A stretch of DNA of 64,000 bases from an uncultured Bdellovibrio sp. (GCA_963932905.1 CAWVRN010000014.1:1-64000); one strand, 5' to 3'; positions 1 to 64,000 are shown, counted from the first letter of the stretch. Numbers and translations are program-made. The notes: generated by a model from the sequence alone, not told the origin.

Positions 1-54
1 ACTTGATTTGACGATATTTTACTTGGCCTTAGCCGCAGGCTAAGGGACCAGTTC
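1..54. repeat. REP/MITE-like palindromic repeat copy (CCTTAGCC-GCA-GGCTAAGG hairpin followed by GACCAGTTC)
   Basis: 1..54 matches 43065..43118 with 2 mismatches; perfect 8-bp hairpin at 27..45. Confidence 0.85.
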
Positions 55-101
55 AAAACAACTACATGTACCTGGGTTCAAGACGGCAACGCGAATCCAG
101 A

Positions 102-1154
102 TTAATTTTTTAGTCCCTTAGGTGGATGAATTAAAATTCCAACTGGGACGGACATTAATGTTTGGTATTTTAACGTGACCGATTTTCCTGGTTCTAAAGA
201 CTCAACCAAAACTTTAGTGATACTATCCGTAAATAGTCCATTTTCAGCGCGTACCAAATATACGCCGCCGTCCTTCAAATAGACGATGTTCTTGGGAAGC
301 GTTCGATCACTAGATTGAAACACAGTTTCAATATTTTCAATAGGCACACTTTTATCATCACCAAACATAATTCCCTTGTTTGCCGACTTGATAGCATCGA
401 AATCGGTGGTTCCATGACTAGCATCGATTTCTACGATGTAACCGGCGCCGCTTTTTGAACCTTTTACGCTTAAACTTGTTTCTGATTTTTGAGCAAAATC
501 TAAAGGAACTTCATTGTTCGTGATTCCCGCACGCAATGTGACGTGTCGGACCACAGATAGCGACACGGGTTCGTCATCCCGCTTGGTTTGGATGGATTCT
601 AGCACGCTTTGGCCGCTGACTAGGACCGTCGTTTTATGCCGCAGGTTCATGCGTACATGAATGAAATCTTTAAATTCTGAAATCAGATACACATCGGTTT
701 CTAATTGACCTTCAGCATTAGTTACTTCGGCACTGAAACCTTCAGAGCCATTAATTTTGATATCGGAATATTTACGTGCTGGGTATTTGGCTTTTAGATA
801 CACTTTAAGATCTGTTAATGTTGGCCCCGCATTTCCTTCGATTTTTGCTTTAGTGACCGTCAGTTTTGATCCGTCATAGTTACTGATTTCTAACCCATTA
901 GCTAGCTCTGTTTTCTTCCATCCAAATGGTACAGAAATAAATAATTGCGTACCAGGAATAGGTTGTAGTGACAATTTGTAGACAAGAAAACGATTGGCTT
1001 TAACTTTGTTAGGTCCCACATCGACGCCGCCGTCTTGGGGCTTGCTATTTCCACTTGGATCCAGAATATCGATCGATTCACTTGGATTTACATTGTGTGT
1101 TGGCGAACAGGCCATTAGCACAGACGTAATAATAGCGGTTAAAATCAGTTTCAT
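102..1154 (-). CDS. hypothetical lipoprotein
   Basis: 350-aa ORF with lipobox-like N-terminus MKLILTAIITSVLMA-C; start overlaps the stop of the upstream regulator (ATGA). Confidence 0.75.
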   Translation of the reverse strand: MKLILTAIITSVLMACSPTHNVNPSESIDILDPSGNSKPQDGGVDVGPNKVKANRFLVYKLSLQPIPGTQLFISVPFGWKKTELANGLEISNYDGSKLTVTKAKIEGNAGPTLTDLKVYLKAKYPARKYSDIKINGSEGFSAEVTNAEGQLETDVYLISEFKDFIHVRMNLRHKTTVLVSGQSVLESIQTKRDDEPVSLSVVRHVTLRAGITNNEVPLDFAQKSETSLSVKGSKSGAGYIVEIDASHGTTDFDAIKSANKGIMFGDDKSVPIENIETVFQSSDRTLPKNIVYLKDGGVYLVRAENGLFTDSITKVLVESLEPGKSVTLKYQTLMSVPVGILIHPPKGLKN

Positions 1155-1987
1155 TGGACGTCTCCTGTGGTCAGCGCAAACAATTGGATGTTCATTTGAT
1201 AAACATCGTCTGGATTTGTGTACGCACTTGCGATTTGATTTATTTCTTTTCTGAAAGCTCGTATTTTATCTTGAATTTCTGACAATTTCTCTTTTGGGAT
1301 AGAAATGGTCGCGCTATTAACTTCTCTAGTTGAGGGGTGGTTGTGTCTCAAGGCATCGCTAGCCAGGCGATTCATCGATTGATGATACTCATAAACCGCC
1401 ATCGAACGTGTTTCGTCCCAAACACTCAAAGCACCCGAATTTTTCTGTTTATACCCCTTCTCGGCGTCGGCTTGGATCATATCTAAACGCAAAAGGGTTT
1501 GCAGTGCTTCGCTAGCTTGTGCTGACGTAATGCGATTTCCTAGTCGTTTAGCGATCCAGCTAGGACTGGCTTTAAAATTTCGTGTATCAATTAGAACGTA
1601 TATAGCGACAACGTACCACTTGGAGAGAAAGTCGAATTTTTCTTTCTCTAAGTTATGAACTTTCGCAAGTGTAGATTTAATAGAAATGATTTCAGCAAAG
1701 TACTTTGATTTCATTTCTAAATCTTCTGTTTGTGAAAATAGAACCATCATTTCAAAAAACTTGGCCTCTTTTTGAGAGAGTTTTAACGCATCAACAAATT
1801 TTGGTATTGTTTTCAGTGAAAGGTTTCGTGCACCATTAATAATCATCAATAAGTAAGACGGGGAACTGATACCGGCCTGCTTGGCAAAAACACGATGACT
1901 ATAATTAGGATTGTTTGATTTTTTGTGAGCATAATAATCCGATAGGTATAATCGGTAATCATTATATTCAAAAATATGTTTCGACAT
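1151..1987 (-). CDS. TIGR02147/DUF4423-family putative HTH regulator
   Basis: IFEYNDYRxYL...YSHRVFAKQAGISSPSYL...G.RNLS, WYVVAI, C-terminal VYQMNIQLFALT; likely start ATG 1987 (ORF extends to 2035). Confidence 0.85.
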   Translation of the reverse strand: MSKHIFEYNDYRLYLSDYYAHKKSNNPNYSHRVFAKQAGISSPSYLLMIINGARNLSLKTIPKFVDALKLSQKEAKFFEMMVLFSQTEDLEMKSKYFAEIISIKSTLAKVHNLEKEKFDFLSKWYVVAIYVLIDTRNFKASPSWIAKRLGNRITSAQASEALQTLLRLDMIQADAEKGYKQKNSGALSVWDETRSMAVYEYHQSMNRLASDALRHNHPSTREVNSATISIPKEKLSEIQDKIRAFRKEINQIASAYTNPDDVYQMNIQLFALTTGDVQ

Positions 1988-2076
1988 ATTCTTATTTTTG
2001 CTCAATCTAAAATTTCCTTGCTGTTCACAAAACATGAATGAACTCTAAAACTATCGCTACTGTGGTGTCTAGCAAA

Positions 2077-2244
2077 GTGCACGCAAAATGTATACATTTG
2101 TGTACACCACACCGACTGGGTGAAAACTTACAATTTAAGTAGAATCAACAGCTTAGCGGAAACAAGGCGTACACAGGCTCTGTAAGGTTTTCATGGAAAC
2201 AGCGATTTTTGAGCTTTTTCTAACGTGTACACTTTTGTGGACAT
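2077..2244. promoter_or_regulatory. divergent promoter region with repeated palindromic GTRYAC/GTGTACAC boxes
   Basis: GTGCAC 2077, AAATGTATACATTT 2086-2099, GTGTACAC 2100 and 2225, GCGTACAC 2167, GTGGACAT 2237. Confidence 0.45.
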
Positions 2245-2367
2245 CTTGTTTGTCCAATCTTCAAAAATAATTGGTCTCAAAAAAATTCTTTGTTACTTCC
2301 TCTTTGAACTTGAGACTTCGTTTTATTGGGAGCGAGTCCAAGAAAACCAACAAACATAGGAGATAAC

Positions 2368-2706
2368 ATGAACAAGAAAACAATAGCTGCCTTAGGTGCT
2401 TTTATCGCATCCCTTGTCGGGGCTGCTCAAGCGGAAACAGTAGTTCAAGCATTAGGAAATGCGGGCGTGCAAGGTATGGCTCGCGATGGTCGCATGGAAC
2501 TGAGTGTGGATCAGCTTTACACTGTAACCCAAGCCGCTCAACGGGCAGGTCTAGAGATTTCAGTAGTCGGTACTTCACCGAAAAAATTGGGTACGATCCA
2601 AATCCAAATTGGGGAAGTGAATAAACTACACCCGACAGGAATCAAAGTTTTTACTCCAAAAACAATAAAAGAAATTAGTGCTTTCGGTCCAATAGTCGCT
2701 AACTAA
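2368..2706 (+). CDS. small secreted protein, putative RiPP precursor/substrate ending in Asn
   Basis: AGGAG RBS before ATG 2368; Sec signal MNKKTIAALGAFIASLVGAAQA; C-terminus SAFGPIVAN; first gene of the operon, upstream of the ThiF enzyme. Confidence 0.7.
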   Translation: MNKKTIAALGAFIASLVGAAQAETVVQALGNAGVQGMARDGRMELSVDQLYTVTQAAQRAGLEISVVGTSPKKLGTIQIQIGEVNKLHPTGIKVFTPKTIKEISAFGPIVAN

Positions 2707-2766
2707 ACGGAACGTTTACAAAGTGTGGGCGTTTAATCGGCTGAATCCCTTTATGCGCCCTTTTAT

Positions 2767-3843
2767 ATGGAGTTATTTATGCAGAAAATAGAAAAATACT
2801 GCCTTAACCGGGGATTCAGTTTCAGATACGACGAAGCCAAGGAGACACTATTCGTTGGTTACAATCCACCAATTGCAAAATCAATTCAAGATTCAGGCGG
2901 TTTCCTTAAGGAAATGGTTGAAGTTTTTCAAAAGCCGACAACACTCGGTCAAGCTACTTATGATTTGTCAAAAAATCATTCCCTTGCTGATGTGACTTTG
3001 GGAATAGAAATGGCGGTGAAAAATTACTTCATCTTGCCGTATAAAAAGACAAGTCATAAAAAACTAGATCGTCACGATTTGTACGCGCGCTATTGTGATG
3101 TTAAAGAATCGCAAGAAAAACTTTTGAAAAATAAAAAAATTGCAATTGTTGGAGTCGGTGGCATTGGATCAAACTGTGCTATTTTAGCTAGTTCTGCCGG
3201 TATTAAAAGTCTTGTTTTAATTGATGCGGATGAAATCGAGCTATCCAATTTGACTCGCACTACGCTGTTTGCAGAGACAGATTTGGGCAAGAAAAAGGTT
3301 CAGGCCGCTAAAGATCAAATTAATCATTTACGTTCAGGTGTGAAAATTAAAACCAGTCTAAAACCTTTTACGGATGATAATTTGAATTTTTATTCAAAGT
3401 TATTAAAAGATATCGATGCGCTTATATTATGCGCGGACAGAGCTGAAGTTCATCAAACGGCATTAAAGATTTCTAAACAGCTAGGAATTCCATACATCAA
3501 TGCGGGTTATGCTGAATCGAATGGAGTTGTTGGTCCACTGGTCATACCAGGTAAAACATCGTGCTTTAATTGCGAACGTTTATCTCGTAAAGGAAATCAC
3601 CTCACTCTGAGAGAAATGAATCCATTTCTGCAAGCAGCTTCATTTGGTCCTCTGAATTATATGGTTTCGGGTTTGGCGATCGCAGAGATATTGAAACATT
3701 TCTGGGGACACACTTCGGCCTTAGAAAATGAACGCTGGATATTCGATAGCATCAATTTAGGTGTTACCAAAGAAAAATTAACTATTCATCCAAATTGCGA
3801 TCACCATCATAACGTGAGCTATCGCATTTCTAGCAAGGATTAA
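2767..3843 (+). CDS. ThiF/MccB-like (E1 family) adenylyltransferase with N-terminal RRE-sized extension
   Basis: IVGVGGIGS, DADEIELSNLTR, KVQAAK, YINAGY, VGPLVIPGKTSCFNC; about 100-aa N-terminal extension; start may be ATG 2779 (GGAG RBS). Confidence 0.9.
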   Translation: MELFMQKIEKYCLNRGFSFRYDEAKETLFVGYNPPIAKSIQDSGGFLKEMVEVFQKPTTLGQATYDLSKNHSLADVTLGIEMAVKNYFILPYKKTSHKKLDRHDLYARYCDVKESQEKLLKNKKIAIVGVGGIGSNCAILASSAGIKSLVLIDADEIELSNLTRTTLFAETDLGKKKVQAAKDQINHLRSGVKIKTSLKPFTDDNLNFYSKLLKDIDALILCADRAEVHQTALKISKQLGIPYINAGYAESNGVVGPLVIPGKTSCFNCERLSRKGNHLTLREMNPFLQAASFGPLNYMVSGLAIAEILKHFWGHTSALENERWIFDSINLGVTKEKLTIHPNCDHHHNVSYRISSKD

Positions 3844-3846
3844 AAA

Positions 3847-5049
3847 ATGATCGAAACGTTATTGCAAATTAAAGATCAGTATTTGTCTGAACGTGCTTAT
3901 TCGGGGCCATTTTATGTAATGGATAGCTCGATGATAGAATCCCGCGCTACCGAATTCAAGAAAAGTTTTTCACTCTTTCCCAGTGTGTCCTTTTTCTATT
4001 CCTATAAAACGAATTCGTTAAAAGATGTAGCTCAAAAAATGAAGTCTTTAGGCTATGGCGCCCAAGTTGTATCGGGTGATGAACTAGAATGCGCACTGCT
4101 CGACGGACATTTGGGAAAAAATATTGTTTTTGATGGTCCCGTAAAGAAGGAAAGTGAAATTAGGTTGGCCATTGAAAATGGCGTTACTATTCAGCTAGAC
4201 AGTTTTTTTGAGTGGCAAGAAATCAAACGACTTTTTCCAGACAGACTCAAAGAAATTAAATTAGGTTTACGATTGGCGCATGTTTTTGAGAAAAATCAAA
4301 TTTCTCGCTTCGGTTTCAACTCTGAAGAATTTCATTTAGTTTACGAAGATATTTATAAATCAGGGGCGGTTGTGTCTGGCGTTCATTTTCATGTCGGATC
4401 AAATCTGACCCATATTGAAAGCTACTTAATTGAGCTAGATCGTTACGTCGATGTCATCAAGAAGGTCGTTAGAGGAAAAACGGATGGAATGCCTTGGATA
4501 AATTTGGGGGGCGGTTTCCCCGCGCTCTCAAATAGGGAAGGCAAAGCTTTGCCTGATTTTACTCAGTGGAGTTTACGCTTGCTGACTCATTTGACGAGCA
4601 AAGGATTGAATCCAAACTCATTCACGTTAGCCTTAGAGCCGGGAAGAAATTTCGTAGAGGATGCCGGTTATCTTTTTTGTCAGGTGGTCACTTTAAAGCA
4701 TCGGGCCGGCGAAAATATACTAGTACTAGATACTGGCCTCAATCACGTGCATTCATTCCACAGTTGGCAGCATCGAATATTTCCACTGCAACATAAAACT
4801 TCAGGTGCTGAAAAGATCTATAAGGTGTACGGATCGAACTATTTTGAAAGCGATTTGTTTCATTTAGGATTACCGGTCGTTGATGCGGAACCTGGTGATT
4901 GGTTTGTGATCACCAACGTCGGTGGTTACGACATTCCGTCCATCAATCCGTGGACACGCAAGCATCCGGCAATATACTTTTATGAAAACAATAGGCTCTG
5001 CGTCTGTCGTCGCGGTTCAAGTGAATTGTCGTCTCGGGTGAGTCTGTGA
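3847..5049 (+). CDS. PLP-dependent decarboxylase, fold type III (LysA/ornithine decarboxylase-like)
   Basis: YSYKTNS (PLP lysine), DGPVK, SRFG, HFHVGS, NLGGGF, LEPGR, VGGY. Confidence 0.88.
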   Translation: MIETLLQIKDQYLSERAYSGPFYVMDSSMIESRATEFKKSFSLFPSVSFFYSYKTNSLKDVAQKMKSLGYGAQVVSGDELECALLDGHLGKNIVFDGPVKKESEIRLAIENGVTIQLDSFFEWQEIKRLFPDRLKEIKLGLRLAHVFEKNQISRFGFNSEEFHLVYEDIYKSGAVVSGVHFHVGSNLTHIESYLIELDRYVDVIKKVVRGKTDGMPWINLGGGFPALSNREGKALPDFTQWSLRLLTHLTSKGLNPNSFTLALEPGRNFVEDAGYLFCQVVTLKHRAGENILVLDTGLNHVHSFHSWQHRIFPLQHKTSGAEKIYKVYGSNYFESDLFHLGLPVVDAEPGDWFVITNVGGYDIPSINPWTRKHPAIYFYENNRLCVCRRGSSELSSRVSL

Positions 5050-5513
5050 GAGTTTTACTTTATAGTGTACTTATTATCTGGCTCGGCAGCAGTTTGGTCT
5101 GCACGGGATTAAATAAAAATATTTGGCCATTTCCTTCGCTTAACGTATTTAGCGAGTTACCTAAAGACAAATCCGGCCTTTGGGTCGTCAGAATCGCGAC
5201 TGATTCAAAAACATATGAACTTGATCCCGGCAATATTTTACCTATGGATTTTTTTGTGGCGCGCGCATTTGTAGGTGACGTGGCACGGTATCAAGACGAA
5301 AAAAAACTGCAGGCCTTACTAGATTACACTTATGACCATCTCAAAGAATCCCGCACAGGTTTTGACGAGCAATGGGGAAAACCCAAAATTTTTCCAGGTC
5401 AAAAAACGAATATTCAAATTGTTTTGAAAGTCTCAAAGACAGAGCGAACGCATAAATACGAAACGGTTCCACTTGGCGAGTATGTCATAGGAGAGAAAAC
5501 CTATGCCCAATAG
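5046..5513 (+). CDS. membrane-anchored hypothetical protein (SdpA-like / HTTM partner)
   Basis: single N-terminal hydrophobic segment followed by WPFPSLNVFS; GTGA overlap with the decarboxylase stop; overlaps the HTTM gene. Confidence 0.55.
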   Translation: MRVLLYSVLIIWLGSSLVCTGLNKNIWPFPSLNVFSELPKDKSGLWVVRIATDSKTYELDPGNILPMDFFVARAFVGDVARYQDEKKLQALLDYTYDHLKESRTGFDEQWGKPKIFPGQKTNIQIVLKVSKTERTHKYETVPLGEYVIGEKTYAQ

Positions 5514-6300
5514 CATACGTAGCGCAATCGTTAGAACTCTTTCCCTGTTTTTTGTCATATGGTCTATTTTTGGTCCTATTGATTCTAGTTTGATAGAATT
5601 TAAAACCATTCTTTTTGGGCCTTCGCTATTAAACGGAATTTCGTTTCTATTTTTTTTAAAGTTTTGTTTAATATTTTCTTCTATCGCTCTGGTGTTGCAG
5701 CCTAGGAGCTTGTGGTTGGGCCTCATTCAGCTTATTGCTGGTAGCTTGTTGTTATATGTTGGTTTGGTTTCTAACTCCGTTTGGAATTACAACACCCATA
5801 TCATTGTCATTGCTCTGTTAACTTATATAACAGGTCTTAGGGGTTCTGAGGCGGGTGAAAAGGACCTAGTCACTTGTGTTTCTTTAGTGTTCGCGACAAT
5901 TTATATTCAAGCGGCGATTTCAAAAGTGGCCGTATCAGGACTCGATTGGATGAACACTGGTTTAACTATTTATCGACACTTACTGAAGTTTAATCCTACT
6001 TTGTCTGCGATCTTGGATGGTAATCCGATACTATTCCAAATGGCAGGGTGGTTGACCGTGATCGGCGAACTAGTTTTAGGAAGTTTTTTTGCTATTCCGA
6101 AAACGCGAAAACTGGCTGCTATGCTATCGATCTCATTTCATATCATGCTCTGGTTTGCTTTTAATATCAGCTTTTGGCATTTGTGGATTTTCTATCCAGC
6201 GCTTTACTTTTCACAGAATAGGAACTCGTTTCTAGCTCGTCTTAATATCCAAGACTCCATTTGTAAAAGTCGGATGGGTCTGACCTCAAAACAGCTATAA
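5503..6300 (+). CDS. HTTM-domain membrane protein (vitamin K-dependent carboxylase/SdpB-like)
   Basis: multi-TM; WNYNTH, IYIQAAISKV, WMNTG, GELVLG, FHIML motifs. Confidence 0.78.
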   Translation: MPNSIRSAIVRTLSLFFVIWSIFGPIDSSLIEFKTILFGPSLLNGISFLFFLKFCLIFSSIALVLQPRSLWLGLIQLIAGSLLLYVGLVSNSVWNYNTHIIVIALLTYITGLRGSEAGEKDLVTCVSLVFATIYIQAAISKVAVSGLDWMNTGLTIYRHLLKFNPTLSAILDGNPILFQMAGWLTVIGELVLGSFFAIPKTRKLAAMLSISFHIMLWFAFNISFWHLWIFYPALYFSQNRNSFLARLNIQDSICKSRMGLTSKQL

Positions 6301-6375
6301 CGGAAATAGACAATGCGATACAAGGAATCCCTTTGCACCCAGAGCGTGGGTCTAACCAAACTCCATCGGGTGCAA
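6275..6375. repeat. TGGGTCTRACC repeat pair and TTGCACCC/GGGTGCAA hairpin at the operon end
   Basis: TGGGTCTGACC 6275, TGGGTCTAACC 6347; inverted 8-mer 6333-6340/6368-6375. Confidence 0.4.
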
Positions 6376-6395
6376 CCTGATTGTTTTGTTATAAA

Positions 6396-6647
6396 CTATA
6401 GTCCAGAGTCAGCTAATTTAGCTTTTAATTCTGTCACTCGGCGGCCCGTTATTTCAGATAAACAAGCTGCGATTTCAATTCCGTGAATAGATCCACCGCG
6501 AGAGTCGTAGTTGTCAAATTCACATTCAGCATCACGTAAAATAACCCACGCACGTTGGGCTTTTCTTAAGTAGGCTATTTTTTCATTTGCCACAGATTTT
6601 GGTTCGCCGCCGGTGCGAATTTGTTTGATCAATTGTTGGTAGGCCTT
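6396..6647 (-). pseudogene. 5'-truncated lysozyme inhibitor LprI (DUF1311)-like fragment
   Basis: KAYQQLIK...LRKAQRAWVILRDAEC...GGS...AACL..IT.RR..EL; upstream in-frame stops, no signal peptide. Confidence 0.7.
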
Positions 6648-6881
6648 GGGTGGGAGGTTGTTTATTGGATAAAGTTATCATTGGCCGGGCGATCGATGCA
6701 GTGTTTAGAATTTGGACACTAGAATTTACAATTTCAAAGTGTGAATAGGGGGCAATTGTGGCTGTTGCCTGAAATTTGTTTAAAAATAGTGAATGGAAGA
6801 CAGGTTTAAATTTTAAACCTTGTGATTGTCACTGAGAGTACGTATAAATCGGCGCACCACAAATAGATAAGGATTGAGTCA

Positions 6882-7466
6882 ATGGAAGAAGTTTCTAATG
6901 GTGGCCTAGAACAGCTACACTGCGACGAATGTAAAACAGGCCACAGTATAGAGCAGGTATTGGGCCTGTGCGATCTTAAACTTACATTTCCGAATAACTG
7001 GGCTTCTTTCACTTGCACCGCGTGTGAGGAAGAAAACGATGTCGAAATTAGCGAAAATGAAATAAAAGTTGGTATCATTGCTGGTAAGCCCCCAGAGTTC
7101 GAAGTTCTCCATTCTGCACCAATGGGCGACATCAAATTTAAAGTTATCGATGAAAAAGAAAAACAAGGTCTTTTGGTCACTCTGTCAGATAATCGTGTTT
7201 TATTTGTTCGAACGGCTAGTATTTTGGTCAAGGCGACACTGGTGTCCGTGAATGCAAAAGAAATAGTTTTTGATTTTGGATTTGTTCATAAGGTAGTTGG
7301 GCGCCTTTCTATTAGACGTTCCGACAGAGTGATTCGTTTGCTTTCGGAGGGGGGCGATCCTGAAGAGCTGAGTTTTTTTTATCCGACGGTGGGACACGCT
7401 CTCATTCAGCAGTGTGCCAATTTGACCACGGAAACTAAAGAATTTAGATTTATGATGAAGACCTAA
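6882..7466 (+). CDS. hypothetical protein with two CxxC motifs
   Basis: 194-aa ORF; CDEC and CTAC. Confidence 0.55.
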   Translation: MEEVSNGGLEQLHCDECKTGHSIEQVLGLCDLKLTFPNNWASFTCTACEEENDVEISENEIKVGIIAGKPPEFEVLHSAPMGDIKFKVIDEKEKQGLLVTLSDNRVLFVRTASILVKATLVSVNAKEIVFDFGFVHKVVGRLSIRRSDRVIRLLSEGGDPEELSFFYPTVGHALIQQCANLTTETKEFRFMMKT

Positions 7467-7500
7467 CCACTAAAAAAATGGCTCTAAGTTAATATTTTTC

Positions 7501-7529
7501 TTGAACTCACTAGCATTAATAGCTACAGT
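7501..7529 (+). promoter_or_regulatory. sigma70-type promoter for tRNA-Leu
   Basis: TTGAAC-17 nt-TACAGT just upstream of the tRNA. Confidence 0.55.
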
Positions 7530-7543
7530 TTAAACCTTCTGCT

Positions 7544-7630
7544 GGCCTTGTGGTGGAATTGGTAGACGCGCTGGACTCAAAATCCAGTGCCCGCAAGGGC
7601 GTGGGAGTTCGATTCTCCCCGGGGCCACCA
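7544..7630 (+). tRNA. tRNA-Leu(CAA)
   Basis: GGCCTTG/CGGGGCC acceptor stem, CTGGA-CTCAAAA-TCCAG anticodon arm, long variable arm, GGGAG-TTCGATT-CTCCC, encoded CCA. Confidence 0.97.
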
Positions 7631-7765
7631 TTTTTTGAACTCCGCATTCTCATTTCGCGAAAATCGCCTAACTTGACTAATTTTGGTCGCGAAAATTCTG
7701 ATGTTCTCTTGGTCTATTCTCCTAGCCTTTAGATTAATTTAAAAAAGGCCGACTCAAGGTAACAG

Positions 7766-8416
7766 ATGAAGTTGATATATGCACTAGTCCGAATCGCAAT
7801 TTTTAATTTTGTATTGTCGCTACTTTTAACGCCTTTTTGGGCTATTGGCTATGTACTTTTCTTAAGAAGTTACGGTAGTCTTTGTATAGACATCCTTTCG
7901 ATTGATCCTCTTAATTGGTTTACAGATTTGATTGCGGGACCAGAAGTTTGGAGCGTCACTTGCTCCAACTACGAATGTTTTCAAGTTTATGGCGAAGCTG
8001 TGCTTTCCAGGATAAGTGCCATCACGATCTCAATTGGTATGTCAAATAGACTGTATGAATGGTTGAAAGGTCGTCCGCTAATTAAACTAGATTTGATCGG
8101 TTTTTATGTTAAAGGCCCCTTCTATTTGGCCCAATACTGTAGTCTGCTTTTATCTTTATTGGTGCTAATAGAAATGCGATGGGTGTCGGCATTTGTGTTG
8201 TTGTTAATATCGTTTGGAGCAAAAAAAATGCTAAGAAATGCAGAGTTTGCCAAATATTTTATAACACTTGTTTCGGTTACACTAAGTGCCATTGATCCAG
8301 CGCTTTTAAAGGATTCAGATTTTGGAAATAGTTTTGATAGTTTGCAGGAACGGAAAAGCAATTCATCGGAGAATAGAACGAAAAGTGATGAACTAAATAA
8401 AGATAAAGTGGGCTGA
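7766..8416 (+). CDS. hypothetical membrane protein
   Basis: 216-aa ORF with several hydrophobic segments. Confidence 0.6.
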   Translation: MKLIYALVRIAIFNFVLSLLLTPFWAIGYVLFLRSYGSLCIDILSIDPLNWFTDLIAGPEVWSVTCSNYECFQVYGEAVLSRISAITISIGMSNRLYEWLKGRPLIKLDLIGFYVKGPFYLAQYCSLLLSLLVLIEMRWVSAFVLLLISFGAKKMLRNAEFAKYFITLVSVTLSAIDPALLKDSDFGNSFDSLQERKSNSSENRTKSDELNKDKVG

Positions 8417-8527
8417 TCACTGTCTCATCTCAGGAGTTGACTACCAAACAACTACTTTAAAAATATTTTTTCGACCTAGTATTTTATATTCTGTCAACGG
8501 GTGGTTGCTGCCGCTTGTAAAATAGTC

Positions 8528-8914
8528 TTAATCTGCAGCTATCATGTGCTTTTCAAGCCACGTCGCAATTTCGTCTATTTCGATTTTTTTCTTGATAACC
8601 CGTTCGATAAGAAATATTTCTCCGTAGTCAGCGTTCACTTTCAAGCGATAGCCGTTCATTCTTAAAAAGATAGCCGTAGCAGCAAAAGCGACTCGCTTAT
8701 TCCCGTCGATGAATGAATGATTTTGACATAAACTTTGTAATAGAGCAGCGGCTTCAAGTGATAGAGTTTTGTAGTACCCTGTTTGAGGGCGCATTAGGGC
8801 ACTTTCTAGCAGTCCCAAATCACGAACGCCGTCTTTGCCCCCAAATCGCTCTATTAACCGAGTGTGAAGTTCCAAAGTTTCGGCAAGGGTTGGGTAAAGC
8901 CGAACTTTTTTCAT
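8528..8914 (-). CDS. doc: Doc (death-on-curing)/Fic family toxin
   Basis: GVRDLGLLESAL.RP and HSFIDGNKR motif. Confidence 0.92.
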   Translation of the reverse strand: MKKVRLYPTLAETLELHTRLIERFGGKDGVRDLGLLESALMRPQTGYYKTLSLEAAALLQSLCQNHSFIDGNKRVAFAATAIFLRMNGYRLKVNADYGEIFLIERVIKKKIEIDEIATWLEKHMIAAD

Positions 8915-9123
8915 TTGGCTAAACGCTGCAAAAGTTCTTCGTGATCTTTCAAAACCTCATCCATTGCATTACGAAATGCAGGTCTAACTTTTGAACGTTG
9001 AAGATATTCTGCAACCGCTTCAGAAACGACCCTAGAAATACTTCGATCCGTCTCCTTTACATATGACTTTAAATCTTTCAGGACTTTTTCATCGATCTGG
9101 GTGGCAAATTTAATGGATTTCAT
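8911..9123 (-). CDS. ribbon-helix-helix antitoxin
   Basis: KFATQIDEKVLKDLK...SISRVVSEAVAEYL; C-terminal HEELLQRLAK; ATGA overlap with the toxin. Confidence 0.8.
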   Translation of the reverse strand: MKSIKFATQIDEKVLKDLKSYVKETDRSISRVVSEAVAEYLQRSKVRPAFRNAMDEVLKDHEELLQRLAK

Positions 9124-9130
9124 ATTACAT

Positions 9131-9160
9131 ATAGTATCATGAAAATTCATGAAATATCAA
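9131..9160 (-). promoter_or_regulatory. TA promoter with TCATGA-N4-TCATGA operator between -35 and -10
   Basis: minus strand TTGATA-18 nt-TACTAT-7 nt-ATG; TCATGA at 9137 and 9147. Confidence 0.55.
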
Positions 9161-9187
9161 GAAAATGGTTTTTTCTTGTTTAAATTA

Positions 9188-9241
9188 GAATTGGTAGACG
9201 CGCTGGACTCAAAATCCAGTGCCCGCAGGGGCGTGGGAGTT
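9188..9241 (+). repeat. partial duplicate of tRNA-Leu (D-loop to T-arm), att-like remnant
   Basis: 54 nt identical to 7556..7609 except one A>G. Confidence 0.9.
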
Positions 9242-9246
9242 AGACT

Positions 9247-9305
9247 AACTGGCTCCATCGAAAGAAATTAAATCTCCCCTTAGCTGCAGGCTAAGGGGCT
9301 AGTTC
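9247..9305. repeat. REP/MITE-like palindromic repeat copy
   Basis: AACTGGCTCC ... CCCCTTAGCTGCAGGCTAAGGGGCTAGTTC, same family as 1..54 and 42861/43091. Confidence 0.8.
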
Positions 9306-9317
9306 CTAAAATTTAAA

Positions 9318-10361
9318 CTATCGAGTCACCCAGGCCGTGTGAAAGTGATCGGCATGACCCTCTGAAGTATTAAACTCTAAAATAAAATGAGGGCCTAAGA
9401 TACGAAAGTAGAAAGGCTTTTTCATGGTTACATCGCCGGTCCAGATCAACTCGATGTCCTTTATATCTTGTCTTGAAATGGAAATCATGTTCTGCCCGCT
9501 AATTTCAGCAGTGAAATGGCTCTGATACGCCTCAAGTAAATTTACGATGGTGGTTTTTTGTTCGTCAGTCATTGTCGAGCTAGAAAGACCCTTGTATTTT
9601 TCGGAAGGAATTCTGGTTTTGCCACCTAAAATCCCTGGGGCTACGGGGTTAAATAAGGGGACTTTTTTTATCGCCTGACCGGCCATACGTAGTTGCTCAG
9701 GCTGTAAACTTGTGGCCAATTGTTGGGCTAACTCCGCGACGTCTTTTAGCGGCTCAATGGATTTATCTCCCACTTGAATGGACTTGATTGTTGTGCCAAT
9801 GAAAACGGGTAGGGATGAAACTATTTCTCCATTCTCAATAGTAAAATTAATGGAAATGTGATGTCCTTCTAGCCGCCACGCCCATTTTTTATCAGAAGGT
9901 TTTCCAAAGAAAGTTACAAAATAATTTTCTGGACCGTAATCAAATAAGAATAAATTAAGTCGTCCGCGAAGTTCAACGGAGGAGTCTTTATCAAGTTCGA
10001 TGGCGGCATCTAAAGCGTCTAGTCCCTTCTCTGAAACACCTTCTTTTAAAAGGAGACGAAGAGCTTCCGTCTGGTCAGAATTTAGAGAATTAATTCCAAC
10101 TCCTTTTCTTTCAGGTAAAACCAACGACGCGATATGGGTTGGTTCAGGAAAAAATCTCCATTCCAAGTATTTTCGTGAGTTTAATGAAAGAACAGCGGAT
10201 TGTTTTTGGTTTTCTGTTAAACTATCTAGAAATGCCTGTGCGGCCTGAGACATCTTTTCTGCCGAAATAGAATTGGCGGCACTCGCGTAAGACGAAATCA
10301 GTAAGCTTGTTGTCAATGAAAGAATTGTGAGAACCCGTCTCATTTCAATATATAAATTCAT
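9318..10361 (-). CDS. DUF3500 family protein with signal peptide
   Basis: AAQAFLDSL, FFGKP..WAWRLEGHHISINFT, YFRILGP..ILEF, HFHTAW. Confidence 0.85.
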   Translation of the reverse strand: MNLYIEMRRVLTILSLTTSLLISSYASAANSISAEKMSQAAQAFLDSLTENQKQSAVLSLNSRKYLEWRFFPEPTHIASLVLPERKGVGINSLNSDQTEALRLLLKEGVSEKGLDALDAAIELDKDSSVELRGRLNLFLFDYGPENYFVTFFGKPSDKKWAWRLEGHHISINFTIENGEIVSSLPVFIGTTIKSIQVGDKSIEPLKDVAELAQQLATSLQPEQLRMAGQAIKKVPLFNPVAPGILGGKTRIPSEKYKGLSSSTMTDEQKTTIVNLLEAYQSHFTAEISGQNMISISRQDIKDIELIWTGDVTMKKPFYFRILGPHFILEFNTSEGHADHFHTAWVTR

Positions 10362-10409
10362 AAATCCTCCTATGTTTAACGCACAATAGCATACTTTTTC
10401 AAATTTTCA

Positions 10410-10437
10410 ATATTTTTGTCAACATTGACAAAAATAT
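10410..10437. promoter_or_regulatory. perfect 13-bp inverted repeat, candidate TetR operator
   Basis: ATATTTTTGTCAA-CA-TTGACAAAAATAT between the divergent DUF3500 and TetR genes. Confidence 0.75.
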
Positions 10438-10498
10438 AGTCGATATTACTATAATAATAGTCATTTTTAACTAAAATATATGATATAAATGAAGGTGT

Positions 10499-11116
10499 AT
10501 GAGTATAGAAATAAATCCGATCTATTATTACTCAATTGACCATAAAATGGGTAAGGCCGATAAACGGCGTTTGAGTATTATACAAGCAGCTATTAAAAGC
10601 ATGGCAAGTGAAGGGTACGAAGGTGTTAACTTTGAACGCTTATCACGTAAAATGAAAATCCGAAGATCTCACATCGTTTACTATTTTAAGGATAGAAACG
10701 AATTGGTTGTCGCCATGGTTCGCTATGTCGTAGCGTTGGCGCAAGAACTTACGGTTCAGCATCTAAGTAAGAAAAAGACGATCGAAGATAAAATTCATGG
10801 TATTTGTGAGGCTACCTTTCTGTGGGCCGACGAGTATAGGGAACATATTCAGATTTTAGTTACTTTCTATGCATTATGCGGGAGTCAGTCTACTTTTCGT
10901 AAACTAAATACGGAGTTAAAAGAGGTTGGAAGCGCACGGATAGCCGAGCTTTTAAAAATGTACGACAGTAAGGATTCAGCCGTTCATATTCGAAACAAAG
11001 CAAGAAGCATTCAAAGTACAATCGCTGGTCATGTTATTGAGTATATCGGTAGCAATTCAGATTTAAATTTTCAGATGATTTGTTTACGGTCGATTGATGC
11101 CATACTAGCATCATAG
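10499..11116 (+). CDS. TetR/AcrR family transcriptional regulator
   Basis: IIQAAIK...EGYEGVNFERLSRKMKIRRSHIVYYFKDRNEL HTH. Confidence 0.88.
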   Translation: MSIEINPIYYYSIDHKMGKADKRRLSIIQAAIKSMASEGYEGVNFERLSRKMKIRRSHIVYYFKDRNELVVAMVRYVVALAQELTVQHLSKKKTIEDKIHGICEATFLWADEYREHIQILVTFYALCGSQSTFRKLNTELKEVGSARIAELLKMYDSKDSAVHIRNKARSIQSTIAGHVIEYIGSNSDLNFQMICLRSIDAILAS

Positions 11117-12250
11117 TGAAGTTTTATAAAAAAAGTGGCACTCTCTATTTCCTTCCGAAATCCACTTTAAATAGCGTTGAGACTCTTGAATTGCCGGATG
11201 AGTCGAGGGGAATTGTTTAAGATGGTTCAAAATAGGCGTTATTTTTTCCATATTTATTTCTACTTCCCGGGGATTAGCATCAGTAAAGATATCGCTAATA
11301 CCGATCATGGCGTCGCGATTAATTTCGTACATAAGTGTTCCACGGTCATTAATTTGTTTAGTGCCGGGGCGGAACACGAAGCTAGAACGATACAGTTTTT
11401 TAAATGAGTCGATAGGCATACGTCTGAGTTGATATCCATTAACGTCTGCAATTTTTTCCATTCGCAGGCGATCATAAAAATCTTCTAATTTTTTGTCATT
11501 GTAGGAAATTACTTCAGCTGGATACACGGCGATTTGATTTCCTTTTTCCGTGATTGTTACATGAGGATGTTCCATCAATACAAAATTTGTTAGGAACATC
11601 ATCAGCGACGCATACAGGGGGCTGACAAATTCCATAATTTGAATAGCTCCTCCGATTAAAGATCTGTCGTAAGGATGGTGTTTTCCAGACAATACATTAA
11701 AGTAATTTATATTGGATAGCATCGGTTCCGGACGTTGATACATCCCTGGAAACCGAATTTCCGCAGGAAGTTGACGAGACGGATGATCGTAAACCATTTT
11801 TAAGTTTCCAACGATTTCTCCCGTCATGGCATCCTCTAGAACAATGACGTAGGTGTCGGGATGGTAAATTGGATCTAGTTCTTTCACCAAGGCCCAATCT
11901 TCGAATGTATATTCAGGGTCGGCTTTTTTAAATTCATCAAACACAAATTGGCGTGCGCGTTTCAGTTTTTGAATGACGCCTTCGGTGTTTTTATCAAAAC
12001 TGGCCGCCAAGATGGAAGCTTCTAGAAGTCGCCCATTATAAACTGAATGAATTCTTCGGTTACGGTGCGATTCGATAAGTTTGCTATGTATGGGATCACC
12101 AACTTTGTTTTCTTCAAAAGCTTTTATTAAATGATCAGGAGTAAAGCCGATACGATCGATCCAGCCCAGATGGCTGTGTGGGGATTTTGGTGTAGACAAT
12201 GCCACCGAGGTAATAAAAAGTAAAAACAAGGATTTCCAGTATGTGGTCAT
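11111..12250 (-). CDS. hypothetical secreted protein
   Basis: 379-aa ORF with N-terminal signal-like segment; C-terminal CHFFYK. Confidence 0.65.
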   Translation of the reverse strand: MTTYWKSLFLLFITSVALSTPKSPHSHLGWIDRIGFTPDHLIKAFEENKVGDPIHSKLIESHRNRRIHSVYNGRLLEASILAASFDKNTEGVIQKLKRARQFVFDEFKKADPEYTFEDWALVKELDPIYHPDTYVIVLEDAMTGEIVGNLKMVYDHPSRQLPAEIRFPGMYQRPEPMLSNINYFNVLSGKHHPYDRSLIGGAIQIMEFVSPLYASLMMFLTNFVLMEHPHVTITEKGNQIAVYPAEVISYNDKKLEDFYDRLRMEKIADVNGYQLRRMPIDSFKKLYRSSFVFRPGTKQINDRGTLMYEINRDAMIGISDIFTDANPREVEINMEKITPILNHLKQFPSTHPAIQESQRYLKWISEGNRECHFFYKTSL

Positions 12251-12688
12251 AGTTACCTATTTGGGTTATCAACTTCAAACGTAAAGCCTGAATTGAGCTA
12301 TCCAGGACCTATTGGTTTGTACAGAAAAGCCTCTTTTTGTGACTGAGCCCGTTTTATTTGACGGGCGTCATATTTTTATACAACGGAGGAGCTATGAAGT
12401 CCTCTTCCTGGAAGTCCTCTTCTTGGAGATTAATTAGGATTTGGTAAAAGTATAACGAAAAGATAGGCTACAATTCGTTACTGGTTTAAATATCGAGTTT
12501 CAGAAATATTTTCATAAACAGTATCTAAAACAGTCACTTTTTTATCAATTCTGCAATTCGTGAACAAATTTCAAGTGAAGGCATTCATCAATCGCTTCAA
12601 ACACTTAGCTGCAAAACAAATGTGTAACAATTTTTGGCCTTAGGATTGCTGATATGCAGAATGGATAGTTATACCACGAGGAGATTTT

Positions 12689-13903
12689 ATGAAATCGTTT
12701 TTAATCCTTGCGGTCCTTTCTTTAATTCCAGGGGTTGGATTTACACAAGGGGCGGCATTAGAATCAGAAGTTGATTCTGAATTAGAGCAACTTTACACAA
12801 CCAGTGCACCAGCGGCTAAGAAGACCGTTGTTCAAGCACAACCAGCAGCCGGTCAGCAAACGCAGCCGATTTATATTTTAAATCAAGCTACGCCGTCAGC
12901 TCAGGCTACTGCGCAGAACACTAACACTGTTCAAACTCAGCAAATCCATAAGCAGCCAACTACATTTGTTGAAGCTACGCCAATGGTTGAGTCGCGCGCA
13001 GACCAAATGAAAAAATCTCGTTTGGATGCTGAAGGGCAAACAGAAACTAAGATCGTTGAAAAACTTGAGCAATCTCGTTTAGACGATGAAAAACGCCGTG
13101 CTGATGTTTTATTTGGTAACAAATTTGACCAACTAAACAATAAGCATGAAGAGGCGGCTCCTGCGGTCAGTCAACCGGTTCAGCCAGCGCAACCTGTGCA
13201 ACCAACTATTATTCAGGTTCCTGTGCAAACAGTAACGCCTCCACCAGTTGAACAGAAAGATGTTTTAACTCGTGAAGCGATCCGTGAAGAACTTCAATCC
13301 GCTTTAAAAGTGGAACAAGAAGTTCCAGCGACAGCTGTTGAAACTAAATACTTCAGTGCTTTGTTAGGTATGCCGGATCACCCAGATTCATCAAACATTC
13401 GTGGTAACTACTCTTTGGGTGGTATCTTTGGAACTAAATATGACGATACATACGCGGTAGAAGGAGCCTTCATTTTCTCTAACTACACAATGAATCCTAT
13501 TTACTACAATGGATACGTAGCTCCAGACATGGATGTTAATCAGTATTCTGGTTCAATCGGTATCAAGTACTTTATGTTCTCTGGCATGGTAAAACCGTTC
13601 GTAGGTGGTCTTGGTCAGTATACATACCGAACATTCCAATGGGCTAACACTGGATACGCTAACTACTACGCTAATTCAAACAGCGAGACGTCTACAAACT
13701 CACACGCTATTGATTTAGGTCTGAATGTAGGTGCGGATGTAACATTCAACTCTAAATTTACAGTTGGATTTGACTACCGCTACTTCTTTAACTTGTCGTC
13801 TCGTCGTAACCAATCGGCGTTTGCTTATCAGCCATACTACGGTACAGCTCTTGAGCAGTTGAACTCGACTTTGATCAGCGTAACAGCCAAAGTTCAGTTT
13901 TAG
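12689..13903 (+). CDS. outer membrane beta-barrel protein with Q/P-rich N-terminal region
   Basis: signal peptide, alternating beta strands, C-terminal Phe (AKVQF); GAGGAG RBS. Confidence 0.8.
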   Translation: MKSFLILAVLSLIPGVGFTQGAALESEVDSELEQLYTTSAPAAKKTVVQAQPAAGQQTQPIYILNQATPSAQATAQNTNTVQTQQIHKQPTTFVEATPMVESRADQMKKSRLDAEGQTETKIVEKLEQSRLDDEKRRADVLFGNKFDQLNNKHEEAAPAVSQPVQPAQPVQPTIIQVPVQTVTPPPVEQKDVLTREAIREELQSALKVEQEVPATAVETKYFSALLGMPDHPDSSNIRGNYSLGGIFGTKYDDTYAVEGAFIFSNYTMNPIYYNGYVAPDMDVNQYSGSIGIKYFMFSGMVKPFVGGLGQYTYRTFQWANTGYANYYANSNSETSTNSHAIDLGLNVGADVTFNSKFTVGFDYRYFFNLSSRRNQSAFAYQPYYGTALEQLNSTLISVTAKVQF

Positions 13904-13956
13904 ACCTCATCAGTTCTAAGATAACGTATTTTAAACTAAATCAAACGATTCATATG

Positions 13957-13989
13957 AAAAACACCTGTTCATGCAGGTGTTTTTTTTTT
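13957..13989 (+). terminator. rho-independent terminator
   Basis: ACACCTG-TTCATG-CAGGTGT followed by a T run. Confidence 0.8.
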
Positions 13990-14000
13990 ATCATTAGGGA

Positions 14001-14690
14001 ATGAAGGCTGTCCTAATTCTTATTTTTGCTGGTTCTATTTCGTTTGCGGTCGACAAAGCTCATGATAAGAACCTTTCCCTTAAGCGTGGCCAGCTTAAAA
14101 AAACGGGGAATAGCGAATCTATACTGATTTCTAAAATTGTGGGTACGGCGGCAGATCAGGTTGTCACATCACGTGAAGTTCAAATCGTAAATCTGCTAGA
14201 GAAAGGTCTGATATCTGACAAAAATTTGAATCTAGTGGCGCCTGAGGACAATCGATTTAACGTCGAAGTAGGACAGGTGTTGCTTGAAATCGTCGTTCAG
14301 ACGGAATCGAATTTGTTCGAGTTTGATCAAATCAGTGATCAAGATTTCAAGGCTTCAATTGAAACGATTCAAAAAAATTTGGCTCAATCTAAAGAATGGA
14401 AGAATTTACAAGTGTCTAACTCAGAGCTAGAGCGTTTCCTTAAGCGTAAACTAGTGGCTAAGCGATTTATCAAAGTAAAATCCGATTCGATGAAGGGTTT
14501 TATTACAGATTCTGAAGCCAAAGAGTATTTTGATAAAAACCGTTTAAAGTTTGGCCAAGTTCCTTTCGCACAGTTCAAGGAAAATATTAAAACATTCTTA
14601 GGACAACAGCAGTTAGAAGAAAGACTTAAAGCGTGGTTTGAAATCACAAAAAAGAAATACAAAGTTAAAAACTACACGAACGAAAGTTAA
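14001..14690 (+). CDS. SurA N-terminal-like periplasmic protein
   Basis: KIVGTAADQVVTSREV, ITDSEAKEYF, W...KKKY.VK. Confidence 0.6.
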   Translation: MKAVLILIFAGSISFAVDKAHDKNLSLKRGQLKKTGNSESILISKIVGTAADQVVTSREVQIVNLLEKGLISDKNLNLVAPEDNRFNVEVGQVLLEIVVQTESNLFEFDQISDQDFKASIETIQKNLAQSKEWKNLQVSNSELERFLKRKLVAKRFIKVKSDSMKGFITDSEAKEYFDKNRLKFGQVPFAQFKENIKTFLGQQQLEERLKAWFEITKKKYKVKNYTNES

Positions 14691-14695
14691 TTCCC

Positions 14696-15127
14696 ATGAT
14701 ATTTAGGGCCCTCACAGTTCAAGATAAAACGGTAATCCAGTCCGTGCTTGATTCACGTCGTGATTTGTCGATAGTGGGCGTGAGTTGGACCCTGGACTCG
14801 ATCATTGAGGAACTTGGCGTGTCGGAGAGTTTGGGTTTTTTTCAGGACGACCTTAAATCCTTTATTGTGTTTAAAGATCTGGGCATGGTGATTGAGATTC
14901 TTCTGATTTATTCCCATAAGGATCATCAAGGTTCTGCCGCCCAGGTTTTTAAAGCATTGGTTGATGCATATAGCCACTTTGATGAGATTTGGCTCGAGGT
15001 TCATGAGGATAACACCTCGGCTATTCGTTTCTATAAACAGCAGGGATTTGTGGAAGTTTCGCGACGACGTAATTATTACCCCGATGGGAAAGCTGCTCTT
15101 AATTATAACCTCCGGCTTAAACGTTAG
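14696..15127 (+). CDS. rimI: GNAT N-acetyltransferase, RimI-like
   Basis: IWLEVHEDNTSAIRFYKQQGF...RRNYYPDG. Confidence 0.75.
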   Translation: MIFRALTVQDKTVIQSVLDSRRDLSIVGVSWTLDSIIEELGVSESLGFFQDDLKSFIVFKDLGMVIEILLIYSHKDHQGSAAQVFKALVDAYSHFDEIWLEVHEDNTSAIRFYKQQGFVEVSRRRNYYPDGKAALNYNLRLKR

Positions 15128-15302
15128 GTTATAACTGCGTAATATCATTGCGAATTAAACGATGACTGATTAAAACAGATTTTCCCGCCGGATTCATTTG
15201 GTTTTACGAGTGTGAAATATAGCTATAGATAGGTCTTGCGATCCTACCTGTATAAAGATAAATGCTTGATTCTATAATATTTTTTTGTTAGTTCTAACCC
15301 TG

Positions 15303-15326
15303 AGTGGGCGAGAACCCACTTTTTTT
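15303..15326 (+). promoter_or_regulatory. rimP leader hairpin
   Basis: AGTGGG-CGAGAA-CCCACT-T run just upstream of rimP. Confidence 0.6.
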
Positions 15327-15345
15327 GTTTTTGGGGACATCTTTA

Positions 15346-15891
15346 ATGAATGATAATAACACAAGTGACGGGTCTGAAAGCAGACCAAGTTGGTTAGAGC
15401 AGGTAGAAACCATCGCTAACCAAATCGCAGAACGAGAAGGCTGTCGTCTGTACGATATTGAATTCTCCTCACGAGTGTTAAGAGTCTACATCGATAAAGA
15501 ACCCAATGCCGGTATTAAAGACTGTGAAAACGTGTCTCGCGGACTGAGCGAAGCATTGGATACTGGTGACATCGTACCTGGCGAACACTACCAATTGGAA
15601 GTGTCGACTCCCGGTTTAGAGCGAGTTTTGAAAAAGCCTTGGCATTTTCAAACAGCCATCGGGAAGAAAGTAAAATTCCGAACTCAAAAATCATTTGAGG
15701 CTTTGGGAGTTACTGTGAATCAGCTGAAAAATTCAAAATCTCTGGAGGCTGATCTGGTCAAGGTCGAAGGCTCTGATTTGTATTTTGCTTTCGGTAATGA
15801 AGAAATCAAAATTCCAGTCGGTGCTGTTGAAAAAGCAAGAGTGTTATTTGAATTTGAAAAAGAAGTTAAGAAGAATACTAAAAAGCAATAG
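15346..15891 (+). CDS. rimP: ribosome maturation factor RimP
   Basis: LRVYIDK, DCENVSR, YQLEVSTPGLER; upstream of nusA. Confidence 0.95.
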   Translation: MNDNNTSDGSESRPSWLEQVETIANQIAEREGCRLYDIEFSSRVLRVYIDKEPNAGIKDCENVSRGLSEALDTGDIVPGEHYQLEVSTPGLERVLKKPWHFQTAIGKKVKFRTQKSFEALGVTVNQLKNSKSLEADLVKVEGSDLYFAFGNEEIKIPVGAVEKARVLFEFEKEVKKNTKKQ

Positions 15892-15971
15892 GGCATTACA
15901 GAATGTGGTGTCTGTAAGAACGAAGGTGTCGCTCGCGCGATGGCTTGATAACAGAAAAGAGAAGGTTCGCT

Positions 15972-17351
15972 ATGGCAGAAAGTTTTGATCTATCAAAAGT
16001 AATCGAGGCAGTAGGAAAAGATAAAGGTATCGATAAACAAATTATTATCGACGCCGTTAAGGATGCTATTTTGACAGCTGCTCGTAAAAAATATGGAACT
16101 TACCGCGAAATTGAAGCGTCTTACAACGAAGACACTGGCGAGGTAGAATTGTTTGAATTCAAAGAAGTTGTTGAACGCGCTAAATTCATCGATGACGAAG
16201 TAGAAATCCCATTAGACGAAGCTCGCAAACTTGATCCTCAAGCTCAATTGAACGATTCCATCGGTATCAAGATGGATTCATCTGATCTTGGTCGTATTGC
16301 GGCGCAAGCGGCGAAACAAATCATCTTACAAAAAGTTCGTGATGCTGAACGCGACATTATCTTTAACGAATTCGAACAGCGCAAAGGTGAAATTGCTTCC
16401 GGTATCGCTCGTCGAGTTGAAAAAGGCGCGATCGTTATCGACTTAGGTCGTACAGAAGCTCACATCCCATTACGTGAACAAATCCCAGGCGAACAATACA
16501 AACCAGGCGATCGATTGCAAGGCTTCCTAATGGAAGTTCGTCAAACTACACGTGGTCCTCAAATTATCATGTCACGTGCGTCTGAAGAATACTTAATTAA
16601 ATTATTTGAAATGGAAGTTCCTGAAATTTACGACGGTATCGTTGAAGTTTTATCTGCGGCTCGTGAACCCGGTGTTCGCGCTAAAATTGCGGTTAAATCA
16701 AATGATCCAGCTGTTGACCCCGTGGGCGCTTGCGTTGGAATGAAAGGTTCTCGCGTACAAAATATCGTTCAAGAATTACGTGGCGAGAAAATTGACATCG
16801 TTCCTTGGTCTGAAGATATCACACGTTTCGTTTGTAATGCTTTAGCTCCTGCGGAAATTTCACGTGTGTTCCTTGATGAATCTAACAAAGAAATTGAAAT
16901 CGTAGTGCCTGATAGCCAATTGTCTTTGGCCATCGGTAAACGCGGTGTGAACGTTCGTTTAGCAGCTAAATTAACTGGTTGGAAAATCGATATCGTATCT
17001 GAAACTATCGCAGCGTCTAGAACCGCTGAGGCGATTTTCAATTTGATGTTGTTGCCAGGCATGACTCAGACAATGGCTCAAAACATCTTCCAGTCTGGCT
17101 TTGGTTCATTCCAAATCTTGTCACAGGCTCCAACAGAAGAAGTGATGAGTATCCCAGGTTATGATGATCCAGATAAGGCCGCTAAGTTAATCCAAAGCGC
17201 TAAAGATTTAATTGAAAAGTATAAGGCTGAAGGAACTCCAGTTCCAACTTCACCTCAAGTTGCGAAAGCAGCAGTTAACAACTCATCGGCTAAGGAACAA
17301 GCTGATCAACGCTTAAAAGAAGAGCTTTCAAAGCTTCAGAGCGAAGAGTAA
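15972..17351 (+). CDS. nusA: transcription termination factor NusA
   Basis: GRIAAQAAKQII, AREPGVRAKIAV, GACVGMKGSRVQ, LAIGKRGVNVRLA. Confidence 0.98.
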   Translation: MAESFDLSKVIEAVGKDKGIDKQIIIDAVKDAILTAARKKYGTYREIEASYNEDTGEVELFEFKEVVERAKFIDDEVEIPLDEARKLDPQAQLNDSIGIKMDSSDLGRIAAQAAKQIILQKVRDAERDIIFNEFEQRKGEIASGIARRVEKGAIVIDLGRTEAHIPLREQIPGEQYKPGDRLQGFLMEVRQTTRGPQIIMSRASEEYLIKLFEMEVPEIYDGIVEVLSAAREPGVRAKIAVKSNDPAVDPVGACVGMKGSRVQNIVQELRGEKIDIVPWSEDITRFVCNALAPAEISRVFLDESNKEIEIVVPDSQLSLAIGKRGVNVRLAAKLTGWKIDIVSETIAASRTAEAIFNLMLLPGMTQTMAQNIFQSGFGSFQILSQAPTEEVMSIPGYDDPDKAAKLIQSAKDLIEKYKAEGTPVPTSPQVAKAAVNNSSAKEQADQRLKEELSKLQSEE

Positions 17352-17397
17352 CACTGAGGCGTTAGCCGGCAGACTAAACAGTAAAGGATAATTATTT

Positions 17398-20256
17398 GTG
17401 ACGAACCCTAAGGTTTTTGAATTCGCAAAAGAAATTGGAATGACTCCGCTAGCCCTGATGGACAAAATCCGTGAGTGGCAGATTCCCGTTAAGAGTCACA
17501 TGGCAGAGCTTGAGCCTGAAGTTCTTGAGCAAATAAAGATCAAACTAAAAGGTGGCTCTGAACCTGAGGTTGAAAAGCCAAAGAAAACGGCTACTCGCAA
17601 GGTCGCTAAAAAAGCGGCTCCGGCAAAAGAAGAAGAGGCGGCTCCTGTAAAAGGAGCGTCGTCTCAGGTCGTTCGCCGTAAATCTAAAGATACTGATGAA
17701 GAAGTTCTGCCTCCGTCTAAACCGGGTGCGGCACGTATCATTAAAAAAATCGTTCAACCAGAAACGCCAGTAGTTGAAGCGAAACAGGAAGAACCAAAAG
17801 TAAAACCTGTGTTCCCAGAGGTGGTGACTAAGTCTCGAGCTGTTGAAGTGGAAGAAACTGTGGCAACGGTAGAACCTGAAAAAACAGTAGCGCCTCAATC
17901 AACAGAAGCAAAAGCGACTCCGACTGTAGAAACTAAAGCAGCTCCGACAGCGGCCACTGCCCAAACAGTGGGTGTGGCTAGAAAGAAAGAAGTTTCTGTG
18001 GGTTCAAGTGGTGTTTCATCAACGCCACAACCTCGTCGTAACATTATCGGTCGTATGGATTTGTCGCGCGTACAAGCGCCACCACGTGAAGGTGGCGGTC
18101 AGCGTACGGGCGGATACAACAACAGTGGTGGTGGAGCAGGCGCAAGTTCTGGCCCACGTCCTCCTCGTCCGGGTGGAATACAAAATCGTACTATGCGTAC
18201 AGGGTTTTCAGCAGCACCCGCTGTGATTCCTCAAACGGAAATATACGATGACACGAACAAAGGTAAGAAAAACCTAGATAAGAAAACTAAGCGTATTGAA
18301 GGCGGCACGGGTGGTGCTAGCACGACAACTAACGCTAAGGAAAAAGAGCAAGAGGAAGAACAAAACAATTTTAACGCGGTTGAATTCAGAAAACGCGAAA
18401 TGGTGTTCCAGCCTAAAAAGAAAAAGGGCACTCTTGATCGGGAAGCAATGAAAACTCAGCTAACGACTCCAAAAGCATCGAAACGTGTTCTTGAGGTTTA
18501 TGGTTCAATGAAAGTCGCAGATGCCGCGGTTCAGATGGGTATCAAAGCGCCTCAAATGATTAAAACTTTAATGCAAAATGGTGTTCAAGCTAACATGAAT
18601 ACAGAACTAGATTTTGATACGATCGCGTTGATCGTTCCTGAATTTGGTTGGGAAGCCCAAAACGTAAAACGCTCTGCTGAAGACGTTTTAGGTGAGTATG
18701 CTTTTGGTGATTTAAATGCTGAGAAGATCATCAGACCACCGGTTGTTACAATCATGGGCCACGTCGATCACGGTAAAACATCATTGTTAGACGTAATTAG
18801 AAAAGCGAACGTTGCACAAGGTGAAGCGGGTGGTATCACTCAGCACATCGGTGCATATAACGTAACACTTGAAGACGGTAAAAGTATTACATTCCTAGAT
18901 ACTCCAGGCCATGAAGCGTTTACGGCTATGCGTGCGCGTGGTGCGAATGCAACGGATATCGCGGTGATCGTGGTGGCAGCGGATGACGGTTTGATGCCTC
19001 AAACAGCTGAAGCTATCAACCATGCTAAATCAGCGGGAGTTCCTATTATCGTTGCGATCAACAAAATGGATAAGCCTGGCGCTAATCCAGATCGTATCAA
19101 GCAACAATTAACAGAATTTGAATTAGTTCCAGAAGAATGGGGCGGTACAACGATTTTCTGTCCAGTATCAGCTTTGAAAAAAGAAGGTATCAAAGAACTT
19201 CTTGAACAAATTTCTTTGGTGGCTGAAATGGGTGATCTAAAAGCAAATCCAAAACGTTCAGCGACTGGTATCGTAATCGAATCTAAAGTAGAAAAAGGCA
19301 AAGGCTCTGTTGCGACTTTATTAATTAAAGACGGAACTATCAAAGTCGGTGATCATATCGTTGCTGGTGTGGTTAAAGGGCGTGTGAAGAGCTTAACGAA
19401 TGACCGTGGTGAGCGTATGCAATCTATGGGTCCAGGATTGCCAGTGGAAGTTTTAGGTCTTGATGACACTTCGAATGCTGGTGATCGTTTCGACGTTCTT
19501 CAATCGGAAGAACAAGTTGAAAAAGTATCCGCTATCCGCCGTGAACAAGCTCACGCTTTAGCCAACGCATCTAAAGGCAAGTTAACTCTAGATGATATCT
19601 TCGCTAAAGTTAATAAAGGTGATGTTAAAGAATTAGCTATTATCTTGAAAACAGACGTACATGGATCACTTGAGGCGATCCAAGGTATGTTAGGTAAATT
19701 GGTATCTAAAGAAGTTAAAACGCGCGTGTTACATGCGGCTGTTGGTGGAATCACTGAATCCGACGTGTTACTGGCGCAAACATCTAAAGGTATCATCATT
19801 GGTTTCAACGTACGTCCAGATATGGGCGCGCAAAACAAAGCGAAACAGCTTGGTATTGAAATCCGTTCTTACACAATCGTGTACGAATTGATGGATGATA
19901 TTAAGAAAGCAATGTCGGGCTTGTTGACTCCAGATATCGTTGAAAAAGTTATGGGTCGTGCTGAAGTTCGTAACACATTCAGCGTACCTAAAATCGGAAC
20001 AATCGCGGGTACATTTGTTATCGATGGTAAAATCCAAAGATCAAATGCTGTTCGATTGCTTCGTGAAGGTAAGATTATTTATGAAGGAAAGATTGCTTCA
20101 TTGAAACGTTTCAAAGACGATGCAAAAGAAGTGGCTGAAGGATTTGAGTGTGGTATCGGCATCGAAAACTACAATGATGTCAAAGTCGGCGATCAAATCG
20201 AAGCCTTCATTAAAGAAGAAGTTCGTAAAGAACTAACTCTTGAGACGAATCCGTAG
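17398..20256 (+). CDS. infB: translation initiation factor IF-2
   Basis: [38 protein letters not shown]. Confidence 0.99.
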
Positions 20257-20259
20257 TAG

Positions 20260-20661
20260 ATGAAAAAGACTGACGATAATCGACGAATACAAAAAGTAGA
20301 ACGAGAAATCCAAGCTGTTGTGGGTATGTACCTCATCAGCGGATTCTCTGAACAGGTAGATGTATTCATTACGCTAAGTCGTACGGTTGTTTCTGCCGAT
20401 CTTAAGTTCGCAAAATTATATTTCACTGTTTTGCCTAAAGGCGGAACAGGTGCGGATCATGTTGATGATGAAATGGCCGAAGAAACGGAAAAGTTATTAA
20501 ATAGCCATGCGCATGAATTCCAAGCTCATATTGCTAAGGAATTAAAGCTACGTTACACGCCGAAAGTATCTTTCTTTCACGATAGATCGATTGCTAAAGT
20601 AATCAGAGTCGATCAACTTCTAAGTGAACTAGCAGGTCAGAACAAATCTGACGATGAATAA
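20260..20661 (+). CDS. rbfA: ribosome-binding factor A
   Basis: VSADLKFAKLY, LKLRYTPKVSFFHD; follows infB. Confidence 0.93.
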   Translation: MKKTDDNRRIQKVEREIQAVVGMYLISGFSEQVDVFITLSRTVVSADLKFAKLYFTVLPKGGTGADHVDDEMAEETEKLLNSHAHEFQAHIAKELKLRYTPKVSFFHDRSIAKVIRVDQLLSELAGQNKSDDE

Positions 20662-21586
20662 TCAGTCGTTAAACAAGCAAAAACTAAATGGTATTTTTCT
20701 GATCAACAAAGAAACGGGTGTGACTTCGCATGACGTTGTCTTTAGTTTGCGGAAAATCCTTAAAGACAAGCAAGTTGGTCATATCGGAACACTCGATCCT
20801 TTGGCTGACGGACTGCTGGTTTGTCTTGTGGGTGAATCTGTAAAATTATCTGATTATTTGATGGGCTCGGATAAACGTTATCAGCTGACATTTAAGCTGG
20901 GATTAGAAACCGACACCTGGGATATTACGGGTAAAACTCTTCATACATTTGAAAAGAAAGTCAGTGAGGATGTTTTAAAAAACGCGATTCTTGATTTCAC
21001 AGGTTCACATACTTTGCCTATACCAATGTATTCAGCAAAAAAAGTAAATGGGCAGAAATTGTACGACATTGCTCGCGACGATCAGACTATTGAAAATTTT
21101 GAGGGGCCGCCGAAAGAAATGAAATTTTGGGACGTAAAAATTCTGACTATTAAAGATCAATCGGCAACGGTTGAATTTTGGTGTTCTAAGGGATCGTTCG
21201 TTCGTTCGTGGATTTATTGCTTGGGCAAGAAATTAGGTACCGGCGCTACGATGACGGATTTGCGCCGCTTGGATATTGGTCGTTACTCGTTGGAAAAAGC
21301 ACTGACGTTGGATCAATTGAGAAATGAAATGAAAACTGAAGACGTATTGACAAAACCTTACTTCTTAACTCCTTGGCAGGCGTTGCAGGGTTATGAAATC
21401 CTTCAATTGGACGCTGCCGAGGCTGGCAAACTCAAAAGTGGGCTTGTGTCCTATGCGCTTGCTGATAGGATTTCGAAGTTAGCCTATAATGAGGGCGATT
21501 TATTTTGCTTTCTGGATCAGCAGCTGGTGGGTATTTTAAATCTTTCCGACAAGGTCTCGGTCCGTCGAGTCTTTGTAAATTCCTAA
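20654..21586 (+). CDS. truB: tRNA pseudouridine(55) synthase
   Basis: TSHDVV, VGHIGTLDPLADGLL, PMYSAKKVNGQKLY, CSKGSFVRS. Confidence 0.96.
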   Translation: MNNQSLNKQKLNGIFLINKETGVTSHDVVFSLRKILKDKQVGHIGTLDPLADGLLVCLVGESVKLSDYLMGSDKRYQLTFKLGLETDTWDITGKTLHTFEKKVSEDVLKNAILDFTGSHTLPIPMYSAKKVNGQKLYDIARDDQTIENFEGPPKEMKFWDVKILTIKDQSATVEFWCSKGSFVRSWIYCLGKKLGTGATMTDLRRLDIGRYSLEKALTLDQLRNEMKTEDVLTKPYFLTPWQALQGYEILQLDAAEAGKLKSGLVSYALADRISKLAYNEGDLFCFLDQQLVGILNLSDKVSVRRVFVNS

Positions 21587-21936
21587 TTGATGCGGATAAA
21601 ATCGGTCATTCGAAACCATTGTGGAAATGTTTTCGTCCGCCAAATATAGATATGTGCGCTGATGGAAAGAATGAACTTTTTCATAAAGTTCCTCTTAAAA
21701 AAAATGGAAATCCTGTCGAAGTTCTGTACAAAATGCGTAATAATCAATAAATCGTTTTTATGAGGAAAATTCGTCATGGTTCTTCAGATGTGATTGAAAT
21801 TTGACCTTTTTCTTTAAACTTTTGTCGGAAATCCTTGTCGCCGTAGTCGCTCACGCTGTTAGGAAACAATAATATTTTCCATGTTATTTGACCTAGACCA
21901 CTTGATGTTTTTCCGTCAGCGGCCGAGTAGTCTAGC

Positions 21937-23070
21937 GTGAGAAGAAAATTAAGTATTATTTTTATTAACTTTGGAATGCTGATCTTGATGGTCGCTTTCA
22001 ATAACTGTGGTCAACCGGGCGAAATTCGGTTTGATCAGCTGGCCTCCAGTGGACAAACTCCCGCCGATAACTCGAACAATAACGAAGATCAAGGTGGGGG
22101 AGGACCAGATCCTGTTGTGGGGAATCCACCAGTAACTCCGCCGACGAATACACCTCAATATACAAAAGTAGAAAAGACAATTACGTTAGCAGAAATTTCG
22201 AATGCTGATATTCTATTTGTCGTTGATAATTCGGTTTCGATGGAAGATGAGCAAAGCAATATGTCAGCCCGTTTTCCATTGTTCATCACGAGTTTAGCGC
22301 AAACAAATTGGCGTGTAGGTGTGATTACAACGGATGTTGATGATTCAACGTATTCCTACAGCGATGGTCAGCTTCAAGAAGTCAGCAATGGTAAATACTA
22401 TTTGGATTCAAAAACGCCGGATGCTGAAAATCTTTTCTCACGTGTTATTCAAAGAACCGAATCGGGCTCTGCTTACGAGCAGGGTGTCTTTGCTACCTAT
22501 CGCTTCTTAGAACGCCAGAAAGCCAGTAAAACGCCATTCATGCGTAGGGATGCTTCACTGAATGTCGTATTTCTAACAGACGCCGATGAAACGCCCTATG
22601 AGGATACGAATGGCCTGCCAGCCGTTCAAAAACGCAATAAGCCTGATGAATTAGTTAAATACCTTAAAGCCAACTGGCCGATGAAAAAGTTTCAATTCCA
22701 TTCAATCGTGGTTGGCGAAGGCGATACCGAGTGTTTAGGCCAGAGTGACAATGAGAGCTATGGAATAGCATACGAAACGCTATCTAAATCGACCAATGGC
22801 GTTCGAGGCAGTGTATGTGCTAAAGATTATGGCAGTCAGCTGCAGTTTATGAGCGAGAAAATCAAAGAATTGGTTAAATCGCTAACTCTAGATTGCGCGC
22901 CGGCCTACGATTCGGTCGCCAAAAAGTATAAATTCGATATAAAGTACGATGGGGCAGAGAAAATCGAAGTCGATCGTATTGTAGGTAAAGTTGTCTATTT
23001 CAAAGGCGGCCTTCCTACCGGAGCCATTAGGCTTGAGTATTTCTGTCCATCGGGAATGCTTTCTAATTGA
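21937..23070 (+). CDS. vWA-domain lipoprotein
   Basis: AFNNC lipobox-like; DILFVVDNSVSM (DxSxS), GVITTD, VFLTDADE. Confidence 0.75.
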   Translation: MRRKLSIIFINFGMLILMVAFNNCGQPGEIRFDQLASSGQTPADNSNNNEDQGGGGPDPVVGNPPVTPPTNTPQYTKVEKTITLAEISNADILFVVDNSVSMEDEQSNMSARFPLFITSLAQTNWRVGVITTDVDDSTYSYSDGQLQEVSNGKYYLDSKTPDAENLFSRVIQRTESGSAYEQGVFATYRFLERQKASKTPFMRRDASLNVVFLTDADETPYEDTNGLPAVQKRNKPDELVKYLKANWPMKKFQFHSIVVGEGDTECLGQSDNESYGIAYETLSKSTNGVRGSVCAKDYGSQLQFMSEKIKELVKSLTLDCAPAYDSVAKKYKFDIKYDGAEKIEVDRIVGKVVYFKGGLPTGAIRLEYFCPSGMLSN

Positions 23071-23177
23071 CCTGACCTGCTATTCAGTTTATCCCTTTAT
23101 CTGCTAAAGATCCGTCAGCCATGACGCTCATTTGGCATTTTAACCGTATATTCGTATACATACAAAGGGAGACTTTA

Positions 23178-23447
23178 ATGGCAGTCCACAAGCAAGTAAA
23201 AGCACAAATTCTAAAAGCATTCAGAAGAGATGATTCTGATACTGGTTCAAGCGAAATCCAAATCGCATTGTTAACTGAAAAAATCACTCACTTAACTCAA
23301 CACTTTTTAACTCACAAGAAAGATAACCATTCAAGAATGGGTCTTGTAACTGCAGTTAATCGTCGTCGTAAATTACTTGATTACTTAAAAAGAACTGATG
23401 CTAAGAAATACAACCAAATCCTGGTTGATCTAGAAATCAGAAAATAA
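23178..23447 (+). CDS. rpsO: 30S ribosomal protein S15
   Basis: DTGSSEIQIALLT, HKKDNHSRMGL, RRKLLDYLK. Confidence 0.98.
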   Translation: MAVHKQVKAQILKAFRRDDSDTGSSEIQIALLTEKITHLTQHFLTHKKDNHSRMGLVTAVNRRRKLLDYLKRTDAKKYNQILVDLEIRK

Positions 23448-23492
23448 TTTTCGTTAACGCTCTTTAAAAATTAATCCTACACAAAATAAATC

Positions 23493-23554
23493 GACTCCAA
23501 GCAATTGGAGTCTAAGCAATAGACTCTGGGTCAAAAAGAAAAAGGCTTAGAGTC
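23493..23554 (+). promoter_or_regulatory. structured rpsO-pnp intergenic leader (two hairpins)
   Basis: GACTCCAA-GCAA-TTGGAGTC and GACTCTGGGTC/GGCTTAGAGTC stems. Confidence 0.5.
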
Positions 23555-23578
23555 AACAAATCTCAAAAAGGAGTTTTG

Positions 23579-25672
23579 ATGAAAACGACCGTAACAACTT
23601 CCGTTGGTGGCAAACAAATCACTATTGAAACAGGAAGAATGGCCAAGCAGGCAGATGGATCGACACTCGTTACTTGCGGTAACAATGTCGTACTAGTAAC
23701 AGCGGTTTCTAAAAAAGAACCAGCAGCTGTAGATTTCTTCCCTCTAACAGTTGAATACCAAGAAAAATTCTACGCCACTGGTAAAATCCCAGGTGGTTAT
23801 TTTAAACGCGAAAGCAAGCCAAGCACTGAGCAAGTATTGATTGCTCGTTTGATCGATAGACCTCTAAGACCTTCATTCCCAGAAGGCTACCGTAACGAAA
23901 CTCAAGTTGTGGCAACAGTACTGAGCGCCGATGGTTCATTCCCAATTGAAATTCTAGCTTCACTCGGAGCTTCATCAGCACTTCACATTTCAGATATCCC
24001 ATTTGGAGGCCCAACAGCGGCGATCCAAGTCGGCCGTGTTGATGGACATTTCATTGCGAATCCAACGCCGCAACAAATGGAGAAATCGGATTTGGATGTT
24101 ATCGTTGCGGGAACACGTAATGGTATCTTAATGGTGGAAGGCGAAACTAAATTTGTAAATGAAGCGGCTGTTTTAGGTGCGCTTAAATTTGCACACGAAG
24201 CGTTGCAGCCTTTATTAAACGCTCAAGATGAACTACGTGAAAAAACGGGATCAAAAGCTAAGCGTAAATTTGAAGCTAAAAAAATTGACGAAACTTTCCG
24301 TGCACAAGTTGAATCGTTCCTAACTCCAGAAATCCAAAAAGCGTTCCAAGTTAAAGAAAAAATGGAACGTTACGCAGCAGTGGATGAAGCTTACGATAAA
24401 GCTCACACGGCTTACGTTGAATCGATCACTGATAAAGATCTTAAAGCGGAGCGAGCTAAGGATTTAAATACGATTGTTGAAGACGTAAAATACAAAGTAT
24501 CTCGTGCGTTGATCCTAGAAAATAAAATCCGTTTAGACGGCCGTGACACTAAAACAGTACGTCCTATCTCAAACGAAGTTGGATTCTTACCTCGTGCCCA
24601 TGGTTCTGGTCTATTCACTCGCGGTGAGACCCAAGTGCTTGGAACGGTAACATTAGGTACCGGTGATGACGAGCAATCAGTTGATGCTCTTCATGGAACT
24701 ATTAAGCGCAAATTTATGTTGCACTATAATTTCCCTCCGTATTCAGTGGGTGAAGTCGGTCGTTTCGGCGGTCAAGGTCGTCGTGAAATCGGTCACGGTA
24801 ATTTAGCTGAGCGTGCATTAAAGCCAGTTATCCCGGATCAAGCGACATTCCCATACACTATTCGCGTAGTCAGTGAAGTTCTTGAAAGTAATGGTTCATC
24901 ATCAATGGGAACTGTGTGTTCGGGCACGTTAGCACTTCTTGATGCTGGCGTTCAAATCAAAGGTAACGTTGCGGGTATTGCAATGGGCTTGATTAAAGAA
25001 GGCAATAAATACGCAGTGCTAAGTGACATCTTAGGTGATGAAGATCATTTAGGTGATATGGACTTTAAAGTTGCCGGTACTTCAACAGGTATCACAGCAC
25101 TTCAAATGGATATCAAAATCGACTCAGTATCGTTTGATGTAATGGAGCAAGCTCTTGAGCAAGCCCGTGTTGGTCGCATCCATATATTGAATGAAATGGA
25201 AAAAGTGATCAAGGCACCTCGTGGTCAGATCTCTGATTTCGCTCCAAGAATTGAAACTCTTAAAATTAAACCAGATAAAATCCGCGAAGTTATCGGCGCG
25301 GGTGGTAAAGTTATCCGTGGTATCACGGAAGCCACTGGCGTTAAGATCGAAATCGAAGATGATGGAACTATTCACGTAGCGTCTAGTGATCCAGAAGCAA
25401 CTAAAAAAGCTATCGCGATGATCAACGACATTTGTGCGGAAGCCGAAGTAGGCAAAACGTACAAAGGCCGCGTAGTTAAAATCGCTGAATTTGGTGCGTT
25501 TGTTGAAATCTTTAATGGAACTCAAGGTCTATTGCATATTTCTGAAATCGCAAACGAAAGAATTAAACAAGTTACTGATGTGCTTAAAGAAGGCGAAACT
25601 ATCGACGTGAAAGTTCTTGAAGTTGATAGAGCTGGACGTATTAAGCTGTCTCGTAAAGCTTTGTTGCAATAA
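23579..25672 (+). CDS. pnp: polyribonucleotide nucleotidyltransferase
   Basis: DFFPLTVEY, RREIGHGNLAER, SNGSSSM, GDEDHLGDMDFKVAG, KH and S1 domains. Confidence 0.99.
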   Translation: MKTTVTTSVGGKQITIETGRMAKQADGSTLVTCGNNVVLVTAVSKKEPAAVDFFPLTVEYQEKFYATGKIPGGYFKRESKPSTEQVLIARLIDRPLRPSFPEGYRNETQVVATVLSADGSFPIEILASLGASSALHISDIPFGGPTAAIQVGRVDGHFIANPTPQQMEKSDLDVIVAGTRNGILMVEGETKFVNEAAVLGALKFAHEALQPLLNAQDELREKTGSKAKRKFEAKKIDETFRAQVESFLTPEIQKAFQVKEKMERYAAVDEAYDKAHTAYVESITDKDLKAERAKDLNTIVEDVKYKVSRALILENKIRLDGRDTKTVRPISNEVGFLPRAHGSGLFTRGETQVLGTVTLGTGDDEQSVDALHGTIKRKFMLHYNFPPYSVGEVGRFGGQGRREIGHGNLAERALKPVIPDQATFPYTIRVVSEVLESNGSSSMGTVCSGTLALLDAGVQIKGNVAGIAMGLIKEGNKYAVLSDILGDEDHLGDMDFKVAGTSTGITALQMDIKIDSVSFDVMEQALEQARVGRIHILNEMEKVIKAPRGQISDFAPRIETLKIKPDKIREVIGAGGKVIRGITEATGVKIEIEDDGTIHVASSDPEATKKAIAMINDICAEAEVGKTYKGRVVKIAEFGAFVEIFNGTQGLLHISEIANERIKQVTDVLKEGETIDVKVLEVDRAGRIKLSRKALLQ

Positions 25673-25678
25673 TCAAAG

Positions 25679-26950
25679 ATGCCTACCCATAAATATAAAA
25701 AAACTTTGCTAGAGAGTGGTGCTACACTGGTTACAGAACACCACTCTACGGCACAAGCCTTTTCTGTCGGTGTGTGGGTAGACGTCGGTTCTCGCTATGA
25801 AACCGAAAAGTTATCCGGCATCACTCATTTCCTAGAACATATCGTTTTCAAAGGGACTAAGAAAAGAAGCGCATTTGATATCGCTAAATCACTGGAAGCA
25901 GTGGGTGGTGATTTAAACGCGTTCACCAGCAAGGAACACACGTGTTTTCATGGTCTTGTTTTAAAAGACGACTGGAAAATCGCGCTCGATGTTTTGGTGG
26001 ATTTAGTTTCCAATATGAAATTCTCGAAAAAGGATTTTAAGAACGAAAAGAATGTCGTCATCCAAGAAATAGCGATGAGTGAAGATCAACCGGACGATAT
26101 TATATACGACTATTTACTTGAGCCGGTATACAAAGATCACAATGTGGGTAAGCCAATTCTAGGTTCGATCAAATCTGTATTTGGATTTAGAGAATCTGAC
26201 ATTTACGACTATTACCATGATAATTATCAAGGTTCTAACTTGGTTATCGCGTGCGCGGGTAATTTAGATCACGATCGTATTGTTGATTTTCTAAATAGGA
26301 ATTTAAAAAAACGTAAAGTAAAGCACGGTATTCCTCGTATGGGGACTAATCGCCCGGTGTTTACAAAATCAAAAACAGCTAAGAATAAAGATTCAGAGCA
26401 GACTCATGTTTTGATGGCTCTTCCTGCGGCTTCGTTCCGTGATGATCTACGTATGGAAGCTTTTATTATTAACTCGGTCCTGGGTGGTGGAATGACGTCG
26501 CGTCTGTTCCAAAGTGTTCGCGAAACTAAAGGTTTGGCGTATTCGATCCAAAGCCAGTTGCATACAATGTCAGATGCAGGATTTATCACGATTCAAGCCG
26601 CCTGTGATGGAAAAAAATTAAAAGAATTGGTAGCCACAACGGAAAAAGAACTTAGGAAATTAAAATCTCAAGGTTTGACTAAGAAAGAAGTCGAATTTTT
26701 CAAAAGCCAAATCAAAGGCGCAATTTTATTGGGCTCAGATGATGTGGAAAATCGCATGAACAGTATCGCGATTAATGAACTTATTTTCCAAAAACCGAAA
26801 ACAGTCGAAGATATTCAAAGAATGATTTCCAAAATTAGCGTGGATTCTGTCCACGAATACTTAGAACACCACATGGAGTTAGATTTATTGTCGGGCGCAC
26901 TTGTTGGGCCTAATGTAGAATCTAAAAATTCTTGGTGGATGAATTCATAG
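25679..26950 (+). CDS. M16 family zinc peptidase
   Basis: GITHFLEHIVFKGT (HxxEH), NAFTSKE, SRLFQSVRE.KGLAY. Confidence 0.93.
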   Translation: MPTHKYKKTLLESGATLVTEHHSTAQAFSVGVWVDVGSRYETEKLSGITHFLEHIVFKGTKKRSAFDIAKSLEAVGGDLNAFTSKEHTCFHGLVLKDDWKIALDVLVDLVSNMKFSKKDFKNEKNVVIQEIAMSEDQPDDIIYDYLLEPVYKDHNVGKPILGSIKSVFGFRESDIYDYYHDNYQGSNLVIACAGNLDHDRIVDFLNRNLKKRKVKHGIPRMGTNRPVFTKSKTAKNKDSEQTHVLMALPAASFRDDLRMEAFIINSVLGGGMTSRLFQSVRETKGLAYSIQSQLHTMSDAGFITIQAACDGKKLKELVATTEKELRKLKSQGLTKKEVEFFKSQIKGAILLGSDDVENRMNSIAINELIFQKPKTVEDIQRMISKISVDSVHEYLEHHMELDLLSGALVGPNVESKNSWWMNS

Positions 26951-26963
26951 AGGGAGCTAGAGT

Positions 26964-27404
26964 ATGAAAGTTAAAATCAAAAAGTTAGCCAATTTCAAAG
27001 GCGAATTACCGGCATACCAATCGCGCGGTTCCAGTGGTCTAGATGTACGGGCACAGTTAGAAAAACCTATGATGGTTAAACCCATGGAGCGTGTTTTGGT
27101 TCCAACCGGATTGTCTTTTGAAATACCAGAAGGTTTTGAAATTCAAGCGCGTCCTCGCAGTGGTTGGGCAATCAAACAAGGTATGACATTGTTGAATACG
27201 CCTGGAACGATCGACGCGGATTATCGCGGTGAAGTTAAAATCATCGTTATTAATTTAAGCCAAGAAGCTGTGGAAATCCAAGATCAAGAGCGGGTGGCTC
27301 AACTTGTGGTGTGCCCAATCATTCAAGCTGAGCTTGAACTTGTGACTGATTTGAGTGCGACCGAGCGTGGCGCTGGTGGATTCGGGTCCACTGGTCGTAA
27401 CTAA
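26964..27404 (+). CDS. dut: dUTP diphosphatase
   Basis: RPRSG, NTPGTIDADYRGE, RGAGGFGSTG. Confidence 0.97.
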   Translation: MKVKIKKLANFKGELPAYQSRGSSGLDVRAQLEKPMMVKPMERVLVPTGLSFEIPEGFEIQARPRSGWAIKQGMTLLNTPGTIDADYRGEVKIIVINLSQEAVEIQDQERVAQLVVCPIIQAELELVTDLSATERGAGGFGSTGRN

Positions 27405-27922
27405 AGAACGCAAAGTTCGGCAAGCTTGGCTTTCTTAACTTCCTGAATAGAAAGCTCATTGTTCGTTGAAAACACTAAAAAGTTTTTATCATTGTGAACG
27501 TAAATGCCAGTATTCAACTCGCAAGTGTTGAAATCAGGAACGCCGGCAATTGCGACATGGAAATCTTTTCGACCTAATAGAACTGCGACAGCGCCGCAAT
27601 GGATAGATCCCTCCTTGCGGTGTAGAATGTAGTCGGTAGTTCCGTCTTTATCTAAATCAATTTTTGTAAGATCGATGGCATCAGTGCCCACTAGGCTAAA
27701 GAGTTTGTCAACTTCACTGAAGGAATCCACGCTGAACATTTTACGAAGTTCGCTTTCGTATGTAGGGGCCTTGGTTATCTTTATTAGTTTTAAAAATTCT
27801 TTTTTTCCAACGCGACCTGCGTATTGGCAAACGGTTTCAGTGGATTTTTTTTTCGTTGCGTGAGTTTGAACCGAAGCCATGATGGTCATGAATAGTAAAA
27901 CAATGAAACGTGCGGTTTTCAT
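27401..27922 (-). CDS. hypothetical secreted protein
   Basis: signal peptide; DLDKDGTTD Ca-binding-like motif. Confidence 0.6.
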   Translation of the reverse strand: MKTARFIVLLFMTIMASVQTHATKKKSTETVCQYAGRVGKKEFLKLIKITKAPTYESELRKMFSVDSFSEVDKLFSLVGTDAIDLTKIDLDKDGTTDYILHRKEGSIHCGAVAVLLGRKDFHVAIAGVPDFNTCELNTGIYVHNDKNFLVFSTNNELSIQEVKKAKLAELCVL

Positions 27923-27963
27923 AAATGGCCCTTATGTGTTTTGTGTTAACATAAAATACGAAA

Positions 27964-28515
27964 CTAAAACTTGTCTAGTTTTTCAACGCTAAAGCGATTG
28001 CTTAACCAAACTAAAAAGATCAAAAACCAAAGTGTTCCCACAAGGCGAATCGAACGACGTTTGCTCATTTTGAAATTTTCAGTCAGTCCGACGATCAATA
28101 ACATGCCCGTAAATAAAAGTCCGACGATGCTGATAATGGGGATGTAGTTTGAGGCAATTTGAAATACAAAAAATGGAAAATTGGCAAAAACGACGACGGA
28201 TAAAAGCTGGATAAAATCCACGGAACGTTTTTCAAATACTTGAAAATAATAATAGATAAACGTCGACAGAACCACCGTTAACATCATCGAAATAAACGGG
28301 AACGCAAGCACGCCGAATAGAATATTCCAAAACTTTAAACTAATAACGCCGGCGACAGTTCCCGAAGCGACAGAGAATAAAAAGTGAACCAGTAAGACAT
28401 TCCTTAGAGACCATTTTGGCAATCGTTTGATATGCTCAATGGGGTTTTTGAAAAACCAAATCAGGAAGACAACACTCTTTTTTGTTTTGTATTGGAGGTT
28501 CCCGAAAAAGCTCAT
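27964..28515 (-). CDS. Yip1-like membrane protein
   Basis: five hydrophobic segments after an FFKNP motif. Confidence 0.6.
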   Translation of the reverse strand: MSFFGNLQYKTKKSVVFLIWFFKNPIEHIKRLPKWSLRNVLLVHFLFSVASGTVAGVISLKFWNILFGVLAFPFISMMLTVVLSTFIYYYFQVFEKRSVDFIQLLSVVVFANFPFFVFQIASNYIPIISIVGLLFTGMLLIVGLTENFKMSKRRSIRLVGTLWFLIFLVWLSNRFSVEKLDKF

Positions 28516-28518
28516 TGT

Positions 28519-29166
28519 TTAAAAATATCCCATGAAAATAAAGTTAAGTCCGGTCGATCCTCTATCAAAATCATTGGCTACTAATAGGCTCCGATAGTTA
28601 ATCTCTAACCCCAACAATAAAGGCGAATTAGGTAAGCTTGATAAAACACCAAATGAGGAAATCAATGCTGGATTTTTTGATTCTTGGTGAAGATTGACTG
28701 TTTCATCGGATAGGCGAATCATGCGTGTACTGACTCCTAAAGCTAGACGGTATTCCAGTGAGTTTGTAATGTAACTTTTGTGACCGATCTTGAAATCAAG
28801 TTCTTTGAGTGCCAGTTCTTTTGATTCTACTTTCGTAGTGCCGAAATTTCTAAATGATGTTTCTGAGTACCAATGCTCTGAAAACAAATCCATACCGACC
28901 GAAAGTTGTAGGCCGCTATGGTAAAAGTTAGGTGCCAAATCACCCGAAATTTTCGTGTAGGCTTGAATTACTGCAAACGAAGGGTAAATATAAATTTGAT
29001 CCCAAGGCGTGCCCGCAGCTTGCTTGATGTATTTTTTCTGTTTTGTTTTGATTTTATCAAGCAGTTCTTCATACGAGTACTCTTCAGTTTCGTAGTTTTG
29101 TGCCCACGCGTGATGACTTATGGAAAGAAACAATAAAATAGAGAGAAATATTTTAGATGTCTTCAT
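28519..29166 (-). CDS. hypothetical outer membrane protein
   Basis: signal peptide, beta-rich, C-terminal Phe. Confidence 0.6.
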   Translation of the reverse strand: MKTSKIFLSILLFLSISHHAWAQNYETEEYSYEELLDKIKTKQKKYIKQAAGTPWDQIYIYPSFAVIQAYTKISGDLAPNFYHSGLQLSVGMDLFSEHWYSETSFRNFGTTKVESKELALKELDFKIGHKSYITNSLEYRLALGVSTRMIRLSDETVNLHQESKNPALISSFGVLSSLPNSPLLLGLEINYRSLLVANDFDRGSTGLNFIFMGYF

Positions 29167-29288
29167 TGTTTATAGTTTAGATTAAATTTATAAACCATTA
29201 AATGGATTAATAAAATCTGGACCTTGGGTCTGTCTAGATTTCGATCAAAAAACATCGGACTATGCAAGAGATGGAATATACTTAGAAT

Positions 29289-29729
29289 ATGAGTCATAGT
29301 GGTTTTTGCGCCTTCTGTCGTTCTCCAAAAACTTACTTTAAGCGTAAACGTTTAGGCGTTCTGAACGTTTTCGGTGCTTTAGTGGGCGCGATGGCTTTTA
29401 ACTATCTTTTTCGCCATCAATTAGATCCTATCGTGTTTGTGATATTTATTGCAAATTTGTTCGTGATTGAAATGGCCATTCAGATCCGCTGGAGAATGTC
29501 GTTGATTTGTCATGAATGTGGTTTTGATCCGGTTGTATACAAACGTAACCCAGAACTAGCCTGCCAAATGGTCAAAGCCAAAATTGATCTTCGTAAAGCT
29601 GACCCCATTAAAGCTACTTTTTACCCATTAGCATTACCTAAAAGAAAGCAAGTCAAGCCGCCGGCTCATTTGGCGAATGCTAGTGTATCGGTTAGCACGC
29701 GCCCAAATAGCGAAATTTCCGCTTTATAA
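29289..29729 (+). CDS. hypothetical membrane protein with two CxxC motifs
   Basis: CAFC, two TM segments, CHECGFDP. Confidence 0.7.
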   Translation: MSHSGFCAFCRSPKTYFKRKRLGVLNVFGALVGAMAFNYLFRHQLDPIVFVIFIANLFVIEMAIQIRWRMSLICHECGFDPVVYKRNPELACQMVKAKIDLRKADPIKATFYPLALPKRKQVKPPAHLANASVSVSTRPNSEISAL

Positions 29730-29778
29730 AGATCGAATAACTGCTTGAATCCACGGAAAATTATAATAAGATTGCCCT

Positions 29779-30480
29779 ATGCCAAAGGGTCTAGTCATAA
29801 TTCCTACTTACAATGAAAAAGAGAACATTGATTCCATCGTTCGGGCGGTTTTGAATCAAAAATTAGATTTGCATATTCTGGTGGTGGATGACAATTCACC
29901 AGATGGTACCGGACAAATCGTTCAAAATTTAATGATAGACTTCCCTGGGCAGGTTCATTTGCTGACTCGACTGAAAAAAGAAGGACTTGGTCGCGCCTAC
30001 ATCGCGGGTTTCAAGTGGGGTCTTGAAAAAGGTTATAGTCATCTGATCGAAATGGATGCTGATTTTTCTCACCGCCCAATTGACTTGTCTAAGCATGTGA
30101 ATGAGTGGGGCACTTACGATTTTGTCATTGGTTCACGCTATGTTCCTCAGGGCGAAACTGTGAATTGGGGACTGCTGCGCAAATTCATATCTCGCGGTGG
30201 TAGTCTATATTCAAAAATTATTTTAGGTTTTCCCATCAATGATTGGACGGGCGGATTTAATTCTTGGCGCCGCGATGTTTTAGAGAAGATTAATTTAGAT
30301 TCTGTGACGTCAAATGGTTATAGTTTTCAAATCGAGCTTAAATATAAAGCCAGTCGAAAGGGCTTTAAGTGCAAAGAAGTCCCTATCGTTTTTGAAGATC
30401 GTCGTGTCGGCAAAAGCAAAATGTCGATGAAGATCGTGCTGGAAGCCTTCTATAAAGTGTGGCAGATTCGATGGTCGTAG
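29779..30480 (+). CDS. polyprenol monophosphomannose synthase (GT2)
   Basis: IIPTYNEKEN, VDDNSPDGT, EMDADFSH, GYSFQIE, EVPIVFEDR. Confidence 0.92.
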   Translation: MPKGLVIIPTYNEKENIDSIVRAVLNQKLDLHILVVDDNSPDGTGQIVQNLMIDFPGQVHLLTRLKKEGLGRAYIAGFKWGLEKGYSHLIEMDADFSHRPIDLSKHVNEWGTYDFVIGSRYVPQGETVNWGLLRKFISRGGSLYSKIILGFPINDWTGGFNSWRRDVLEKINLDSVTSNGYSFQIELKYKASRKGFKCKEVPIVFEDRRVGKSKMSMKIVLEAFYKVWQIRWS

Positions 30481-31385
30481 TTCTTGCATTTCTGATGACC
30501 TTCTTGGCGTGGCCGGGGACACAGGTGTATGCTCAAGCTCAGCAACAAAGTTTGATTGCAGAAATTGGCGGTGAATTCCCCTACGTGTACGCGCAGCCCG
30601 ATTTTGATTCCCCAGTTATTGCGACGTTAAAACCAGGGACCTTTTATTACGTCTCTAAACAAAAATTCGTTTATGACTTTCACAAAATACGCATAGGTAA
30701 AAATCAAGACGGTTATATCTCTTCGTCTGAAATCAAAATTGTGACGGCTCAGTATGTACAAAATCGAAAAAAGAAAGGCAAAACGGACCCGGCTGCAGAA
30801 ACAGATGCGGCCACACAAGTTGCCGCAGAAAAGAAGCCCGCTAAAAAAGAGGCGAAAAAAACGTCCAAACCTATTTATGTTTCTCGATATCAAGGACTGA
30901 TCGTAGAGCAGCAGAATTATATTGAAGACACGATGTCGAATACACGCAGCGATAATATCATGTTCTTTGGTTACCGACTTGTCGGTTTCAATACTTTGTT
31001 TTCCGGAGAAATGTCGACGGATCTGGCAGTCATGTATCACTCGGGTGCGCCGGCGTATTACGAAAAAATCACCGGACGATCGACATCGGGTCAGATTATT
31101 AATTTACAATTTACTTTTGATACGATCATTCCGTTGGCTCATAGTTTTATGGCCAGTTATGGATTTGGCCCGATGATCAAGTATTCACATTTCGAAGTCA
31201 GTCTGAAGAATCCAGCTGGGGTCGGTTACGATACTTATGTGCTGGATGATATGAATTTTGGAGTGTTATTCCGGCTGGGTGCGGCTACGCGTTTGGGCGT
31301 CATAGGTCTACGCGCGGATGTAAAATACTATATCGAATCTAAGCAATATGTCGGTATTAACGTATCGACACTGTACGAGTTTTAG
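30459..31385 (+). CDS. SH3-like domain outer membrane protein
   Basis: VYAQPDFDSPVIATL...GYISSSEI; C-terminal beta-rich region ending in YEF. Confidence 0.65.
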   Translation: MADSMVVVLAFLMTFLAWPGTQVYAQAQQQSLIAEIGGEFPYVYAQPDFDSPVIATLKPGTFYYVSKQKFVYDFHKIRIGKNQDGYISSSEIKIVTAQYVQNRKKKGKTDPAAETDAATQVAAEKKPAKKEAKKTSKPIYVSRYQGLIVEQQNYIEDTMSNTRSDNIMFFGYRLVGFNTLFSGEMSTDLAVMYHSGAPAYYEKITGRSTSGQIINLQFTFDTIIPLAHSFMASYGFGPMIKYSHFEVSLKNPAGVGYDTYVLDDMNFGVLFRLGAATRLGVIGLRADVKYYIESKQYVGINVSTLYEF

Positions 31386-31399
31386 GCTAAGAAACCTGT

Positions 31400-33232
31400 A
31401 TGTCCATAAGTTATTTAAATAAGCAGGTTATTGATCAAATTGCCGCCGGTGAAGTGGTAGAGCGGCCCTCGCACTTGGTGAAAGAGCTCGTTGAGAATGC
31501 CATTGATGCTGGTTCAACTAAAATTGAAGTTCGTTTTGATAATGGTGGCCGTGATATCGTCGTTCAAGATAACGGTAAAGGCATTGCGCCGACGGAGTTG
31601 GCTATGGCATTAGATCGCCACAGCACTTCGAAAATCAGTGAGTATGAAGATATTTGGAATTTATCAAGTTACGGTTTCCGCGGAGAAGCGTTAGCATCTA
31701 TTTCGGCCGTTTCTGACTTTGAAATTATCTCACGTCAGCCTGAGGCCCCGACGGCCCATAAAATTCAGTCCAAGTTCGGCGAAAAATCAGATGTATCAAC
31801 GACGCAATTGCCGGTAGGCACATTGGTTCGCGTGTCGCAATTATTTGAAAACACTCCGGTGCGTATTAAGTTCTTAAAAACCGCTAGTTATGAGCACAGT
31901 TTAATCAAGCAAGTGATCAAGGCGATGGCACTGATCAATTATAAGGTTGAGTTCAAAGTCTTCGATGGGCAAAAAATGGTTTTCCAAACACCAGGAGCCA
32001 CGACACTGAAAGAACGCGCGCAATGGTTGTTTGGCGATGAAAAAGTTTTCTCTGTCGCTAAACAGTCAGATGGCTTTGATGTCGAGGCGGTCTTCATGAG
32101 TCCGTATGATGTTGAAAAAAATAGTAAGAATATTTGGGTGTTTGTGCAAAACCGCTGGGTGCAAGATAAAATGATCCAAAGTGCTGTGATGGAAGCCTTC
32201 AAAAATCTTCTTATGCACGGTGAATACCCGCGGGTAGTGATCAATATCAATTGCCCTAAAGATTTCGTAGATATCAATATTCACCCAGCAAAATCGCAAG
32301 TGAAGTTCACGGACACTCAAAAAGTATTTAGATTGGTTTATCATACCTTAGAAAAAGCATTGTCATCTGGCCCTTGGAAAGAAATGGTGACAAACCCATC
32401 TCATGAATCAACGACGACAGAAATCGCGACATCAGATCTTTCGACGTCGTCAGTGCCATCCATGACTACGCCGGTGCATCATTCAACTCAAAGCAGCTTT
32501 CGCGATCCACAATTGTTTTCAGCGCAATTTCAGAAAAAAGTTTTCCCAACACCGCATTTATTCGCGGATCGACAAGTGCCTATTGCAACAGAAGTATCTA
32601 AATCAGCTGCTGTGGTAAATTCGTTGCAGACCGAAAAGGCCGATATCTACTGGCAACAGTACCAAGTGATCGGGCAAGTGGATCTGACTTACATAGTTTG
32701 TCAGAATGCTGAAAAAATGGTGCTAGTGGATCAGCACGCGGCTCATGAACGGGTGCTGTTTGAACGTATTTTAAATCAATATAAAAATGGTTCGATTGGA
32801 ATTCAAAAATTGCTGATTCCTATTTCTATGGATTTGGAAGTGGATCAAGTTGAGCTGCTTTTAAAGAATCAAGAGCAGTTGGATAAAATTGGAATCCAGT
32901 TTGAGCAAACGGGTCCTGCCTCAATTTGTATTCTGGGTATTCCTACCGAGATAAAAGAATACGGCGTGCTGAAATTAATCCATCAATTCATCAACGAAGC
33001 TGAGTCTGTTTCGACAAGCTACGTTTTTGAAAATCGCGTGAAAGATTTCGTGGCCACGCTTGCCTGTCATTCGGCAATTCGAGCGGGGCAGAGTTTAAGT
33101 CAGTCCGAAATGGAGAAATTGCTAGCCGATATGGACGAGCATCCACTATCAAGTTTCTGTCCGCATGGTCGCCCGGTGAATTTGGAATTCTCGTTTAAGT
33201 ACTTAGAGAAAGAATTTGGCCGCATCAACTAA
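31400..33232 (+). CDS. mutL: DNA mismatch repair protein MutL
   Basis: QIAAGEVVERP, GFRGEALASI, DQHAAHER, ACH, CPHGRP. Confidence 0.98.
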   Translation: MSISYLNKQVIDQIAAGEVVERPSHLVKELVENAIDAGSTKIEVRFDNGGRDIVVQDNGKGIAPTELAMALDRHSTSKISEYEDIWNLSSYGFRGEALASISAVSDFEIISRQPEAPTAHKIQSKFGEKSDVSTTQLPVGTLVRVSQLFENTPVRIKFLKTASYEHSLIKQVIKAMALINYKVEFKVFDGQKMVFQTPGATTLKERAQWLFGDEKVFSVAKQSDGFDVEAVFMSPYDVEKNSKNIWVFVQNRWVQDKMIQSAVMEAFKNLLMHGEYPRVVININCPKDFVDINIHPAKSQVKFTDTQKVFRLVYHTLEKALSSGPWKEMVTNPSHESTTTEIATSDLSTSSVPSMTTPVHHSTQSSFRDPQLFSAQFQKKVFPTPHLFADRQVPIATEVSKSAAVVNSLQTEKADIYWQQYQVIGQVDLTYIVCQNAEKMVLVDQHAAHERVLFERILNQYKNGSIGIQKLLIPISMDLEVDQVELLLKNQEQLDKIGIQFEQTGPASICILGIPTEIKEYGVLKLIHQFINEAESVSTSYVFENRVKDFVATLACHSAIRAGQSLSQSEMEKLLADMDEHPLSSFCPHGRPVNLEFSFKYLEKEFGRIN

Positions 33233-34130
33233 CTCCGACAAAAACGTAGTCTTTGTTGTTGGGCCTACCGCTGCCGGAAAATCTTTCTGGGCGCTGGAGC
33301 ATGCGAAAAAATATCCTGATTCTTGCATCGTTAATTGCGATAGTGTTCAGATTTATAAACACCTAGACATTGGCAGTAGTAAGCCATCACCGGAAGATTT
33401 AAGGGTTCGGCCACATTATCTGTACAGCGAAATCGATTACCCAGAGACGATTACGGCCGGTCAATATGAGCGTTTGTTTTTTAATTTGCTTGAATCCATA
33501 CCTGAAAAGAAAATTTTTGTGGTAGGTGGAACTGGGTTTTATTTCCAAGCTATTGAAAAAGGGATGTACCCGGTCAGCGTCATTAAGGACGAAGTCAAAA
33601 AAGAATTTGATCAACTGGTTGTTTTAGAAGGTTTTGAGTATCTGTATCGATGGATTGAAAAAACAGACCCGGAGTTTGCTAAAAAAATTTCGGTGAACGA
33701 TCATTATCGCATCGAGCGTTCCTATCAGTTGATGCGCTCAGAAGGGAAGCCAATGACTCAAATTCAGAAGGAATTTTCTGACGCTCAAAGGGCATTTCCT
33801 TATCCGTTAACAAAGATTGGAATTACCGCAGATAAAGACGTTCTTCGCGATATGGTTATTCTTCGTACAAAAAAAATGCTTCAGATGGGACTCGTAGGCG
33901 AGGTTAAAAGTCTGTTAGCTAAAGGTATGGTCAATTGGGATCCTTTATCTAGTGTCGGCTACAGAGAAACAATTCACTGGTTGCAGAGCCCAAATGCGGA
34001 AAGTGTAGAGTCGCTCGAAAAAGATATTTCGATCAGTACCATGCAGCTCATAAAGAAGCAGAAAACATGGTTTCAGCGTGATAAGCAGATTCGCTGGCTG
34101 AAAAAAGACGAAACCGTTTCGTTGTTCTAA
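33216..34130 (+). CDS. miaA: tRNA dimethylallyltransferase
   Basis: GPTAAGKS, DSVQIYKHLDIGSSKP, VGGTGFY, KKQKTWF. Confidence 0.96.
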   Translation: MAASTNSDKNVVFVVGPTAAGKSFWALEHAKKYPDSCIVNCDSVQIYKHLDIGSSKPSPEDLRVRPHYLYSEIDYPETITAGQYERLFFNLLESIPEKKIFVVGGTGFYFQAIEKGMYPVSVIKDEVKKEFDQLVVLEGFEYLYRWIEKTDPEFAKKISVNDHYRIERSYQLMRSEGKPMTQIQKEFSDAQRAFPYPLTKIGITADKDVLRDMVILRTKKMLQMGLVGEVKSLLAKGMVNWDPLSSVGYRETIHWLQSPNAESVESLEKDISISTMQLIKKQKTWFQRDKQIRWLKKDETVSLF

Positions 34131-34361
34131 CTAATTGATAAACGCCAAGAACGCCAACAGAAGCGTATCGGCGAAGGTGTAAAAAATGGTACTTTGACTC
34201 CAGAAGAAGCTAAAAAATTGGAAGCTCGTGAGCAACGTATTGACAATGCCGAAGAGAAAGCAAAGGCGGACGGCAAAGTAACTAAAAAAGAAGCGGTTAA
34301 AATCGAAAAAATGCAAGACCTCACTAGCAAAAAAATCCACCGTAAAAAACACAATCAGTAA
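34131..34361 (+). pseudogene. start-less ORF encoding a small helical secreted-protein-like body, in frame after the miaA stop
   Basis: LIDKRQERQQKRIGEGVKNGTLTPEEAKKLEAREQRIDNAEEKAKADGKVTKKEAVKIEKMQDLTSKKIHRKKHNQ*; no start codon or signal peptide. Confidence 0.7.
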
Positions 34362-34380
34362 TCTTTGGACTATGATCCCA

Positions 34381-34415
34381 ATAACGGCGCCTTTCTTTAA
34401 CGGAGGCGCCGTTAT
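34381..34415 (+). terminator. GC-rich hairpin, likely terminator
   Basis: ATAACGGCGCCT...AGGCGCCGTTAT perfect 12-bp stem. Confidence 0.7.
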
Positions 34416-34464
34416 CGTTTCTGCTTTCGAAATAGCGCGTTAAATAGGCAAGGCCAGGCCTCTG

Positions 34465-34493
34465 TTGACGAATAGATAGTTCTTCGCCATAAT
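34465..34493 (+). promoter_or_regulatory. sigma70 promoter, leaderless-type, for the yicC operon
   Basis: TTGACG-17 nt-CATAAT-6 nt-ATG. Confidence 0.6.
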
Positions 34494-34499
34494 CCCGAC

Positions 34500-35378
34500 A
34501 TGAAGAGCATGACTGGCTACGGTTCCGCTAAAAAGGAACTAAAAAATTTCCAAATAGAATTAAATATAAAATCTGTGAATGGTCGTTTCTTGGAACTACG
34601 TTTTCATATGCCGAAAGAGTATGTGGCGATTGAATCTGAGTTTCGTCGTATTCTGCCTGAGTTCTTTGCTCGAGGTACGATCGATATTTTCTGCAATCGC
34701 AAAATTAAAACCAGCAACGAAATCTCGGGCGTCGAAATCAATTTCGCGCTCGCCGATAAAATTCATAAAGAATTGCAGAGCTTAAATAAGCGACTTAAGT
34801 TAAAAAGTGAAGTTCACTTGAATCAAATTATTTCCTCGGCGCCAGTATTGAAAGTCAAAGAAGAGGTCGAGCTTTCAAAAAGTGAACGTTCCGAAGTGAT
34901 CTCGTTGCTAAAAGAATCTGCAAAACTGTGTCTGGCTGAACGTGTACGTGAAGGACAGTCTCTGAAGAAGGAATTTCTAAGTCTACTGTCGAAATTGAGC
35001 GAAGAAGTTGATAGTGTTAAAAACTTAAAAGAGATACATAATCTTGAGGTTTCTCAAAGGCTGAAAGATAAAATCAAAAGTAAAGGCCTGGTTGAGAACA
35101 TCGACGATACGAAGTTTCAGCAAGAGTTATTCTTTTGGACTGAAAAAACTGATATAGCCGAAGAGATTCAGCGCCTAGAAGAACATATCCGTAACTACAA
35201 AAACCTCCTTTTGTCTAAAAATTCAAACGGAAAGAAAATAGACTTTTACACTCAAGAGTTACTCAGAGAAATTAATACTATAGGATCAAAGTCTCAAAGC
35301 TCGAAAATCACACAACATGTGGTAGAGGCCAAGAGTTTGATCGAAAAACTTAAGGAACAAGCGCAGAATATTGAATGA
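34500..35378 (+). CDS. yicC: YicC/YloC family endoribonuclease
   Basis: MKSMTGYG, KSVNGRFLE, DIAEEIQRL, QELLREINTIGSK, KEQAQNIE. Confidence 0.93.
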   Translation: MKSMTGYGSAKKELKNFQIELNIKSVNGRFLELRFHMPKEYVAIESEFRRILPEFFARGTIDIFCNRKIKTSNEISGVEINFALADKIHKELQSLNKRLKLKSEVHLNQIISSAPVLKVKEEVELSKSERSEVISLLKESAKLCLAERVREGQSLKKEFLSLLSKLSEEVDSVKNLKEIHNLEVSQRLKDKIKSKGLVENIDDTKFQQELFFWTEKTDIAEEIQRLEEHIRNYKNLLLSKNSNGKKIDFYTQELLREINTIGSKSQSSKITQHVVEAKSLIEKLKEQAQNIE

Positions 35379-35932
35379 AGACTAATTTAATTATTCTAGC
35401 AGCGCCAAGTGGTGCCGGAAAAAGCAGTTTTATCGAAAAAATCTGCGCCGACAACAAAGTGCTGTTCGACACCATTACCTACACCACGCGCGCAATGAGA
35501 AAGGGCGAATCTCAAGGCTTTCCTTATTTTTTCATCACTGAAGATGAATTCAACTCAAAGAAAGAAGAAGGTTTTTTTGTCGAATGGGCTCGAGTTCACA
35601 ATCACTTGTACGGCACTTCTCGCGTACAGATTGAAGATGCTTGGAAACAGGGTCGCTGTGTGATTATGGATGTCGACATTCAAGGCGCTAAGACGTTTAA
35701 AGAGCTTTATCCGCAAAGCCAAAGTATCTTTATCCTGCCACCTTCGATTGAAGAGTTGAGAAAGCGTATTGTTAAGCGCGACGGACGTATCCCTCCCGAT
35801 ATTGAAGTCCGTATGGAAAATGCAAAAAAAGAAATGGCCGAGGCGCCAGGATACGATTACCGCATCGTAAATGATCATTTTGAAACTTCTTATGCGGAAT
35901 TTAAAAAAATCATTGAAAATATCCTCGCCTAA
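35375..35932 (+). CDS. gmk: guanylate kinase
   Basis: APSGAGKSS, YTTRAMRKGE, YGTS, FILPPSIEEL. Confidence 0.97.
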   Translation: MKTNLIILAAPSGAGKSSFIEKICADNKVLFDTITYTTRAMRKGESQGFPYFFITEDEFNSKKEEGFFVEWARVHNHLYGTSRVQIEDAWKQGRCVIMDVDIQGAKTFKELYPQSQSIFILPPSIEELRKRIVKRDGRIPPDIEVRMENAKKEMAEAPGYDYRIVNDHFETSYAEFKKIIENILA

Positions 35933-35962
35933 AGTTAGACATATAAGCTTCGGAGGAATTGA

Positions 35963-36202
35963 ATGGCTCGTGTAACAGTTGAAGATTGCTTGGAAAAGGT
36001 TCCAAATCGTTTCGCATTAGTTTTAATGGTTTCAAAGCGTGCAAAGCAGCTTTTGAAGGGTTCTGAGGCGACGGTTGCTTTAAAAAGCAATAAGTACATC
36101 GTAGCATCGCTTCGTGAAGTAGCGGCTGGTAACGTAGGTTACGAAAGCCATCTTGATAACGCAACGTGTATTAAAGATATCGAAGCGGATTTAAACAAAT
36201 AA
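35963..36202 (+). CDS. rpoZ: RNA polymerase omega subunit
   Basis: [20 protein letters not shown]. Confidence 0.97.
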
Positions 36203-36293
36203 ACTCATAGTAACATAAGAGTTCTTTGTCGCTTCACCTGATTTCGGTTCACTCTTATTTTAGTTAACTGGCGTTCTTCCGAAAAAACGAGAT

Positions 36294-38510
36294 ATGGCTG
36301 AAATCGCTTTTGTCGCAGAGGATGCGACTCGAAATGTTCCAATCAAGACGATCGATGATCTTTGTAAAAAAATTACAAATTATCATCCGCATGCTGACGT
36401 CCAAACCGTAAAAAAAGCCTATTATTTTTCTGAAAAAGCTCACGAAGGACAATTTCGTCGCAGTGGTGAGCCGTATATATTTCATCCGTTATCAGTGGCT
36501 GGCATTCTGGCTGATCTCCGTTTGGATATCGATTCTATTATCACAGGAATTCTGCACGATACTGTAGAGGATACAGAAGTTACCTTGGAAGATGTTCGTC
36601 GTGAATTTGGAGAAACCGTCGCCGCTTTGGTGGATGGTGTAACCAAGATCGGTCAGATGAAGTTTAAAAACTCGGTTGAAAAACAGGGCGAGAATTTTCG
36701 GAAAATGATCGTGGCGATGGGGAAAGATATCCGCGTCGTGCTAGTTAAACTCGCTGATCGTTTGCATAACATGCGTACGCTGAACCATATGCCGTATGAA
36801 AAACAAGCGCGCATTGCTTTAGAAACATTAGAAATCTACTGCCCATTGGCCGGTCGTATGGGTATCAATGAATTAAAGATCGAACTCGAAGATCTTTGCT
36901 TTCGTTACTATCGACCGGATATGTATTACCAATTAAATCAAAAAGTTAAAAAGACGGAAGCTGAAACAGATCGCTACATTGATGATGTGAAGAGGCTTAT
37001 AGGTAAATCGCTAGAAAAAACGACGGTCAAGTATCACGTTTATGGTCGATCAAAGCATTTATGGTCCATCTACCGAAAAATGCAGGCACGTAATATCGAG
37101 TACGAGCAAGTGTTTGACGTTCTGGCATTTCGTGTGATTGTCGCCAGTATTCCTGAGTGTTACGAAGTTCTTGGTCACATCCATGCATTGTGGAAACCGG
37201 TACCTGGTCGTTTCAAAGACTTCATCGCGATGCCGAAAACAAATAATTACCGTTCACTGCATACGACAGTATTGGGCCCGGGTGGGGATCGAATTGAAAT
37301 TCAAATTCGTACTGAAGAAATGCATTTGATTGCCGAGCGCGGGATCGCCGCTCACTGGAAATATAAAGAGCGCGGTAAAATTGAAGACGAAGCCATTGGA
37401 CAATCAAATTGGATGCGCGATCTGGTCGCATGGCACCAGACAGTTCGTAATCCAGAAGAGTTCTTGGACACTGTAAAAACAGAAATGTTTGAAACGGAAA
37501 TATATGTGTTCACGCCAAATGGCGATGTTAAAGAATTACCAGACGGGGCGACGCCGATTGATTTTGCGTATGCGATTCACACTGATTTAGGAAATCAATG
37601 TGCGGGTGCACGTATCAACGGAAAAATGGTTCCGTTAAAACATAAATTGAAAAACGGTGATACCGTTGAAATCGTTACTTCGAAAACTCAAACACCATCT
37701 AAAGATTGGTTGAAATTCTGTATTACCAGCAAAGCACAAAGTAAAATTCGAGTGTTCGTTAAAGAAGAACAACGTAAACGTAGCTGGTTACTGGGTAAAG
37801 AACTTGTTGAAAAAGAATTTAGAAAATTCGGTTTAGCCGCCGTTCGTTACTTGAAAGGCGAAGAGTTTGAGAAGTTTCTAAAAGATGGCGGCGTTCATGG
37901 TATCGATGAAATGTATATCAAAGTTGGCTATGGAAAATTAGAGCCTCGTCATTTAGTTGATCGTTTAGCACCGAAATCAAATTTAGAAGAAAAAGCCCCT
38001 AAAGAATCATCTTTCATGGAGAAAGTTCTTAAGGGCGCTTCGCAAAAATTAAAACGTACGAAATCATTGATCTCTGTTGAAGGGATGGATGATATGCTGG
38101 TGCATTTTGCTAAATGTTGTTCGCCAATTCCTGGTGACCCGATCATTGGCTTCATTTCGCGTGGTCGTGGCGTGGCCATCCACCGTAGCGACTGCAAGAA
38201 AGCATTTGAACTAGATCAACTTCGTAAAGTCGACGTTTCTTGGAATGTGAAGCAAGCGGGCGAGGGTATGGAACGTGTAGTGCGTATGAAAATCACCTGC
38301 TTGGACGTTCCTGGTTTGTTAAAAACTATGACCGAGTCATTCTCTGCATTGGGAATCAATATTCAGTCTGTGAATATTCGTACGACCAAAGATAAAAAAG
38401 CGATTTGCTTGTTTGATATTTCTGTTCGGGATTCATCGCAGCTAAATCAAACTATTTTTGAAATGCAAAAAATCAAAGGCATTTTATCTGTAGAACGCGT
38501 CACCTCGTAA
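36294..38510 (+). CDS. spoT: bifunctional (p)ppGpp synthetase/hydrolase Rel/SpoT
   Basis: RRSGEPY, LHDTVEDT (intact HD), KLADRLHNMRTL, YRSLHTT, TGS and ACT domains. Confidence 0.96.
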   Translation: MAEIAFVAEDATRNVPIKTIDDLCKKITNYHPHADVQTVKKAYYFSEKAHEGQFRRSGEPYIFHPLSVAGILADLRLDIDSIITGILHDTVEDTEVTLEDVRREFGETVAALVDGVTKIGQMKFKNSVEKQGENFRKMIVAMGKDIRVVLVKLADRLHNMRTLNHMPYEKQARIALETLEIYCPLAGRMGINELKIELEDLCFRYYRPDMYYQLNQKVKKTEAETDRYIDDVKRLIGKSLEKTTVKYHVYGRSKHLWSIYRKMQARNIEYEQVFDVLAFRVIVASIPECYEVLGHIHALWKPVPGRFKDFIAMPKTNNYRSLHTTVLGPGGDRIEIQIRTEEMHLIAERGIAAHWKYKERGKIEDEAIGQSNWMRDLVAWHQTVRNPEEFLDTVKTEMFETEIYVFTPNGDVKELPDGATPIDFAYAIHTDLGNQCAGARINGKMVPLKHKLKNGDTVEIVTSKTQTPSKDWLKFCITSKAQSKIRVFVKEEQRKRSWLLGKELVEKEFRKFGLAAVRYLKGEEFEKFLKDGGVHGIDEMYIKVGYGKLEPRHLVDRLAPKSNLEEKAPKESSFMEKVLKGASQKLKRTKSLISVEGMDDMLVHFAKCCSPIPGDPIIGFISRGRGVAIHRSDCKKAFELDQLRKVDVSWNVKQAGEGMERVVRMKITCLDVPGLLKTMTESFSALGINIQSVNIRTTKDKKAICLFDISVRDSSQLNQTIFEMQKIKGILSVERVTS

Positions 38511-38512
38511 AA

Positions 38513-38542
38513 AGCTAGCCCTGACTTAAGATAAGGCTAGCT
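38513..38542 (+). terminator. hairpin after spoT
   Basis: AGCTAGCC...GGCTAGCT inverted repeat. Confidence 0.45.
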
Positions 38543-38586
38543 CCACAATGTGTTGAACCCGGTGCTTAAAATATTACAATTATAGG

Positions 38587-39891
38587 GTGATTAAAAAACT
38601 ACGACTCAATCTATTAGTCATTTTAATATCAATCGCTGGCCAAGCTGCAACTAATATACAGTATTACGAACGATCGAATTCCATGCTGTATGAATCTTCC
38701 GAGTCGGTGGGGTTAGAAGATTCTCTGTCTCCAGAATATAGAAAGTGGATGGCGACACTGGGCTTTTCTTACAAATCTTCACCACTGACATTGAAATCGG
38801 AAGACAACCGGAAAACATACACGTCGGTTATAGATTGGTTTCAAACTTTAAATTTCGGTGGTGCTTATCGATTGAACGATGCTTGGAGTATCGGGCTTAC
38901 AGGTTCATTGGTGCAATCAAAAATTTCTGGCGATACCAGCGTTAATTTAGCGGATACAAATTTACGTATTAACTATCGTCGTCCCATTAGCGCCACATCG
39001 GCGTGGGGCGTACATGCCTTGATGACGGCGCCAACGGGATCTGGAACCAAATTTACAAGCGATACGGGCGCCGGGATAGGTCTTGCGATTGCATTTGAAC
39101 ACAACATCGGGTTGTTGCAGTACGTAGCGAAAATCGGTTATTTGGAAAATTCAAAAGCAAAAGATGATGTTGATCCCAATTTAGATCAATCTCAACGAAT
39201 GATCGCTAGTATTTCTGGATTATTGCCTGTCACCGAGAAATGGGCAGTGACATCTGATTTTGAAAAAACTTGGACTTTGCCAATTAAGACTGTGTTTAAT
39301 CCGAATGAACTAAAAGTAGGCGCTAGATACGCAGCTAACTCTAGTCTGAATTTTTTTGCTGGAATGGGCCTTGATAGCATTAATAATAGCGAACCGTTAG
39401 ATACGCGCATGTATATAGGGTTGAAGTATTCGCCAGAAGAAACAAAAGTAGTATCAACTCCAGAGCCTCCTAAAGAAGAGGCTGTGAATAAAAACCCGGA
39501 GTGCTACGATATCGATAAGGTCGAAGAGACATACAGCGCAATGATTCGCTTTGATAACAACAAAGATGTTCTGAATGATCAATCGCGATCGGAATTTGAA
39601 AAGTTAATAGCGTACACTAAAGAGCATTTTTATAACATTAGTCATGTATCTATCCATGGTCATGCTTCAAAACCAGGAACAGATAGCTACAATTTCAAAT
39701 TATCTAAAAAACGTGCGAAAACGATATCTGAAGCGCTGTTACAGCTAGGGCTTGATCCAAAGTTGTTAGAAACAAAAGGTAAAGGCAAAAAAGAACTGAT
39801 TAAACTGGGTGACACGGAAGATGATCATTCAGTGAATCGGCGAGCTGAAATCAAAGTTTGGACACGAGAACTTAAGAAAGAGTGTAAATAA
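38587..39891 (+). CDS. OmpA family outer membrane protein
   Basis: N-terminal barrel; C-terminal IRFDNNK, IHGHAS..G..YNFKLSKKRA, NRRAEI. Confidence 0.88.
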   Translation: MIKKLRLNLLVILISIAGQAATNIQYYERSNSMLYESSESVGLEDSLSPEYRKWMATLGFSYKSSPLTLKSEDNRKTYTSVIDWFQTLNFGGAYRLNDAWSIGLTGSLVQSKISGDTSVNLADTNLRINYRRPISATSAWGVHALMTAPTGSGTKFTSDTGAGIGLAIAFEHNIGLLQYVAKIGYLENSKAKDDVDPNLDQSQRMIASISGLLPVTEKWAVTSDFEKTWTLPIKTVFNPNELKVGARYAANSSLNFFAGMGLDSINNSEPLDTRMYIGLKYSPEETKVVSTPEPPKEEAVNKNPECYDIDKVEETYSAMIRFDNNKDVLNDQSRSEFEKLIAYTKEHFYNISHVSIHGHASKPGTDSYNFKLSKKRAKTISEALLQLGLDPKLLETKGKGKKELIKLGDTEDDHSVNRRAEIKVWTRELKKECK

Positions 39892-39913
39892 GCGTATCGA
39901 GAGGAGTCACCGA

Positions 39914-40903
39914 ATGAAAAAAATAATTCTTAGCACCTTAGCTATCTTTATGTTTGCGTGCTCGCAAAACGCTCATCTTACGCGCCCTGATACCAGCGGC
40001 GATAATAGTGGATTATCTCAAAAGCCAGGTGACACGGTTCCGCCAGCTAAAATGAAAGTGACTCTGGAAGATGTACAGCAGGGTACAAAATTGTTTTCGG
40101 GCTTGTTTCTTGCGGAGGGAAATTTGAATGAGCTTAGTCCAGCAGAAGTGGAATCTGATTCTGTATACCGTTGGGATCAGTTTTCGAAATACTTTCAAGG
40201 GCGAGCTGAAGGCGATATTGCTGGTGTTGAATTTGAAAAAGTAAATTGGGCTAAAGAATCAAATGAACATTACCAGTTGTTCGATGCTACAGAATCATAT
40301 GTGTTGGCTGAAGGTCAGCGTGGTGTTGCACGGTCTATTAAAATGACAGTTACGCAAACCATTCCGGGAAAATCTCCCGTTACTAAAGTGGTGGTTTATC
40401 CAGTCCAGTATCGATACAGCATTGATGATGAAGCGTTAAATCAAGGTCGCTTGGGTAGAAAAAATGATGTGTATTATGTGCAAGGGTTGGTTCCTGGCCG
40501 CTATGTGCGTGGTTTAGAGTATGTATCTAATAGAAACCTTCTCTATAGAAATATAAACTGTCATAACGGTTATGATTTTATCGACACCTATGTTTTAAAT
40601 GGACGCAATAATTTTAAAGCTCGCGTGACGGCTCGTCGTAATCAGGCCGGTACGTGGATTCCATTTCAGCAAACCTATTCAACTTTACTTGGCGCGGTGG
40701 GTTTTGGTTTAACAAACAAGCGTACGGCGTATTTTTCTGATGTTTTAGATTATGGTGGTAATTGTACATTTAAAGTTCAAGGGTTAATGTCGGTTAAAGC
40801 TCTTAACTCTGAAATTATTGATGGGATTCGTGTAGAGCTCATTGCTCAGAATGGTGAAAAAGGCTACGCGGAATTCGGTGTGACTGTTTTAGAAGCCTAT
40901 TAA
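39914..40903 (+). CDS. hypothetical lipoprotein
   Basis: GAGGAG RBS; MKKIILSTLAIFMFA-C lipobox. Confidence 0.75.
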   Translation: MKKIILSTLAIFMFACSQNAHLTRPDTSGDNSGLSQKPGDTVPPAKMKVTLEDVQQGTKLFSGLFLAEGNLNELSPAEVESDSVYRWDQFSKYFQGRAEGDIAGVEFEKVNWAKESNEHYQLFDATESYVLAEGQRGVARSIKMTVTQTIPGKSPVTKVVVYPVQYRYSIDDEALNQGRLGRKNDVYYVQGLVPGRYVRGLEYVSNRNLLYRNINCHNGYDFIDTYVLNGRNNFKARVTARRNQAGTWIPFQQTYSTLLGAVGFGLTNKRTAYFSDVLDYGGNCTFKVQGLMSVKALNSEIIDGIRVELIAQNGEKGYAEFGVTVLEAY

Positions 40904-41046
40904 CTTATTTTCCACAAAATGTCGGCACTTTTTAGGGCCCGACTTCAATCTAGAATCTCAGTCGCTCAATGAGCAAGGAATATCGTAAGTCCAGGGAGAA
41001 ACTTCAAGATTTTAGAAAAATGTTTTTTTGTGTATACTTGAAACAG

Positions 41047-42449
41047 ATGATTTGTCGATTACTATTATATCTGGTTTCCTTTCTTCTTAATTTCGCAAAT
41101 GCGGCGGAAAGTTCACCTCCGTATTGCGAAGATTTGTACAGCACGATTTGCGCAGCAAAGTCGCAAAAGTTGCCAAAGGAGCACGTTTCAAAAGTCGATC
41201 AAATAGTTGAACAAAAAAAAGTGAAATAGTATCCCAATTTCAACAATTGCTCGCTGATCCGAACCAAAATTATTTTAGAAAACTCGCTATATATGGTCTA
41301 GGTATGCAAAAAGACTTTACTTGCTCTTTGTCCGGTAGCCAGAAGGAAAAAAAAGAGTGTGACGAAAGCCTTTCGGAAAAACTATTTGATTTATTAGTTT
41401 CAGATGCGGCGGGCGCTCATTCAACAAAAAGGTCTTCTTTTGGTGCTCAAGCTAGAATGGAGGACACCCAATTGCTATTGGCAAATGGGCATTTTTCGAA
41501 AGTTTCTATTAAGCTTGCTGACGATATTTTTTATAAAGTTCAAAACGTTGGGCACGTTAAAAAGGTTCAGTCAGAACTCTTTCCGGCTGCGAAAAAGCAA
41601 TTGTTGTTGCAAATTCAGAACTTGCCTATCTCGGAGAAGAAAAAACAAGAGTGGACGGAAAAAATTAAGTCTATTGAATTTGGAGGAACAGATTGTTCTG
41701 CAATTAGAGATCCAAAGCAGTCTCGCTTGGCTCAAGCTTTCACTGCCAATGCCTACTATATGACAGGTGAAAATAATTTCTACATTTGTCCGGGGATTTC
41801 AGCGCAAAAGCCCAATGATGCTCTCACGACACTTATAATCGCCCATGAATTATCTCATTCCATCGGGCCATGTTCGGAGTTTTATTCTAAAGCTGGTGGT
41901 AAAGAATCGCAGAAAACTCAATACCCCTTAAAGAACTTAGTAGCCTGTTTAAGGAACGAGAAATCAATTCAGGCAAAATACGATTTTGGAAAAGATAATT
42001 TTGCGGTGGAAGCAATCAAAAGGCCTTTTTTAAAGGCAGGATTTTTAGATAGAGATAAGTGTAACCAAGACCAAACAAATGAGGTCGTGCCTGATTGGTT
42101 AGCTGTTGAAACAGTGGCTAGTCTACTTGTAGAAAAGTATAAAAACACGGATCGGATTACGGCGATTAAAGAAATAACTTCAGGATGGGGGTATATATGC
42201 CCTACGGGTGCTGAATCGGATGTTGTCTCTTCAACAGGCAGATTTAGAAGTCATCCGGATATGCGCTCTCGAGTAAATAAAATTTTTCTTCAAAATCCAA
42301 AAATTCGATTTTTATTAGGTTGTCCGCAGAGTAAAACGAGCGGGTACTGTGATGCTATAGTCGACCGGCCAGTTAAATCAGTGTTTGGGATTGTTAAAGT
42401 TTCCCCCGATAACGTCGAGCCTGCTGTTAATAAGGAGGCTGCTAAGTGA
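41047..42449 (+). pseudogene. M13 (neprilysin)-like secreted zinc metallopeptidase, frameshifted at an A8 run
   Basis: signal peptide and PYCEDLYSTIC in one frame; NAYY, IIAHELSHSI and SHPDMRSRVN in another; one extra A at 41213-41220 joins them. Confidence 0.75.
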
Positions 42450-42820
42450 AGATTTTGATTTTTTTTGTCCTTATGTGTAGTTTTTGTTTTGCAGAAAACT
42501 ACACAATTACACAGACAATGGGAACAAGTGAATCTGAGTATGTGATTAGTATAGGTAATCCCGCAAAAATAGATTCTGATCGTGACGGTGAAAAAAAAAC
42601 AATAGAATTATCGTTCGAAAACAAAAAGTTTATAGAAAAACGTTTAAAAAAAATTGAACGAATGCATGGTCACGAAATACGTTTTTGTCCGAGAAACTAT
42701 ATTCAATTAGTTAATCAAAAAAAAGCAAAATCAATTATCGCCTGCGGTAATTCTACTACGGAAATTGCAACGAGCTTAAGACAGCTAATTCGTGTTATAA
42801 ATGTTTATTCCGTGAATTAA
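42446..42820 (+). CDS. hypothetical secreted protein
   Basis: 124-aa ORF, signal peptide, GTGA overlap with the upstream stop. Confidence 0.6.
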   Translation: MKILIFFVLMCSFCFAENYTITQTMGTSESEYVISIGNPAKIDSDRDGEKKTIELSFENKKFIEKRLKKIERMHGHEIRFCPRNYIQLVNQKKAKSIIACGNSTTEIATSLRQLIRVINVYSVN

Positions 42821-42860
42821 AACAGAATTACCGGGTTCGGGTCAGTACCTTTTCTCAATA

Positions 42861-43118
42861 GAACTGGCTCCTTAGCTTGCGGCTAAGAAGCTAAATTCTA
42901 TTGGAAAGACAGTTGTTTAGTTGAAATTTAAAAGCGCTGTCTTGAAACAGTTTTTCAAAAAAAATTATTATCCGAATTACCTCGTAATACATTCGAGTTT
43001 CGATCCCTCAATAAAAGCGAGCGTGTTGAATCTTTCTGGATTTTAGAGAGCACGTTTTAAATTCACTTGATTTGGCGATATTTTACTTGGCCTTAGCCGC
43101 AGGCTAAGGGGCCAGTTC
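42861..43118. mobile_element. MITE/REPIN-like element bounded by inverted copies of the palindromic repeat
   Basis: GAACTGGCTCCTTAGCTTGCGGCTAAG at 42861 is an inverted near-copy of CTTAGCCGCAGGCTAAGGGGCCAGTTC ending at 43118; non-coding interior. Confidence 0.65.
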
Positions 43119-43234
43119 ATAGTATCTGTGCTATTTCGCTTTGGCCTGGTCAGCAAGGTTCAGTCTAGATGAATGTAAACGAGCCTTAAACATTCCTTTT
43201 ATGGCCAAAATAAAAACTAAAATGACTTCAAAGT

Positions 43235-43566
43235 TTAAGAATTAACTAGATTTTTTATGAAAAAATAAAGCACCAAGGTAATTAGGTGAAAACATATAAG
43301 AAAAATTTGATTAGTTGGTGAATCTATTAGTCCTGAATAAGCAACTAATTGCGCTAGCGCGATAGTCACAAATATCTGTATCCCCCATTTTTTTGCTGCC
43401 ATAAACCTATCGCTGCTACAAAATCTCCACAGAGCAATAGTATAATCCAAATTCGCCATGAAATACTCATTGTTGAAACATGTAGCCTGAGGTCTAAAAC
43501 ATCAAGGAAATGCAAAATAAATCCAATAAAATAAAAAACAGCAAGTATTCGTAGATAAATTTTCAT
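43235..43566 (-). pseudogene. small membrane protein (DUF6163-like), frameshifted at an A7 run
   Basis: ...DFVAAIGLWQQK continues as KKWGIQIFVTIALAQLVAY...FHLITLVLY in another frame; one extra base at 43388-43394 joins them. Confidence 0.7.
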
Positions 43567-43683
43567 TGCTAATTCTATAAATCAAAGCGAATGAATCCGT
43601 CAAAATTAATCTGGATTATTTTAGACTCCCTATTACCGAGCTTAGGTACCAAACGTGGATCGAAAATTGAAAGTTATTAATTT

Positions 43684-44340
43684 ATGTTTATAACCGTCTT
43701 CTCTAGCTATCGAAAACAAATACTAGCCCTTGTTGGATTGTCTATATTTTGGTCAGTGCCTACAATTTCTGCGACTCCTAATTCGTGTAAATTATTTTAT
43801 AAAAATCCGAGTTATTCTTTAGAAAGCAACAAACAAACTAATAAATTACTTGCAGCTATTGCGTCGAGGTATAAGGACAATCATGTCTCTAACATTGTTG
43901 CGTCTGCGATTATAGAGCAAATTCGAAGTAATGGAATTGTCTCTCGTAAAAAAGATCGGAAGCAATCGACGTTTTTCCAGAGTACGTCAATTGAAGGTAG
44001 TCTAATGAGTTGGCTTACTATAGATCCATCAGATGGTCAAATCAGCGCAAAAATCTTAGTTGTCTCACTTGGTATGCGTGAGCCAAATGGCGGCCGAATG
44101 GTAGATGGGACCACTCCCGCACATCCGTCGAATGAGTTTGCAAAAATTCTTGCTGGAGTTTTAAACGGAATAGATAGGCTTAGATCTGAATTTTCGTCTG
44201 TCAAAAATGTTCAAATTCAGGCAATGACCATAAACCCTCGATTGGCCACTACCTTAAGAAAAATTGGATTTGAAATCGATGCAAGTCATGCACCGTGGGG
44301 AATTCAATGGAGTGCATCCATGATATATAAACTTAAATGA
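43684..44340 (+). CDS. hypothetical secreted protein
   Basis: 218-aa ORF, signal-like N-terminus followed by SCKLFYK. Confidence 0.6.
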   Translation: MFITVFSSYRKQILALVGLSIFWSVPTISATPNSCKLFYKNPSYSLESNKQTNKLLAAIASRYKDNHVSNIVASAIIEQIRSNGIVSRKKDRKQSTFFQSTSIEGSLMSWLTIDPSDGQISAKILVVSLGMREPNGGRMVDGTTPAHPSNEFAKILAGVLNGIDRLRSEFSSVKNVQIQAMTINPRLATTLRKIGFEIDASHAPWGIQWSASMIYKLK

Positions 44341-44539
44341 TTCACGGTCCAAATCACTAGCTATTTCTCAATACCTGAACAAATAGACTGAACCTTTAAG
44401 GCCTGTCTATGGGAGAAATAACTCCGCTATTTATCGCAAAACCGCGCACTAAAGAATGGCCATTATTTCCTATTGTCCGATGAATTCGAAGCCTCGTGCG
44501 GGAACTGTCAGATCGAGTCCAAGTTTCTACAATTGAGAT

Positions 44540-46228
44540 TTAGATATCGAGTTGGGTGTTGCTGAGTAGTTCTTCGATCGTCGTGATGCCAGCAAGAACT
44601 TTTCTCATTCCATCTTCACGGAATGTGATCATACCATTGGCGACCGCTTGTTTTTTGATCGTATTACCATCACGTTTTTGCATGATTAAGGAGCGAATAT
44701 CATCCGTAACGGGCAGTAGCTCTTGAATCAGAGTACGACCTACATAACCTTTTTGATTGCATTGATTGCAGCCTACCGCTTTGCATATTTGTGCAATGGC
44801 GGCTTGCTGGCGGGTCACGCCTAGGGTGTTTAATTCAAAATCTGACGGATCATGCGGTGCTTTGCAATGCGGACATAGAACGCGAACCAGTCGCTGGGAA
44901 ATAACTCCCAGAATCGACGTTGCAATCAAGAAAGGCTCGGCACCGATATCGATCAGACGGGGAAATGCTCCGGCCGCATCGTTCGTATGCAATGTTGATA
45001 AAACTAAGTGACCAGTAAGAGATGAGTTGATCGCAAGTTCGCTGGTTTCTAAGTCACGAATCTCACCGATCATAATGATGTCTGGATCTTGACGAAGAAA
45101 TGATCTTAATCCGGCCGCAAATGTTAAACCAATTTTTGCATTTACTTGCACCTGGCCGATGCCGTGAATTCGTTGTTCCACGGGGTCTTCAACGGTAAGG
45201 ATGTTTACGTCCGTAGAATTTAGGCGTGACAGACACGCATACAGTGTCGTCGATTTACCGGAACCGGTTGGACCCGTTACCAGCATGATGCCGTAAGTGC
45301 GACTTAATAAATCATCGATTTTGAGTAGGTTTCCTTCTGAAAAACCTAGTTGTTCTAGTTCTAAAATAACATTCGATCTATCTTGAAGACGCATTACCAG
45401 GCGTTCACCGTGAGCCGTCGGCACGGTGGAGAGACGAATATCGATATCTTTACCACCAACTTTTAATGGGATACGACCGTCTTGAGGTAAACGTTTTTCG
45501 GCGATATTTAAATTCGCCATAACTTTAATACGGGATGAAATGGCGTTTTGTAGTTTTTTTGGCGGTTTAAAAATGTCGAATAAAATACCATCAATACGAA
45601 AGCGAACGACCATATCTTTTTCGTACGGTTCGATATGGATATCTGATGCTTTTTCTTTCACAGCGCGGAAAAGAAGCGAGTTGACCAGTTTGATAACCGG
45701 CGCGTCGTCTTCACCGGCTTCAAGTAGATCCACGATACCGTCTTCTAAATCCACTTCTTCTTGATCAATTTCGTCCAAACCTGATAGGTTGGCGGTTGAT
45801 TTTTCGTAAACACGATTGATGGCGTCCAGTAATTTTCCAGCTAATGTAACAACTGGCTTAACACGTTTCCCGAATAGAACACGCAAATCATCGAGAGCTT
45901 TGACATTCAGGGGGTTAGAGACAAGCACGGTGACTTGATCTGTTTCTTCTTTGAAAGGCAAGATGGAATTTTGTTTTGAATAATTGATGGGAATTTCACG
46001 AACTAAATCGGCCGAGATGTCATTGTAAGGGACATCTTTCATAAAATCTAAACCCAGTTCTTTGCATAATTCAGAAACAAGTTCTTCTGCGTTTTGAAAC
46101 GTTTTTTTTGAAAGAGCATCACCAATGCTCTCACTGCGAATCATCGAGGTGTTATTCCAGAGTGTTTTAAGCTGCTCTGGAGATAAGCCGGTTGATTTTT
46201 GAAGAAGGTTCTGGATTTCAACTGACAT
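44540..46228 (-). CDS. gspE: type II secretion ATPase GspE
   Basis: ASDIHIEP, RLPQDGRI, GPTGSGKSTTLY, TVEDPVE, LRQDPD, Cys4 motif. Confidence 0.96.
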   Translation of the reverse strand: MSVEIQNLLQKSTGLSPEQLKTLWNNTSMIRSESIGDALSKKTFQNAEELVSELCKELGLDFMKDVPYNDISADLVREIPINYSKQNSILPFKEETDQVTVLVSNPLNVKALDDLRVLFGKRVKPVVTLAGKLLDAINRVYEKSTANLSGLDEIDQEEVDLEDGIVDLLEAGEDDAPVIKLVNSLLFRAVKEKASDIHIEPYEKDMVVRFRIDGILFDIFKPPKKLQNAISSRIKVMANLNIAEKRLPQDGRIPLKVGGKDIDIRLSTVPTAHGERLVMRLQDRSNVILELEQLGFSEGNLLKIDDLLSRTYGIMLVTGPTGSGKSTTLYACLSRLNSTDVNILTVEDPVEQRIHGIGQVQVNAKIGLTFAAGLRSFLRQDPDIIMIGEIRDLETSELAINSSLTGHLVLSTLHTNDAAGAFPRLIDIGAEPFLIATSILGVISQRLVRVLCPHCKAPHDPSDFELNTLGVTRQQAAIAQICKAVGCNQCNQKGYVGRTLIQELLPVTDDIRSLIMQKRDGNTIKKQAVANGMITFREDGMRKVLAGITTIEELLSNTQLDI

Positions 46229-46230
46229 AG

Positions 46231-48582
46231 TTACTCTGTATCCGTATCTGGTCCAGCGTTATCATCTACTGGGGGTGGAGCTGCCGCCGCTTTAGGTTTC
46301 ATGGTCGTTTTATTTCTAACATCGTCGATAACTTCACCGTAGGCATCCACACCGCCTTGGGATTTAATGAAATCGACACGTTGCTCAAGTTTTTTAGAGA
46401 TAATCTGTTTTGTGTCATCACCGCTGCGAATAATTTTGGGAGTTAGGAAAACAAGCATGTTTACTTTTTCTTTTGTAGTTTCCTTAGATTTAAATAACCA
46501 GCCAAGAATCGGTAGATCTCCTAAAAGCGGGACTTTAACGATGTCTTCTGTTTCGCGATCTTTAATTAATCCTCCCAGAACAGCCGTGTCGCCATCGTCA
46601 ACAACGATGAACGTTTTAATTTTTCTAGTTGCTAACGGTTGTGTGTTATCTTGGAATGCTTTAGGTGTTGCGACCCCAGCCGACGGCTGTTTAACACTTT
46701 GATCGATTTCCATGCGTACAGCTTTGCTCGTAGGATTGATGAATGGTTTTAATTTCAACTCAATCATTGCTTCTTCCATCACCGGCGTAGTGATCGTCGT
46801 ACCTTGAGGAGAGGTAGACTGCGTTGACGATGTAACGACTTTATCGCCGACTTGGATCAGGGCTTCCTGATTATCCATAGCTAGAATTTGTGGGCGAGAT
46901 AAAATGTTAGCTTTCGTAAGCTTTTTAAGCAAATTGATCAAACCAATCAACGATGGGACCTTTTGTTTTGTTGTACCCAGTGTTAATTCAACTTCCTTTC
47001 CAGATCCAAACCCTAAAACAGTACCAACGCCAGCTAGGGGATTGATAACTTCTTCTGCTTTCAACCCGCCCGAGAAACTTTGACGAGCGATACCATTATC
47101 AGAAGCAAAGTTGTAATAAGATGGTTTAAATCCAAACCCATCGCTTGCGCTCATTTCCATAATGATGGCTTCAACAAAAACCTGATCACGAGGGATATCA
47201 ATTTTATTCAAAAGATTAATCACTGTTTCGTAGTCACCTTTACCAGCCGTGATGATCAAACTATTTGTCGTTTCATCCGCCGTGATTTTTACTTCACCGC
47301 TGAATACGGCGCCACTCGATTTAGAATCACCAGCGGCACCTTCCATTCCGATCGGAGGAGCAAAGAATGGCGGAGGTTGGTTCGCGCCTCCTGGTTGTGT
47401 TTTAGGAGCGGCGTCTTTAGAAACACCTTGCAGTACGGCCGCGATTTTTTTCGCTTCCCCATTTTTTACGTAGTACACGAATACGCCACCACCATCTGCT
47501 TCACTGGGTTTGAAATCAAGTTGTCCAATTAGTTTTTTTACGCGAACAATACCAGATTTATTTCCGACGATGATAAGCGAGTTAGTTCTTTCGTCAGGAA
47601 TAGCCATGAAAAAGCTATTGCCTTGCTGGCTTGATGAACCGCCTGGTCTTGAAAAACGAGGAGCACCGCCGCCGAAACCACCGGTAACTCCGACGCCAGC
47701 ACGGTTTGTGCCTTGGCCCTTGTTTACAATTTTGTCGACAAGGTCGGCGATGTCTTTAGCTTTAGCGTAACGAATACGCACTACTTCTAATTGCTCGTCG
47801 AAACCAGGAACATCTAATTGATTGATGATTTTCATCACACGATCAATATTTGCGCCCCAGTCTGAAATAATAATTGAGTTTGTTTGTTGGTAAACGTTCA
47901 TTTCGCCATCTTTTGATGGAAGAATGCGAAGGTCTTTGTTTACTTGATCTGCGGAAATATGTTTTAAGTGAATAATTCGTGTGATCATTTGATCTGTATT
48001 TGGATAGTAAGATCCAGAATACGTTTCGATATTATCACGCTGGGCATTTCGTCCTGATTTAACTTTCAAGAAGCTGCCAGATGGAACAACGGTAAAACCG
48101 TTAATAGCCAGTGCCGAAAGGAACGCTTTATAAGCTTCGGCGACGGTGATTTTACTTGGTGCAATGATTGTGATCTTTCCGCGAACCCCAGGATCGATGA
48201 TAAAGTTTTTCCCTGTTAACTCAGAGATTGCTTTAATAACATCCGTGATTTCCACATTTGGGAAGTCGAAAGATTCGATAGTTTCGGGAAAATTTTCGTT
48301 GCTGATGTCTTCAACACTGGCTTGCGAAAACTTCTGTTTTTGATTAGCCGTTAAGCTTACACCTTTTTTTCCATTGCCGCCGGTTGTAGCATCGCTGTGG
48401 TTTCCGTTTCCTGAAGGCATAGCTCCGTTCGTTGGTGGCGCACCGGGATTGTCAAAGTCACCAAAATCGGGTGGTGGAGGTGGAAATTCTTCTTGTGCAT
48501 GAACGCTGGATGCGGTTAAGGCACTGGCCCCAACCATGGCAACTGCATTCAGCATGACTAGCGATTTTTTTAATTTTTTCAT
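46231..48582 (-). CDS. gspD: type II secretion secretin GspD
   Basis: GKNFIIDPGVRGKITI, repeated TNSLII N-domains, QVFVEAIIME, KVPLLGDLPILGWLFKS. Confidence 0.95.
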   Translation of the reverse strand: MKKLKKSLVMLNAVAMVGASALTASSVHAQEEFPPPPPDFGDFDNPGAPPTNGAMPSGNGNHSDATTGGNGKKGVSLTANQKQKFSQASVEDISNENFPETIESFDFPNVEITDVIKAISELTGKNFIIDPGVRGKITIIAPSKITVAEAYKAFLSALAINGFTVVPSGSFLKVKSGRNAQRDNIETYSGSYYPNTDQMITRIIHLKHISADQVNKDLRILPSKDGEMNVYQQTNSIIISDWGANIDRVMKIINQLDVPGFDEQLEVVRIRYAKAKDIADLVDKIVNKGQGTNRAGVGVTGGFGGGAPRFSRPGGSSSQQGNSFFMAIPDERTNSLIIVGNKSGIVRVKKLIGQLDFKPSEADGGGVFVYYVKNGEAKKIAAVLQGVSKDAAPKTQPGGANQPPPFFAPPIGMEGAAGDSKSSGAVFSGEVKITADETTNSLIITAGKGDYETVINLLNKIDIPRDQVFVEAIIMEMSASDGFGFKPSYYNFASDNGIARQSFSGGLKAEEVINPLAGVGTVLGFGSGKEVELTLGTTKQKVPSLIGLINLLKKLTKANILSRPQILAMDNQEALIQVGDKVVTSSTQSTSPQGTTITTPVMEEAMIELKLKPFINPTSKAVRMEIDQSVKQPSAGVATPKAFQDNTQPLATRKIKTFIVVDDGDTAVLGGLIKDRETEDIVKVPLLGDLPILGWLFKSKETTKEKVNMLVFLTPKIIRSGDDTKQIISKKLEQRVDFIKSQGGVDAYGEVIDDVRNKTTMKPKAAAAPPPVDDNAGPDTDTE

Positions 48583-48668
48583 CCGTAAACCCTCGCCCTT
48601 TGTTTCGCTTTCCTAGCTGGTCAAATGCCAATCAATTCATTTGACTGGGTACAATTCATTTGATTCAG

Positions 48669-49592
48669 TTACTTCACAGTATAAGAAAGCTCTTCATTTT
48701 TACCACCGCGTTCAACCCCAAGTTTAATATTTGGAGAATTGCGAAGCGCTTGATACATTTCCAATGCTTGCTGCGTTGACGTCACCGGAGTGCCGTTTAC
48801 GCTGGTGATAACGTCCATCACCTGCAGACCTAATTGAGTGTAGATGCTGTCTGCTTGGATTTCTAATAAACGAAATCCATATGTTTCGCCCGAGCCCGGG
48901 CGTTTTGCTGGAACAGCACGTGCTTGGTATAAAATACTTTGAATGTCTTTAAGCTTGTCTTCTAAATCTGATTTTTTAATTTCAAATTTATTGTCACCAG
49001 CTTTTTGAATAACTGAATTACCTTTTTCTTCGGCCACTGGTTTCGGTTTGGCATCAAATGAAACCTTATTGGCATCTTTCATTTCAATGTATTCAAGACG
49101 ATCAGCGCTTAAATTTCTAATGATCACTTTACCTCGTGTGATTTTTTCTACTTTCGCTAAGCCTTCAATTTCTTTGCCAGTAGCAAACGACACAATTTGG
49201 TTTTTTGTTTTGATCTCAATCGCGGCGATAGATTTTTCGGGTGTTGAGTGTACGAGTGTTCCGATTAAATTCAGAGGAAGGCTGCTTAGAATTGGCTCGT
49301 TATCTTTGGGGCGAGCTATTTCTCCCTTAGGCAGCAGTTCAGGAGGAATTTCACCTTTGGAAGAAAACAAATTTCGCGAAACAATAGGTTGAAAAAAATC
49401 ACGACTCTTTATGGGGTTTGGAGGGATATTACGAGCCATGTTTTTTTGAGTTCGTTCTGGTAAAAAGAAAAAACGCACTTTCAAAATAGCTAGATCAGCG
49501 ATGCTGAGTGATATCAAAGAGATAAGTAAATAAACTAATAACTTATTTACCCACTGTCTTCGAGTGGATAGTGCGGTTCCTTTTCTTGTCAT
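48669..49592 (-). CDS. gspC: type II secretion protein GspC (PDZ type)
   Basis: N-terminal TM, LNLIGT, C-terminal PDZ (LGLQVMDVITSVNG); upstream of gspD. Confidence 0.88.
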   Translation of the reverse strand: MTRKGTALSTRRQWVNKLLVYLLISLISLSIADLAILKVRFFFLPERTQKNMARNIPPNPIKSRDFFQPIVSRNLFSSKGEIPPELLPKGEIARPKDNEPILSSLPLNLIGTLVHSTPEKSIAAIEIKTKNQIVSFATGKEIEGLAKVEKITRGKVIIRNLSADRLEYIEMKDANKVSFDAKPKPVAEEKGNSVIQKAGDNKFEIKKSDLEDKLKDIQSILYQARAVPAKRPGSGETYGFRLLEIQADSIYTQLGLQVMDVITSVNGTPVTSTQQALEMYQALRNSPNIKLGVERGGKNEELSYTVK

Positions 49593-49663
49593 GTAATTAA
49601 ATACTAGCAAATGGACGGGGTTAGAGTAATTGAAAAATACTTACAAGCTAGACGTTTGGTGAG

Positions 49664-49897
49664 TTACTTTTTGGGTTGTTTAGGTGGTGCTGGTGGGAAC
49701 GTTTTGTGTTTTAAGTAATACTCCAATATGGGACCGGTGACTTTGCGGCAACTGCCTCCACAAGGACCTACTCCTGCGGTGGTTGCGTCAAACAGTTTAT
49801 CCAGGGTATCACAACCATCAACAAAAGCTTGCTGTATGGTCTCGAGTGTAATGTTGTTGCAGCGACAGATGATAGGTGATCGCTTTTTTTTGTTCAT
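49664..49897 (-). CDS. BFD-like (2Fe-2S)-binding protein
   Basis: ICRCNNI...GVGPCGGSC. Confidence 0.85.
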   Translation of the reverse strand: MNKKKRSPIICRCNNITLETIQQAFVDGCDTLDKLFDATTAGVGPCGGSCRKVTGPILEYYLKHKTFPPAPPKQPKK

Positions 49898-50862
49898 TCC
49901 AACTTTTTCTTAAAGTAATCAATGATTTGATCGCGTATTTTCAAGAATTCGCCTTCGATCATGGCGCCCGACGCGTGATGGTGTCCACCGCCGCCAAAAA
50001 GTTCGGAAACTTCAAGTACATCCAGCGTAGATTTCGAGCGAAAACTAATTTTATATCTATTTTTTGTGTCTTCGCGGAAAAGAATTGCTGCTTCTACGCA
50101 ATCGATATCCAAAATTTTATCAACGACATCGCGCGTGTCTTCGGGGGTTAAGCCAAACTCTTCAATATCCTTTGTGTGAATAAGAACTATGGCGACTTTG
50201 TTATCCACGTAATAGGCTATTTTGCCTAAAGCCTTAGATATAAAACTGATTTTTTCGGGAGTCTGTCCGCCAAATAAATTGCGATGAATCGCCTCAGGTG
50301 ACGGGATTAGAGGCAATAGCTCGATGGCGATTTGGTGAGATGCTACGGAACGACGTACATAGCGAAAAAGTTGCGTATCAAAGACGACACTTAAATATAG
50401 CGATTCCGCAATCTGAGGGTCCAGTGGAACATCTAAATATTTAATTACGTTGTACGCGATTTCTCCAGTGCTAGCCGCCGTCGTATCAATGAAGGCTTTG
50501 GCGGGTAATGGGCCCGATTTTAATAGAGGATGGTGATCAACAAAGACGATATTTTTACAAACAGTTTGAATTTCAGAAAATAGGGGCTCGATCAAGCGTT
50601 CATCGTTGGTATCGAAAATTAAACACAGATCGATAGGTCCGTCGAAAAGAGTCGGGCGGAATAAAGTGAACAAGTCTTTATTTAGAAAATTCTCATAGCG
50701 CTTGGGTAGTAGGTCCACGTGCACGATTTGTACATCTTTTCCAATCTTTTTAAGGGCATAGAATAGCGCCAGTTCAGAGCCTAAACCATCGCCGTCACAA
50801 TCTTTATGAGTGGTTAGTACAATTTTTTGCGAATTTTTGATCAGGTCGACTAGTGGTTTCAA
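49894..50862 (-). CDS. nrnA: DHH family phosphoesterase (NrnA-like)
   Basis: THKDCDGDGLGS, VDHH, AASTGE, DT, SFRS, GGGGHHHASG. Confidence 0.9.
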   Translation of the reverse strand: MKPLVDLIKNSQKIVLTTHKDCDGDGLGSELALFYALKKIGKDVQIVHVDLLPKRYENFLNKDLFTLFRPTLFDGPIDLCLIFDTNDERLIEPLFSEIQTVCKNIVFVDHHPLLKSGPLPAKAFIDTTAASTGEIAYNVIKYLDVPLDPQIAESLYLSVVFDTQLFRYVRRSVASHQIAIELLPLIPSPEAIHRNLFGGQTPEKISFISKALGKIAYYVDNKVAIVLIHTKDIEEFGLTPEDTRDVVDKILDIDCVEAAILFREDTKNRYKISFRSKSTLDVLEVSELFGGGGHHHASGAMIEGEFLKIRDQIIDYFKKKLE

Positions 50863-51061
50863 AATCCCTCACGTGGTAACAAAGACGATATCTTTTAAGA
50901 GTATAAGTGTTTGGGATTTTAGGGATTGATAACGCATCAGGTCGTGATAAACTAATCCTTTGTATTGCTCTAAGTCGAATAATCGGCTAAAAAAAACGGC
51001 CTCAGATGGGAACTGTCCCCAACTGAGCGATTTATTTTGCAAAGTGTTAAACGAGGACCAT

Positions 51062-51538
51062 ATGAGTGATAAAATGCCCATGACCATTAACGGGAAAAAT
51101 ATGTTGGACCAAGAGTTAAAACGTCTGACGTTTGAAGAGCGTCCACGTATTATTAAAGCTATAGAAGAAGCTCGTTCCCACGGCGATATCTCTGAGAATG
51201 CCGAATATGATGCCGCTAAGGAGCGTCAATCGCTCATCGAGGGGCGTATTGGCGATATCCAAAATAAATTAGCTACGGCAGAAGTCGTAGATCCTAAATT
51301 AATCAAATCAGATAAAATTGTTTTCGGAGCAACCGTTGAACTTTGTGATCTAGATACCGATGAAAAGTCACACTATCAAATCGTTGGTGTGGATGAATCA
51401 GACGTAAAATTAGGCAAAGTTTCTATTTTATCTCCTATCGCACGTGCCTTGATTGGCAAAACAAAAGGCGATGTGATCGTAGTTCAATCTCCAAAAGGTG
51501 ACAAAGAATTCGAAGTTCTTGATTTTAAATTTGTCTAA
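51062..51538 (+). CDS. greA: transcription elongation factor GreA
   Basis: ARSHGDISENAEYDAAKE, VFGATV, SPIARALIGK; GAGGA RBS. Confidence 0.97.
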   Translation: MSDKMPMTINGKNMLDQELKRLTFEERPRIIKAIEEARSHGDISENAEYDAAKERQSLIEGRIGDIQNKLATAEVVDPKLIKSDKIVFGATVELCDLDTDEKSHYQIVGVDESDVKLGKVSILSPIARALIGKTKGDVIVVQSPKGDKEFEVLDFKFV

Positions 51539-51547
51539 TTCCTATAA

Positions 51548-53479
51548 TTGATTCCAGCTGTGGAATATAAAAACGATAGACGCCCAATTAAAGAAAATGA
51601 CCTGGTTTCGGAACAACCAGGTTTTTTTATTTTATTCATAGGTCTTATGTTTTCGATCATCGTGGGTTTGTCGATCAAAACGGCTGCTCAATCCGATTGG
51701 TTTCGGGCTCGTTTATCCGAAGCAATTTCTAACGTTGGTAAAGACTGGCGGATTCAGCATGGGACAGTGGGGCTCTATTTTCAAGATGGGATAAAGCCCG
51801 CAATTGGCCTTTATGCCAATGACGTGAAAATTGCGTCGGAATCCAGCTGTTATATGAAATCCGGCGGATTTGCACAGCGGGTAAAAATCCCCCTTTCGAT
51901 CATTAAATATCTTATCGATGGTCAACTGGTGAGTGAAATCGAAATACAAGATTTTAAAATTGAAATTACAGAAAAAACTCCCGTATGTAACACAAAAAAT
52001 GCAACGGCAGCTAGTAGTTTGGGTGTTGTTGAAGTAAAAAAGAAAAACCAGATCACTATTGTTGATCGTGTCGAGAAGTCGACTTTGCGCAATGAAATTG
52101 AACGCGTCAGAATCAACCGCTTAGAAGTTTATTATCCTCATGAAAAATATGACTATTTTTCATTAAAAAATATCGTTATTGAAAATCGCTCTTCGCATCC
52201 AAAAATTCTTTTTATGGAAGGGGATGTTGACTTAAATCCTTTAATTAAATCAGCTGACGGCAAGAAATTAGCGAATCTAAAAATTGAGTATAATGAATTT
52301 CCTGAGAAAACTATAAAGTCGAATCTTTTAGGATCGCTGCGTGAAGGATTCTTTTCTATTCAACTTGTTAACCGAATAGAAGATAAGAAATTTCAACTGC
52401 AAGCCGAATTAAAAAATGTTTCACTATCTTTTGTTAAAAGTTTTGCGGCCGAAGTTCCAAAAGATATTAATGTGAAATCTAATTGGGTTAGTTTGAAACT
52501 GTATGCTGAAGGTTTGGTGGATTCCCTGATGGCTTCGACTGCGGAAGTTAAAGACGTTGTAGTAAATGGAGATTTAGGTGAGTTTTCGATCGAGACCCTA
52601 AATTTTGCTCATGGAGTTGGGCAGGGACCGAATCCATTTGAGCTAAAAATGAAAGGTGTCGACTTGTCTAAGGTTTTCACGCTCAATGCGGGAATAAAAA
52701 TTCCAGACCAGATTGAAAGCATGGGTTATTTGGACGGTCAGATTAATTACCTGACAGATTCAGATATCAAGCTCAATGGTGCAGTGAAAGGATTAGAAGT
52801 TGTTTTCTCTGCCAATAGCAATAGAAAAACCGAAGTGGTAGGTGTTGATCGGCTAACGGGTGTCTGGTCAAAGAAACGACTACTTTTAGATGCGGCTGAG
52901 ATAAAAAACGAGCAAGGCGCAATTGACGGTGCTGTTCATTTAAAGACCGAAGACCTTAAGTCGTTTGAGCTTGATGCTTTGTTGAAAAATATAAAATTAG
53001 CGAGTGATGTTTCTGAATTGGTGACTGGTGTAGACGCGCCTCTGTTTGTAGATGAGGTCGGGTTTAAAGCTCAAGGTAATTCACATTCTGTAAATTATAA
53101 AGCTCAAGGTAAACTAAAGTCTGTTTCGCATCAGTATTTTGACATGGCTAACGTCGTTTTTTCTGTGTCGGGTAACACAAATAAAAGTCAGGAAATTGAA
53201 GTAAAGGCTGATCGCTGGCAGAATACAGAGAAGACGAAAAAAAGTCTGTTAACGTTCGGCTTGGAATTGCCTGAGATTGTAGTTAAACCGAAAATTAAAA
53301 TGACTCAGACATCAGAAGCGGCGCAATTGAAAATTGATTCACAGAGTTCGTTCAGGATGAATGCAGCTCTTGTTGGTGGAACTGACCGCAGAAACGATAT
53401 AAGCGGTGCGATCATCACAAAAGACCAAGAATGGAAGATTTATGGGACCCGAGACAATTTTAAAATCGATAAAAAATGA
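51548..53479 (+). CDS. hypothetical AsmA-like membrane-anchored beta-rich protein
   Basis: 643-aa ORF, N-terminal TM followed by a long beta-rich region. Confidence 0.55.
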   Translation: MIPAVEYKNDRRPIKENDLVSEQPGFFILFIGLMFSIIVGLSIKTAAQSDWFRARLSEAISNVGKDWRIQHGTVGLYFQDGIKPAIGLYANDVKIASESSCYMKSGGFAQRVKIPLSIIKYLIDGQLVSEIEIQDFKIEITEKTPVCNTKNATAASSLGVVEVKKKNQITIVDRVEKSTLRNEIERVRINRLEVYYPHEKYDYFSLKNIVIENRSSHPKILFMEGDVDLNPLIKSADGKKLANLKIEYNEFPEKTIKSNLLGSLREGFFSIQLVNRIEDKKFQLQAELKNVSLSFVKSFAAEVPKDINVKSNWVSLKLYAEGLVDSLMASTAEVKDVVVNGDLGEFSIETLNFAHGVGQGPNPFELKMKGVDLSKVFTLNAGIKIPDQIESMGYLDGQINYLTDSDIKLNGAVKGLEVVFSANSNRKTEVVGVDRLTGVWSKKRLLLDAAEIKNEQGAIDGAVHLKTEDLKSFELDALLKNIKLASDVSELVTGVDAPLFVDEVGFKAQGNSHSVNYKAQGKLKSVSHQYFDMANVVFSVSGNTNKSQEIEVKADRWQNTEKTKKSLLTFGLELPEIVVKPKIKMTQTSEAAQLKIDSQSSFRMNAALVGGTDRRNDISGAIITKDQEWKIYGTRDNFKIDKK

Positions 53480-54236
53480 CTGGGCCAGTTGGCCCTTAAT
53501 GTTAGGTAAGTTTTCTGATTGGAATCATGATTGGAAGTTGCCGAACGTACAAGCTCATCGTGGTTATCATCAAAACTCAATCGTTGAAAATTCACTAGAG
53601 GCATTGGCGGCGGCCAAATCGAATGGATATCAAATGGCCGAAGTGGATGTTCAGATCACTCGTGATGGAACTCCAGTATTATTTCATGATTTTAGTTTAC
53701 GTGGACGATATCGATTAAATGTGAACGTATCTGAATTATCCTATGCGGACTTAATACGTATCGGAATGTTTCCCAGATTAGAAGATGTGCTAATGACTAG
53801 TGACAGACCTGAATTTCTGAATATAGAAATTAAAAGCAAAAACTTCTATCAGTTTCCCGTAGAAGATGCTGTTGCTGAATTGGTAAAAAAACAGGATTGT
53901 GTAGATCGGATTATGGTTTCAAGCTTTAATCCGTGGGCTTTGTTGCGTTTGAAATTTTTGAATCGCGATATAACTCGTGCTTTGCTGGTGACGGATGAGC
54001 CAGAAATTTGGAATTTTTATTACCTTCGCCGTATGTGGACAGTGCCTTTGATTGAGCCTCACGTTCTCAACATCAGGTACTCTATGTTTAACAATAATTT
54101 AATTTCAAAATTAAAGAACTTTAATGTTTTGACTTCGGCTTGGACAGTTAATGATATTAATGTCGCAAAAGACCTTATGGCTTTGGGTGTTAATAGTATT
54201 ATTTCGGATACACTTAAGCCACAGAATTTAACATAA
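53406..54236 (+). CDS. glycerophosphodiester phosphodiesterase (start uncertain)
   Basis: AHRG, ENSLEA, EVDVQITRDG.PVLFHD, NIEIK, SSFN, WTVN, IISD. Confidence 0.92.
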   Translation: MRSSQKTKNGRFMGPETILKSIKNDWASWPLMLGKFSDWNHDWKLPNVQAHRGYHQNSIVENSLEALAAAKSNGYQMAEVDVQITRDGTPVLFHDFSLRGRYRLNVNVSELSYADLIRIGMFPRLEDVLMTSDRPEFLNIEIKSKNFYQFPVEDAVAELVKKQDCVDRIMVSSFNPWALLRLKFLNRDITRALLVTDEPEIWNFYYLRRMWTVPLIEPHVLNIRYSMFNNNLISKLKNFNVLTSAWTVNDINVAKDLMALGVNSIISDTLKPQNLT

Positions 54237-54332
54237 GATTTCGACGTTTCATTATCAAACAAAACCATTCCCAACGTTCTTAATTGAACTGAAATCGGCT
54301 ATACTGTTTCTAACAGGATAACAGGAGCACCT

Positions 54333-54854
54333 ATGAAAATTTCAATCGTATTGCTATTACTGAGTTCATTGTCATTCGCAGAGCCCATTGCAGAAGTTGA
54401 GTTCAAAGCAATGGGGCAAAAGGTAACGGCCACTTCGAAAATCGTGAAAGGAAAAGTTGTTGTGCAAAACGGCGAATACATTCCTCAAAACGTTTCGGTG
54501 GATTTAAAAACGTTAACAACCAACATGGCACCTCGTGATGATCACATGAGAAATAAATATCTTGAAGTGGGTAAGTATCCAGAAGCGATCTTAACATCCG
54601 GTAAAGGCAAAGATGGCAATGGAATTGGAAAAATTAAAATTAAAGGTATCGAAAAAGATATCAAAGGCACATACAAGGCCTTGAACGATAAAGAAGTGGA
54701 AGCTAAGTTTGACTTAAATCTGCCAGATTTTGGAATCACCGGTATTCGATACGCTGGCGTAGGAGTTAAAGACAACGTCAGTGTGCGCGTCGTGCTTCCA
54801 TTAGAAAAAGGAGCAGCGACTGCGGCAGCTCCCGCTCCGGCAAAGAAAAAATAA
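54333..54854 (+). CDS. YceI family protein
   Basis: signal peptide; VDLKTLTT...RDDHMRNKYLEVGKYP, DFGI. Confidence 0.85.
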   Translation: MKISIVLLLLSSLSFAEPIAEVEFKAMGQKVTATSKIVKGKVVVQNGEYIPQNVSVDLKTLTTNMAPRDDHMRNKYLEVGKYPEAILTSGKGKDGNGIGKIKIKGIEKDIKGTYKALNDKEVEAKFDLNLPDFGITGIRYAGVGVKDNVSVRVVLPLEKGAATAAAPAPAKKK

Positions 54855-54855
54855 T

Positions 54856-55350
54856 TTAGATTGATCCGTCTTCGATATTCACAACTTCGGCGGCATCGCT
54901 GCCTTCAACGGCGCTCGCCGGAGCTGATGTGTCTTGTTGAGGTGCTACTTCAGTTGTCGCGCCTCTTACAGGCAAAGATTTTCCAGACGTTTTTTTAGAC
55001 GGTAGACCAGCGGATTTTACAGCTACCGATTTTGATGATCCTTTGCCTTTCTTTTTCATAACAATAGTAGCTTCATCGCCACCTTTGATTTCATCTAGTT
55101 GAGCTTTTTGAGTTAGGCTCATTTTCTTCATTTCACCGTCATAGTATGACTTTAGTTCCTGAAGTTTGGATTGGTATTCTTTACGAATTTCTTCAATTTT
55201 TTGTGTTCGAGATTCTTTTACGCACGACTGATAGGTCGTAATAGCCGTTTCTTTGGCTTGAACGCGGCACTCAGTATCAATCGAGTCCATTGAAGCAAAA
55301 CTTACATGAGCAGTGAGTAAAACAAGTAGAAAACGAACCATGGTAACCAT
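54856..55350 (-). CDS. hypothetical secreted protein
   Basis: signal peptide, Cys pair, coiled coil, low-complexity tail. Confidence 0.65.
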   Translation of the reverse strand: MVTMVRFLLVLLTAHVSFASMDSIDTECRVQAKETAITTYQSCVKESRTQKIEEIRKEYQSKLQELKSYYDGEMKKMSLTQKAQLDEIKGGDEATIVMKKKGKGSSKSVAVKSAGLPSKKTSGKSLPVRGATTEVAPQQDTSAPASAVEGSDAAEVVNIEDGSI

Positions 55351-55494
55351 CCCTTTTGTCGGCGTTTGTAGCCATAAAATGGTTAGCGAAAATCGTGCCT
55401 TAGGAAACAGTCATATACAGGGTTTAATTCGGTTTTTAAAAACCAAAGTGACTAGAATGGTTACAGAGTCTGATCTTTTTACAATGTGGAAAGA

Positions 55495-56271
55495 TTATTT
55501 AATGAACAGATTTTTTTCAGCATCCGTCATTAATCTCCAGCGCCCTTCGGGTAAAGAACCTAACGGTAGCTTTCCAATGCGTACTCGTTTTAATCCAAGG
55601 ACCTCAAGGCCAACCATTTCACACATTTTTCTGATTTGGCGTTTCTTGCCTTCTTTAAGGATGAATTTTAATTGGTCTTCGTTTAACCACGATACGTGTG
55701 CCGGTTTTAAAGCTTCGCCATCAATAGATAAACCATGATTTAAAAGATCGAATCCTTCTTCTGTCAAATCTCCACGTACACGTACGATGTATTCTTTCTC
55801 GATATCTGAATCTTCGCCGATGATGGCTTTTACTAGTCGTCCATCATGAGTTAGAATAAGTAAACCCTGTGATTCTATATCTAGGCGTCCAACGACGGAA
55901 AGATTTTTCGGTGCATTTTCAATAGCGCGCCAGAAATCTTTTGGTAGATCGTTTTCAAGATCACCATGGAAGCGATCACCAGTAATTAAATCTAACGCTT
56001 GTTTGTAGCTACGTTCCGGTAAGTTAGATACATAGCCAACTGGTTTGTTTAAAATCACGGTGATTATCTTTTTCTGTGCGGCCATGGCTTCTGATTCTAA
56101 AGAAATGCGAACATCACGAGTCACTTTGTGACCCAGCTCGGATACTTTAATGCCATTGACATACACTTGGCCTTTAGAGATTAACTCGTCAGCTTCGCGG
56201 CGGGAACATAGACCCCGTTCGGACATTAATTTCGATAGACGTAGGATATCAGTAGTTGATTCGGTAGACAC
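55495..56271 (-). CDS. RsuA/RluF family rRNA pseudouridine synthase
   Basis: S4 domain RLSKLMSERGLCSRREAD, NKPVGY, VGRLDIESQGL, EGKKRQIRKM; GAGAGG RBS before GTG 56271. Confidence 0.93.
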   Translation of the reverse strand: MSTESTTDILRLSKLMSERGLCSRREADELISKGQVYVNGIKVSELGHKVTRDVRISLESEAMAAQKKIITVILNKPVGYVSNLPERSYKQALDLITGDRFHGDLENDLPKDFWRAIENAPKNLSVVGRLDIESQGLLILTHDGRLVKAIIGEDSDIEKEYIVRVRGDLTEEGFDLLNHGLSIDGEALKPAHVSWLNEDQLKFILKEGKKRQIRKMCEMVGLEVLGLKRVRIGKLPLGSLPEGRWRLMTDAEKNLFIK

Positions 56272-56302
56272 GGTTAACCTCTCGGTAATGATGAGGCTCG
56301 GA

Positions 56303-56689
56303 CTATAGCGTAAGCTCCACAAAAATGGAATCCATTTCAAATAGACGAAGGCATTTCAACTGATAAGGGGCGGGTAATACGATTTGACCCTTAAAGTATA
56401 AGGAAATATTTTCAGTCGTTGGCACCAGATCTTTGAAGTAAGGTATATCAAAGTTCAAATGAGCATGGTCTATCTTACTGATAATCGGTTTAAGAACGGC
56501 CTGAATCGCAGAATGGGCAACTTCTATGTTTTGTTCGCCGATTTCAATTTCTACCTGAAGTCTGTAATTGTGACCATGGCCGTGTTCAGAGTAGCACTTA
56601 CCAAACGTATCTTTATTTTTCTGATCCGACCAATTTTTCTGATGATACAGATGGGCTGATGAAAATTCGTAAGTTAATGCAATCTTCAT
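56303..56689 (-). CDS. 6-pyruvoyl-tetrahydropterin synthase / QueD family
   Basis: FSSAH, FGKCYSEHGHGHNY, DHAHLN, PTTENI. Confidence 0.9.
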   Translation of the reverse strand: MKIALTYEFSSAHLYHQKNWSDQKNKDTFGKCYSEHGHGHNYRLQVEIEIGEQNIEVAHSAIQAVLKPIISKIDHAHLNFDIPYFKDLVPTTENISLYFKGQIVLPAPYQLKCLRLFEMDSIFVELTL

Positions 56690-57429
56690 TTGATGTTGAT
56701 TCCGCCATCAACATCTAGAATAGCTCCTGTTGTCCAAGAACTTTGTTCTGAGGCTAAAAAATAAATAGCCTCAGCGATGTCACTTGGTTTTCCCATACGA
56801 GCCAGTGGTTGCAAGGAATGCATTTGTTCTAGTGTCTTCGCTTTTGTCGCCACGTCTAATTTGTCAAAACCATGAATGGGTGTTTCGACGATGCCTGGGG
56901 AAACGCAGTTGACTCGTATGCCGAATCCAGCCCCTTCCAGCGCTAGAGTTTTGGTCAAGTTTTGGATCGCTGCCTTAGACGCTGAGTACGCACTTGTTGA
57001 TGGGGTCGGTTTGTAGGCGAGGGTGGATGAAACCATCACAATAGAGCCCCTTTGCTTGCGTTTAAAGTGAGGAAATGCCATTGCACTCAGTTGGGCCACT
57101 GAGCTGACATTCACTTGAAACATAAGACGCCAATGGTCTGCGGTGAATTCGTCAATCTTTTGATATGAGAAAATTCCCGCATTATTCACAAGGATATCTA
57201 GCTGACTGAAATCAACTTTAGATTCTAGTGATTCGATTTGTTTGGTGTCAGATAAATCGCAGGTGATTATTTTTGAATTAGGTAATTGTTTATGGAGTTC
57301 GGAAAGGCGTTTTTCATCGCGTGCTAAGAGGTAGATGAAGTAGCCGGCTTGGTGAAATTTTTGAGCGGTGGCGTATCCGATGCCGCTTGAAGCACCAGTG
57401 ATAAGGGCAGACTGACCTGTTTGTTTCAT
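56686..57429 (-). CDS. SDR family oxidoreductase
   Basis: TGASSGIG, NNAG, YSASKAA, IRVNCVSPG, VDGG. Confidence 0.95.
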   Translation of the reverse strand: MKQTGQSALITGASSGIGYATAQKFHQAGYFIYLLARDEKRLSELHKQLPNSKIITCDLSDTKQIESLESKVDFSQLDILVNNAGIFSYQKIDEFTADHWRLMFQVNVSSVAQLSAMAFPHFKRKQRGSIVMVSSTLAYKPTPSTSAYSASKAAIQNLTKTLALEGAGFGIRVNCVSPGIVETPIHGFDKLDVATKAKTLEQMHSLQPLARMGKPSDIAEAIYFLASEQSSWTTGAILDVDGGINIK

Positions 57430-57488
57430 GAGACCTCTTCCTATAAGGCCTCTATATTAGCTAAATTAAATTAAAAAGGGAACTATAA

Positions 57489-57716
57489 CTAAGCGGCTTT
57501 TTTCTTAGCAGCCATGAAATGCTGATATTTTTTATCAAAGTCTAAAGCTTGTTTGCCTTCTTTAGTGATCAAGCCAGCTTTGAACCATTCGAAATGCTCT
57601 GCGCAGAAAGAAGCGCGTGTGTGTTTAGCTTTACAGCCTTCAGCCTGGCAACGAGCATCAGCAAGAGATACGACATTGTTTGGTACTAGATTTGGTTTTT
57701 TGTCTTTGTCAGCCAT
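57489..57716 (-). CDS. small hypothetical Cys/His protein
   Basis: AGGAGG RBS; CQAEGC...FCAEH. Confidence 0.7.
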   Translation of the reverse strand: MADKDKKPNLVPNNVVSLADARCQAEGCKAKHTRASFCAEHFEWFKAGLITKEGKQALDFDKKYQHFMAAKKKAA

Positions 57717-57885
57717 TAGAACCTCCTTAGGTCTTAATACGTTGATAGAGACCAGATCGGATCTATTACCTAAACCTTTAGAGGGTAATTACGATTTAAG
57801 CCTTTGAATTTGTCTACTATTTCGACAGTAACGACAAGATTTGCATTTCTTTAATATTAGTTCGAGTTGAGGTATAACTAGACCT

Positions 57886-58920
57886 GTGAAATTTTTGTTA
57901 TCGACGATTATTTTCTTCATTAGCGTAACAATGCAATCACTGGCAAGTGATTGTGGCTATGTCAATTTGTCAAAGTATTTTGGTAAACCTTATGATCAGC
58001 AAGACATCGGTTGGTGTTATGCTTTTTCCGCTTCGGATTTACTCACTTACAAGAATCGAAAAGTTTTAAATGGCCAAGCCATCTCCCCATTACACATGGC
58101 TTTGTTGCAAAACTTAAATGCTGCTGAAAAGATGAGTGCGGACTCTGGATCAGTAACTACAGCGATACGAATGGCTACCTATCCATTTGATGAGTCCAAT
58201 ACCAGTGCTTTTTTTAAAGGTGTGTGTTTAGCCACAGTCGATAAGGAACTCATTGATCCTAATGCTACGATTGGTCTTCGAAAGCAATTCACTCAATTAA
58301 GTCATTTAAAAACTGTGTATGATTCCTCGGTAGCCAAGCACGGCGGAAAGCTTTTTGTTGATTTTTATTCGAAAATTTTCCTGGTTAACCCGTTGGTTTA
58401 TAAAATTGACATAGTGTCACTACAGTCTATTCTGCGCGATTCACGCCCCACAGAAGTCGGTTTGAAATATTTAGATAGATTTTGTCCCTACTCAGGTCGT
58501 TTTAAGTCCCATACTTCTGAAAGTCCTTTGTTTTTCTACGTAGGCGGCGAAATTAACCATGTGCCGCAGAAAGGCCCAACCGTTACAACCAAAATTACCG
58601 ACCCAAAACAGATTTTAGAGATGGTTCATGCTCAGCTTGATATCGAAAACGTATCCAGCATAAACTATTACCCTGACTTTATGAGACGAGGCGGCTTTGA
58701 GAATAATCACACGGATCGACATGCATCGACGGTGGTTGGTCGCGAGAAGGTGGGAAATGTATGTCACATCATTATCAGAAATAGTTGGGGCGGCTGTAAA
58801 AATAAAAAAGGCGAATATTTGTATTCGCCCCATGTCAGCAAGTGCGAAGATGGTTATTTATGGGTGCCCGAAAGCAAGCTAGCAAAGCATCTTGAAGGAA
58901 TCACTTTTTTGAAGAATTAA
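57886..58920 (+). CDS. secreted papain-like (C1) cysteine protease
   Basis: DQQDIGWCYAFS, RHASTVVG, IIRNSWG, GYLW. Confidence 0.85.
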   Translation: MKFLLSTIIFFISVTMQSLASDCGYVNLSKYFGKPYDQQDIGWCYAFSASDLLTYKNRKVLNGQAISPLHMALLQNLNAAEKMSADSGSVTTAIRMATYPFDESNTSAFFKGVCLATVDKELIDPNATIGLRKQFTQLSHLKTVYDSSVAKHGGKLFVDFYSKIFLVNPLVYKIDIVSLQSILRDSRPTEVGLKYLDRFCPYSGRFKSHTSESPLFFYVGGEINHVPQKGPTVTTKITDPKQILEMVHAQLDIENVSSINYYPDFMRRGGFENNHTDRHASTVVGREKVGNVCHIIIRNSWGGCKNKKGEYLYSPHVSKCEDGYLWVPESKLAKHLEGITFLKN

Positions 58921-59546
58921 TCACCAGGTTGAGTTAGCGGTAGCCGCATGCGGCCCCAGTTCACTTCTTCGAAATAGCGATCAGCAGCGTTTTGGCGATT
59001 GCGGTCGGCCATCAAAACAACATCTACGAACTTAGTTTTAGTTTCTTCATCTTTTGTGAAATCCAAACTATTCAACTTGACCTTAAAAGTAAATCGGCCT
59101 TTGTTGCTCGATGGAAATGGGATTGTTTGAACAGTATCGCCTTTAGCATTTTTAATTTCCACGCGAAATTTGCTGTACACTGTTTTTTCTTTAAAGTTTT
59201 GTTTTATTTCGTCAGTGATATCTTGAGTAAATTCCGTTTTGACGGATTTTAATTTCGACCATTTGTTTTTAGCGCACTCAACAAATTGAATTTCAAATTC
59301 AGCTGTAGTGATAGATCCTGATTTTTTAGAATCGATCATATTGAAGGTGATAGGTTGCAAGAAATTTGTGTTAGGTGGGCTTGATTCTGAACATTCGGCT
59401 CCAAATCCGCCAATTACCTTTACATTCGTCAATTCCTCCGACGCTGCTAGAGCGGGTCGAAGGATGGAAATTAACGTAACTAAATACATGAATTTAACTA
59501 GTAATGTTCTAATAGATACGATTTCGACAAAGTTATGTGTTTTCAT
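58917..59546 (-). CDS. hypothetical secreted protein
   Basis: 209-aa ORF, hydrophobic N-terminal segment ending in ALA. Confidence 0.6.
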   Translation of the reverse strand: MKTHNFVEIVSIRTLLVKFMYLVTLISILRPALAASEELTNVKVIGGFGAECSESSPPNTNFLQPITFNMIDSKKSGSITTAEFEIQFVECAKNKWSKLKSVKTEFTQDITDEIKQNFKEKTVYSKFRVEIKNAKGDTVQTIPFPSSNKGRFTFKVKLNSLDFTKDEETKTKFVDVVLMADRNRQNAADRYFEEVNWGRMRLPLTQPGD

Positions 59547-59590
59547 ATACCTAAATATATGTACAAACTATCGGCCACTCAATAAAGTGT

Positions 59591-61054
59591 CTAATATTGA
59601 GAAAAGTCAGCCATGTTGAGTTTATTAAATTTCAATTTTCGGTAGGGCTCACGAAGTAAAATAGAAAGTTCATATTTGCCGGTGGGAATAATCAGTGCAT
59701 TTGATTTTATGTATTCCAGGATGGAGTTACATAAGACTTTTTGTTTTGATTTGTTTTTTTCTATTTTTAATTTAGCAATGTTGTCCTCTAAGAATGCATC
59801 TGAAAACTGAAAAATATTCTCTGGATTTTCTTTCTCAAAGATTTTAACAGCCGAATAGCACAATGGGGTTTCTAACGGAATACCTTTGCGGAATATAGCT
59901 GGAAGTTCGGCTTTAAGTAAGCTGATGTAGGCTTTGTTTTCGATTTGTTTAGTTGTGACTTCTATGTCTAAATATTTTTTCCATTCCGATTTTAGCCATT
60001 CGGCGGTGCGCTGATGATCTTCACCACCTAAATGTGAATACGATAGATCGATCGGGGATTTGGGAGCCGACATCAACTTTCGTTTGGATTTTTTAATTTC
60101 AAAACATATAGGTTTATCTAAAGCGGTGGTGCTAAAGTCAAAACAACCGGGGCGGCCAGTTGAGTTTAGCAATTTTTGAAGTTCCTTATAGTCGATAACT
60201 TCGCTCATAGCTAAACGTGTGGGCTTGTCGATTTTTGCGAAATTAAATCCAAAATAATCAAACCGCAAAACTTCAACACCTAGGAACGATTTGTCTTTTC
60301 GCCATTGAGGAATTTGGGCTGTGGGTACGCGGCGAACTAGATCGATCTGATTTTTTGAAAATAGGGGGATTTGAATCGAATCATCCGAAATATAAACGAA
60401 CGACAGGTCGGGGCGGTGAGAATGGATGTGGTAGTTCGGATTGCTTTCCATTTTAATTTCTAAATTTTTTGAATCGTACTGTTTAATTCTATAAGGACCC
60501 GATGAAATAATCGGCAGTGAGATATTGAAATTCTTTTGTTTAACTGGTGCCGTCATCGGCAGAGCTAGCTTGTATTCAAATTCTGGGTCTGGTGACTCTA
60601 GTTCAAATTCAATTGCGCTTGGCGGATGAAATTTAATGCCCACCTTGGAAAATGTCTTTAAATCACCTTGAGCAAACTTGCGGGCGCCACGCACACTGAA
60701 TAGAGTTTCTTTGCGAGTAAAATCAGATTTTGGATCTAGTAAAAATTCGTAAGAAGCCAGAAAGTCTTTTGCTTCCATAGAAGATCCATCACTCCACTTT
60801 AATCCTGATTTTAATTGGCAGCGAAGTTTCCGTCGGCTTTTCCATTCGCATTTTTCTGCTAGGTCAGCAATAAGTTCATTGTTCTCGTTAATCCACAACC
60901 AATTGCGAAATAGTGCGTGGTGAATGTATGCGCCCGAAGCAGATCTTAAATTCAAGGGATTGATTTCTGTAAGTTCGTTCTGATAGGGAACTCGAAAGGT
61001 GCCGTTTGTAGACAGATTTGCAGAAGACATCGTTGGCGCGTAAATCAGCGTCAA
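59591..61054 (-). CDS. ABC transporter oligopeptide-binding protein (OppA-like, family 5)
   Basis: ADLAE, LKSGLKWSDG, SSGPYRI, NPNYH; true start probably slightly upstream. Confidence 0.85.
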   Translation of the reverse strand: MTLIYAPTMSSANLSTNGTFRVPYQNELTEINPLNLRSASGAYIHHALFRNWLWINENNELIADLAEKCEWKSRRKLRCQLKSGLKWSDGSSMEAKDFLASYEFLLDPKSDFTRKETLFSVRGARKFAQGDLKTFSKVGIKFHPPSAIEFELESPDPEFEYKLALPMTAPVKQKNFNISLPIISSGPYRIKQYDSKNLEIKMESNPNYHIHSHRPDLSFVYISDDSIQIPLFSKNQIDLVRRVPTAQIPQWRKDKSFLGVEVLRFDYFGFNFAKIDKPTRLAMSEVIDYKELQKLLNSTGRPGCFDFSTTALDKPICFEIKKSKRKLMSAPKSPIDLSYSHLGGEDHQRTAEWLKSEWKKYLDIEVTTKQIENKAYISLLKAELPAIFRKGIPLETPLCYSAVKIFEKENPENIFQFSDAFLEDNIAKLKIEKNKSKQKVLCNSILEYIKSNALIIPTGKYELSILLREPYRKLKFNKLNMADFSQY

Positions 61055-61095
61055 CGACGTTAATAAAGAAACAGAATGACGTAAAAGGGTGCTAA

Positions 61096-62253
61096 TTAAG
61101 AAAGCTCCATTTTTGCTATCGTATTCAATTGCATATTGCTTGTGCCTTCATAGATTTGTCCAATTTTGGAATCCCGCCAGAATTTTTCAACAGGGTATTC
61201 TTTTGTGAAGCCATTGCCGCCGAATAAATCAATTGCCATGGAAGTAATTTTCTCGGCAGCACGCGATGAATATAATTTGGCCATAGCCGCAGATTCAACA
61301 AAATCTTGTCCTGAATCTTTTAAGCGGGCGGCGTTGTACACCATTAGGCGAGCAGCCTCTAAAGATAAACGCATTTCAGCCAATTGAAATTGAATTCCTT
61401 GAAAGTCGCTCAATTTTTTACCGAATTGTTCGCGAGTTTTGATATAATTTAAAGTCGCCTCATAAGCACCTTGTGCGATACCGACCATTTGAGCGCCGAT
61501 ACCGATACGACCTTCATTTAATGTTTCGATTGCGATTTTGTATCCTTTGCCTACTTCGCCAAGAATATTAGCTTCAGGAACTTCGCAGTTTTCAAATAGT
61601 AGTTCGCACGTTGAGCTTGCGCGAATTCCTAGTTTGTCTTCTTTTTTGCCAACTTTGAAACCCGGGAATGATTTTTCAACGATGAAGGCAGTGATGCCTT
61701 TATAGCCCTTGCTAAAATCTGTGTTCGCGAAACAGATGAAAACATTCGCGTGAGATGCGTTGGTGATCCAAAGCTTAGTTCCATTTAAAATCCACTTATC
61801 GCCTTTTTTTTCCGCTTTTAATTTTAAAGCAAATGCATCCGATCCGCTGCTGCTTTCAGAGAGTGCATAGGCACCTACCCACTCTGTCGCCATTTTTCTT
61901 AAATATTTTTCCTTTTGTGCTTCCGTGCCCCATTTTAAAAACGCGTTTGTCGTCAACGTATTTTGTACGTCAACAAGCACAGAAACAGACCCATCTACGC
62001 GGCCCAATTCTTCAACAGCTAAGCACGCCATTGTGAAAGTGGATCCTGTGCCACCATATTTTTCGGGAGTTTCGATACCCATTAAACCCATTTCAAATAG
62101 TTTTTTGATTAGGGATTCCGGCATTTGAGATTTTTCGTCCATTTCGGTTACTATTGGTTTGATTTCGCTTTCCGCGAATGTGCGGATCGCCTCTTTGAAA
62201 GCGTTTTCGTCATCTGACAAAGTAGTGATTGCGGGACGGGCATTCTCGTTCAT
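61096..62253 (-). CDS. acyl-CoA dehydrogenase (short/branched-chain type)
   Basis: YALSESSSGSDA, NGTKLWITN, KLGIRASST, GRIGI, REQFG, GGNGF, IYEGTSNMQ. Confidence 0.96.
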   Translation of the reverse strand: MNENARPAITTLSDDENAFKEAIRTFAESEIKPIVTEMDEKSQMPESLIKKLFEMGLMGIETPEKYGGTGSTFTMACLAVEELGRVDGSVSVLVDVQNTLTTNAFLKWGTEAQKEKYLRKMATEWVGAYALSESSSGSDAFALKLKAEKKGDKWILNGTKLWITNASHANVFICFANTDFSKGYKGITAFIVEKSFPGFKVGKKEDKLGIRASSTCELLFENCEVPEANILGEVGKGYKIAIETLNEGRIGIGAQMVGIAQGAYEATLNYIKTREQFGKKLSDFQGIQFQLAEMRLSLEAARLMVYNAARLKDSGQDFVESAAMAKLYSSRAAEKITSMAIDLFGGNGFTKEYPVEKFWRDSKIGQIYEGTSNMQLNTIAKMELS

Positions 62254-62390
62254 GGATTCTCCTTAAAATGAATAAAGAAAAATCTACCGTAAAAAACAAC
62301 TATGTCAACCATGACTCACACGGTTGCAGACATCTATAAAATCAAGATTTCAAATGGACTTTCGGATCTATTTTCACTAAATTTGCATTT

Positions 62391-63074
62391 ATGGATGTAA
62401 TGCAATTTGGTGTAAATATATTTTTGATTTTCTTTCCTTTCCTTTTTGCTCTTTGTTTTCATGAGTACGCGCATGGTTGGGTTGCTAAATTAAAAGGCGA
62501 TAACACGGCGGAAATGATGGGTCGGTTAACTCTGAACCCGCTGGTACATATGGATATTGTGGGTACGTTGGTGCTGCCTTTGATTTCTATTTTTTCTATC
62601 TCTAGTGGAGGACCTTCATTTTTCTTCGGTTGGGCGAAACCTGTGCCAGTATCGACTCGTAATTTGAAAAATGTTAGAAATGATATGTTTTGGATCGCGT
62701 TGGCAGGTCCACTATCTAATTTATTGCTGGCTTCTATTGCGGCCGTTGTTTATGTGCTTGTGATTACGCGAGTTGATGTCAATACACAGGATGTAGTCAA
62801 AAAATTGTTTGTGTCCTTCTTGATTACAAATGCATCACTGGCGGTTTTTAATATGATCCCTTTGCATCCCCTAGATGGGGGGAAAGTACTGGCAAGATTT
62901 CTGCCAGCAAGTATTAATTATAAGTTAGAGCAAAATGAACACATCTCTGGCTACATTTTATTGTTCATTTTTATTTCTGGGATGGGTGCCGTTCTTTCTT
63001 ATCCTGTTCGCTGGATTGCTCAAGGGCTGCTTCAGCTAGCCTTTGCTATCTTTGGACCATCTAGCTTGTTATAG
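62391..63074 (+). CDS. site-2 protease (M50 family)
   Basis: HEYAHG, GRLTLNP, GWAKPVP, AGPLSN, FNMIPLHPLDGG. Confidence 0.95.
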   Translation: MDVMQFGVNIFLIFFPFLFALCFHEYAHGWVAKLKGDNTAEMMGRLTLNPLVHMDIVGTLVLPLISIFSISSGGPSFFFGWAKPVPVSTRNLKNVRNDMFWIALAGPLSNLLLASIAAVVYVLVITRVDVNTQDVVKKLFVSFLITNASLAVFNMIPLHPLDGGKVLARFLPASINYKLEQNEHISGYILLFIFISGMGAVLSYPVRWIAQGLLQLAFAIFGPSSLL

Positions 63075-63101
63075 TATACAAAAAGTAAAATTAGGAAAAT
63101 T

Positions 63102-64000
63102 ATGTCAGATTCAGTATCAAACACAGTATCAAGTGCAGGTGAGAAAGTTAACGTTGTCAGCGGAGTGCGTGTCACTGGCGAACTTCATATTGGTAATTAT
63201 TGGGGGGCCGTTCGAAACTGGTTAGAACTGCAAGATAAATATCAATGCTTCTTTGGTATTATGGATTGGCATGGTCTGACGACCGCGTACAAGCGTTCAG
63301 ATGAAATTTTGCCACTGATGCGTGAAATGTACGCCGAGTTTTTAGCTTGGGGTGTGGATCCTGAAAAAGCGACCTTGTTTATTCAAAGTCATGTTCCAGA
63401 ACATTTGGAATTGTTTATGATTTTTGCAAACATCACGCCCATGGGTTGGTTAGAACGTGTGCCGACATGGAAAGATGCGGAGGAGGAGGCTAAGGCTTCG
63501 GACACGCATAATTTAGGTCGATTCGCCTACCCCGTTTTGCAAGCGGCTGACATTGCGGTCTACAACGGAGCTTTGGTTCCGGTAGGTCATGATCAAATTG
63601 CCCATTTAGAGCTAAGTCGCGAGATCGTGCGTCGTTTTAATCACATTTATAAAGCTAAGATTCGCGAGCCTAAACCGTTGTTGACACAAACGCCGACGTT
63701 GGTGGGACTTGATGGGCGTAAAATGTCTAAAAGTTATAACAATACTATCTTGTTAACTGAGAAAGATGAAAAGACGTTGAAAAAGAAAGTAAATATGATG
63801 TTAACTGACCCTCAAAGGGCGCGCCGCGAAAACCCAGGAAATCCTGAAGTTTGCCCGGTGTATTCTTTCCATAAATTATACTCAAGCGTTGAAGAACAAG
63901 AGTGGGTTGTTTCCGGTTGTACGACAGCGGGAATTGGCTGCGGCGATTGTAAAGCTAAGCTTGCATTTAATATGAATGCTAAAACCGAGATTCCAAGGCA
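63102..64000 (+). CDS. trpS: tryptophan--tRNA ligase (runs off the window end)
   Basis: read manually: SGVRVTGELHIGNYWGA, YPVLQAADI, VPVGHDQ, KMSKS. Confidence 0.95.
   Translation, partial: MSDSVSNTVSSAGEKVNVVSGVRVTGELHIGNYWGAVRNWLELQDKYQCFFGIMDWHGLTTAYKRSDEILPLMREMYAEFLAWGVDPEKATLFIQSHVPEHLELFMIFANITPMGWLERVPTWKDAEEEAKASDTHNLGRFAYPVLQAADIAVYNGALVPVGHDQIAHLELSREIVRRFNHIYKAKIREPKPLLTQTPTLVGLDGRKMSKSYNNTILLTEKDEKTLKKKVNMMLTDPQRARRENPGNPEVCPVYSFHKLYSSVEEQEWVVSGCTTAGIGCGDCKAKLAFNMNAKTEIPR

Follow-up and report, generated by a model that had tools for sequence, protein, structure and literature searches.

A putative microcin C-type operon of undescribed architecture in an uncultured Bdellovibrio sp., with a candidate secreted, asparagine-ending precursor

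INTRODUCTION

In Escherichia coli, the MccB enzyme of the mccABCDEF operon converts the C-terminal asparagine of the 7-aa peptide MRTGNAN into an isoasparaginyl/aspartamidyl-nucleotide phosphoramidate, and the functions of MccD, the MccE decarboxylase, and MccF in this bacterium make sense only for such a phosphoramidate-nucleotide product. Features that characterize microcin C-type clusters include a dedicated export pump (MccC MFS or ABC), a self-immunity gene (MccE C-terminal GNAT or MccF S66 peptidase), and a product that inhibits AspRS. Available excerpts of one study describe MccA peptides longer than about 11 aa as poorly made and exported in E. coli and give the known mcc precursors lengths of 7 to 8 or 17 to 56 aa, the longer ones belonging to a minor clade (PMC6495379). 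Long asparagine-terminated precursors are described for the mcc-like clusters of Synechococcus CC9605 and Yersinia pseudotuberculosis, for which the excerpted accounts assign export to ABC transporters and mention no signal peptide or membrane proteins of the kinds described below. In the available part of its description, the Synechococcus CC9605 cluster has a 56-aa MccA, mccD, separate genes for both MccE domains, and other transporters instead of MccC (PMC4010828).

Another point of comparison is offered by the sdpABC and yitPOM operons of Bacillus subtilis, each of which combines a Sec-exported pro-protein, a small protein, and a polytopic protein of the HTTM family, as the locus reported here would. 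The HTTM protein of sdpABC is SdpB. Maturation of the secreted SdpC to the 42-aa SDP toxin depends on both SdpA and SdpB, according to excerpts of the source (PMC6818787).

RESULTS AND DISCUSSION

Organization and regulatory features of the operon

The window, a 64,000-nt stretch of an uncultured Bdellovibrio sp. genome (G000), carries on its + strand five genes that encode a 112-aa candidate precursor (2368-2706), an MccB-family adenylyltransferase whose ThiF domain is preceded by an extension of about 100 aa (2779..3843), a stand-alone fold-III PLP decarboxylase resembling the N-terminal domain of MccE (3847..5049), a 155-aa N-terminally anchored protein designated p4 (5046..5513), and a 265-aa polytopic membrane protein with a predicted HTTM fold (5503..6300). 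The ThiF ORF spans 2767-3843 at its longest, and the start at 2779 (MQKIEKY) is more likely than that at 2767 because it is preceded by GGAG, as in G006, a genome of the same lineage. A 3-nt gap separates mccB from the decarboxylase gene, which overlaps the p4 gene by 4 nt, and the p4 and HTTM genes overlap by 11 nt; both overlaps are kept in G006. Between the window and G006, synonymous differences greatly exceed nonsynonymous ones in all five genes (pS, 0.57-0.86; pN, 0.04-0.26), which shows that these are real genes under purifying selection and not chance ORFs, and dN/dS is 0.04-0.05 in the three genes for which dS can still be estimated. A tRNA-Leu(CAA) gene lies at 7544-7630. The sequence-only reading had described five co-oriented genes, the last four tightly coupled, near a tRNA-Leu gene, and this description holds.

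Upstream, a divergent gene on the - strand (1151..2035) encodes a TIGR02147/DUF4423 HTH protein (244 and 129 bits, respectively) whose counterpart in G006 is syntenic, with 89% identity, and its position suggests that it may regulate the operon. In the divergent intergenic region of 332 nt, a repeat search found an 18-nt TGTAYAC-rich element in two copies (2089-2106 and 2226-2243); both are conserved in the G006 intergenic region despite diverged flanks and are operator-like. Between the precursor gene and mccB, the minimum free energy structure contains a weak hairpin followed by UUUUAU (2727..2760, + strand), a possible analogue of the mccA-mccB terminator, which is not significant (z, -0.30) and was not called by the terminator scan. 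A terminator-like hairpin with a 7-pair stem and a T-run was found by consensus scan, as a pattern match only, 3' of the last gene (6365..6391, + strand).

The adenylyltransferase belongs to the MccB family

The product of 2779..3843 matches the Pfam ThiF domain (148.8 bits), and its affiliation within this superfamily is with MccB, the microcin C synthetase. The best PDB sequence matches are to MccB (E = 3e-31, versus 2e-16 for MoeB), the identity to the E. coli plasmid MccB is 31% (E = 3e-36), and in a tree with MoeB as the outgroup the enzyme falls in the MccB clade with a support of 100/100. The Pfam domain match, together with weak matches to NCBIfam ThiF and MoeB models, would also fit a housekeeping activator of sulfur carriers, but all 25 NCBIfam models listed score below their cut-offs, the best being TIGR02356 with 102.3 bits against 275.25. 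Two further ThiF-family genes are present in G000, and the mccB gene was found in only 2 of 10 genomes searched in the genus, G000 included. With MccB also the closest relative in the PDB search, the pairwise comparison, and the tree, a housekeeping role, one of the outcomes that would have refuted the sequence-only reading, can practically be dismissed.

A candidate precursor in the mccA position

The gene directly 5' of mccB, that is, in the slot of mccA, encodes the 112-aa protein, and it is preceded by AGGAG 7 nt before its ATG. It is the only ORF with a ribosome-binding site that ends in Asn within 700 nt 5' of mccB; as a background, 207 of 2,790 long ORFs of G000 (7.4%) end in this residue. 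In the canonical relatives recovered by the same query, mccB directly follows a 7-aa ORF whose last residue is Asn, as seen in the E. coli control (MRTGNAN), in G030 (MNSTARN), and at four Chlamydiota loci. The terminal Asn is retained in all six precursors of the window family despite a variable tail, and dN/dS against G006 is 0.039. By a rule-of-thumb reading of n-, h-, and c-region features, on which all signal peptide assignments in this study are based, the protein begins with a signal region that has AQA at its end, and none of its 19-residue segments reaches the hydropathy of a transmembrane segment. The AF2 model (pLDDT, 72.9) predicts a small alpha/beta domain and, leading to the terminal Asn, a flexible tail; this tail is modeled as disordered, with residues 107-112 below 50, and could therefore reach an active site. 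We infer that this small protein is the MccB substrate and that it is exported.

An MccE-like decarboxylase and a missing mccD

The decarboxylase matches both Pfam domains of its fold (PF02784, Orn_Arg_deC_N, 111.9 bits; PF00278, 34.6 bits) and keeps the YSYK, HVGSN, and EPGR motifs in the alignment, the PLP-lysine motif among them, which confirms the fold-III PLP assignment. It shares 33% identity with the N-terminal half of E. coli MccE over 365 columns (E = 7e-46), and the other fold-III decarboxylase paralogue of the genome is only 25% identical. Its dN/dS against G006 is 0.046. The Cys of the N-C-F-E motif, which has a catalytic role, is replaced by Tyr in the window decarboxylase only.

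In G006, a homologue of MccD (46% identical to the E. coli protein; E = 6e-56) is encoded between mccB and the decarboxylase gene. No MccD homologue was found in the window or in G000, where the best match has an E value of 1e-7. The loss maps to a junction at 3820..3850 (+ strand) in the comparison with G006, where the last seven ThiF codons of the window align with the 3' end of the G006 mccD, and contigs from three of four runs (three studies) span the junction without an insert; it looks like a clean deletion. With MccD missing, aminopropylation probably does not take place in the window system, and this absence, combined with the Tyr in place of the motif Cys, suggests that the window copy of the operon may be partly decayed. 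Of the microcin C chemistry that the sequence-only reading had proposed, the MccB and MccE-like components stand and the aminopropyl decoration probably does not.

The membrane proteins p4 and HTTM

The p4 protein has one N-terminal transmembrane segment (residues 1-22), as expected for a membrane-anchored protein, and the motifs WPF, PGNVLPxEFFRA, and FDExW. It matches no Pfam family (E <= 0.1) and no NCBIfam family, and its own family comprises 20 clusters among 5.8 billion proteins. An earlier label of "SdpA-like" was rejected, since a search of G000 with the SdpA profile PF17418 gave no match at E <= 1, with a match in the B. subtilis control; the resemblance to SdpABC lies in the architecture only. 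An Atlas search also listed clusters of hypothetical proteins resembling p4 from Actinomycetota and other phyla. In the more distant p4 relatives (P0019-P0026), p4 and HTTM may occur also without MccB.

The 265-aa protein has several transmembrane segments. For the HTTM profile PF05090 (gathering cut-off, 27.7), the window protein and its G006 counterpart score 22.8 and 23.9 bits, below the cut-off, and the G971 and G308 homologues give no match. The predicted HTTM fold is nevertheless supported, because the homologue from Sorangium exceeds the cut-off with 28.6 bits and the protein has structural matches to the membrane domain of the vitamin K-dependent gamma-carboxylase (GGCX); the HTTM label of the earlier reading is therefore upheld by fold and not by its own Pfam score. 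The likeness to GGCX concerns the predicted fold; the identity is only 9-11%, the lumenal substrate-binding domain is lacking, and a profile of five homologues found no GGCX by sequence in the PDB.

Recurrence of the gene set in other lineages

A core set composed of a signal-peptide protein ending in Asn, MccB, p4, and an HTTM-fold protein was found in four lineages, all from predatory-type bacteria, namely, the window and G006 (Bdellovibrionota; precursor of 112 aa), Sorangium So ce176 (64 aa), G971, a second Myxococcota genome (97 aa), and G308, from a second Bdellovibrionota family (91 aa). The p4 proteins have 136-177 aa, and in each of the latter three lineages the gene of the p4 homologue adjoins that of the HTTM protein. 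Beyond the signal region, the four precursor families give no BLASTP match to each other; in all of them, a basic n-region leads into a hydrophobic core about 15 residues long, and the -3/-1 positions hold small residues (AQA, AQA, AFA, and VNA). The Sorangium precursor is named "Secreted protein" in UniRef, and the terminal Asn is kept in all three precursors of its family, including one with an indel immediately ahead of this residue. In the MccB tree, the five enzymes with secreted precursors are not united, and the best tree needs three changes; they may still have a single origin. The decarboxylase is an accessory and not a core component; in Sorangium and G308, the ORFs listed for the cluster do not include it. 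The sequence-only reading had named recurrence of all five genes as a check, and the four core genes recur in all four lineages.

The Sorangium, G971, and G308 clusters encode MccF-like S66 peptidases (identity to the E. coli protein, 34-38%; E = 2e-49 to 5e-74), which fits a toxic aspartyl-nucleotide product. The G971 cluster also encodes a methyltransferase with 41% identity to MccD (E = 2.5e-72). The window cluster and G006 contain no MccF, MccE C-terminal domain, or other recognizable immunity gene; the best S66 peptidase match in G000 has an E value of 1.5e-4, and G006 has none. No MccC-type pump is among the ORFs listed in the clusters of the four lineages, and none of nine window ORFs (102-7466) matches an MFS or ABC family in Pfam; by contrast, an MFS gene adjoins mccB in G030.

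The locus accordingly shares with E. coli mccABCDEF an mccB gene directly 3' of the gene for an Asn-ending product and the MccE-type decarboxylase, with MccD and MccF-like proteins in related clusters. It differs from that operon in its 112-aa precursor with a Sec-type signal, in place of a 7-aa peptide, in its lack of the MccC MFS pump, the MccE C-terminal acetyltransferase, MccD, and MccF, and in the addition of p4 and HTTM, which have no counterpart in mcc operons. Unlike the precursors of the long-precursor clusters, the secreted-protein precursors attain lengths of 91-112 aa and contain a predicted folded domain, as in the AF2 model of the window protein. The sdp operons, on their side, lack MccB, MccD/E, and MccF; p4 has no match to the SdpA family, and the precursor is unrelated to SdpC.

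Proposed pathway and alternative explanations

We favor, with moderate confidence, the reading that the operon encodes a microcin C-type (peptidyl-nucleotide) pathway of undescribed architecture, in which MccB modification would be followed by Sec export and by the action of p4 and HTTM. The 112-aa product would take the place of MccA, and MccB would turn its C-terminal Asn into the phosphoramidate in the cytoplasm. Modification is assumed to occur before or during posttranslational Sec export, since an enzyme of the cytoplasm would have to modify a Sec substrate ahead of translocation, and the signal peptide would route the modified protein through Sec, standing in for the absent MccC pump. 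At the membrane or in the periplasm, p4 and HTTM would most likely mature the product to a shorter, importable C-terminal peptide-nucleotide, although they may instead provide immunity or a further modification; we infer all of these p4/HTTM roles as well as the identity of the nucleotide. The ancestral operon would have aminopropylated the phosphoramidate by means of MccD and the MccE-like decarboxylase, a capacity that G006 and G971 would have kept, and with mccD deleted the expected product of the window is an undecorated conjugate, the decarboxylase being probably idle. The literature search found no description of this gene combination, in agreement with the sequence-only reading, which did not recognize it as a described system; with a long precursor and a split MccE already known from Synechococcus, we class the system as a variant within the microcin C family.

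The same enzymes could yield a product other than a nucleotide warhead if MccB activated the terminal Asn and the activated or succinimide C terminus were passed on, giving a secreted or anchored signaling or structural protein that is, for example, cyclized, amidated, or coupled by the HTTM protein to an acceptor, either a lipid or part of the envelope. The MccF-like peptidases in three of the four lineages and the pairing of MccD with an MccE-like decarboxylase in G006 and G971 argue against such a product, which we consider unlikely, if still worth keeping in view. It is improbable that two unrelated neighbors are involved, a decaying mcc remnant that has lost mccA, mccC, and mccD and a secreted-protein/p4/HTTM module whose small protein is not an MccB substrate. 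The mccD deletion, the Cys-to-Tyr change, the lack of both pump and immunity genes in the window cluster, and the p4-like clusters in other phyla would fit this explanation. However, the gene set is found in four lineages, each time with an Asn-ending precursor unrelated to the others; selection on MccB and the small gene is strongly purifying; and the overlaps and close spacing of the genes point to a single operon.

The N-terminal hydrophobic segment might also be a leader for the N-terminal clamp of MccB and not a Sec signal, in which case the product would leave by another route, possibly with p4 and HTTM as an exporter; HTTM proteins are not known to be transporters. MccB-family enzymes bind their substrates via an N-terminal RRE-like clamp, as stated in excerpts of one source (PMC12250964), and no dedicated exporter is found among the window ORFs scanned. 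The canonical signal-peptidase I features of all four precursor families and the UniRef label of the Sorangium protein speak against a leader, and we give this explanation little credence.

Under the favored microcin C-type reading, a more specific and tentative proposal, which we regard as rather doubtful at present, is that predatory-type Bdellovibrionota and Myxococcota make a protein-sized, Sec-exported pro-antibiotic in which a folded carrier would bear a C-terminal aspartamidyl-nucleotide warhead made by MccB and would undergo a new kind of extracytoplasmic maturation or modification by p4 and HTTM, a bacterial relative of the vitamin K-dependent carboxylase. If true, peptide-nucleotide antibiotics would have a second biosynthetic branch, one coupled to export, and a bacterial HTTM/p4 pair would be assigned a partner chemistry for the first time.

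Organization of the operon

The operon of the uncultured Bdellovibrio sp. consists of five forward-strand genes, encoding a small protein of 112 aa (2368-2706, with AGGAG 7 nt 5' of its ATG), a ThiF-domain protein (2767-3843, with a likelier start at 2779 behind GGAG, as in the orthologue of G006, a sister genome of the same genus), a fold-III PLP decarboxylase (3847-5049), p4, a 155-aa protein with a single N-terminal transmembrane (TM) segment by hydropathy (5046-5513), and an HTTM-fold protein of 265 aa with several TM segments by hydropathy (5503-6300). The gaps or overlaps from the ThiF gene to the HTTM gene are +3, -4, and -11 nt, and both overlaps are kept in G006. Synonymous change between the window and G006 far exceeds nonsynonymous change in every operon gene, with dN/dS values of 0.039 for the small protein (pS 0.57, pN 0.040), 0.044 for ThiF, and 0.046 for the decarboxylase; dS is saturated for the p4 and HTTM genes. 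The ORFs, the kept overlaps, and these ratios confirm the sequence-only reading of five co-oriented genes, the last four tightly coupled, near tRNA-Leu. The tRNA-Leu(CAA) gene (7544-7630) is the sole match in an Rfam scan of positions 1 to 9000.

A gene encoding a TIGR02147/DUF4423 regulator (1151-2035) is divergent from the operon. The region between it and the small-protein gene carries an 18-nt TGTAYAC-rich direct repeat (2089-2106 and 2226-2243), which also forms inverted pairs. Both copies are kept in G006 despite diverged flanks, and they may be operators of the regulator. The hairpin in the spacer between the small-protein gene and mccB (2727-2760) is not significant (z -0.30).

Beyond the operon, a truncated-looking LprI-like ORF of 78 aa (6396-6632, reverse strand), matching the last half of the profile only, precedes a gene (6882-7466, forward strand) for a 194-aa protein with CxxC pairs and a weak zf-DNL match (20 bits), which is syntenic and conserved in G006 (77% identical). 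Just beyond tRNA-Leu (8528-9150, reverse strand), a Fic/Doc-family gene (52.8 bits for Pfam Fic) shares an overlap with a 79-aa ORF upstream of it, which matches DUF6364 weakly, and the two look like a Doc-type toxin-antitoxin pair.

The MccB-family enzyme

Among solved structures (PDB), the best relatives of the window ThiF protein are three MccB sequences (E values of 3.4e-31 to 4.4e-31), with MoeB (2e-16) and ThiF (1.2e-14) well behind, and it is 31% identical to E. coli MccB (E = 3e-36). These values uphold the earlier description of the enzyme as MccB-like. A housekeeping MoeB/ThiF identity was rejected, since MccB is far closer and the NCBIfam ThiF/MoeB models all score far under their cutoffs; the genome of the window carries two other ThiF-family genes. 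Among 41 related genomes, that of the window included, close homologues occur only in G006 (82% identity) and in G030, of the same order (34%), and the remaining matches are generic. The reaction of MccB on the C-terminal Asn goes through an acyl-adenylate and then a succinimide, with MccA gripped by an N-terminal "peptide clamp" of the enzyme, as reviewed previously (PMC12250964).

An MccE-type decarboxylase and a missing mccD gene

The decarboxylase matched E. coli plasmids in a tblastn search under a 589-aa gene annotated as "GNAT family," in a region whose annotated genes (ThiF, MFS, class I methyltransferase, the 589-aa gene, and S66 peptidase) correspond to mccB-C-D-E-F. It is 33% identical to the N-terminal half of E. 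coli MccE (E = 7e-46), which bears out its proposed MccE-type nature; the other fold-III decarboxylase paralogue in the genome is just 25% identical to it. In microcin C synthesis, MccD moves the 3-amino-3-carboxypropyl group of SAM onto the peptide-nucleotide, and the N-terminal domain of MccE then decarboxylates it (PMC12250964).

The G006 locus is broken over two contig ends. On C45, the genes for the small protein and ThiF are followed by 167 N-terminal residues of a methyltransferase, and this fragment shares 46% identity with E. coli MccD (E = 6e-56). On C83, 72 C-terminal residues of an ORF precede the decarboxylase, p4, and HTTM. An MccD homologue was not found in the genome of the window (98.6% complete), where the best match is a generic methyltransferase domain (E = 1.1e-7). 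The ThiF frame of the window is 7 codons longer than that of G006, and in an alignment this tail and the short spacer behind it correspond to the 3' end of mccD and its spacer in G006; the mccB/decarboxylase junction thus looks like an mccD deletion. Contigs from three of four public runs, representing three studies, bridge the junction without inserted letters or joints (X1, 3710-4019; X6, 3743-4080; X7, 3712-3965), so the mccD-less form is a real, circulating arrangement; the contig piece of the fourth run, X5, ends at 3823.

Of the motifs in the window decarboxylase, YSYK, HVGSN, and EPGR are retained, but the Cys that G006 and E. coli MccE have in N-C-F-E-[SC]-D is replaced by Tyr; this Cys is a catalytic proton donor in fold-III decarboxylases. 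Because mccD is missing and the motif Cys is replaced by Tyr, aminopropylation is probably not carried out in the window strain. Selection on the decarboxylase is not visibly relaxed in its dN/dS against G006, and the window copy of the operon, without mccD, may be partly degenerate.

The candidate precursor protein

A genome-contig scan with the ThiF alignment found 50 loci, and the 700 nt upstream of 11 MccB-like genes were scanned for Asn-ending ORFs. The scan recovered the 7-codon E. coli mccA (MRTGNAN) as a control and RBS-preceded 7-codon ORFs in four Chlamydiota loci (MNTITKN, MNIITMN, and, twice, MNTISKN). Two loci (L037 and L058) had no convincing candidate in these 700 nt, and L031 has no upstream sequence. 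G030 (locus L014, 8344-8440) has a 7-codon MNSTARN ORF with an AGGAGG RBS and a hairpin with a T-run, followed by MccB, an MFS transporter, and a GNAT acetyltransferase; with this canonical small mcc cluster, both architectures therefore exist in the order.

In the window, the 112-aa gene is the only RBS-preceded Asn-ending ORF in the upstream scan, and the 72-nt spacer before mccB contains none with an RBS. By a rule-of-thumb reading, the N terminus of the small protein is signal-like: a basic n-region is followed by a core of some 15 hydrophobic residues, and AQA precedes the mature part. No 19-residue stretch reaches TM-level hydropathy. The family is tiny, with four clusters at 87 to 94% identity among 5.8 billion proteins, and a profile search of 1.84 billion representatives yielded one of these clusters (P0003) and a relative with 50% identity (P0005). 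It occurs in 2 of 384 genomes of the order, with two further weak matches (E of about 3e-4), and a metagenome scan gave one locus only, 100% identical to the window. All six family sequences end in Asn, and the residues before it vary (...GPIVAN, ...GPMVTN, ...TDLVVN, and ...GKMVVN). One contig of run X1 carries a second variant of the precursor gene (window positions 2385-2487). Its 17 listed differences fall at multiples of three bases in a single frame, and its upstream loose end is similar to the G006 form; the sample therefore contains two related strains.

The AF2 model of the precursor is a small alpha/beta domain (pLDDT 72.9) with a tail that is predicted to be flexible, since residues 107 to 112 fall below a pLDDT of 50. 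The fold has no PDB match at E <= 0.001, its matches being generic ferredoxin-like domains such as PulM and PilO, and the Atlas gave no usable feature match. A ThiS/MoaD-type reading was dropped because the modelled fold is not beta-grasp, and the weak GARS_N/PurD matches (19 to 24 bits, far under cutoffs) were taken as noise.

Recurrence in other lineages

The linkage of a putatively secreted Asn-ending protein with MccB, p4, and HTTM was found in four lineages. In the window and G006, the 112-aa precursor (...GPIVAN) is accompanied by MccB, MccD (in G006 only), the decarboxylase, p4, and HTTM. In Sorangium sp. So ce176, found in the ThiF contig scan, a 64-aa precursor (...RMEVPN) is accompanied by an MccB-like ThiF (32% identical to the query alignment), a class I methyltransferase with just 26% identity to MccD (E = 6e-10), an S66 peptidase, a p4 of 177 aa (E = 8e-9 against the window p4), and an HTTM homologue (match at E = 5e-24; Pfam HTTM, 28.6 bits, above the cutoff). 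All three members of the Sorangium precursor family end in Asn, one of them with an indel directly before it, and one is named "Secreted protein" in UniRef.

The other two clusters were found with the p4 profile over 401 Myxococcota and 401 Bdellovibrionota genomes. In G971, of the Myxococcota, a 97-aa precursor (...AAIVVRN) accompanies ThiF (E = 1e-18 against the window ThiF), an MccD homologue (41% identical to E. coli MccD; E = 2.5e-72), a decarboxylase (35% identical to that of the window; E = 2e-67), an S66 peptidase, a second methyltransferase, a PNP_UDP_1 nucleosidase-type protein, p4, and HTTM. In G308, from another family of the Bdellovibrionota, a 91-aa precursor (...LLRLVSN) accompanies ThiF (35% identical to the window ThiF; E = 4e-40), p4 (match at E = 5e-7), HTTM (match at E = 5e-21), and an S66 peptidase. 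In both genomes the long ORF is the only RBS-preceded Asn-ending ORF near mccB. The expected recurrence of all five genes thus holds for the Asn-ending protein, MccB, p4, and HTTM; the decarboxylase is not listed in the Sorangium and G308 clusters.

BLASTP of each of the four precursor families against the others gave only a 16-residue match in the signal region and one match at E = 0.08. As 207 of 2790 ORFs of >=200 aa in the genome of the window (7.4%) end in Asn, it is very unlikely that four independent families would all do so by chance. The S66 peptidases of the clusters are 34 to 38% identical to E. coli MccF (E = 2e-49 to 5e-74). Two MccB trees gave no resolution on a single origin of the secreted-precursor enzymes.

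The Sorangium locus (L034) has a very stable RNA structure in the spacer between the precursor gene and mccB (6438-6571; -79.4 kcal/mol and z -5.9 for the 151 nt folded, 6430-6580). It includes a hairpin of 17 perfect base pairs immediately ahead of the mccB start and may, by analogy with the mccA-mccB terminator, act as a terminator or attenuator. In G971, the PNP_UDP_1 gene, of the nucleoside phosphorylase/nucleosidase type (L090, 9361-10200, reverse strand), lies inside the cluster and adjoins the MccD homologue; because E. coli MccD is inhibited by its product and MTA nucleosidase lifts this inhibition, the gene could encode a dedicated helper. In G308 (L093), a NUDIX hydrolase gene directly after the S66 peptidase (565-969, reverse strand) and a divergent class I methyltransferase gene upstream of the cluster (5074-5733, forward strand) may be extra immunity or tailoring genes.

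The p4 and HTTM membrane proteins

p4 matches no Pfam or NCBIfam family, and its profile found 20 clusters in 5.8 billion proteins, with the common motifs WPF, PGNVLPxEFFRA, and FDExW. With 8 to 12 first-look candidates scored per genome, so that misses are possible, p4 turned up in 1 of 301 genomes from the order of Sorangium, 1 of 19 of its genus, 2 of 401 Myxococcota, and 2 of 401 Bdellovibrionota. Leads from the Atlas are hypothetical-protein clusters of similar size, mostly from Actinomycetota (scores 0.91 to 0.92; TM 0.52 to 0.55). The label "SdpA-like" given earlier to p4 is unsupported as homology, because PF17418 (SdpA) finds nothing in the genome of the window at E <= 1 and is positive in the B. 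subtilis control. SdpC carries a secretion signal, and once exported it depends on SdpA and SdpB to be processed into the 42-aa SDP toxin (PMC6818787); the likeness of SdpABC to the window locus is functional only. A profile of five HTTM homologues retrieved no GGCX by sequence in the PDB, and the invariant Lys141 of HTTM therefore cannot be aligned with GGCX residues.

Proposed pathway

Homology shows that the locus is an operon of the MccB family that has MccE-type tailoring genes and, in its ancestral form, MccD-type ones as well. An exported-looking protein with an invariant terminal Asn occupies the mccA slot, and in four lineages such a protein accompanies MccB, p4, and HTTM. The chemistry probably resembles that of microcin C. 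In the cytoplasm, MccB would nucleotidylate the terminal Asn, after which the signal peptide would carry the conjugate through Sec, and p4 and HTTM would act on it outside the cytoplasm. Sec export would explain the absence of an MccC-type pump from the Pfam-scanned ORFs of the window and the ORF lists of the Sorangium, G971, and G308 clusters.

Peptide adenylates longer than about 20 aa are no longer taken up through YejABEF (PMC4010828), and a product of 60 to 90 residues would hardly fit peptide importers. The most economical role for p4 and HTTM would therefore be maturation of the product, with release of a shorter peptide-nucleotide from its C terminus; they may instead serve immunity or further modification. 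Given the function of MccF, the presence of MccF-like peptidases in three of the lineages speaks for formation of a toxic aspartyl-nucleotide. The window/G006 lineage has no recognizable immunity gene, which the proposed pathway leaves unexplained.

Relation to known systems and implications

Microcin C is the textbook Trojan-horse peptide-nucleotide antibiotic. Its described MccA precursors have 7 to 8 aa, or 17 to 56 aa in a minor MccB clade (PMC6495379), whereas the candidate precursors described here have 64 to 112 aa and a putative signal peptide. Known precursors leave the cell via dedicated pumps (PMC6495379, PMC4010828), as in Synechococcus, where a 56-aa precursor is encoded with mccD, a split mccE, and ABC transporters (PMC4010828); the present clusters have an HTTM-fold membrane protein instead. 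The terms "signal peptide," "HTTM," and "Bdellovibrio" were not found by searches within PMC6495379, PMC4010828, and the 2025 review PMC12250964. Literature searches, covering main texts and few subscription journals, found no pairing of HTTM with MccB or with ThiF, and for MccB in Myxococcota, with the same journal coverage, only reviews unrelated by title. Among the matches listed for microcin C MccB, precursor, and signal peptide, none was on this architecture by title or abstract. Relative to the literature searched, the precursor type, the proposed export route, and the HTTM/p4 module are new.

With the secreted-precursor architecture, MccB chemistry would reach beyond peptides to exported proteins, and the question arises how the cell coordinates export by Sec with a C-terminal modification made in the cytoplasm. 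The architecture also offers a concrete substrate context for bacterial HTTM proteins and the unnamed p4 family. As MccB is already a tool for protein C-terminal ligation (PMC11118369, PMC13255007), natural MccBs accepting folded proteins could be useful enzymes. The occurrence of these clusters in Bdellovibrionota and Myxococcota hints, speculatively, at a role in predation or competition.
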